In this document: in pieces, positions 1 to 64,000 of the stretch | Position numbering within the stretch: the stretch's first letter is position 1 | Layout: every line of letters begins with the position of its first letter | Assembly: GCF_009914755.1 (NCBI RefSeq) | Contig: NC_060941.1 | Strand: one strand, 5' to 3' | Source: the human T2T-CHM13v2.0 reference genome, Homo sapiens | Length of the DNA stretch: 64,000 bases | Notes under the pieces: model-generated | Seen by the model: only the letters and a program-made list of their open reading frames with translations | Database searches by the model: none | Told to the model about the DNA's origin: nothing | Position numbers and translations under genes: made by a program

Positions 1-1907
1 TCAAACCTGGGAGAGGGAACCTGACACTCCTCACCCCTACCCCAAAAAGGGGCAAAGGGGACCCCGGAATCTTGGACAAAAACCTCAGTGTTCAGGTGTC
101 AGGTTGGGCCTGGAGTTCTGGTCCATCCACAGACCCATCACCCTCAGAACTGAAAATGGTCTTCAAGGTCACCAAAGGCTATTAATACCCCAACTGGAGA
201 GAGCGAAAGCCTTATCCAGGTTAAGCAGCACAAAAGTGAGAGAGCAGAGACTCGAGCCAGCTCTAACTCCCAAGCCAGGATTCACACCGACTCTCGTAGT
301 AGAGTCTCTGAGAACTCTTCACTCTCTGCCCCCATCGTGTGTGCATGCACACACACCCCTTTCTCATTGGCTCACTGCCCCCCACCAAGTTCCCCATTCC
401 AGGAGGTGTCAGGGCGGGATTATACACAAGCCCAGCACTGCAGACCTGGGGATCTGCATGGGCTGAGAAGCTGCAGGAAGTTGCTGACCAACGCGCCAAA
501 CTGCTCAGCCAACTCCATAGATCACGCACCTGCTGTGTGTACAGCTCTCGGGGGCTGGGGGTGAAGAGGGAGATGATGACATAGTCTCTGACCTTAGAAG
601 AACTTATCATTTGACCCTGGAGGGAAAACTAATGCTGGAAAATACAGAACCTGGCTAGAAACCCTGGGGTGCTGGGCTTGCCTGCCATGCCCACACCACA
701 GGAGGCAGCTGGGGTAGGCATTGCCCCGCTGAGCCTCAGCAGTAGAGGAGGGGGCTGCCCTCCTGGCCTTGATCCCTGAAAGGGTCCTAGCAGAGAGAGG
801 CACCAGCAGGGCCTCAGAGGATCTGAGTTGACAGAGGAGGAGGAGGAGGCGTTTCCTGTGCACCAGTGATGCACACCTGCCCCAAGGTGGCCAAGAGCCA
901 GGACCACTAAGCCTGGTGAGCACAGAGAAGCCCAGTGGGCATCCTCCAGGCAGAGGATTCCTCCCCACACCCTGCCTCCTTCCTCCCTCCTTCGTACTGC
1001 CCATGTCAAGCATGAGGCATGAGATCATGGCATACCTGAGGCAGCCGGGAAACACCATTGGCCAATGCCACGCCTTGACTTGCAGTGATTCTCCAACCAG
1101 ACAGATCGTCAGAGTCCCCATGAAGATTTGCAGCCCTGCTCCAACTCCCGCATCAGCACCGCTCAGGACAAGCCTGCTGGTGGGGCTGTTTTACAAGCTC
1201 CCCAGCCAACTCAGACTGGGAAGGCAGGAGGCAGCTTGGGGGCTAAGGAGGGGGGCAGAGAAGCTGAGGGGAGAGAGGGGGCTGCTGCAGGGCCCCCAGC
1301 CTCGGGTGGACAAGCCAGAGCCACAGGCTTCAGGGCAGGAGGAAGGAAAAGTAGAGCCCCACTGAGCCAGGACAGAGCAGCCTAGAATCGGGGCAAGCAG
1401 GGGCGAAATCTTGGGCAGGACATTCAGCCTCTCTGAGCCTCAGTTTCCTTCTCTGGGAAATGGGAATAACAGCCTTGCCTCACAGGCATATTAGGGGATT
1501 CGAGGCCAAATAAATAAAGCACCTGGAAAAGGCTGGTGGCTAGCGTTATGTTTATGAGCAGGTGTTTATAAAGTGCCTACTATGTGCCTGGCACTGTGCT
1601 GGGCACTCAGACTCAAAGAACAAGACAGAGAAGCCCTGGAGACACAGTCTTCTGGGGGAGAAGGTGGTAAAGACAATCCCAATACACTAATGTCAGGCCA
1701 CGATGGGGTACTGGGGCCCTGCAGAGAAACAGAGAGAGCAGGGTCCCTGGGGGAGAACAAATGTCCAGGCCCAGGCTCTGCCCCTGTGACGGCTCCCGGG
1801 ATCTGGGGAAATCTGTGAGTGCCAGGCCCACCTCTGGGGCTCCTATCCCCTCCTGCATGTTTGATGCCCCCCTTCTGAAGGTGGGGCTGTCATAGCCCTT
1901 CACAATC

Positions 1908-2831
1908 CAACCACAGATCTGCAGCTTCTGCCTTGATGATGGGGTGAAACATTCTGTGCATTGGGCAGGGTGGGTGTGGACGAACTGTGAGTCCCTCCAT
2001 GAGTCCCATAGCTGGGTCTCCAGTCCAGCCCAGGCACATGTCCTCAGCAGCCTGGGCCCACTTGGGGTGCCTGTTCTGCACAAACAAGGAGCCCGGACTC
2101 CTGTGTGAGTCTCAGGAAACCCACAAGAGGGGCTCCCATTGCCCCCACCCCAGGAATGTGAGCAGGAAGCTGGTGCCTCCAGGGAAGGCTGCGGACCCCA
2201 GGGGGTTGTGGGAGAAAGAGTGGGCCTCTCTCAGGGATGTTTCTTCAAATGGTCACTACAGCTCAGGGTGAGGACGGGCCTCTGTCCAGCTCAGTTATCC
2301 CCTCAGCTCTGTGCATGGGGGGAGACCTGCCTGGCTCTGTTCCCTCTGTTCCCCTCATCTCCCCAAAACCTGGGTTGCCACAAGAGACCCACACTGCATA
2401 AAGGCTGAGGGACTGTTTTCAGTCCCTCAGGTCCCCTCGGGGCAGGCACTATCTCTTGGGGTCAGGACCGGTGTCTCCTCCTTCCCCTGGCAGGATGTCC
2501 TGCAGGGAGATGGATGTAGTGGGGGACACTCATCTCCCCCTGGACATGCTACCAGGTCAGCCCCTGCAAGGGGGATCCAGAGGTAGGCTACCACTGGCAT
2601 GGACCTGGCCTGAGAATCATATGTGTGTGTCCATCACTCAAGACCAGGTGTGGCAGCTCCAAGGGCAACCACAGATCTGCAGCTTCTGCCTTGATGACAG
2701 GGTGGAACATTCTGTGCAGTGGGCAGGGAGTGTGTGGATGAACTGTGAGTCCCTCCATGAGTCCCATAGCTGGGTCCCCAGTCCACCCCAGGCACATGTC
2801 CCCAGCAGCCTGGGCCCACTTGGGGTGCCTG
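1908..2831 (+). repeat. Dispersed direct duplication of a 166-bp block (1908-2073 and 2666-2831)
   Basis: Both copies run caaccacagatctgcagcttctgccttgatga...cacttggggtgcctg with scattered substitutions; paired ORFs in the track mirror each other. Confidence 0.92.
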
Positions 2832-4364
2832 GACAGACAAAGCCGCTCAAGTCTCCCCACCATCCCCTGGCTCAGCTGTCTGGGCACACCGGGGGGCTCC
2901 CCCATTCTGGCATCCTGAGCCCCCCACCCACTCACTTTGTGGAGAAGGGTTTCTTCCCCAGCAGAGGGGCACAGTCTGGGGCCGTCTCTGGTCCTCCCCA
3001 CACTCTGACCCCTCCTCACTTGTCCCATCAGTAATTGTGGACCCCAGGATCTACAGAGGGGAGAGAGAGCCCTGCCTGGAACCTGAGGTGGGGCAGGAGG
3101 TGGGGCTGGGCTCCTCTTCCCGGCACGGAAGCGGGGCCCACTCCCCTCCCGTGCCTGTCTCCACTATTGACCCCCTAGGCTCCGGGACAAGGGCTGAGTC
3201 ACTGCTCCTTGGAGCCTCAGTGTCCCCATCCACACAACGAGGTGCCTTCCCCCAGGCCCTCCCTGCTTCCTGGGACTATTCAGATAAACGAAGTCACCCT
3301 CCGGAATGAGCCATCTGCAGCCCAGGGCTGGTTCTTCTGGTTGTGGCGGGATGTGTGGTGGGGGCCTGGTGCAAACAGTGCCTCCCTCCTGCCCTCCATG
3401 GCGCCACATTTGCTGCCAGACAACAGGGAGACGTCAGCCTCTGATGGAGCAGAGCCTGCCCTTGCTTTCAGTCGTGCAGATGCCGCTGCAGGTGCGAGTC
3501 CCCGACTCCAGGCAGCCATCTCCCCTGCAGAGAGAAACTCTCTCCCAGGATGTCTTAGCTCCAAGGTCCAGGGAGGGCCTGTGACCAGCCCAAAGTCACC
3601 CATACCCCAGTGGTCAGTACCCACCCCCATCCCTGGCCTCTGCCAGTCCCAAACCCCCACCAACCCAGGCTCAGAGGGCTCTGGTCACTCCCATTTTCCT
3701 CAGGCCTGGGCCCAACCCCCAGCCTCCAGGCACGAGGAGAGAGAGGGTGTTTGGGGGCCCTGGTCTGATTCCGCAGCAGCAGAGACACCGCAGGTCCAGC
3801 AGTGATGAGGTGGAGGCAACCTCCTCCTCCCACGAACCCCCTGCTTGAAGAAAACCAGGAAAGCAGGCCAACCCGCCTGGCAGTTTCCGGATTTACTAGA
3901 AGGAAGATTTCCAGGTGTCAGGCTCATCTCCCACAGACTGTTCCCCACAGCCACGTTTGCTGCCACCAGCAAGAGCTGGGGTTGGTCAGCTCAGAGGGTG
4001 CCGGGAGTGGCTGGAGCAGGACTGTTCCTTCTCATTTTCCCAGGAGGCAGTTTCTACCCTCCCTCACGCCACCCCTGTCCCTAGTGGGGAACCAAAGAGG
4101 ACCCAGACTGCCAGGGAGAGTGGCACTGCTCCCTGGGCACAGCCACCCCATCTGCAGTGCCCCCCCACTCCACCCCGTCCCCATCCCGAGCAACAGCTGA
4201 CCATGTGAGGAAGCATCCCTGAGAGAGGCCCCACCCTTTCTCCCACACCTGCCTGGGGTCCGTAGCCTTCCCTGAAAACGCCAGCCTCCCACTCACATTC
4301 CCAGGGCGGAGGCAATGGGGGCCTCTCTTGGGGATTTCCTGAGACTCACACAGGAGTCTGGGCC
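2090..4364. repeat. Inverted duplication of a ~190-bp block (2090-2278 and 4175-4364)
   Basis: gactcctgtgtgagtctcaggaaa...gggcctctctcagggatg on + at ~2097 recurs on - at ~4357. Confidence 0.9.
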
Positions 4365-4911
4365 CCAACCACCCAGCCTGCCTCCCCCACCCACCCTCCC
4401 TTTGTGCTTATCCCAGCCCTTGCCCACCTCCTGCCCCATCTAGGGGTAGGGCACGGCCCACAGGACCGGGAGGAACAACTGATTGAGTGAGTCATCTCTG
4501 AGGATTCAGGCTCCCACACCTGAGATCTTCCCATCCGTTTATGGATGAGAAAGCAAGGCTCAGTGAGGGGAAGTGACTGCCTAACTTCTCGAGGTCACAG
4601 AGCTACTCACAGGGCAAGCAGTGGCCACCTAGGACCGCACCTGATACACCAACTCCACCCCAGGTCTAGCGCAGCCTGGACCACCCCCTGAAAATCTCCA
4701 GCCCTTGGGAGAGGCAAGCACCCCCTTCCAAACTCTCCCCAGACTTACTCTTTATGCCGGTCTAAGCTGACCCCTGACCTGCCAATCAACAACGGTGGGT
4801 CTCCAAGCACCATCTCCCCTCACCCTCACTCCTTCCCATTTCACCCTTTTGTCCCTAGTCCCCACTTCAGGGGCCAGAACAAGGACACATTTCATAGCTG
4901 AGTCAACAAGC

Positions 4912-4917
4912 TTTATT
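4912..4917 (-). terminator. KRT17: KRT17 polyadenylation signal AATAAA
   Basis: tttatt on the + strand, ~130 nt past the stop codon. Confidence 0.85.
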
Positions 4918-5046
4918 GTCATCAGGCAAGGAAGCATGGGGAAGGGACTGAAGCAGGGGGCTGAGGCTGGAGAGGCCGGAGACTGTGGGGCAGATGGGGC
5001 GGCTGCCTCCCTGCCTCCTGGGTGGCCGGCCGGGGTAGCTGAGTCC

Positions 5047-10060
<5,014 letters not shown>

Positions 10061-11553
10061 GGCCACCAAGTGGGCGTAGCGATTACAACAGGCTTGCTCC
10101 TCTGTTTCCATTCCCCTGGGCTTTCATCACCACTGGCCACCTGCCAGCTCCCAGGTGGCTGGGGGCCCCCTCCCCGCCCATCATCAGGAATTTGCCTCAT
10201 TTCTCCAAATCCTCGTGCTGAGTGCCGTGCGTGTGCGTGCCTCTGGTCTCAGGCCCGTCACCTGTGATTCAGGCGGGCCCTCCAGCTATGCTTTCCCATG
10301 ACCTAATACGGAGAAGAGGAGAAGGCAGGACGTCACCGTCCCCAGGCCCTCCCAGGCAGCCACCACCCCAGCCTGGCCCGCCTCAACCCTGTCTGGTGGG
10401 GAAATGGGTTGCAGTGTCAGCTGACCCCCCCGCCAAAGTTGCTGTCTTTCACCCCACACTGCTCCACCCACGGTGCTGGCCCCGGGGCTGGGTGCTGAAG
10501 AGAAAGAGGAGACCGAGAGCCTATCCTGCCTTGGAAACTGAGCCCAAACCCACCAGGCCCACCTCACAGCATAGAAATGCCATCAAGCCTCGGAGACCAA
10601 CCCACATCACAGATAAAGAAATTGGGGCTCCAGAGGGGTGCCGTGTCCACACTGGCCCCTTCTGCAGAGCCTGACACCCAGGAATGCACTCTAGGGGCTA
10701 CAGTTCCATCCAGTCAGCTTCTGACCCTGCCCCATCCCTAGAAATCCTTGCTAACCCAGTCTCTTCGTGTAAACCTTTCCCCAGGTTTACACTCCAGGCT
10801 GGGGTGGGCAAACAGGGGCTCAGCTATAGGATGGGGAAATGGTGGGCTGTGCCAACTGAGAGGGGGATGCCCCCTTCCACTCCCCTCACCCTTCTGTACC
10901 CCAAGAGACCTCAGGGTCAGGTGACGGGTATTTATCTCAGGTCTCAGCCCACAGGAAACCTAAAGGACATTGCCCAAGAAGAGGCTCTTACAGAGACCCC
11001 AGCCAGCCCCCTTCCCACTCCAGGCTCCCCAAGATGTGGCTCCTCAGGTGGGCCATGTGCCCCACCCCACAGCCCCACCCTGCCCTGCCCACCACCCCAA
11101 GCCCGGCCCTGGGTCCCAGGGTCCCGCCAGGCCCGCTGGGTGGAATGTGGTCATGTTTCAGACTGCCGATGGCTTCCACTTCCCAGACAGGCCCAGACGG
11201 CCCCGCCAGCAGCCGAGAGACATTCCTCAATAGCCCAGTGGCTGCCAAGCCACCAAAGCAAACAGGATGCCCCCTACGCGTACACGCACAGCGGCCACCC
11301 CGCCCCACACACACCCCGAGCTGGGGCAGAGCCGGTCTGGTTTCCTGGGCTGGCTGCGTCACTGCCATGCCCTCTCACTCATCAATGCCATGGACCACTC
11401 CTTCAGAAGCCCCTCCCCACCAAGCCCCTCTCCTTCTGCTCTTGAACCCGCCCTGGGCTGAGGCAGGGAGTGCTCCCCAACAGGCACCATCCTTGGAAAG
11501 TCTGTGTGGCCCTCCCAGGGACCAGCCACAGGTGACAGGGACTCAGGGGCTGA

Positions 11554-11562
11554 TTCTTAGAA
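11554..11562. promoter_or_regulatory. GAS/STAT consensus site TTCTTAGAA ~1.5 kb upstream of KRT17
   Basis: Exact TTCN3GAA match. KRT17 is an established IFN-gamma/STAT-inducible keratin; function of this particular site is inferred. Confidence 0.55.
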
Positions 11563-11795
11563 ACTTTTCCCAATACAAGGGGCTGTCCCATCCCTCCACC
11601 CTTAATCTTTCCGCCTCCTCCCCTCTCATCTTTCCAGGAGCCCCAGGCCTGGATGGAGTGGGCAGAACAGATTGGCAGGTGACAAGCCCATACCCAAACA
11701 CTCAATAAACTCCACCTCCCCCAGTCCCTCAGCCCACACTGCCCCAAACCAATGAGCAGATCAGATCACACGAGGCATTGAACTTGGAGCAAAGC

Positions 11796-11801
11796 TTTAA
11801 T
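11796..11801 (-). terminator. KRT42P: KRT42P polyadenylation signal ATTAAA
   Basis: aagctttaat on + parallels the KRT17 context aagctttatt; ~190 nt after the exon 8 stop. Confidence 0.65.
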
Positions 11802-14800
11802 AGTAGGCACTGGACAAACCCAGGAGGCCTCCTCAGTGAGGGGCTGCAGAAAGTAGATACAGAAAGACAACAGGCCATGCACCGGGGCCCAGACGGACAC
11901 TCGGGGCGTGGCAGTAGCATGCTGGGAGCTGGAGCTGATGGCTGTGCCGTGGCCCTCGAGGTGGGGCTGTCGCAGACAGAAAGGGGTCTCAGTGGGTGGA
12001 GAAGTGGACCTGCTCACAGAAGAAGACCACCTCTCCAACCTGGACTTCCTCCACGATGGCACACCTGGTGGCTGGTCACTGTGGCTGCAGGCGATGGAGG
12101 AGGGAGGCACAGGGAACATCAGGCAGGAGCTCTTCCCCCCGCCTGCCCCCGCGTCTGTGGTCCCCCCAGTCTCCCACACAGAAGGGTCCTCAGCCTCTCC
12201 CCTGCCTTGGGGTCCACACCGCAGGACAGGGCAGCTTCTTACCTTCCCGGGTGGGCTGCGAGGCCAGGGACAAGGAGTACTGAGTGGCCAGCCTGCAGGG
12301 AGAGAAGCACCCATCAGCCCAGGGATGCCAGCCAGCCCAGGCACCTGCAAGCACTGCTGGGGAGAAGTAGGCCCTGGCAGAGGAGGTTCCCCTAAATTGG
12401 TGAAAAATCACAGTTGGGAATGCACAGAAATTAGCGCAGGCCCAAGAATGAAAGGGCAGGGGTTCAGCACAGCAGGAAGAAGAAAAAGAAACAGCACAGC
12501 AGTAGGTCTGGCGGCACTCTGTGGCTACTCACCAGGAATTTACAAGGAGAAGCTGAGCAAGTGGTTTTTCCATAACCCAGAGGGCCCAACAAATAGACCC
12601 AATTAAAGCAGGAGAGACTGTTGTTAGACTATAGATGGACTTCACCATTTCCGGGGAGCAAAAAGCTGCAACGTGTGACTAAGCATGGAGACTCCGGGAC
12701 ACTCTCAGCTGAAGGCCTGATCACCCTTCCCAACTGCAAACCCAACCACCACCCACCTTGCTCTTCACCACTCACACAGTCATCAGAACCAGAAACCCAG
12801 GGCCATCAATGCCTGCTCCTTCATGTGTTCTCCCGACACTTACTGAGTCCTGACTGTGAGCCATGCTTACCCCGAGATCCAGGCATCCAGTCCCGCTGTT
12901 TTGAGCTATAACCTCTCTTCTGCGTGCACCACCTTCCTTCCCCTGCCCCACTACCCACCACCGCACGGGACTTCTCTGGCCAGACTCCCTGCTCCAGCCC
13001 CCTGACACATCTCTCTGGCCCCGCCCTGACCCCTCTGATCCATTTCTCCCTCTGCAGCCAGAGTGAATGTTCTAAAATCTCTTGATGTTCATTTCACTCT
13101 CCTGCTCCAAATCCCTCCATGGCTCCCCATTGCCTACGTGATCTAGTCCAGACGCTTTAACTTGGCATTCAAGGCTCCTCAGCCAGACTCCAGCCTGCAT
13201 CGTCAGTATCACCTCCTGCAAACCCCAACAGGTTCCGACATTCACACCTCCTGAATTTCGCTGGTGCTCAGACACCAACTTCTCCCTGGGTGAAGCGGGC
13301 CCCCAGCCCACCCCAACAGGCACCCTGGTACACACTCACTGGGCGTCCTCAACCTCCAGCAAGCGGCGGTAGGTGGCGATCTCCTGCTCCAGCCACGTCT
13401 TCACGTCCAGAAGGACCTGTGCTTGTGGTCCTGGTGCTCCGTGTCGCAGCAGAGCTCGCACAGCTGCTGCTCCATGCTTCTGTTAAGCCCCTGCAGCTGG
13501 GCCGGCAGGGTCCTGTAACACACCTCCATCTCCACCAGGCTGCCCTCCAGCGATGCTTTCTGTGGGCCAAGAGATAGGTGGTGTGATGAGCTGGACCTGG
13601 GACCCTTCCCCATGGCAGAGCACTAGAGAGGAGCCCCTCCTGTATGGGGCTGTGGGTGCTGCCAGCACAATGAGGTGGTAGTGCACCCAGCCACTGAGTG
13701 TGAAGGGACAGGCTGGGTGGGGACTCTGGTTCCCCAAGCAGGGGTCTACAAGGCTGGGCTCACCCTGGGGTGACAGGTACAGGGTGGGGAGGGGACAGAG
13801 ACCCTACCTTGCTGAGCTGGGACGGCTCAGGTTCTGCACAGAGACGTAGAGCTCCATATCTCTATCCAGCCACTCTGCAGGGCCTCTGTGTTGGTGGCCA
13901 CCTCGCAGTTCAGCCCCTCTTTCTGGAAGGCAGAGTGGGCCACAGGGGTTTATGGAGACTTTCAGAAGCGGGGCACAGGAAAGGGCTGCTCCTGAACCCT
14001 CACCTCCCAGAACCATCCCCTAGCCCCTCCCTGGCCTCTATGGGGCCCCAAAGGCACCTGCACACAGAGAGCCTCTGCACCCACATTGGAACTTGGAGGA
14101 ATTCAGCCTGCTCTGCGGTCATTTGCATTTCTTTTTCCTACTGAACTGCAGCACCTCAAAGACAGGCACTGGGTGTTATTCTTTTGCGCCTGTTGCTGTC
14201 CCTAGGATACCGGAGATACTCAGCCTGTGCTTGCCAAGGGTATACATATGTATTCAAATACGCACATCCTGTAAACAGCTGTGGTGGAAACCCAAGACCA
14301 GACTTGTAGAGACCTGGATCTATTTTGCAGGCCACAGTGAAGGGCTGTGTGAGCTTGAGTCCTCTCTGAGCCTCACGTTTTACATCTAAAACATGAGGGG
14401 CTGGTCCAACTGGTTTCCAAAAGTCCTTCCAACTGGGACAGGCTGTGGATCTGCCAGTGCTCCAGCTGCACCAGCATGCAGCACATGTGCCCACACGTGT
14501 ACACACCTGCTTACGCACGGCCACCCACCATGCTGAAGAACCAGCCCTCGGCATCCTTGCAGCTCTTCTCCACCAATGTCTTGTCCTGGTCACGCATCTC
14601 ATTCAGGATGCAGCTCAGGTTCACTCCAGGCACAGTGTCCATCTTCACACTGACATCCTCATCCACCTGACCTCAAAGGACGTTCATTTCCTGGGCAGAG
14701 AGGACAGCAGAAGCTCACCCAAGGCCATCCTGGAGAAAGACCCTGGGGCCTGCCTTCTTTCCCTCGGAGAGACAGGTACAGATGACAGACAGACAGACAC

Positions 14801-16170
14801 AGATAGGCCAACAGCTCCTCACCCTGAAGGTGGAGGTGGATGTTGTCATTTCTCAAACATACAGGGCTGTGAATATTAGCAACCTCCCCCAACACACACC
14901 GTGACGCGGGACTGGAATTCACCCATCCCCAACAAGTGCTAAGCCCCGAGAGATGACAACCCCCCAGCACGGTGGAGGATGACCACGGGCGACCTCACTC
15001 ACTGCCCTGACCTTGCCCCCACCACTGCCTTGCCCCCACCACCAAGCCCACAGCACAGGCATGCAGAAAGCAACCCTACGCTGTGTCACTGCGCCAGGCC
15101 CCGTTAGCAAATGTTAATCTGCTGGAGGAAAGCAATTGTATAACCAGCCTCAAAGCCAGGGGGAAACACCTTCCGGGTGTCCTGCTTCTCGGGGAGTAGG
15201 CTCCCCCAGCTCAGAGCAGCACAGAGCTCGGCTGAGAAGGAAGACACAGGACAGGGCATGTAAGGCCTCCTGACTGCCCCACAGGACCTTGGATCTCTAT
15301 CCTTGGGTTGAGCTTTGGAGTCCCTGCGACCTAGAGCCTTCTGGAAAGGAGAGGCAGGAGAGGGGGCAGAGAGGTGGGGTGGATACGAGTCCAACAGACC
15401 TGAAGGAGGGTCCCTGTGCAGCCATAGATAAATCCCTTAACCTCTCTGAGCCTCCGTTTCTTCAAAGGTCAAAAGGAAGTAAGAGTATCTTTCTCCCAGC
15501 TGTTGTATCAGCTGAGATAATGGCTGTGAGTCACTTGTAGTGCTGGGCAGAAGTTCCTTGTTTTAATGACTATCACTATTATAATTAATTATAACAAGCA
15601 TTGTGTTAATTATAATTAGCATTGTGTGTTCTTAAACTGAGTTACTCATTAGTTAGTTAACTGCAGTGAGCTGAGCCTCAAGGGACAAATGAAGTCTATT
15701 TGGGACGAGGGGCTCCTCCAGGCCTCACGCAGTGTCCTCTGAGGGTCAGGGCTAGTCATCCATAAAAGACGGGAACTGGACTGAAAGCACAGCCCAGCCC
15801 AGGGAGGTTCTGGGCCCCAGCCTCGCTTGCTTCCAGGTGAATTTCTGCTGCGTTCCCTGAGCTGACCTCACCTGCTTGTGGTTCTTCTTCAGGTAGACCA
15901 GGTCCTCCTTGAGGTTCTCAATCTGCATCTCCAGGTTGGCCCCGGCCAGGGTCAGCTTGTCCAGCCCCTGGGGCAGCTCCAGAGACCCAGCCTCACTTGG
16001 TGCAGAGGTCATCGGCAGCCAGGTGGGCATCATCCACCTGTAGCCAGCACGAAGCTGGAATTACCAACCACAGCCACCAGGATCTGGGAGAGACGGGGTC
16101 TCCATGAGAAAATGCCCTTGGCAGCCTCCAGGAGACCCTCCAACACCCTTCTTGCAGGCTTTTCGGAAGT

Positions 16171-16367
16171 GAGCCAGGGTGAGGGTGATGAGAGTCCCCA
16201 TGGTCTTCTCTGAGCACCCCCTGGGAACTTCTGGGGAGCCAGGGTGAGGGTGATGAGAGTCCCCGTGGTCTTCTCTGAGCACCCTCCTGGGAATTTCTGG
16301 GGAGCCAGGGTGAGGGTGATGAGAGTCCCCGTGGTCTTCTCTGAGCACCCTCCTGGGAATTTCTGGG
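16171..16367. repeat. Minisatellite, 3 x 65-66 bp, in KRT42P intron 1
   Basis: Unit gagccagggtgagggtgatgagagtccccRtggtcttctctgagcaccc(t)cctgggaaYttctgg starts at 16171, 16236 and 16302. Confidence 0.95.
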
Positions 16368-17861
16368 ACCCAGCCAAGGCCCTCAGGGGGTTAAAGGATG
16401 ATGGGGGTAGGATGCCCAGGCATGGGTAAACATGGATGCCAGGAGAGAGACCCTTATGCAGCTGTCTCCCACCATGGGGGTCATGGCCTAAGCTGCCTAG
16501 GCCTCACTCCCTCTTCCCCAACTAAATTCACCTCTAGGCTCAGCTGCCACCTCCTCCAGAAAGCCCTCTTGGATTCCCTTTCTGCGTCTCTTTTCCAGAT
16601 CATACCTCCTCCCTTCTCCAGGTTGTGAATTTATACCTATTTCTATGACTTTTTTGGTTATTTCCTCCTCCACTGGACTCTGAGCTCCAGGGAGACAAGG
16701 CCATGTCTGTTTCATTCTCTTTGGAATCCCCAGCCCTGGGCACAGTGCCCTGGCCCAGAGTTGGCCCCAAGGGTTCGTTAGTTTAATTAAGTGATTTGTT
16801 AATTAATTAATGAGGTTATGACTGGCCTCACCTCAAACCCAGGGCAAAGCTTTCTTTTCCCACAAGGTCATCTGGGCGGTTCCAATGCAAACACGGAGGG
16901 AGGGGCCCAGAAGGAGCAGAAGGTTGGTTGTGATTACTGCCGCTGTCATTGGCATGGTTGGAAATGCCCAAGAGGGTTTCCAATTGAGGCCATGGGCATG
17001 CACCAAAGAGTGAGGCCCCTCCAGCCACCCAGAGGTTGAAACACTTGTGAAGGCGGCACATGAGCGTGTAGAATCTGGAATTTGCTGAGGCTCAGGGCTG
17101 ACTGCACATGACCTTAGAGGGATAAGCCCCAGGACACCCTAGTAGACCCTGCAGGCTCATCCTGTGCACCCCCTCCCAGACCCCACTCGAGGCCCTAAGT
17201 TCTGTGAAGTGACCCTGGGTCAAGCTGAGCTGAGGGCCAGTTTGTTCCCAGCACCCCCTCCTCTGCCTCAGTGGGCCCATCTGCATCCGGCAGAGACCCA
17301 CCCAGCCCCCATCTCCTTGCTCGGGAGGCTTTGGGGGCACAGCGAGGGTCGGCTGTGAAAACACGGAGAGAATGCGTGTAGGGTGACTCGAGGCACAGCC
17401 CTGGTGCGTGCTGCGCGGCGGGGTTGGTGATGAGGTGCTGGCTGATCCCAAAGATCAGGAGCACTGACTCACCAGGGCTCCCCTGGGTTCCCCGCTGCCA
17501 GAACCAACCCCAATATCTGATCTGGCACTGCCAGTATTTCTGCTTCCAAGGGGAGATTGCAGGAATTCCCGCCTAGTGGAGGTCCCGGGCAGGAGCAGAC
17601 AAAGCCCCTCGTAGGCAGCACCAGGCCTGGCTCTCCACCCAGGAAACTGAGCAGGCCTAACCACCAGGGCCAGCTGGGCCTAACCTGACTCCCGCCTGCC
17701 TCCCCTGGCTCCCCTGGCCCCCCTGGCCACCATACTCATCACTTGCACTCCTCACCTGCCACTGGTGGCTTTGCTCTGTAGGACCCTCCAGGGCAGGGTT
17801 TGTGCAGAAGACAAAGTGGCCATGTTTACAGAATGCCAAAGCCATGTTCTTAGAGGTCATG

Positions 17862-20236
17862 AGAGAGAGTGTGTGTGTATGTGTGTGTGTGTGTGGTGTG
17901 TGATGTGTGTGTGGTGTGTGGTGTGTGATGTGTGTGGTGTTTATGTGTATGTAGTATGTGTGTATGTGGTGTGTGTGGTGTGTGGTATGCATGTGGTGTG
18001 GTGTATATGTGTGTGTGGTGTGTATGTGTGTGTGAGATCTGTGTGTATTGTGTGTGTGGTGTGTATATGCGTGTGGTGTGTGTGGTGTGTGGTACATGGG
18101 TGGTTGTGGGTATATATGTGTATGGTGTGTGTGTAGTGTGTATGTGTGTGGTGCGTGTGGAATATGTGTGGCATGTGTGGTGTGGGGTGTGTGTGTGGTG
18201 TCTGTGTGTATGTGTATGTGTGTGTGGTGTGTGTGGTGAGTGTGTGTGTGATGTATCTATGGTGTGTATGGTGAGTATGTGTGTGGTGTGTGTGGTGTTT
18301 GTGTATGTGTGTGATGTGTTTGGAGTGTGTGTGTGGTGTTTGCGTGTGTCTGTGATGTATATGTGGTGTGTGCGTGATGTGTGTGTGGTGTGTATGTGTG
18401 TATGTGTATGGTCTGTGTGGTGTTTGTGTGTGTATATGTGTGTGATGTGTGTGTGGTGTGTGTCTGTGATGTGTGTGGTGTGTGTGTGGTGTGTGTGGTG
18501 TATGTGTGTGTGTATGTGTGGTGTGTGTGGTGTGTATGTGTGTGATGTTTGTGTAGTGTGTGATGTGTATATGTGTGTGTGTGGTGTGTGGTATGTGGGT
18601 GGTTGTGGGTATATATGTGTATGGTGTGCGTGTAGTGTGTATGTGTGTGATGTGTTGTATGTGTGTGGCGTGTGTGATGTGGGGTGTGTGTATGGTGTGT
18701 GGATGTGTGTGTGGTGTATGTGGTATCTGTGGTGTGTGTGTGTTGTGTGTGTGGTGTGTGGTGTTTGTATATGTGGTGTGTGTGTGGGGTGTGGTGTGTG
18801 TGTGGTATGTGTATGTGTATGTGGCGTGTGAGGTGTGTGGGGTTGTGTGTGGTGTGTGATGTGGGGTGTGTGTATGTCTGATGTGTGTGTGTGGTGTGGG
18901 TGTAGTGTATGTGTGGTGTGTGTATGGTGTGTGTGGAGTATGTGTGCATGTGTGTGTGGTGTGTGTATGTGTGTGTGGTGTGGGGGGTTGTGTGTGGTGT
19001 GTATGTGCGCATGTGTGCGTGGTGTGTGTGTGATGTGTGTGGTGTGTGGTGTATGTGGTGTGTGTGATGTGTGTGGTGTGTGTGATGTGTGTGGTGGGTA
19101 TGTGTGTGATGTGTGTGTGGTGTGTGGGGTGGGGTGTGTGTGGTGTTTGTGCATGTGTGTGGTGTGTGTGGTGAGTGTGTGTGATGTATATGTGATGTAT
19201 GTGTGGTGTGTGTGTGGTGTTTGTGTATGTGTGTGATATGTGTGGTGTGTGTGGTGTTTGTGTGTATATGTGTATGGTGAGTGTGTGTGTGATGTATGTG
19301 TGGTGTGTGTGTATGTGTGTGATGTGTGTGGTGTGTGTGTGGTATTTGTGTGTGTGATGTGTGTGGTGTGTGTGGTGTTTGTATGTATGTACGTGTGTGG
19401 TGTGTGTGGTGCTTGTGTGTGTATGTGTGTGATGTGTGTGTGGTGTGTGGTGTTTGTGTGTGTATGTGTGTGATGATTGTGTGGTGTGTGTGTACGTGTG
19501 TGGTGTGTGTGGTGTTTGTGTGTGATGTGTGTGTGGTGTGTGTGGTGTTTGTGTATGTGTGATGTGTGCAATGTGTGGTGTTTGTGTGTGTACGTGTGTG
19601 CTGTGTGTGGTGTTTCTGTGTGGATGTGTGTGATGTGTGTGGGGTGTGTGGTGTTTGTGTGTGCACGTGTGTGGTGTGTGTGGTGTTTGTGTGTGTGTGA
19701 TGTGTGTGGTGTGTGGTGTTTGTGTGTGTGTACGTGTGTGCTGTGTGTGGTGTGTGTGGTGTTTCTGTGTGTGTATGTGTGTGATGTGTGTGGGGTGTTT
19801 GTGTGTATGTGTGTGATGTGTGTGTGGTGTGTGTGGTGTTTGTGTGTGTGTGATGTGTGTGGTGTGTGGTGTTTGTGTGTGTGTGTGATGTGTGTGGGGT
19901 GTGTGTGGTGTTTGTGTGTGTGTATGTGTGTGTGGTTGTGTGTGGTGTTTGTGTGTATGTGTGTGATGTGTGAGTGGTGTGTGTGGTGTTTGTGTGTGTG
20001 TGTGATGTGTGTGGTGTGTGGTGTTTGTGTGTGTGTACGTGTGTGCTGTGTGTGGTGTGTGTGTGGTGTTTCTGTGTGTGTATGTGTGTGATGTGTGTGG
20101 GGTGTGTGTGGTGTTTGTGTGTGTACGTGTGTGGTGTGTGTGTGGTGTTTGTGTGTATGTGTGTGATGTGTGTGTGGTGTGTGTGGTGTTTGTGTGTGTG
20201 TATGTGTGTGTGTGGTTGTGTGTGGTGTTTGTGTGT
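17862..20236. repeat. ~2.4 kb complex (TG)n/(TGTGG)n low-complexity array
   Basis: Nearly pure T/G sequence with recurring subunits such as tgtggtgtttgtgtg and tgtgatgtgtg. Confidence 0.97.
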
Positions 20237-20818
20237 ATGTGTGTGCTGTGTGTGTGGTCAGTAAGGTTCTGCATGGTCTTTTCACCGCCCCCGCAGCAGG
20301 GCATCCGCCACGTCAACGCTGGAGCCAAAGCCCCCACCCAGGTTACAGGTGTAGCCACCGCTGTAGCCTCCCCCAAGTCCCACCAAGAAGCAGGAGGAGG
20401 TGACCGACATGTTGCCACAGCTGCTGACTCCCAGGAGGCTGGCGAAAGGCACCCCCAACACTGACAGATGACATCCAGGAGAAACCCCCGCCAGGTGTCC
20501 ACAGGCCCTTGACAGAGCCAGAGGTGGAGAACTGGCAGATGCTGGTAGTGGTGACAACCAGGGTGTCCATGGGTCGGGTGAAGAGTCTGGTCTGGATGGA
20601 GACCCTGGGTAGCCCGTTACAGCCGGGCTGAAGTGGGGCTGGGACCCTGGCCCTTGAAGTTCAGGCCAAAACCCCAGGAGTGTATTTTGCCTCCTCCCAC
20701 CCACCCAGGGCCTGGGGCTCAGGCTGGACATATTGAGAGCCTCCCCAAGGACCCCTCCATAGCAAGAGCCCAGCCTGAGCACCAGGGCCTCAGCGGTCTG
20801 TTCAGACACAAAGGTGGT

Positions 20819-21119
<301 letters not shown>

Positions 21120-23827
21120 CAAAGGTGGTGCTGGTCTGTAGCCCTGGGGTAGGGTGACCCTCCATCCTCAGCCACAGTTAGGAGGCTGAGCTTATTCTTG
21201 TGGGGAGCCCGGAGAACCCAGCCCTGGGAGCCAGCACGGGCACAGGACAAGGCTGCACAGGCCAGGAGCCGGAGGCTGGCCTGGCCCCTCACCCAGCATT
21301 CCAGGGCCCTGGGGTAAGGGTGGAGAGATCGGGGCCTGACATCATTGCCCAGGTACAACGTGGCCCTGGTGGAGACTCCCAGTCAGAGGAGGCAGAATTA
21401 GCCTCTGACCTGTGGGAGCCCCACTCTCTTGGGATTCTTCCAAGTCCGCGGGGAGATACAGCCCACAGGTTCAAGGATCCCTGTGTCTGAGGGAAATAGA
21501 CGTGGCCGCTGAACTGAGGGAGCTTTGGATCCAAGCCTTTCAGGAAGTCAGTTCTAGAGCCTCCGTTCCCTCGTTTGTAAAAGGGGGACCAAGTCTTGTC
21601 TCCCAAAGTCTTTGAGGGAATCTGGAGAGATAATGACGTCAGTAAGGCTCTAACAAAACAGGAAGCAGAGGTGGGGCTGGGAGCAGGGGTCTGAGGCCAA
21701 AGGGTTAGGGCAGCCTCCCTCCTCACCCGAACCTGAGCAATGTCAGTCCAGAGCAGTCCCGGAGGAGGGGAGGGCAGCCCAGGAAGGCCACAGAGGAGCA
21801 GGATCTGTGCAGGAGCCAGCGTCATGCCCCGAGGAACGGCCCCTGCAAAAGAGCAGCATGATCCGCAGGCTGGCGGCTGGCACCGCTCCACCCAACAAGG
21901 AGATTAGTATCCTAATCTCCGCGGCACTAATGATTTAGGTGCTGCCAGGACACCGGCGTCTGCACCAGGCCTGTCTGAATGTGGAGCTTCCCAGGGCAGC
22001 CAGGGCCCGCGGAACAGGAGAGGGGAGAGAAGTGCATGGGTGGCCTGGGCTCTCTGCCCGCATACGGGGACAGGGAGGGAGTTGGGTTTTCCATGTGGCC
22101 CAGAGCTCCCAGATGAGACCACACTGCTGGAAAGACTTCCTGCTCAGATAGTGGGTGGTCTCTCACGGAAAGTGCCAGCTGGGGACTGTGCCAGCTGGGA
22201 ATGGCAGGAGCTATCTGGAAGAGAGCGGTTGAGCCCTGATTTTACTGCTCCCGCCCAGCCTGTGAAGGTGCTGGGCGGGGATGGGGGGAGGTTCAAAACC
22301 AAGGCTAGAGAGCAAGGTCAGACCACCATGAGCACGAGGTTAGACATCTGGAAGGACTTCCTGGCAATCCAGGACTGTCTTCGGGGAGGAGAGAGACCCA
22401 GTAAAACCCGTGCTCACCTGAGCCGCCAGAGTCAAGACTGCACCAGCAGGCACTCACACACGAAGAGACACGAAACCAAGACCCTCCCCATCCCCATCCT
22501 CTCCTAACAACCCCTCCCTTCCCAGGCCCCATCCTCCCCTAGGCCAGCTGGGCTACCCAGGTGGGCCTCACTCTGGGCTCACAAAAGGGACTGCCCCGCC
22601 TTCCAGCAGCAAATGTGGGGCAAAGCCAGGGCCCTAGGGAGGGGGCCAGGTCGTGGGGTGCCACCACCCCTCTGCCTCCCCCTAGAGCCCACACCGCCAG
22701 TGCTCACCCTGCCTGGGAACCCCACTTCCAGAGTACCCAGACCTTAGTCTTGAGGCCCAATTTGAAGGAGCAGAGAGTTTATTACTCTTCTTTCTGCCTC
22801 TAAAATCACCAAGGCCTCCAACCCCCAATACCACCATTTAGCCCCCACAAGCTTCCTCACCCCTGACAGGCTTTGGGCCGCGAGCCTGCTCCTCTTCCTC
22901 TCTGGGCCTCAGTTTCCCCACGCCACTGACCCCCCCCCCAGGCCCCTTTGCTACTGCTCGTTAGAGGCTCTACTGCCTGTGAATCCCCCTCTAGCCCCCA
23001 ACCCAGAGAAGCCTCACATGCTGAGGACAGGCCGGGCCAGCTGGGCCAGCCGGGCAGGAGGGCACAGCTCAGATCTCAGCAGAGATAGAAGTGGGACCCC
23101 AGGAAGGCCTCCCTGGCCCTCCAGAGCGTGGGGCCACTCCCTGGCCAGGGCTAGGAAAATGCAAACATTCCTCCTGAGACCCTCACAACAGTGCCTTGAG
23201 GACACCAAGACACAGGGTGCTTGAGCAGCGGGCAGTCGGGCAACCCAATGTTGGCATCAGAGCCGGGCCTGAAGCCAGGGCCTCGGCAGCTCCCACTCTC
23301 CCAGCCAGGGAGGAAGGCTTGACAGGGGCCGGCTGGAGGGCCACACAGAGGTCCTCTGGGCTGTGGCACATCCTGTCTGGGCCTGTCCTCCACCCCCAGC
23401 AGGGAGAGATCCCTGGCACCCGCAAGGGGCAGCCCAGGCCTGCAGCCCCGGCAGCGGCAGCAGCTTGGCCCCCATGGAAGACAAAGGGGTAAAGAAGGAG
23501 AGGTCCAATGGCTCTTCCAGCCCCAGAGGCTGCTGGAGCCCAGCGCAGGTGGGAGAGGGGGAGGCCCAGGGAGGTGGCTGGGAGAACTTGAAGCTTCCCC
23601 CAGTGCCCTGGGTGCCAGCCCCACCTTGACTCCCCCTCAGTCTCCTCTGCAGAGAGTGCAGAAAAGCCAGCATGCTGGAGAGCGCAGCACAGACAGGACC
23701 TGCCTGGAATTTGAGCAGAGCTAGGGTTTGGGGACAGTGTCCCCTAATATCACCCCTACTATGTTGTGGGGAGGCAGAGGGCGTAGAATGATCTGGGGCC
23801 CTATGGAAAGGAGATGTTCAATAGATG

Positions 23828-23977
<150 letters not shown>

Positions 23978-24003
23978 TGATATTGACAAGGTTGACAAGG
24001 TCT

Positions 24004-24313
<310 letters not shown>

Positions 24314-26084
24314 TCATGCCCCGTCTGCCCAGCTGGCCTTGGCTCCTACGAGCCCCCGCAAGCATTAACTGTCAACCCTTAGGATGGTGCCCACCCCATA
24401 CCCCACACCCCTGCCCAGAACCAGCGCGGGCTGTATGCAGCAGGTGCTCTGTGAGTGCTTGCTGAATTGTTAGGGTCATGGAGCCTGAGCAGTGACTGGG
24501 GAGGAGACAAGGTCCCAGGAAAGGGACATGGCCACCTACCCTTCCCCTCAAGGAAAAGGGTCAGTATCAGGTGGTCAGGGAAAGTGAGAGGCCCTGGAGC
24601 CCAGAACGGGCTCCCAGCTGAGACCTTGGCTTCGCTGATGAGGAGAGAACCCCAGAGACCCTCATTCCACCCCTAGTCCCCTGTCACTAAGACCCACTGG
24701 GGTCCTTTCCATTCACCCCTCAGACACAGAGCCCCTGTCACCTGCAGGGCCCTTGGAGGTCACAGATCTCCTGCCCCTCGCTCACCCCCAGGCACTCCCA
24801 CCCCTGGCCCAGCATCGCCTGAGAAGTGCACCCTCACCCAGCCACACCTGCCGCCTCCACAGGTGGAATCCTGCTTCCTCTATTCTGTTTCCTGCCTCTA
24901 TCCTGAGGCCCCAGGCGGCCCCACCCAGATCCTCCCACCCTCCACCTTCCCAGGGCCCTGGGAGATTCGGAACATTGCTGGGTGCCCTGAGCCTCTGCCC
25001 CAGTTTGAAGAGACAGAGGTAAGGGGATCCCCCAGCACCCCCTGTATACCCAGGGCTTGGCCAGGGGCTCCCCTACCCAGGGGTAAGTGGACCCAGCCTT
25101 TCTTCCCCTCTGCACCCCTCACTCACCTCTGACTGGTTTCCAGGAACTGTCAGCCTGTGGCGGATCCAAGACGTAGGATACGGACACCCAGGAACACCCC
25201 ACCCTTCCAGGCAGCACATCAGCTGTCCAGGGGCCCTTCCCAAAAGAGGGCCTAGAGGACTGAATGCCTCGGATGAGGCCCAGGGCGGGAGGACAGAGCA
25301 AGGGAGGGAGGGAGGGAAGGCTGGGGACCAGTGGGAATGAGTGGGGAGGACATCACGGACAGGAAACCCAGGCCTCGGGGGTCACCCGTGGGACACCTCA
25401 CTGCCTCTCACAGGGTGAAGACTCCTGTGAGAGGAGTCTTGACCAGACGGCTTCGTCCCTCTGTCCTTCCCTCTGTCTTTCCCTCCCTCTGCCCTTCCCT
25501 CCCTCTTTTTCCTCCCTCTTTTCACTTCCCCCACCGCTTCCTTGGCCTGAGAGATGCATAGGGGTGAGTGAGAGGCAGAAACTCCAGTGGGTTCCCCTTT
25601 CAGGCTCACACCCCCTCTCCACTCTGCCCTGCAGCCTGGCTGAGGGCAACCTGAGGGCCTGGGGAAATGGGAGTCAGAGACACCAAGGGGACTCCAGGCT
25701 CCTTCCCACCCTGCAGACCCCAAACCCCCAGCTGCACCTCCCTCCCCGACCCAGCTACCAGCTCGCTCCTCCCTCCCTGCGCCCTGGGGAGGCTGGTTTC
25801 TCCCTGTTGATGAGCGCTCATTCGCGCCTGCTCTGCAATGCTCTTGAGTGGCTTTCTCCAGGGGCAGATGAGGCCAGGCTCCCCAAAACAGAGACTGTGT
25901 CTCTTCCCTTAAATTGGACACTTCCTCAAGGTAGCAGCCATGTCTCCCCCTCAGACTGGGGGCTCCCTTGACATAGGAGCTCTTTCTCCCTGATGTGAAG
26001 GGGGTCTCTCAACTCCTTGTCCTGGTGTTGACCACCCAGCCCACCACAGTGTGACACACCTGACTGACCAACAAGGGAGGAGAA

Positions 26085-26350
26085 GCAGGGCAGGGAGCAC
26101 TGAGGGAGGAGGACCAGGGCAGGGAGGACTGCTGGAGGAGGAAGAGGGGACGGAGGACTAGGTAGGTAAGACCAGCGGAAGGAGGACCAGGGGAAGGGCA
26201 TGAGGAGAGGGAGGACTAGGGTAGGAAGACCAGGGGAAAGAGGACCAGGGGAGGAGGACTGGGGGAGGGAGGACCAGCAGAGGAAGGGCTATGGGAGAAG
26301 AACCAAGGGAGAGAGGACTAGGGGAGGGAGGACCAGGGAACGAGGACCAG
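26085..26350. repeat. GA-rich degenerate tandem repeat (ggaggaccaggg-like)
   Basis: Repeated gaggacca/gaggacta units on a purine-rich strand. Confidence 0.8.
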
Positions 26351-26841
26351 AGCAAGCCATCATCTATCCTTTCCAAGGGCAAAACAGGAGAACAGGGCAG
26401 GAGCATTCCTTTGCAGAGGCCTGGGCTCCATGGAGTGTTCTGCCTGAGCCCCAGCCCGCCATACAGGCCTGCTTCCTCCATCCAGGAAGCTGAGCTGCCC
26501 TCCAGCCAGCCAGGAGCAAGCTCCCTCCACTAAACTCCTGCAGCACTGTGGTCCCTGCCATCTCTGCCTCAGAACCCAGGGTCCCTGGGAGCCTTGTTAT
26601 TGAGTGTTTCTGGTTGACGCACTTTTTTCAGCAAAGTTTCATGGAGAGGGACCAGAGTTTCTAATCTTCACAACCACAGGGTCAGGCATTGTGTTAGCTA
26701 TGATCACACTCTATGATGTCATGCAAAGAGCTCCAAGTCCGAGAACCTGGGGTCAAATCTGGACTCTTGCCCAACTTGGGCAAGTCATTTTTCTTCTTTT
26801 AGGCTCAAACCCTCCTCCTCTGCAGAATGAAAGGACTAGAC

Positions 26842-27217
<376 letters not shown>

Positions 27218-27298
27218 TAGTGATTCAATAAAGCTTCGGTGACTCCAAAAGCTGGCTGGGCAAAGCCTCCCTGCCATGAGAAGTCATCCTGCCCTGCC

Positions 27299-28037
27299 TG
27301 TGGTAGGCAGAATAATAAACCCCAAATATGCTGGGTGCGATGGCTCAAGCCTGTAATCTCAGCACTTTGGGAGGCCGAGGTGGGCAGATCACGAGGTCAG
27401 GAGATGGAGACCATCCTGGCTAACACAGTGAAACCCTGTCTCTACTAAAAACACAAAAAATTAGCCGGGCGTGGTGGCGGGTGCCTGTGGTCCCAGCTAC
27501 TGGGGAGGCTGAGGCAGGACAATGGTGTGAACCTGGGAGGCGGAGCTTGCAGTAAACCAAGATCGATCGCGCCACTGCACTCCAGCCTGGGCGACAGAGC
27601 GAGACTCCGTCTCAAAAAATAAAAGCTAAAAAATAATAAACCCCAAATATGTCCATATCTGAATCCCCAGAACCTGGAAATATGCACCTTATAGGGCAAA
27701 AAGGACTTTGCGGATGTGAGGCTGTGGTTCACAAGGGATCTTAACAGGAAGGAGACAGGAGTCAATGCCCGAGAAGGAGACATAACCAGAGAAGCAGAGG
27801 TCAGACTGACGCGCGGCCCTGAGCCAAGGAGTGCGGCAGCCTCCAGAAGCCGAAAAAGGCAAGGAACAAGTCTCTCCTGGAGCCTGCAGAAGGAACACAG
27901 CCCTGCTGACACCTCAGTCTTAGCACCCTAAGACCCATGTTGGACCTCTGGCTTCAGAATTGTAAGAGGATAAATGTGTGTTGCTTTAATCCCCCAAGTT
28001 TTTGATAATTTGTTACAGCAGTAATGGAAAATGAACG
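27299..28037 (+). mobile_element. MaLR (MLT1-like) LTR interrupted by an Alu at ~27330-27632
   Basis: tgtggtaggcagaataat start and tttgttacagcag end typical of MLT1; Alu TSD aataataaaccccaaatat. Confidence 0.75.
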
Positions 28038-28080
28038 CACTCCCCTAGCTCATTCTAGCACCAGAGGTGCTAGCCTCTCA

Positions 28081-28793
<713 letters not shown>

Positions 28794-30887
28794 TCATCTT
28801 TGGACCTACTACAAGGTCTGACTCAGTGCTTCGTACACAGTAGTTGCCCTATTGATGCTTGCTGAATGGACGCAGGCAGTAAGAGCCCAGAGTTGGATTT
28901 CATTCAGCACCTAATTGTTGGGTTCATTGTGTGCAGTCACAGAGCTGGGTGCTCAGAATTCAGTACTGAGTCAGCCAAGCCCTGCCCTTAGTGAGAGCAG
29001 GCCGTGAGTGAGACACACACAAAACAGTTCAGTGCAGCGCAATGTTACTCGTGCAGTGACAAAGGTATGTGTGTACAGGCACCTTGGGAGGCCCAGGGAG
29101 GGAGCAACTCATTCAGACCAGGCCTCGGAGGATAGTTTCACAGGGAGGGACAGCAAAGCTGGGTTTCGAAGCCAGGGCAGCACTTTGCCAGGCTGAGAAG
29201 ACAAGGTGGAAAATCGTCCAGGTAGACACGGGAATGCACCTGGTGTGTTTGGGGAACACCCAGAGACCCATAGCTGCATCAGCATTTCCAGGGGGATGCA
29301 GTAGGAGTGCTATGGAAAATGGATCTTGCAAAGAAACGCATTTCTTTATCTCCTGTTAGTTGAGCACCTACTCTGTGCCAGGTACTGTCTCAGTCTCTGG
29401 GAATAAACACCACAAACCACATTTTTGCTCTCGTGGAACAGACATTCTAGCAGGAGAAATGGGCAATCAACAAACCAGTGGATGGTCCATTCTCCAAGGA
29501 AATACAAAGGGGACTATGAGTGCTTCGAGAGGCTGGGGAAGGCCTCTCCCAGGTGACAGTTAAGGGGGGAACTGAACTATGTAAAGAGCCAGCCACGTGC
29601 AGGGAAGGACACTCCAGGCTGAGGTGACAGTTGGTCCAAGGGCCCTGAGGCTGGACCGAGGTATTCCGTTCTGGGGAACAGAAAGAAGAGCCTGTGTGGC
29701 TGGGGTGGAGTGGGCAAAGGAGAGAGTCAAGCCACATCAAGTCAGGAAGGGACAGGGCTGACCCTCAGAGCAGAGGTTCTCATCCCTGATGTATAGGGAG
29801 GTTCTCATCCCTGATGCACAGGGGCCTCTTAAGGCCCCTGTGGTGCTCTTAAGAGCAGAACTGAGAACCGTGATCCACAGCCCCATGGGCCTGGGAGCCT
29901 CATGTCTTCGACAGACAGTTTTTGTTTGCTTGTTGCACTGCAAACTTCTCAGAGCTTGGAACAAGCCAATGCACAGTGTGATGCTGTGTTTCCCAAATTC
30001 ATATGGACATGGAGCCACTTCCAGGAGAAGCAGGTGGAGCTAGGGTTCCTGGGACACCATTTTGGAAATCTCTGGGCCAATTCATAGGTCATACAAGTGG
30101 AAGAAATGACTGGGACAAAGGTTGAAAAGGAAGACCACCATGACAGGGTGCTGAAGAGTTTGGACTTTATCCTGTATTAATAGGGAGTCATCCAAGCATG
30201 GTTGTGTGCTGTTTTGTTCTTAATGTGTCTATTTATATAGATTTTAATCAAACAAAAGGGATATTATCGATATCTCCAATGCTTCGGTCTCCCAGTTAAT
30301 AATATCTCTTGGAAAGCCACCTCATTCTTTTTAATCCGTCATGACGATGAGCTATAATTTATCTACTTCGTCCCTGACAACAACCTCTCTGGTCTCCAAG
30401 GCTTTTTGCTTTTCCAAGCAATAGTGTCATAAACCTCCCTGGATGTAAAGCATGGTGAACTTTTGCAAATACATCTTCAGGGGAAAGTTTAGCAGTGGGA
30501 TGACTGGGTTAAAGGGTAAATCCTTTTATACTTCGAGAGCCACTGCCAAATTTTCTTCCAGAGTAAAATGAAATGATACTTGGAGTTTGCTTTAAAGTAT
30601 TCTTACTTCTTCCATAAAAACTGGCAGCGGGAGAGAGAAGAAATCAAAATGGCATCATGTTGACAATTATCAAAACCGGGTGATGGGCATATGGGAGCTC
30701 ATTTTGCTATTCTCTCTACTTTTGTGTACATCTGGAATTTTCCACAGTTAAAAAAAAAGTCACCTTGAAAAGTTCTACAAATTATCACTTGCCCTAATCA
30801 TGACTAAGAATATCTTTCCCCTTATACATCTACTAGCAATGACACCATCAAAGTTTGTTTGTTGTTGTTGTTTTCCTTTTTTTATCT

Positions 30888-31510
<623 letters not shown>

Positions 31511-31577
31511 TAGTTGAAACAGATCTCTCTGTTGCTTCAGTTTCCGTTTATTTAATTATGAGTAAAATTGAACTTCT

Positions 31578-31997
31578 GTTGTAGTTTGAATGTATCCCCC
31601 AAAGTTCATGTTTTGGAAACGTAATCTCCAATGCAATACTGTTGAGAGATGGGACCGTTAAGAGGAGATTAGGTCACAAAGGCAGAGATTAATGGCCTTA
31701 TAGATTAATGCCATTACCAGGGGAGTGGGTTAGTTATTGCAGTTATGGAGGGAGTGGGTTCCTGATAAAAGGATGAGTTTGGTCCCCTTCCTTCTCTGTC
31801 TCTCTCTCTCCCCCCACTCCCCTCTCTACCCTTCCACCTCCTGCCATGGGATGCTGCAGCATGAAGGCCCTCGCCAGATGCAGCCCCCTAACCCTGGACT
31901 TCCCAGCCTCCAGAATTCTCAGAAGTAAATCTCTCTACTCTGTTAAATCACCCAGTCTCAAGTGTTCAGTTAGAGCAGCACAGAACAGACAAAGACC
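31578..31997 (+). mobile_element. MaLR (MST-like) solo LTR
   Basis: tgttgtagtttgaatgtatcccccaaagttcatg...ggacttcccagcctccagaa...gcagcacagaacagac pattern. Confidence 0.7.
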
Positions 31998-32705
31998 ACA
32001 TCCTTCCCTATATTTCGTGGTTGCTTCTTGTTCTCCTTCTTGTTTCTTAGGAACTGGCTGTTCCTATCCTTTGCCTATTCTTGTCTGCAGTCTTGGCCTT
32101 CCTGGTTTGTGTGAGCTTTTCATAAACATGGGAAGAGGCCTTGGCACAGGTGTTGTGAATGCATTTTCCCAGTTACTTTTTCATTTTCCAACTTTGTTTT
32201 TCGGTCTTTCTCCATACAGACAATTCCCTCAGGCCACATTCCTTCCTTCTTTTTCCTGTGTCTGGGCATCGAGTAGTTTGAAGGAGCTCTCTTTTGTGGC
32301 AGTGTGAATGCTGGATAGAGCAGAACTGGCCTCAGGGCTGAAGTGGTGGCCTGGGAGAGAGTTGTGAGGTGAGGATGGGACACCATGGCCAACAGGGAGC
32401 CAGGCCTGAGCTGGGAACAGCAGGATGACTCTGCATTTTCTGAGCTGAGTAACTGGGTGGGTGATGATGTCACTGACTAGGATAGGGAAGCTAGGACAAG
32501 CGGAGTTCACGGAAACACAGCAATTCCCCTCTATGGGGCACGTCTCACCCTATGTGGTTACACCTGCTTGTATACCTGACTCCCCTTCTAGACATGGGAC
32601 AGGGACCCTGCCTCCTTCTCTCTGTCCCTGGAAATGGCCATAGCAAAGAGTGCCCAATAACTGCAGATATGAATAAATGAATGAACAAATTAATAAATGA
32701 ATGGC

Positions 32706-33755
<1,050 letters not shown>

Positions 33756-34501
33756 CAATGAGTAAATGGCTTGAGTGTGTGGTCCCTCTGTCCAGGTGGA
33801 GATGCTGGGAGGTGGAAGGCAGAATTCACAACCGAAGGGATTTTCTCCTCCCTAGTCGCCTCCCCCAGTAGTTGATGGCGGCTGCCACACCTCAAGCCAA
33901 GCAGGGGACCTGGCAGTGTTCACCCGCCAGCTGCGTGAACGCCCGTAACTCTTTACGGCAGAAGACCAAGGGTGCGTCTGGTCCTCAGAACTGCAGGATG
34001 CACCGGCAGCGATGGAGAAGCCTCCTTGGATGAGGCAGGGTGAGGAAGGAGACCAGACAAGCAAGTCCTCCTCCCAGAGGCAGGGACAGGAAGCAGGAGC
34101 AAGGGGCCACCAGGGAAGCTGCAGGGGCTAGAACCCAGGGAACTTTCTAGAAAGGCTAGCTGGCCCTAACAGACCCCTGGCCTGGAGTAAGACCTCCAGG
34201 GCAGGTTAGGCGGGCCAGTCACATCTCCGGGGGTGATTTAAAAGGCACCACCTTGGGACAAAAGGATGGAAGCATTGACCAGACAAATGCCTGACCCGGC
34301 AGCAGCAGAAAAGGATGCATGGAACCCTGTGGGGTTCCCACCTCATGAGGTCGTCTCTCCTCATTCTTGTGCTCGGTGGCTCCCAAGGGGCAGGCTCTAG
34401 TGCTCCCCATGGAGACCCCAGGCCCAGCCGCCTTCCAAGGCTCATGCCCTGTTAAACGGGGACACGCTCCGGCCGCCCGGGATCCCCAAATCTGTAGCAG
34501 G

Positions 34502-34519
34502 AGCGCCCTCTGCTGGCCA
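34502..34519 (-). promoter_or_regulatory. CTCF consensus motif
   Basis: Minus strand TGGCCAGCAGAGGGCGCT, in a CpG-rich patch. Confidence 0.75.
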
Positions 34520-35439
34520 TCTTGGGTGGCGCCTCTGCGCTGCAGTCCCGAGAGGAGCCCGCGAGGCCGCGGGAGGAATGCAGGGACCCTGGAGACCCAT
34601 CCTCCACCTGCGCTCTGCAAACTACTCCTTCTCCCCCAGGGTCCTGGCTCCTCCTCGCCATCTTCAGCTTCACCGTCTCTAGTCCCTTAACAGCCAGAGC
34701 ACCAGGCCCCGGCTGGGCCGTGTGTCCATGCCTCTGCCTCCAGGCGCATGGACACAACATTCCCTTCTGAAGCTGGCCTGCGCTGTGTATCACCCCCTAT
34801 CCCCCATCCCTCCATCTCAAAAAAGCCCTTCCCTGCCTTTGGCACGTGTCCCTCCCCCACGCCCACCCGCTCAAGTCCCTCTGTTAATAAACTGCTAACC
34901 CCAAAACCAGCCTTCCCTCCAGCTTGCCCGGCCCCGAGTCTGAGGGTCCCTGGAGCAGACACGCTCCACCCGCGGGGACCTCTCCCTCCTGTCAACTCCT
35001 GAGGAGCGGCAGCGGCTTCTGGGCTTCCCACGCGGGGTGTGACACCAACGGGGGACATAATACAAACGAACGAGGGTAAAGTCCGTGTGCACACCTGTGC
35101 ATGGCCACATGCGGATGTGCGTCCAGGCGTGCCTTGCAGGTGTGTGGGCAGTGACTGCGCCCACCCCTCTGTCGGGTCTCGCCACGCTTAGCTGGGTGGG
35201 CTCCTTCCAACCCAGGCTGGGGCTGAGCAGGAGGAAGCCGCGGCCTCGCCCCCAGAGGGCAGCACTGAGCTGTTCTGGCCCGACTGCTGCCAGACTCTAC
35301 CCGGAAAGGAGTCCTGAGTTTCCCCGTCCAGGGCCTGGGGGAAGGACTTCAAATCTGTAAAGGAAAGCAAGGAATCAAATCCCAAATCCAGGCTAGCGGT
35401 TACACTGCGGGCAGAGCGCGAGGCGCACATCGAAGCTAA

Positions 35440-35824
<385 letters not shown>

Positions 35825-36104
35825 TAAATCCTACACATATTTTGTAAATATTATTTTGAATCTATTCAGTATTACTCTTTTCAAAATAAAGGCCTCCGAG
35901 CCCTCTCTAGAATGTGGAAAGACCACTCATCGCTCAGTGGAGCAAAGTGAGCCTACAAGCTCCCCAGATCGCCCCCAGAACCCCCAGAATGCAGAGGGCT
36001 CTGAGTGTCTCTGGGGTTGCCTGTGGCTTTGGGGAAGGGGAGAGCCTGGACCCAGGCTTCTTTACCGCCCGGAGTCCCGGGTCAGCACTCCTGCAGGATA
36101 AGCC

Positions 36105-37020
36105 ACACATCGACACGCAGCTCACACACACACACACACACACTTCCAGATTCATACACAGGTGCATGCTCACAGGTTGACACACACATGCTCAAAGACT
36201 CATACACACACGTTCACACATAGCTCACATGCACATACACACACACATTGAGACTCTCAGACACACACAGACTGATACACGTACATTCACACACAGCTCA
36301 TACGAACATTTACACTCTCAAATTCACACACAGGCACATGCTCACAGGCTGACACACACACACTCAAAGACTCATATACACACATTCACACACAGTTCAC
36401 ATGCACACTCACACTCCCAGATTCACACACAGGCGCATGCTCACAGATCGATACACACACACTCAAAGACTCCTATATACACATTCACACATAGCTCACA
36501 GGCACATCCACACACACACATTGACACTCTCAGACATGCGCACACACAAAGACTCACACACACACGTTCACACACAGCTCACACACACACTCCCAGATTC
36601 ACACACAGGCGCATGCTCACAGATACACACTCAAAGACTCATATACACACATTCACACACACATTGACACTCTCAGACACGTGCACACACAAAGACTCAC
36701 ACACACGTTCACACACAGCTCATACACACACTCACACTCCCAGATTCACACACAGGCACATGCTCACAGGCTGACACACACTCAAAGACTCATACCCATT
36801 CACGTGCCGCTCACATGTACATTCACACACATACACTGACATTCCCAGACTCACACACACCAGCACATGCTCACAAACTTCCCCATACTCACAAACTTCC
36901 CCATACTCACACTCACACTCATAGACTCATGTCCACACTGTCACCCACTCATGGACACACGCGCAAACTTTCACATTCACACAACCTCTCACGGGTTCAC
37001 ACCTTACACACTCACACAAA
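36105..37020. repeat. Complex CA-rich array with higher-order units
   Basis: Recurring blocks ccagattcacacacagg..catgctcacag..ctcaaagactcat. Confidence 0.9.
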
Positions 37021-38347
37021 GACGCCATTGCCACTCTGGCCTGTTAATCTTACATCCTCATCAGGAAAGAGGAGGGGCTTGTATCCTCCCTGATTGCAAG
37101 AGAGATTTCTAGAATGTTCCCAGGAGACCCCAGTCCCAAGGTAGAGGGATATTCCTCCTGGACTGGAGGAAGCAGAATCGGGGCCAGGACTGGGCCTCAG
37201 AGGAACTCCCCGGGCTTCCTGTACCCACTCACTAGCTCATCCTCTCACTCCCCAGCCCATACGTGGGAGAGCCTGACCTGGGGACATGACAGGGGACACA
37301 CAGCAGGCCCTGATCCTGGGGAGCTCCTGGACCTCACGAGACACCGTGGAGACCTGTGCAGGCTGGCCTGTGGGAGTGCCCATGAGGGGTCCCTGACCCA
37401 GCCTCAAGGCAAGACAGGTGGGGAAAGGATCTGAGCAGGTCCAGCACAGCAGGAGACACAGGAGATGCCGGCCTTCCAGGCAGGGTGATGGGCACATGCC
37501 ATGGCAGGGGGCACCCTCAGGGAAGCATGAGATGTCCCAGGCCAGGGGAGCTGGCTGGAAAGGCAGGGGGTGGGGGCTGGGCCTGGCAAGGTGAGCAGGG
37601 GCCCACCTGGGAGAGGCCCACCTGGGAGAGGCCCTGCGTGCCACACGAGGGAGCGGGGCCTTGCTCCTGAAAGCCACAGGGAGCCCTGATTAACTGCACA
37701 GGACAGGAGAGGACACAGCTGCTCTGCAGAGGCACACAGCTTGTACCCAAAACCTGCAGGAGGGCAGGTGGTCCTCAGCCTCCATTCCAGGAGCAGAGCA
37801 GGCCCAGGAGCCCACCACTGGTCCAGGGAAACCCCCCACAGGTACAGCCACGTTCTTCCCTGATTCATCACAACGAGGCCCCTGTAAGTGACAGAGGGTC
37901 GGTCTGTGCAGACCTGGAAACACACGGCCCCAAGACCTGGGATCCTGAAGAAGCAGTGCCAGCTCCTCCCAGACAGCCCGCCCCAGCTGGCCCGCTGGCT
38001 CCAGCCCAGCCAGGAGCGAGGGCAGTGGGGGAGCCCCACAGCAGGGAACGGGGGCTCAGGAGGCCTGGTGGGGCAGAGCTGGGACAGCTGGGCGAAGGGG
38101 CTGGGTCCTGGCTCCGCGACGAGGGCCCATTCCTGGGTGAGGGAGGGTGGGGCAGCCCACACATTCCAGCTGCTGCCGCTCCCGCCAGCCAGTACCAGCC
38201 TGTTCTCGCCTGTTCCCACTAGGTCCCAGGCTGCCCTGGGCCCAGCTCCCAGTGCCAGCTCCCAGAATCCTTCAGGGTTCAGACTCTAACTACAGGGACG
38301 CCAGTGCGAATGTCCAGAAGACCACCCCACAGAAACAAGTGCCTCCC

Positions 38348-38770
38348 CCACCAACACACATGCACACACATACCCCACCAACACACACACACGCATGCAT
38401 GCACACACACTACCACCAACCAACACACATGCACACACACAAACACACACCCTACCAACACACACACACACACCACCAACACACGCATGCACACACACTA
38501 CCACCAACCAACACACATGCACACACATACACAGACACACACCCTACCAACACACATGCACACACATACACACACCCCACCAACACACACGCATGCACAC
38601 ACATACACACACATACACACACACTGCACACACACCCCAACACACATGCATGCACACACACATGAACCCCACCAACACACATGAACACACACTCACATCC
38701 CAGCAACACATGTCTGCACACATGCACACACACACGCCATCAACACACATGCACATACACACACACAAAG
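38348..38770. repeat. CA-rich array (ccaacacacatgcacacac-like units)
   Basis: Direct inspection. Confidence 0.9.
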
Positions 38771-39779
38771 CCATCCTCAACCACAGGACACAGACACAGA
38801 GCAGGGTTTTCAGGAGCTGAGGCACTTCCTTCCACTGCAGGCAGCACCCAGCCAGGACAAAGTTCTATCCTCTTGCCACAAGGCCCTGGACAGAGAAGCA
38901 GGGAAAGCAGCCAAGGTCCCCAGAGAGCCCCTGGAATGGGGCACCCCAGAGCCAGCCCCAGGGCTCAGCCAAAGAAAGCTGGGGAAGTGAGGAGCTGCCC
39001 CCAGAAAGAGGAGCCAAGGGTTCTCTGCCCCAGCCTGGGACACCTCAGCCAGGCTTGCCCACCACTGCTCTGCAAGGGGCTAGGTGGGGCCAGGGGGCTG
39101 CACCTGCTCTGGTCCCTGCCCCCCAACCCAGCTGCCTGGAGCTCAGCCTGCCGCCCTCACCGTGGAGGCTACGCTAGATGCCCAGGACCAGTGTCCCACC
39201 CCATCCCTCAGCCTCTGCTCCCACAGCCCTGCTGTCACCCTTCCTGTCCTCCCTGCAGGACAGAATTCCCACGCCCACCCTGGGCCCAGGGCCAGGAACT
39301 GCTGGTTCCCACCAAGGCTTGGGAAGTGATTTCTGCAGACCAAGCCACCCTGGGCCCACCCTGGGCCCATCACAGGTTCCCAGGAAACAGCTTGGCCCTA
39401 CCTGCTGCGAGGCATGACAGAGGGGACCAGCCCTGGGCTGTGCTCAGAAATGCTGAGGCCTCAGAACTGGGCAACAGGGAGGCAAGGAGGTCCCCCATGG
39501 GTGGTTGTTGGTGTGATTGAAATGCTGGCTCTACCAGTAGCCCTCCAGGAAGAGGCTAAACAGTGAGCAAGGTCCCCAAATCCCAAACTTGAAGTTTCCT
39601 TCCCCAATCACCATCCAGGGGCCCTGCCAGACTCACAGAGAGTGATGGAGAAGCTACAGCGCTAAGTTGGGGGGTCCTGTGGTGGAGAAGATGCAGGTCC
39701 CAGCACAGCTCATCTCAGCTCCCAACACACATCCTCAGTCTCATGGTCACATTCCATCCACCAAGAACCCAGGGACATT

Positions 39780-39945
39780 CAGCTAGGCTTGGTGGTGTGC
39801 ACCTGTGATCCCAGCTACTCAGGAGGCTGGGGTGGGAGAATCGCTTGAGCCCAGGAGATCAAGCCTGCACGAGCTGTGATGGCGTCACTGCACTCCAGCC
39901 TGGGCGACAGAGTGAGGCCCTATCTCAAAAATAACAAAAAAAAAT
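39780..39945 (+). mobile_element. Alu right monomer (old, J/FRAM-like)
   Basis: Right-arm sequence with A tail only. Confidence 0.8.
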
Positions 39946-41200
39946 TTTAATTAAGTGAAAAACAAAAAGCGCCCAGGGACATTGGGAAAGGGAGTTCCTA
40001 CCCCCACTTTCCAGGAAAGAAAACAGAGGCCCAAAGAGAGGAAGTGGATTGTGGGAAGAATTTCACTGCAGTAAGTGGTGAGGACTGACCTTGGCCAACC
40101 CCATATAGACCCCTTCCAGACCCAGGTGCCAGTGCAGACAGCCCAGCTGGGGTGTGGGGGACACAGGGTCAAGTGGCAAGGTGTCAGCAGCAGTCCCCAG
40201 AGATGGGCACCCCATGGGCACAAGTCCGCACTCACAGCCTCTACTCCAGGGCCCCATCTGGCACAGAGCTCCAAGCTGCTTAGGACAAAGGCATCCCTTA
40301 GAGGCTGGAGGCAGCAAACAGAACGTGTCCCTCTGCTGCTTCCTGGCCACTGCGGGGCCCTCACCACCACCTCAGCTCTCAGAACATCCTTCATTCTGCC
40401 CCCAGCATCTACTGAGCAATGACCAAGACCAAAGCTCCAAACCACAGACTGCCTGGGGCCTCGGCCTCCAGCTCTCCAACTGCAGAGGCAAGAGCAGAGT
40501 GTGAGGAGGGGGTGAGGAGTGGGCACCCCAATTGCCCTGGCCACTGTGGGAGCTTGGGCTCTAGCAGGCTGATCTCCCCCAGTCTGCACCCCACCCAGCA
40601 AGGACATGCAAGCCAAGCAGTTCCCACACCCCGTTCCTGGTGGCTGCCAGAAGCTTCCTTACAAGGCCCCAGCGCTGAGCTGGCTCAGCTGCAGGCGGGG
40701 GCCTGGGTGGGGCACAGCACACCTGGCTCAGCCAAGCCCAGACGCACCCTGCAAGTGAGGAATGCGGACGCCGCCCGGGCTGGCCCTGGGAAAGCTGCTG
40801 CCCTCGGCTCCTGCCCAGCCCTGACTCAGCCTAGGTGGGCCAGGGAAGCTGCAGCCTCAGCAGAACCAAGTCTCCCACCCCACCCTCCCCGCTGGCCTGC
40901 CTGGGATTGAACCAGGGGACAGGTCCTGGCAGGGGACTGAGAGTAGAGACAGCACCCCCTGGCCTCAGGACTTGGGGGAACAGCAGGGACTCTGTGGGAC
41001 CTGCCCTTCTCCTGCACTGTCTGGAGGGTGCCAGCACAGCTCTGTCCGGGGGGGCTGCCCACAGCACATTTTCCCAGATGCCTGAGCCTCAGTTTCCTCA
41101 TCCGTAAAAGGGGGCTAGTGACATTCCTGCCCACAGTGCAGGGCTGCAGTGGTGGAGGAGGTTCCCGGGAAGCATTTGAGAAGCAAACAGACCTCTTCCT

Positions 41201-41316
41201 AAGAAACAGAAGCGTCTGCCTAGCCCCATGAGGCCAGGTGATCCCGTGCTCCATGCAGAAGAAACAGAAGCGTCTGCCCAGCCCCGTGAGGCCGGGTGGT
41301 CCCGTGCTCCATGCAG
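41201..41316. repeat. 58-bp tandem duplication
   Basis: aagaaacagaagcgtctgcc...cccgtgctccatgcag at 41201 and 41259. Confidence 0.92.
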
Positions 41317-43291
41317 AGCAGGGTGACTCCATCATCCTCTGTCCCTGGCCCCAATACGGTTATTCCAAACTCCCCAGGACAAGGGCTGTGTCTCCCCCTC
41401 CGACTAGGCGGTCCCTGAAGGCTCGGGGCATGTCTCCCCTCAGACAAGAGGCTTCCCAGGGACAGAAACTCCATCCTCCTTGCTCCATCGCCCCACAGTC
41501 CCATGCCCTGCACTGCGGAAACCACAGGCCAGTGAAGGCCAGAAAAACTGCCCGTCCCCTCCTGGCGCCACCTTACCCCAGCCTCCCCAGGCCCTGACAT
41601 CCACCTCCTTGCCCACCCAGCCAGCCCCCAAACGCGACGCTGGAGTGCCTCACGGTGCCCACCCAGACCCTGGGGATCAGGAGGCAGAGCCCCCCAGGTC
41701 TGGCGCTGGTAGAATCTCCCATCCCTCCCTGCCTGCAAAGAAAGGGCCCACTGGCCTCCCTCCCTGAGCCCTCCCACAGCTGGGCTGGCCAGAGAGAACT
41801 TTCTCCCTCTGCTCTCTTTCTCTGCTGTAGTTCAAGCACAGACCCTCTCACCCCAGCCAGCCCTTCTCCACCTTCCAGGCGCACAGTCTTAGGGGTGGAG
41901 CAGAGGCTGAGGTTGGGGGCCTCACAGTCAAAGGTGCTGAGACAACAGCCCCGCTGCCCTGTGCTCACTCAGAAGCTCCTGGGGAACTGGAGTGGAGGGG
42001 AAGGGTCCCCAAGCCCACAGGTTCTGGCTGCCCCTGCCACGTCCCCTCCCCCAGCCAGGCTTCTCCCAACTGCGGCAGGGCGTGTGGGCTCAGGTTGGGG
42101 TGCAGCGTTGGCAGGACAAACAGTCTCCAGTGTTGGGTGTTTGCCTCGGTTACCAAGGAGGGAGGTGAGGGGCCTGGCTCCCTGCCATGTTTGGGCCCCG
42201 GGCTGAAGGTGTGGGTGGCAGGGAAGGTGGAGGATTTGAGGTGGGGAGGCTCACTTCCCGCTCCCAGGGCTCGAGGGCAGGGCAAGCCAGCTGGGACTGC
42301 CAGATCCCTGGGCGGATTCAGACCTGCATCGGCCCTGCCTTTCTGCTGGCTCTGGGAAACTCAGTCAGGCAGGAGGAGACGCTGGGGGCGGGGCAGCCTC
42401 CCTTGCTGCTCAAAGCAGGGCTGTGGGCTGGAGGCTGGGCCCCGGCAAGTCAGGTACTGCCGTGGGTGTCCCAACCTTCCGGGACTGACGGCACCACGGC
42501 CTAACTCAGGCCACCCGGGAGAGAGGCCTAGGAGCCCAGCTCTGGGCCCATGAATTTGGACAAGTCACCGCCCCTCTCTGGGCCCCAGTTTCCCCACCTA
42601 TATAGTGTCAGGAGCTGGCCTGTGTAGTCCCACAGGGGCCTCCTTTGTTTTGTCCTCCCTGTCATGAGCTGGGCAGGTGGATGCTGAGGGGTTGAGGAGT
42701 TGGGCACTGAGCCGGGAGTTGTGACCCGGCCTTGAAGCCCTGGCTGGAAGGGCTCAGTACACATCCAGGCGGCCCTACTGCCCTGTCTGAGGCTGGCATG
42801 CAGTGAGTGCCCGGCTGAGTGCAGGAGCCCAGGGCTGTGGTCAGGAATGGCCGGGCCCTTTCTCCCTCTCTCAGCAATGATGAGAGCCACAGCCCAAGGA
42901 ATCCCCTGCTGCCTCCTGCTCCCAGGTCTCCATCGCAGCCTCAGCATGACCGGCTCTGAGCAGGAAGTAGGGGAAGCAGGACAGAGGCTGGCCTGGCAGT
43001 CAGAGAGTGCACAGCCTGGCTCAGGAGGCTGGCAGGTCATCAGGGGCATAGAGCTGGCCCTCGTTGATGGGGCAGGGATGGCTTGGGGAGGGTGGAGACG
43101 CCGAGGCTTGAATTAGGGGGTGGGGGGTGCAGGTAGGGAAGAAAGGAAGAGGACTTGAGATTGTGACCAGGCAGTGCCACAAGGAACACAGGAGTGTGGG
43201 CCTTCCATGGGGAGGGAGGAAGGTGAGGCCAAAAGATGGCGGGGCAGGGGAAGGGACCACTTGCCTTGCAGCCCGGCCAGAGAGAGCGAGA

Positions 43292-44285
43292 ATGAGCAGT
43301 TCCCACACCATGAAGACCTTTGCCCTGGCCCTGCTGGTGGCCCTGCTGTGCACAGAGAGACCCCAAGGTCTATGCTGCCACCAGTGCTTGGTGGCCCCAG
43401 CCTGGCACAGGCATGCCTGCCCCGCTGCCACATGCCCCTTCCCTGACAGGGTCTGCGTCTCGGGATATGAGAGACACAGGGAGTCTGGGTCCCTGTGGCA
43501 TCTGGGAAAGTGAGAGTGGGGAACAGGCTCTGCCTCCTTTCCCTCCTGCCCCAAGAATGATACCATCATTTGGAATGTGGAGGTTCTGGACACCTCTATG
43601 AGTTCCAAGCTTTCTTGTTGCAAGAGAGGCCTCTGTAATGCGGGGGTCCTGGTGGCAGGCAGCACCTGGGCCCTTCCTTGGGACTCCTGCTCAGCCTGGG
43701 TCAGTTCCCCTCTGGGCCCTGCTGTGATGGCCTTTCCTGTCCCCCTTACCCCATGGCCCCCTCCTCTGTCCCCATGCATAGTGTCCTCCTCAGTTTGGGA
43801 CCACTTCGGCACTGACCCTCGGGAATTCCAGTGTGGTTTTGCAGCCGCGCGTTCAGGGGAAGGATGTGGTGGGGCAGAGGCGGGGGCTTCCCTGTCAGGG
43901 GACTCTGGCACCGGGCGGGTCCCTGCGGCAGACTTGGAATCCCTGCTTGGACTCATCCTGTTACCTGGGCCCAGGGCCTTCAAACCCACATTCCCTACAT
44001 CGCCACCTCCTTAAACCACCCGGCCTCAGAGCCAGGGGCCTTGCCATTTGCTGTTCTGAACCTGGAACCACAGGAAGAACACAGGCCAGGGGCAGGAGTC
44101 CAGGGTTCCGTCCTACCCAGCCATTAACTTAACACGGAGCCAGGGCCACACAACGCACCACTCCGGACCACCTCTGTTCAAGCAAGGAAGAAACCCAGGG
44201 CTCTGGAGCCCCTCAGGCCTCCCACACAGGGCGAGAGCTCCCCTGTCTCAAGGTCAATAAACACCCCTCTGCTTACTCAAAAAAA
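43292..44285 (+). pseudogene. Processed pseudogene of a Ly6/uPAR-family GPI-anchored protein (Ly6a/Sca-1- or LY6S-like)
   Basis: ATG at 43292: MSSSHTMKTFALALLVALLCTERPQG LCCHQC...ACPAATCPFPDRVCVS, then shifted-frame GKVRVGNRLCL, then PSCPKNDTIIWNVEVLDTSMSSKLSCCKRGLCNAGVLVAGSTWAL, then frameshifted GLLLSLG / SVPLWALL* (TGA 43725-43727). CCxxxLCN motif, no introns, AATAAA at 44256-44261, A7 at 44279-44285. Confidence 0.88.
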
Positions 44286-47200
44286 GACAGAGAGAGAGAG
44301 AGAGAGAGACAGCAGGGTCCAGTCTCTGAGGGCCTTGCGACCAGGCTGAGACATGGAATGGGGGCCAGTGAAGGGCGAAGGAAAGGACTGAACCCCAGCA
44401 GGAGCGACTCAGCACCCCACACACAGACACGGTCTCTGGGCCCTGACCACGGCTCCGGACACCCCCAGGAAATGCTGAGACCTAGATCTCTGCTTTGTGT
44501 GCTTTGGATAAGCGCATGAGCTAATGCCAGTCTGATCCAGACCTGCCCTCCGAAGCTGCAAGGTGGCAAAACAGAAGAGGCCTGCCCACACAGGTGCACC
44601 AGCCACCAGAGGACTGGGTGTGGGGCTGGGTGGCCAGCAGCTGAGGGTCCTAGGCAGGGCAGCAGGAGGGTCGGCCCTGGGGCAGGGAGAACCGAGGGCC
44701 CCTTCCCCCGCTACTGTGCCACTTGCCGCCTGCAAACAGGGAATCCCAGGAGGCCGGATCTTCTCGCTTTGCACCCAGGAAGCTAGAACTCTGGATTTGT
44801 ATGGGAAGCCTCCTGATGCTTCATATTTGGAAACTAATTCCAAAATAACACCCTGTGCAGGCCAAAGAAAGCAAGGCATTCAGCCAGCCTTGGAGCTCAT
44901 GTGGGCTGAAGGACAATCTCACTCAGGACCCCCTTTACAAAAAAGTAAAGTGAGGCCCAGGAGGGATGGGCTTGCAGCCAGTTAGGATCAAGTTGGGCCG
45001 AAACTCAGGCCCTGACTTTCCTGTGCTCTCCCCAACAAGGTTCCCACCCCCTCACCTGCTCCACCGTGCAGACCCCAGCCCAGCTGAAGAGCGCCCTCAC
45101 GAACCCCACACACACCCAGCAGGCTTTTGCTCTGCACACGCCTGGGTGCCGAGGTCTCCCATACCCTCTGACTGATCTGACCTGGCAGCTGCCTGAATTG
45201 TTTTCCCCATTTTACAGAAAAGGGAAATTGAGGCCAGAGAGGCAGGCCATTGCCCAGAGTCCTCCTCTGCCAAGTTCTAGACAGTGGGGAGGGGGCTGTG
45301 TGCCCGCTTACAGGTCTCTGTAACTCAGGTGGCAGGGAGGCCCCAACTTGCAGGGCAGGGAGGGGCTGGCAGGGATGAGGCAGGGCCAGGCCAGGCAGGC
45401 CCAGAGCCACTCAGCATGCAGGCCCAGTCCAGAGAAGCCAGGCCTCTGCCTCCCCCTCCCCAAGCCTGAAGAGGAACTCAGCAGGGACCCAGATGGCCTC
45501 AAGGCCGGGGATGAACCACAGACAAGAGGAGGTGCCACCCGGGCTAGAGAGAACCAGGGGAGGGCAGGGCACTGAGGACCACACGGTGGCCGTGCCCCAC
45601 ACCCACTCCCACCCAGGGACCCTTGAGTCCCACTTCTAGCCCTGGGCCACAGCAAGGGCATTGTAATGCTGGCCTTTTGTGTGCTTGGGGGTGGCGGTAG
45701 TAAGGAGAAATGCCCCCTCCAGGTGGTCAGTGCCCCAGGCCTCCTGGAGCACCCCAGAGATGGTGAGGTCGAACCCATGGGTTCAGCACCTGCCCTGTGC
45801 CAGGTCCCATGTCAGGGGGACACAAGAATTAATAGGACGTGACACAAGAATGAACAGGACCTGGTTCTGCCCCGGGTGGCTCACAGTCCAGGGGGAGAGG
45901 AGAGTGAATAAATAAAACTCAGTCGAGTTGAAATTGACCAGGGCCTTCACCGCAGACGGTGGGCAGGGGGAAGAGAGGCACCCTGGGGAGGGCTCCCAGC
46001 TGTGGAATAGGCATGGGACTCTTCCTGGAAGTTAGTTCTGGTCTTTTTCCATTTTTTATGCAGAAAAATGCACATATAATTGCTGTACAACTCAGTGAAT
46101 TTTCACAGACTGAACCCAACTGTGTAACCAGCACCCAGATCACAGCACCCAGATCACAAGGTTGTCACAGGGACACAGGGGAAAGGGCATTCCAGGAAAG
46201 GGCCACTGAGGAGCGAAGGCAGGGAGGTGGGAACTGCCCAGCCCCAGCAGGTACCCAGAGCCAGGAGGATCCAGCAGGCCTCTCTCCTCACCCAAAGAGG
46301 ATGGGTACTCAAACTCCAGACCTGCTCCAAGAAACATATCTGCAGCCCTAAAGCCCCCAACGCCCCCAACCCGCTGTCCTGTCCACCTTCTCCGCTCCAC
46401 AATCCAGCCTGCGCCTCGTACTGCACCAGAGAGATATGCTAACCACATGCAAAGGTATGCAAATGAACACAGACTCCCTGAGTCAACTTGGGCAGTAGCC
46501 AGAGTGAGTGAAGAACCAGACCTCCAAACAGGTGACTAGACCGGCCCCTGCCCCTGGCCCCATTCCTCCCACCAGCTCCTGAGCACCACAGCCCTGCACC
46601 CCCACACCCTCAACCCAAAGCTCTGACCACCTGCCCTTCCCTTCATCTATTCATTTAACTTTGATTCTCAGGGAGCCAAGGGCCAGTCCGCAAAGTGAGC
46701 ACCAGAGAGCTGAGCACCTGCCCACCAGGAGCTCACAGTGAGCAGGGAAGGGGAGGGGATGCAGACACGGCCACCAATTCCCAGGAAGAGCCTGCCTCAG
46801 GACAGAGCTTCCAAGCCTCAGAACAGCAGGTGCTGACTCAGTAGTGTGGGATCTGGCCCAACACTCTGCATTTCCCACCAGCTCCCAGCGGACGCCAAGG
46901 CTGCGGGTCCCAGGCCACACCCAGATTAGCCAGGAGTAAAGGAGGTGTGAGAAACATGGCCCTAGGAACACGAAGGGCTGGGGGACAGGCAGGGCAGGAG
47001 AGTGGCTAAGAGATGTGCCTGGATTCAGGTCCCAGCTCTGCCTCCTGCCCATCGTGGCCGTGTTGCTTCCCATCCCCCAGCCTCAGAGCCCTCAGCCCTA
47101 AGGTACCCCCTGTAACAACTGCCCCCACGTCACCAGGTCCCAGAGGCTTCAGTGAGACCAACTGGCCTAGGGCCCCTGTGGCACCTGACACCCTGCAAGC

Positions 47201-47709
47201 ACTTGGTAATCGGGAGATTATTTTTAAGTCAGGGTCGACTGGGAAGAGGCACAAGGGACGTGTTTGGGGTGAAGGGAATGTTCTCTGTCTTGATTATGGT
47301 GGTGGTCTCTTGGAAGATGTCAAGGACAGGGGATTCACCAGGAGGAGGGACTGCAAGAGCAGAGGCCTGCAGGTGTGGACATGCAGCCAGGGAGGACAGA
47401 TGACAGCTAACCTTCACTGAGTGCTTTCTACAAAGTGGAAGACAGCCAGGGGCCACAGTCGGAAGGACAGAGTCCCACCCCCCACCCCCCACCCCCACTC
47501 CAGGGGTGGCAGGAGGGTGGAGCCATGGAGCCTGGCTGTGAGCTCCTGGGTGGGCTGGCAACACCTGCCATGAATTGGGCACCTATTAGCAGTCAGGCAC
47601 TGGTGTGAGACTTTACCTAGTCAGAGCCCGCCTGTCTGTCTTGTGTGGCCCCAAGAGCTAAGAATGATTTTCACATTTTTAGGTAGTTCTTTTAAAAATC
47701 AAAAGAACA

Positions 47710-48961
<1,252 letters not shown>

Positions 48962-49259
48962 CGTTTTGTGACATCTGAACAGCCACCCCCACGCACCCAC
49001 GGGTTGTCCCACACCACAAGGGCAGCGTTGAGTGGCTGCGATAGAGGCCTTACAGACCTTCAGTTTTTCTATAAATCCCATGAAGTAGGGGTCAAGTCCC
49101 CACTGTACAAAGAAGAGTAAAGGGGCCACCCAGCCTTCCTTCCCTGCTGCTGTTAGGACCTCCTCCTCCACCCACTCCTGGTGGGACAGACCCAGCGCCC
49201 CTTAGCCCAGCAGGTACTCCTGGCCCACCTCTGCTGCACCCGCTCACCTGGCGGAGCAG

Positions 49260-49340
49260 CAGCGCCCCCTGCCGGTGGTCCGGGGCTGGCCGGCGCGCCC
49301 TAAGGCCGGACTCTTAGCTTCTGCCACCACCTGGTGGCCA
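49260..49340 (-). promoter_or_regulatory. Cluster of CTCF-like motifs in a CpG-rich patch
   Basis: Minus strand CCACCGGCAGGGGGCGCTG (49279-49260) and TGGCCACCAGGTGGTGGCA (49340-49322). Confidence 0.7.
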
Positions 49341-49481
49341 TTTCTGGAAGCGCAGCTGGGAGCCCAGATCCGGTGAGCAAAAGCTCTCGTGGGTTCCAAG
49401 AGAGGCCCTGCTGGTCCAGCCAGGTGTGGCAACGACCAGCGCGCAAAGTATTCCAGGCAGGGCTTGACGCCTCCAAGCTAG

Positions 49482-49809
<328 letters not shown>

Positions 49810-50983
49810 CTTGCTTATTATTCCATCGGTGAGAAAACACCTGACAGAGCTTAAATGTTTACTAACTGTGGCTGTGAATCTCTAACCCCTGGGGAATTGA
49901 TCAAAGACCATGAACTATGGCCAAAAGATGATGGAGGGGATGTGAAGGTCAGCTGACTTAAGTCCCTTCCCCCGTGCATTTGGCCTTGAGTACTTCATCA
50001 TTCTTTCTTAACTTCATTCGTTATTCATTCTTTCAGCAAACTCTTCTTGAGCACTACACAATGTGCGGTGCCAGGTGCTGGAGAAACACCTGAGAACATG
50101 CAAAGCAGTCCGCCCTCATGGAAGTGACTAACAAATCATTCACAAGGTGTGATGAGGCATATTTGGAGGGGCAGAGAAGCCACTTGAGCATCACATATGG
50201 GCAGCGACTTGACCTTGTTGAGTGTCATGGAAGGCTTACAGTGGCCTGAGAATGGGTCGTCTAGCCGACAGGGTGGAAGAACCACATGTGCAAAGTTCCA
50301 GAGCTGAGGAGTGTATCCAGAAAGTGGCTGGAAGAAGGACTGACCGGCAGGAATGCAGAGGGTGATGGAGAGAGGAGGTGAGGCAGAGCTGGAGAGAGAA
50401 GGGGGCTGAGCCAGACAGAGCCTCCAATGCTGGGTGGATCTGCAAAGTTAAGGCATCTGCTCATGCTCTGGGGCAACAGGGGGCCACTGCCTGTCCTGGG
50501 AGGAGACAGAGCACATTCTGCTCCTTAGTAGAGCCCACTGTATGACTGGGCAGCTCTGCTAGCTGGAAAGTTCATTCTGAGATGAAATTGATGCCTCCCC
50601 TGCCCACAGGCTCCTGAGGCATACACACAGATGGAGGTGCTTCCCTGCCCCCAGCACAGCCCCTCACCCTATAACAGCCTCACTGGCTGTTCCCTGGCAG
50701 AGGCCCTCACACAGGGTAGGCAGGAGGGCACGCTGGATGTGAATCCCAGCTCAAGCCCTTACCGGCTGTGTTGTCTGTCTCTTACTTAACCTCTCTGAAC
50801 TTCCATTTTCTCCTCTGACTTCAGGGCTGCACATGTAAGAGGGATAGTGTTGGGAAGTGCTTAGTACACATTAGGTACTCAGTGGTGATAACAGAGGTGG
50901 TGACAATGACATGGTTTATCCCCAGCTGACCTTTTCCAGAAAAGATCCTATCAGTCAGTGTTCTGCATTTTAAAATGTGCCAC

Positions 50984-51296
50984 CAGGATGGGGCACGGCA
51001 GCTTGAGCCTGTAATCCTGGCACTTTGGGAGACTGAGGCTGTAGGATCGCTAGAGCCTAGGAGTTTGAGACCAGCCTGGGCAACATAGGGAGACCGCCCC
51101 CACCGCCCACCTTTACAAAAAAATTAAAAATTAGCCGGTCATGGTGGCATGCATCTGTAGGCTCAGCTACTCAGGAGGCTGATGCAGGAGGATCACTTGA
51201 GCCCAGGAGGTCAAGGCTGCAGTGAACCATGACTGAGCCACTGCAATCCAGCCAGGGCAACAGAGCAAGATGCTATCTCAAAAAAAAAAAAAAAAG
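50984..51296 (+). mobile_element. Alu (J-like)
   Basis: Diverged Alu; TSD aaaatgtgc/aaaagtgc-like. Confidence 0.85.
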
Positions 51297-52509
51297 TGCT
51301 ATTAAGAGCTGAACTCTGTTCTGGGGGGAGTAGCCTTTCCTTCCCTTCTCTGAGCCTCAGTTTCCCTATATATAAAAGAAAGGAATCAGATAAGATGGCC
51401 TGAAAGGCTGCCACCAGTTCTAATGCTCTCAGGTCCTGCTCTCTGACCTACCCAGGACACATGGAACCATCATCACCTCCTTGATCCAGGCACTCTACTC
51501 CTCATAATGGAACCAAGATGGTCTTCACTTTATTTTTTTTTTCCCATTGTCCCTGTCCTTACTGCCCTCTGTGTTATGCCAACCTCCTCTGAGTTAACTG
51601 AGGCTCAGAGGCTCAAGCAGTCTTTGCCACCCTCTCCCCACTGTCCCCCCCACCCCTCACTCTCCCACCAGACTGTCTGCTCCATCCCCGTCCCAACTGC
51701 TCCCACCTGGACTCCCTGCTGCCCTTGGTTCCTACCCCACCCCTCTGTCCACTCCCCCACTCACATACCTGGCCCTCCTTCCCCCATGCAGCCCATCTAC
51801 CTTCACAGGGAGGCAGCAAGACACCCCCGCCGGCCTAGGAGGGTCGAGATCCTAGGACTCTACTTTTTCCAGTCCTGGTATTTGCCTACACGCCCCAGCC
51901 TCCCACCCCCAGCGCCCCCCCCCAACACACACACACCCACACACACACACACGCACGCACGCACGCAATTATAACCCCCTTAGGGACAGCCGTTGTGTCT
52001 GCTGTAGTTTAGCCTTGGATTCATCATGGCTTCGACATCGCCGGCCCTGGGCCAGTGTTCGAGAGCATGGCCCCAAACAGTTCTTGCTCTGTTCAGCTCC
52101 CCACATTGCCAAGCTGCGAGCGGGCTCTCTGTGCTTCCTGCCTTCTGTCTGCCTCGCCTGTTCTCTCCAGGTAGGCGGCTCCTCCTCCAAGCTCCCCCAG
52201 CCCTGGGCTGACCTCTGTCACCTGGATGGTGGGTGCGGGTTCTCCGGGCATGCACCTCGTTCCCCTCTTTACTCCCAGCAGTGGCTGAAACTTGTGGGTG
52301 CTTGATCGTGCTAGTTAAATGAATGAACATGTGGTGGTTACAGGCAAACCCACAATGCCACACAGGACACCGACCAACAACTGAAAACGGTGACAGCTGC
52401 CCTTACCCGCAGCTCCCCAGCGTAGCCCTCCCCCATCGCAGCCAGACCGGCTTGCCCACTGCGCAGCAAGGCGGAGCCCCGCACAGCTAAGCCCGGGCGT
52501 GGTGCTCGC

Positions 52510-52527
52510 GGCGCCCTCTGCTGGCCG
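52510..52527 (-). promoter_or_regulatory. CTCF consensus motif within a small CpG island (~52380-52630)
   Basis: Minus strand CGGCCAGCAGAGGGCGCC; dense CpG surroundings. Confidence 0.75.
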
Positions 52528-55500
52528 GGCCCACGGCCTCCTCCTGCGCACGCGCGCCGCCACCCCGGGACCAGACCTAAAGGGAGAAGGCGCGATCTGG
52601 GGCCCTCCCTCCGCACCCCCTCGCCCCGAGAAGCCCCAAACCCAGGTCTTTGACCCTCATGAACATCCTTTGTCCTTCCTCTCTCCTGCTCCCCCTGCAA
52701 ACATTTTAGGCATCCCTAAATGATCACCAGCCCTCGCCTGCTCTCTTAGCAGGCCTCCAGGTGGGGTTAGAATTGTCAAATGCTGGCACAGGACGAAACC
52801 CTAATAATAATAACTATGATGATGACGGCAGCTGCTGCTGAGCGGGCACTTTGTGGTTACCTTAGCAACCTTCCACCATCCAGGAAGTGCAGCCCCTTCT
52901 TTCACAGGCGGCAGCTGCAGCCAGAGGCGTGCGGGGACTTCCCAAGGTCACACAGCAAGAATCCTAAGAAACCCGGGGTGTTTCCTCTGCCTACGTGGAG
53001 CTAACCCTGCCTCCAGAAGCAGGGGCCTTGAGATGGGAGCAGAGCGATCTGGTGCCCCGGAAACCCCACCCCCACCCCCACCTTGCCCCATGCGCAGCGA
53101 ACGTGGCTACATTTCCTATCGTTTGTCCAACCCATCATTTTGCCTTTGGGAAAATTGCAGGGGAGGTGGAGGCCAGAGGACAGGGAGACAAACGTTCGTG
53201 GGCATCTGCCACGAGCACATTTGCCACGCTTTGTGACAGGCCCTTTCCCGTTACACACCACACCTGCCCAGGACCGCAGCACAGAACCAGGACCCAAACC
53301 CGCCGACTCCCTCCCTAGTGCTCCTTCCTCACCCCCCACCCCCTCCCCCCTCCGCAAGTTCTCTCTTGGAAAAGGGGCCGCTGGGAAGGGGAGGAAACGC
53401 ACTCACTACAGGACTCCAGGTGGGGTCCAGAGGCTCTGCCCCTGGTGCCTCTTCCCCAGCCCTAAAGCCCCCAGCCCTAGAGAGGGGACCCTCCTGCACA
53501 ACATCTCCAGGGGACCGGGTACTCCACTAGGGTCGAGAAACGTTGAATAGTGCGGTGGGTGCGGGAGGCGCGCCTAGGTGCCGAAACCCGGTCTGTGCTG
53601 CCATCCTGTGGCCATTGCAGGAAGTGTGCCTGTCAGGCCGCTCTGCATTGAACCTGAAATGCCGGGTCACCCTTGGGTTGAGTGAAACCGGGCCCCATGC
53701 TGAGGCTACAAGGGACATAGAAAGGGACAAGACGCAGCCCGTGCCCTGAAAGAGCTTACAGTTCGGTAGGATGGCCTTCAAATGACATGATCCAACACTC
53801 AACTCGGCGCCAGATACCGCCCAAAATAGAAGATCGTGCAAAAGGTTCCAAAAGGTGGAGGCAGCCTGCCCCGAAGCACATCGAGAAAGCCCTCCTGCAG
53901 CAAAGCCGTGTCGAGACTGGGCCTTACAGGGCAGGCGGGGCTGGGGCAAACAGAGATGAAGGAAGGCGCTCCAGGCGGAGAGACCAGCCTGAGCAAAGGC
54001 ACAGGGGCAGGAAACACGGATTCTCAGGAATCCAGCTTGTCCCAAGTCTAGGTCAACTGTGAAGGGGAGAGCAGCATGGCCAGGTCCTCCAGTGCCCAGG
54101 TAGGAGGTTTCACTTAACCCTTTAGGCCACGCGGCCAACAAAGGTCTTTGAGCAAGCCAGCAGCTTGACCAGAAGTCTGTCCAGGAAAAGAGCATGATAG
54201 CTGGGGAACGGGGGCAAATGGGTGAGGTTTCAGAGCAATTAGGAAGGAAGGAGAACAGGAGGAGGCATGAGCGACGCGGATGGTGGTGCCACTGGCAGAG
54301 CTGGGAAGTCAGGGGCCACGCAGGGGAGACCAGGGCTGGGGTTTAAGTTCCTGGCAGAACATCCCAGTGAAGACGTCCTTCAGGAAGCCAGAAAGAATAC
54401 ATTAATAAAAGAGGAAGTAATAGTTATTGCTCATATGTGTACAGACTTTATAGTAAATAAAGCAGCTTAATCCATCATGCATTTGACTCATATTTTATTT
54501 ATTTATCTTTTTTTTTTCTTTTTGAGATGGATAAACCCCACCCCCTTGCCCACCCTCGTGGTCTGGCCCCTGTGCACTGCTCCGGCCCCTCCCCTTCCCA
54601 GTGTCTTATGATGGCCTCTGGGCCTTTCTAGTCAGCTTGGGCCCACGTCTTCCCTTTGCCTGGCTGAGCTTCACTTACCCTGTGGTCTTAGCTTAGTGGT
54701 TCCTTTTTCCAGGAATCCTTCCTATACCTTGCAGGTTGGGTTGGGTGCCGTAGCTGTGATGCCCCTGCCCCGTACACCCTTGACATTTGCCCATCATGGC
54801 CTGTATGGTGCGTGACTGTGGTCTGTCTCCCCACCAACTTTACTTCAGTGTGGCGGCTGGGTCTTATTGACCACTCACCCCAGTGGCCTGCTCAGTATCA
54901 GTCAATGAACATTTCTTGAATGGAAGACCTGAGTGAGGAATGTGAAGCCCTGCGGGACCTGCTGGCACAGCGCAGCAGCCGAAGCGGGGGCAGACAGAGG
55001 CATCCGGGAGGGCCAGAGCTGGTCTCTGAAGGCTGGTCTCGAACTCCTGACCTCATATGATCCACACACCTCAGCCTCCCAAAGTGCTGGGATTACAGGT
55101 GTGAGCCACCACACCCAGCCTGGAAAGTTTATTTATTCAGGTCTGTTGCAGCCTCACTTCCCAGTCTGTGAAGATAAGAGCTAATTTCTCATCCAGAGAA
55201 GGGACCTCCGAGAGGAATCTTTATGGCTTACTGCATACAGGAAAAGACAGGTCAGCTCGCCCTTTCTAAAACTACAATTTCTCCAATATTTACAGCTCAA
55301 AATAATCACTATGCCAATTTGGCATATTTGGGGATGGCACGTTCTTCACTCCGTTGGGGGACTTCAGTGAATACGGTGTTAGATTGCAGTGAGGGAGACA
55401 GATATTAACTAACAGCCAAAATAAATAAGTAAATTACAGGGTGTAGGAGATGATGTCCTGGAGGGAAATGAGCAGTAATGCAGAAAAAGGGAGAGGAGGA

Positions 55501-55539
55501 AGACTGCGGGGAGGGGTACAATTCAAAATAGGGAGGTCA

Positions 55540-55891
<352 letters not shown>

Positions 55892-56476
55892 TTAGACTTT
55901 GAGAAAGAAAGCCATGGAGATATCTAGAGGGAAGCTTCCAGACCCCAAGGTGGGAGCATTTCTGACATGCTCTAGGCCCAGCTGGGGGCTGGTGTGGCTG
56001 GAGTGGGGACGGAAGGCCAAGTAGTTGAGATGAGATGAGCAGAGTCACAGGCACTGGATCACAGGGGGCCTCCTAGAATGTGGTGGAGACTGTGGCTGCT
56101 GTGTCGAATGAAGGTGCCAGGGAGCAGGGACAGGAGTGAGACCCACTGGGAGATGAGGAAACTACTCCAATAGTCCAGGCGAGAGAGGATGGTGGCTCAG
56201 ATCAGAGTGGAGCAAAGGAACCCTACACTGAACTGTAGGCTTGAAAATGATGTACAGGTGGCAAGAAGCAACGAGACACTGGAGCTAACACGCAGGGAAA
56301 GCCCCCAGACGTCCCAACAAACTGTAGTGGGCGGAGGAGTCAAGAATGCTATTACTGAGAGGATAGAGCTGCCATGAACAATGGGAAGGTTGTGGGCAGG
56401 AGCTGTTCAGTGGCAGGAGATTAGAGGTTCAGTCTGAGTCATATTGAGTTTGAGATGTTTATTAAACATCAGTGGG

Positions 56477-57073
<597 letters not shown>

Positions 57074-57332
57074 TGAGCTGCTGTGATTCTAACACCCCCT
57101 CTGGGGAGAGATCTGGAAATATAAACCCATGAGAGCTGAATTGAACTAACGTGCAACTTTAGGAATCTTTTTTTTTTTTTTTTGAGACAGAGTCTCCCTC
57201 TGTCACCAGGCTGGAGTGCAGTGAGAGAGCACAATCACAGCTCACTGCAGCCTCGACCTCCCAGGCTCAGGGGATCCTCCCACCTCAGCCTCCCAAGTAT
57301 CTGGGACCACAGGCATGTGCCACCATATCCAG

Positions 57333-58357
<1,025 letters not shown>

Positions 58358-58394
58358 GCCGGGCACGGTGGCTCATCTTCTTCATTTATCACAT

Positions 58395-64000
<5,606 letters not shown>

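What the first reader, a model, noticed from the sequence alone, without database searches (positions are those of the whole stretch)
43292..44301. Hidden Ly6a/Sca-1 (LY6S)-like retrocopy beside the keratin cluster
Seen: two short ORFs (43127-43513 and 43577-44014) lie in the same frame and join into a Ly6/uPAR three-finger protein. It reads signal peptide MSSSHTMKTFALALLVALLCTERPQG, then LCCHQC..ACPAATCPFPDRVCVS; a -1 frame segment GKVRVGNRLCL (43504-43536); a 4-nt insertion (cttt) before PSCP; SCCKRGLCN; and a GPI-signal tail AGSTWAL/GLLLSLG/SVPLWALL* needing two 1-nt corrections. All ten LU cysteines are recoverable. There are no introns; AATAAA is at 44256, A7 at 44279-44285, and a possible low-complexity TSD is cagagagagcgaga (43278) / cagagagagagaga (44288). 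Known: Ly6 genes are multi-exon and cluster on human 8q24.3, and humans were long thought to lack a Ly6a/Sca-1 orthologue until LY6S. From memory, mouse Ly6a has MDTSHTTK..LLVALLCAERAQGLECYQC..CPSITCPYPDGVCV..NLCLPICP..GSTW, matching this copy motif by motif. Inference: a retrotransposed fossil of an ancestral Ly6a-subfamily mRNA, possibly from a paralogue since lost in humans, implying germline or early-embryo expression of the parent. I cannot confirm whether it is already annotated.
Basis: partly seen in the sequence, partly recalled or inferred. Interest (0 to 1): 0.9.

Follow-up and report, generated by a model that had tools for sequence, protein, structure and literature searches.

The report
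Old dead retrocopy of LY6S
This stretch beside the keratin genes is an old, broken, intron-less copy of the messenger RNA of LY6S, the only living human Ly6a/Sca-1-type gene; it is an ordinary processed pseudogene that RefSeq does not list.

Summary
Window 43257-44285 (+) is a processed pseudogene of the Ly6a-subfamily gene LY6S (chr8). The spliced LY6S cDNA aligns to window 43290-44279 as one block (67% identity, E 3e-80), crossing both coding exon junctions. The match ends 17 bases after an AATAAA, at an A7 run.

The reading path changes frame four times. It keeps the start codon, all ten LU cysteines, the CC...CN motif and the parental stop.

The proposed target-site duplication is not supported. 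Its 5' half is 5'UTR sequence shared with two sister retrocopies, and its 3' half is a (GA)n run.

A lost paralogue is not needed as the source. LY6S is the only genomic match across the whole 3'UTR (about 70% over 473-508 columns), though the trees cannot exclude a paralogue.

The copy is old: 3'UTR K2P to LY6S is 0.39, and in neither tree does it nest among living primates' LY6S.

Two further unannotated LY6S-lineage retrocopies exist, on chr20 (full length, older) and chr19 (5' fragment, younger).

The old copies keep features that human LY6S lacks: the sixth cysteine, the AATAAA, and an opposite orientation of a 29-base stretch of the first exon.

This is a new member of a known kind, of modest interest.

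The parts
43257..43291 (+). 5'UTR-derived part of the retrocopy, corresponding to the non-coding first exon of the source mRNA joined to the bases just before the ATG. The copy is 5'-truncated relative to the chr20 sister copy.
   Evidence: Homology with the chr20 copy starts at 43257. The GA-rich end is also shared with the chr19 copy. Window 43257-43286 matches the LY6S first exon 26 of 30, but on the opposite strand.
43292..43361 (+). Part derived from the signal-peptide exon, with the ATG retained at 43292.
   Evidence: Window 43290-43360 matches LY6S at chr8:144189382-144189312 with 86% identity over 71 bases. The exon limits of LY6S were fixed by splice-site enumeration that reproduces the LY6S protein P0001 with 1 mismatch. 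Junction placed from the alignment.
43362..43504 (+). Part derived from the middle coding exon (first finger, cysteines 1-5). It holds length differences against LY6S and the chr20 copy, and the first change of reading frame somewhere in 43463-43504. A TGA at 43511-43513 ends the starting frame.
   Evidence: The continuous HSP with the spliced cDNA crosses junction 134/135. Alignment; frames. Pfam UPAR_LY6 on 43292-43513 gives E 5e-4, 20.9 bits, below the cut-off of 24.8. BLASTP to colugo P0004 gives 35 of 57 identical, E 3e-14.
43505..43727 (+). Coding part derived from the last exon (cysteines 6-10, the CC...CN motif, a GPI-signal-like hydrophobic tail). There are three further frame changes, near 43537-43541, 43675-43681 and 43699-43701. 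The stop at 43725-43727 is homologous to the LY6S stop.
   Evidence: BLASTP of 43541-43675 to P0004 gives E 3e-12 and to LY6S E 3e-8. Pfam finds nothing on these short pieces alone.
43728..44278 (+). 3'UTR-derived part.
   Evidence: It aligns with the LY6S 3'UTR at 69.1% identity over 508 columns, K2P 0.414, or 70.2% over 473 columns and K2P 0.394 in the three-way alignment. It also aligns with the 3'UTR of the chr20 copy.
44256..44261 (+). AATAAA polyadenylation signal. The homologous hexamer reads AACAAA in LY6S today and AGTAAT in the chr20 copy.
44279..44285 (+). A7 run, a remnant of the poly(A) tail, starting 17 bases after the hexamer. Homology with LY6S genomic DNA stops here.
   Evidence: the HSP ends at 44279.
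44286..44309 (+). (GA)n run directly after the A-run. It is possibly a microsatellite seeded by the old tail (inference).
   Evidence: family D5.

Best explanation
Window 43257-44285 is a dead processed pseudogene. A spliced, polyadenylated mRNA of the LY6S lineage was reverse-transcribed and inserted into chr17q21 between KRT42P and EIF1. LY6S is the Ly6a/Sca-1-subfamily gene that survives on human 8q24.3. Insertion by the L1 machinery in the germline or early embryo is the established mechanism, inferred here rather than shown. The copy arrived without a promoter and has decayed neutrally since. It now has four frame changes and about 30% base divergence. The insertion is old. It predates the common ancestor of living primates and may be as old as the early placental radiations. 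It is one of at least three LY6S-lineage retrocopies of different ages in the human genome. Shown: homology, absence of introns, the 3' end at the polyA site, the breaks, and the lack of RefSeq annotation. Inferred: the L1 mechanism, neutral decay, the age, and that it has no present function.
For: - A genome-wide DNA search finds LY6S as the only multi-exon match. The signal-peptide exon matches at 86% and the last exon plus 3'UTR at 68% over 681 columns.
- The in-script spliced LY6S cDNA aligns as a single HSP, cDNA 63-978 to window 43290-44279, 67% identity, E 3e-80, across both coding junctions.
- The match ends at AATAAA plus 17 bases plus A7. The chr20 sister copy ends at the same site.
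- The copy carries ten LU cysteines and the CC...CN motif.
- UPAR_LY6 scores E 5e-4 on the N-terminal piece, against 8e-13 for intact LY6S.
- The colugo Ly6a-like protein P0004 has this locus as its best human hit, E 2.6e-22, ahead of chr20, chr19, the LY6S exons, LY6H and LY6L (9 matches listed).
- Age: 3'UTR K2P to LY6S is 0.39-0.41, and the three-taxon branch of the copy is 0.171 (bootstrap 5-95%: 0.123-0.220).
- In the same 184-187 coding columns the copy is twice as far from LY6S (0.368) as the chr19 copy is (0.179).
- The chr19 copy itself sits on the stem of the four anthropoid LY6S rows (96/92, starred).
- In neither of two ML trees of 25 rows does the copy nest within living primates' LY6S. 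It is sister to all six primate sequences (82/75). It lies in the basal polytomy outside a primate clade (85/78).
- No gene, repeat mask or functional element is annotated at 43000-44400.
- Testis expression of the parent comes from PMC9574348, passages.
Against: - No target-site duplication can be recognised. This is expected for an old insertion, but it leaves that hallmark unmet.
- The Pfam hit on the N-terminal piece is below the curated cut-off, and the C-terminal pieces give no Pfam hit alone.
- The tree placement is weak and depends on how the first break is read.
- AU tests reject none of three alternatives. A clade of the copy with the four anthropoid LY6S rows and the chr19 copy gives p 0.198. 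The copy with the chr20 copy gives p 0.351. A primate-plus-colugo clade without it gives p 0.419.
- The LY6S branch (0.224) is longer than the copy's branch (0.171) in the 3'UTR. This could mean a faster local rate on 8q24.3, or a source gene that had already split from LY6S.
- I could not look at other mammals' genomes, at RNA data, or at GENCODE.
Confidence: 0.9

Rival explanations
1. The copy is a retrocopy of a different Ly6a-subfamily paralogue that has since died or been lost in humans, not of the LY6S lineage itself.
For: - The human LY6E-LY6L interval does hold unannotated, degenerate Ly6-like relics beside LY6S, at chr8:144168809-144169497 and near 144172138-144172191, minus strand. 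So the cluster once had more members.
- In the 3'UTR the LY6S branch (0.224) is longer than the copy's (0.171).
- The trees do not fix the copy to the LY6S lineage, and the AU tests reject nothing.
Against: - The copy aligns with LY6S over the whole 3'UTR, about 70% over 473-508 columns.
- The chr8 relic shares only a 49-base block with it, and its protein pieces are only about 33-51% identical to the Ly6a-subfamily proteins P0001-P0022.
- The bootstrap ranges of the two branches overlap: 0.173-0.274 against 0.123-0.220.
- The LY6S paper argues for expansion in mouse rather than loss elsewhere (PMC9574348, passage).
Confidence: 0.12
2. The locus still does something. It could act as a non-coding RNA or regulatory element, or make a short secreted peptide from the 73-codon ORF 43292-43513 (signal peptide plus first finger).
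For: - The ATG and a 73-codon open frame with a signal-peptide-like start remain.
- H3K4me1 hESC enhancer elements are annotated about 2-3 kb away on each side.
Against: - No transcript, gene or functional element is annotated on the copy.
- Four frame changes break the LU domain.
- Divergence in the coding part (K2P 0.346) is close to that of the 3'UTR (0.414), as expected for neutral decay of the copy.
- No named protein in the word search shares words with the ORF. One candidate known from samples alone was left out unseen.
Confidence: 0.03
3. The match is a chance ORF pattern in GC-rich DNA, or a DNA-level segmental duplicate of LY6S rather than a retrocopy.
For: The region is GC-rich and full of short ORFs on both strands: 19 ORFs of 30 aa or more in 1.6 kb.
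Against: - E 3e-80 against the spliced cDNA, with both introns precisely absent (about 480 and 1345 bases in LY6S).
- Homology stops at the polyA site.
Confidence: 0.01

Closest known systems
Human LY6S (chr8:144184770-144189740, minus strand; protein P0001, 134 aa), the human Ly6a/Sca-1-subfamily gene described in PMC9574348
   Same: Same order of parts: 5'UTR, signal-peptide exon, two LU-domain exons, GPI-signal tail, stop codon and 3'UTR. The coding part is 72.7% identical over 403 columns and the 3'UTR about 70%. The tails are alike, as LY6S and the copy both end in LWALL.
   Different: - The copy has no introns, sits on another chromosome and has four frame changes.
- It keeps the sixth consensus cysteine, where human LY6S has the serine that gave it its name (PMC9574348 passages).
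- It keeps AATAAA where LY6S reads AACAAA. The annotated LY6S gene runs about 1.9 kb further on.
- Its 5'UTR matches the LY6S first exon on the opposite strand.
Sister retrocopies: chr20:43190603-43193775 (minus strand, in a CHD6 intron) and chr19:48864844-48865037 (minus strand, between PGLYRP1 and IGFL4)
   Same: Both are intron-less LY6S-lineage copies that RefSeq does not annotate. The chr20 copy runs from the 5'UTR to the same polyA site.
   Different: - The chr20 copy is split by an insertion of about 2.25 kb and is the most diverged. Its 3'UTR K2P is 0.487 to LY6S and 0.434 to the chr17 copy.
- The chr19 copy is only the first 185 bases, but it is much closer to LY6S: 84.9% identity, K2P 0.179.
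- The chr19 copy sits on the stem of the four anthropoid LY6S rows in both trees: 96/92 and 96/91, both starred.
Processed pseudogenes in general (L1-mediated retrocopies of cellular mRNAs)
   Same: Spliced, ends in a poly(A) remnant after the polyA signal, unlinked to the parent, lacks the parental promoter, disabled.
   Different: No recognisable target-site duplication. The tail is reduced to A7 followed by a (GA)n run.
Rodent Ly6a-subfamily proteins ('lymphocyte antigen 6A-2/6E-1' of Nannospalax, Peromyscus and Acomys; P0005, P0008, P0009, P0011, P0012)
   Same: Same signal-peptide pattern, cysteine spacing, CLPxCP and CC...LCN motifs and GS(T/A)W omega-site region.
   Different: They are intact genes in the Ly6 cluster.

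Membership tests
Processed pseudogene (retrocopy) | Collinear with the spliced mRNA of a multi-exon parent, introns precisely absent | tested here: met
   Single HSP with the spliced LY6S cDNA crosses junctions 134/135 and 251/252, E 3e-80. The LY6S exons were fixed.
Processed pseudogene (retrocopy) | 3' end at the parent's polyadenylation site, followed by an A-run | tested here: met
   AATAAA at 44256 and A7 at 44279-44285. Homology with LY6S genomic DNA ends at 44279. The chr20 copy ends at the same site.
Processed pseudogene (retrocopy) | Flanking target-site duplications | tested here: not met
The other direct repeats found are short, not adjacent to the ends and not collinear. Loss of the duplications is usual at this age.
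Processed pseudogene (retrocopy) | Unlinked to the parent, with no parental promoter or upstream homology | tested here: met
   The copy is on chr17 and the parent on chr8. Homology begins at 43257, inside the transcribed first exon.
Processed pseudogene (retrocopy) | Disabled reading frame | tested here: met
   Four frame changes, and a TGA at 43511 in the starting frame.
Ly6/uPAR (LU, three-finger) domain | Match to the Pfam UPAR_LY6 profile above the curated cut-off | tested here: inconclusive
   The N-terminal piece scores E 5e-4, 20.9 bits, against a cut-off of 24.8. The C-terminal pieces give no hit. Intact LY6S scores 49.1 bits. Only pieces were scanned. I did not scan an X-joined whole.
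Ly6/uPAR (LU, three-finger) domain | Ten consensus cysteines, including the CC doublet and the C-terminal CN | tested here: met
   All ten, plus one extra, are present along the frame path. They are read across breaks, so this shows descent, not a foldable protein.
Ly6/uPAR (LU, three-finger) domain | N-terminal signal peptide and C-terminal GPI-anchor signal | not tested
   Both regions are similar to those of LY6S and other family members. No signal-peptide or GPI predictor was run.
Ly6a subfamily / LY6S lineage | Closest relative in the genome is LY6S, including non-coding parts | tested here: met
   3'UTR about 70% identical over 473-508 columns.
Ly6a subfamily / LY6S lineage | Branches from the LY6S orthologue stem in a tree | tested here: inconclusive
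   Sister to the six primate LY6S sequences (82/75). In the basal polytomy. AU p values 0.198, 0.351 and 0.419.

The most novel reading that the evidence does not exclude
The three unannotated retrocopies (chr20, chr17, chr19) form a dated fossil series of the LY6S lineage. They would show that this interferon-inducible immune gene was transcribed in the germline or early embryo at three separate times. They would also record ancestral states that the living human gene has since lost: the sixth LU cysteine, the original AATAAA polyA site, and the opposite orientation of a 29-base core of the non-coding first exon. That core sits between 26-base inverted repeats, which would imply a micro-inversion at the LY6S 5' end after the old copies were made. 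A bolder form is that the chr17 copy descends from a now-dead paralogue whose relics lie beside LY6S.
Probability: 0.45. Interest if true: 0.4.

Novelty: new member of a known kind. Interest (0 to 1): 0.3.

Why it matters
LY6S was recognised only in 2022 as the long-missing human counterpart of mouse Sca-1/Ly6a, and it is odd in having nine rather than ten cysteines. Old retrocopies are free-standing snapshots of the ancestral mRNA. They help in three ways:

- They help to order the changes that made human LY6S unusual. The serine at cysteine 6 is absent from the orang-utan protein model (P0002) and from the two copies that cover that position, chr17 and chr20.
- They show that the original polyA site was abandoned.
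- They hint at a small inversion in the first exon.

They also matter in practice. Three unannotated LY6S-like sequences can attract mis-mapped reads, primers or probes meant for a gene that is weakly expressed and overlapped by an antisense transcript. Otherwise this is an ordinary processed pseudogene with no sign of function.

Tried and rejected
- **Word search with the window ORF.** The search with the 128-aa window ORF, region 56-128, found nothing. The search with the LY6S middle exon found only LY6S. Only an alignment of LY6S with the copies' pieces as they stand reached other mammals: 22 proteins at E <= 0.01 among 366 candidates, with 5370 sample-only candidates left out unseen. No Mus protein was among them.
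- **Pfam on the C-terminal pieces.** No hits. One Pfam call failed on a wrong frame.
- **Target-site duplication.** Rejected.
- **Other candidate copies.** The weak protein hits on chr22, chr4, chr2, chr5 and chr1 were six loci (L010, L011, L013-L016). They gave 0 hits at E <= 0.1 with all 22 proteins. A seventh weak hit, chr17:82297206, had no locus and was not re-tested.
- **Alternative reading of the first frame break.** A reading from 43471 got no BLASTP alignment to P0004. Using it moved the copy from 'sister of primates' to the basal polytomy, so the tree position is fragile.
- **AU tests.** They rejected none of three alternatives.
- **Sense alignment of the copies' 5' ends with the LY6S first exon.** Poor: 13-15 of 29 for the core. 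The antisense match is 25 of 29 for the chr20 copy, with 0 of 2000 shuffles as good. It is only 16 of 29 for the 5'-truncated chr17 copy (189 of 2000 shuffles) and 14 of 29 for chr19 (549 of 2000).
- **Literature.** Searches for 'LY6S' (30 papers, 20 listed), for 'ly6' + 'processed pseudogene' + 'ly6a' (1 irrelevant abstract book), for 'ly6 upar family / pseudogene / 8q24' (nothing useful in the 10 listed) and for 'LY6S' + 'pseudogene' (5 papers, 4 listed) found no mention of a chr17, chr19 or chr20 copy.
- **Papers read.** In PMC9574348 the words pseudogene, chromosome 17, chr17, processed and intronless occur 0 times. PMC10421932 (passages) catalogues pseudogenes and orphan exons inside the chr8 cluster only. 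Its figures and supplements, which I could not see, may already show the chr8 relics.
- **Not possible here.** Other mammals' genomes, GENCODE or retrogene catalogues, and RNA data. Closed regions of the reference could hide further copies.
- **Absolute dating.** The ages rest on human-lineage neutral branch lengths that I recall rather than computed, so I give only a broad bracket.


Full report
**What is there**

Two ORFs, 43127-43513 and 43577-44014, share a frame.

A three-frame translation shows the reading path:
- an ATG at 43292, followed by a signal-peptide-like stretch and the first LU finger;
- a TGA at 43511 in that frame;
- the GKVRVGNRLCL stretch in another frame from 43504;
- a return to the first frame at 43541, running through PSCPKND...SCCKRGLCN...GSTWAL;
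- two more frame changes before a tail that ends LWALL-stop at 43725-43727.

AATAAA sits at 44256. An A7 run is at 44279-44285, followed by a (GA)n run.

**What it matches**

A DNA search of the whole reference with window 43270-44290 found six places:
- the window itself;
- two exons of LY6S on chr8, the last exon plus 3'UTR at 68% and the signal-peptide exon at 86%;
- one place on chr19;
- two places on chr20.

I located the three coding exons of LY6S on locus L017. I enumerated GT/AG sites until the spliced translation equalled the public LY6S protein P0001; one solution was found, with one mismatch.

The LY6S cDNA, spliced in a script, aligns to window 43290-44279 as one HSP of 999 columns, at 67% identity and E 3e-80. 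It runs straight across both coding junctions. The LY6S introns missing from the window are about 480 and 1345 bases long.

Homology with LY6S genomic DNA ends at 44279, exactly where the A-run starts, 17 bases after the hexamer.

**Protein-level checks, piece by piece**

- The N-terminal piece hits Pfam UPAR_LY6 at E 5e-4, 20.9 bits, below the 24.8 cut-off.
- The short C-terminal pieces hit nothing.
- Intact LY6S scores 49.1 bits.
- BLASTP of the pieces to a colugo Ly6a-like protein (P0004) gives 35 of 57 identities at E 3e-14 and 25 of 44 at E 3e-12.
- Used against the whole human genome, that colugo protein has this locus as its best hit, E 2.6e-22. Next come the chr20 and chr19 copies, then the exons of LY6S, LY6H and LY6L (9 matches).
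- Read with X at each break, the copy carries all ten LU cysteines plus one extra.

**Limits of the element and the proposed TSD**

The copy begins at about 43257, not at the ATG. From there to the ATG it is homologous to the 5' end of the chr20 copy. Its GA-rich last 15 bases or so are also shared with the chr19 copy.

It pairs this GA-rich 5'UTR, running into the ATG, with the (GA)n run after the tail. The 5' half belongs to the transcript, so it is not a duplication of the target. No other direct repeat sits at both ends.

RefSeq annotates no gene, repeat or functional element at 43000-44400. It lists no LY6 pseudogene at the chr17, chr19 or chr20 sites or in the chr8 LY6E-LY6L interval.

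**Source gene**

The 3'UTR of the copy aligns with that of LY6S over its full length:
- 69.1% identity over 508 columns, K2P 0.414;
- 70.2% over 473 columns, K2P 0.394, in the three-way alignment.

I also searched the 60 kb between LY6E and LY6L with all 22 proteins and with the copy. Besides LY6S there are degenerate, unannotated Ly6-like relics at chr8:144168809-144169497 and near 144172138-144172191, minus strand. They share only a 49-base block with the copy, and their protein pieces are far less similar.

So the living LY6S lineage is the simplest source. A dead paralogue is not needed, but the data cannot exclude one.

**Age**

In the 184-187 columns of the first two coding exons, K2P to LY6S is 0.368 for the chr17 copy, 0.179 for the chr19 copy and 0.433 for the chr20 copy.

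In the 3'UTR the pairwise distances are 0.394 for LY6S-chr17, 0.487 for LY6S-chr20 and 0.434 for chr17-chr20. The three-taxon branches are 0.224 for LY6S, 0.171 for chr17 (5-95%: 0.123-0.220) and 0.264 for chr20.

LY6S and the chr17 copy are the closest pair, so the chr20 copy is the oldest and the chr17 copy somewhat younger.

A maximum-likelihood tree of 25 rows used 22 named Ly6a-subfamily proteins from primates, colugo, rodents, rabbit and aardvark, plus the three copies with X at breaks. It gives:
- the chr19 copy on the stem of the four anthropoid LY6S rows (96/92, starred);
- the chr17 copy as sister to all six primate LY6S sequences (82/75, not starred);
- the chr20 copy unresolved near the base.

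A second tree used another reading of the first break and added the 3' piece of the chr20 copy. It put the chr17 copy in the basal polytomy, outside a primate clade (85/78). That alternative reading got no BLASTP support of its own.

AU tests rejected none of three alternatives, with p 0.198, 0.351 and 0.419.

Taken together, the insertion predates the common ancestor of living primates. By neutral branch lengths that I recall, not compute, a branch of about 0.17 substitutions per site would fit the early placental radiations. Only the orthologous sites in other mammals can settle the date.

**Mechanism**

The anatomy is that of an L1-mediated processed pseudogene: spliced, a tail after the polyA signal, unlinked to the parent, and no promoter. 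Reverse transcription in the germline or early embryo is inferred from what is known of such copies.

The LY6S paper reports testis as the second-highest tissue at 40 PCR cycles (PMC9574348, passages). Three copies of different ages suggest that such expression recurred. After insertion the copy decayed. Its coding K2P (0.346) is close to its 3'UTR K2P (0.414).

**What the fossils keep**

- The chr17 and chr20 copies, and the orang-utan model P0002, have a cysteine at consensus position six. Human LY6S has the serine that named it (PMC9574348 passages).
- The chr17 copy keeps AATAAA where LY6S reads AACAAA. The annotated LY6S gene runs about 1.9 kb further on.
- The LY6S first exon holds 26-base inverted-repeat arms (81% complementary) around a 29-base core.
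- That core matches the 5' end of the chr20 copy 25 of 29 in antisense only, with 0 of 2000 shuffles as good, against 13 of 29 in sense.
- The chr17 copy is 5'-truncated and carries only part of that core. Window 43257-43286 matches the LY6S first exon 26 of 30 on the opposite strand, but that stretch runs into one of the near-palindromic arms. Over the full 29-base core it scores only 16 of 29 antisense against 14 of 29 sense, and 189 of 2000 shuffles do as well. The chr19 copy gives no signal.
- A small inversion between the repeat arms after the old copies were made would explain this. The case rests mainly on the chr20 copy. I built no ancestral version to test it.

**Verdict**

The retrocopy interpretation is right. 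The TSD is wrong, and the lost-paralogue idea is unnecessary but still open.

It is a new member of a known kind. Interest is modest, mainly as one of three snapshots of the ancestry of a recently recognised human immune gene.

Noticed in passing
L019 1199-1500 and L026 (chr20:43190603-43193775, minus strand, inside a CHD6 intron): A second, older, full-length LY6S-lineage processed pseudogene, not annotated in RefSeq. It runs from the 5'UTR to the same polyA site, which here reads AGTAAT and is followed by an A6 remnant. An insertion of about 2.25 kb splits it between chr20:43193513 and 43191265. I did not identify the inserted element.
   Followed up: partly
L018 1045-1238 (chr19:48864844-48865037, minus strand, between PGLYRP1 and IGFL4): A third, younger LY6S-lineage retrocopy fragment. 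It has the 5'UTR end, the signal-peptide exon and the middle exon, spliced, and is 84.9% identical to the LY6S cDNA. It stops near the junction with the last exon, and nothing more was found in 9 kb downstream. It sits on the stem of the four anthropoid LY6S rows in both trees: 96/92 and 96/91, both starred.
   Followed up: partly
L020 (chr8:144168809-144169497, minus strand, and about 144172138-144172191, minus strand): Degenerate Ly6-like exon relics lie between LY6E and LY6S, and RefSeq does not annotate them. The first has a middle-exon-like piece that has lost cysteines and a last-exon-like piece that ends FLWALL. This suggests the human LY6E-LY6L interval once held more than one gene of this kind. 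The LY6S paper calls LY6S solitary. A 2023 paper on the cluster (PMC10421932) may show such relics in figures I could not see.
   Followed up: partly
L017 5676-5756 (chr8:144189675-144189755, LY6S first exon and annotated start): A 26-base inverted repeat (81% complementary) flanks a 29-base core. The core matches the 5'UTR of the chr20 retrocopy 25 of 29 only in the orientation opposite to the LY6S mRNA; the truncated chr17 copy gives weak support. This hints at a micro-inversion in the LY6S first exon after those copies were made. The antisense gene LY6S-AS1 (C8orf31) overlaps here.
   Followed up: partly
L017 about 2655-2665 (chr8, LY6S 3'UTR) against window 44256-44261: The polyA hexamer used by the old retrocopies reads AACAAA in present-day LY6S. 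The annotated gene extends about 1.9 kb further, so the polyA site seems to have shifted.
   Followed up: no
P0002 (orang-utan 'lymphocyte antigen 6S-like', 171 aa): This protein model keeps the sixth cysteine (KLCLPSC) where human LY6S has serine, so the loss appears to postdate the human-orang split. Its N-terminal 43 residues are the non-coding first exon of LY6S read as coding, which is probably a gene-model artefact.
   Followed up: no
window 39996-41391 and 46731-47230: RefSeq lists H3K4me1 hESC enhancer elements on both sides of the copy, but none on it.
   Followed up: no
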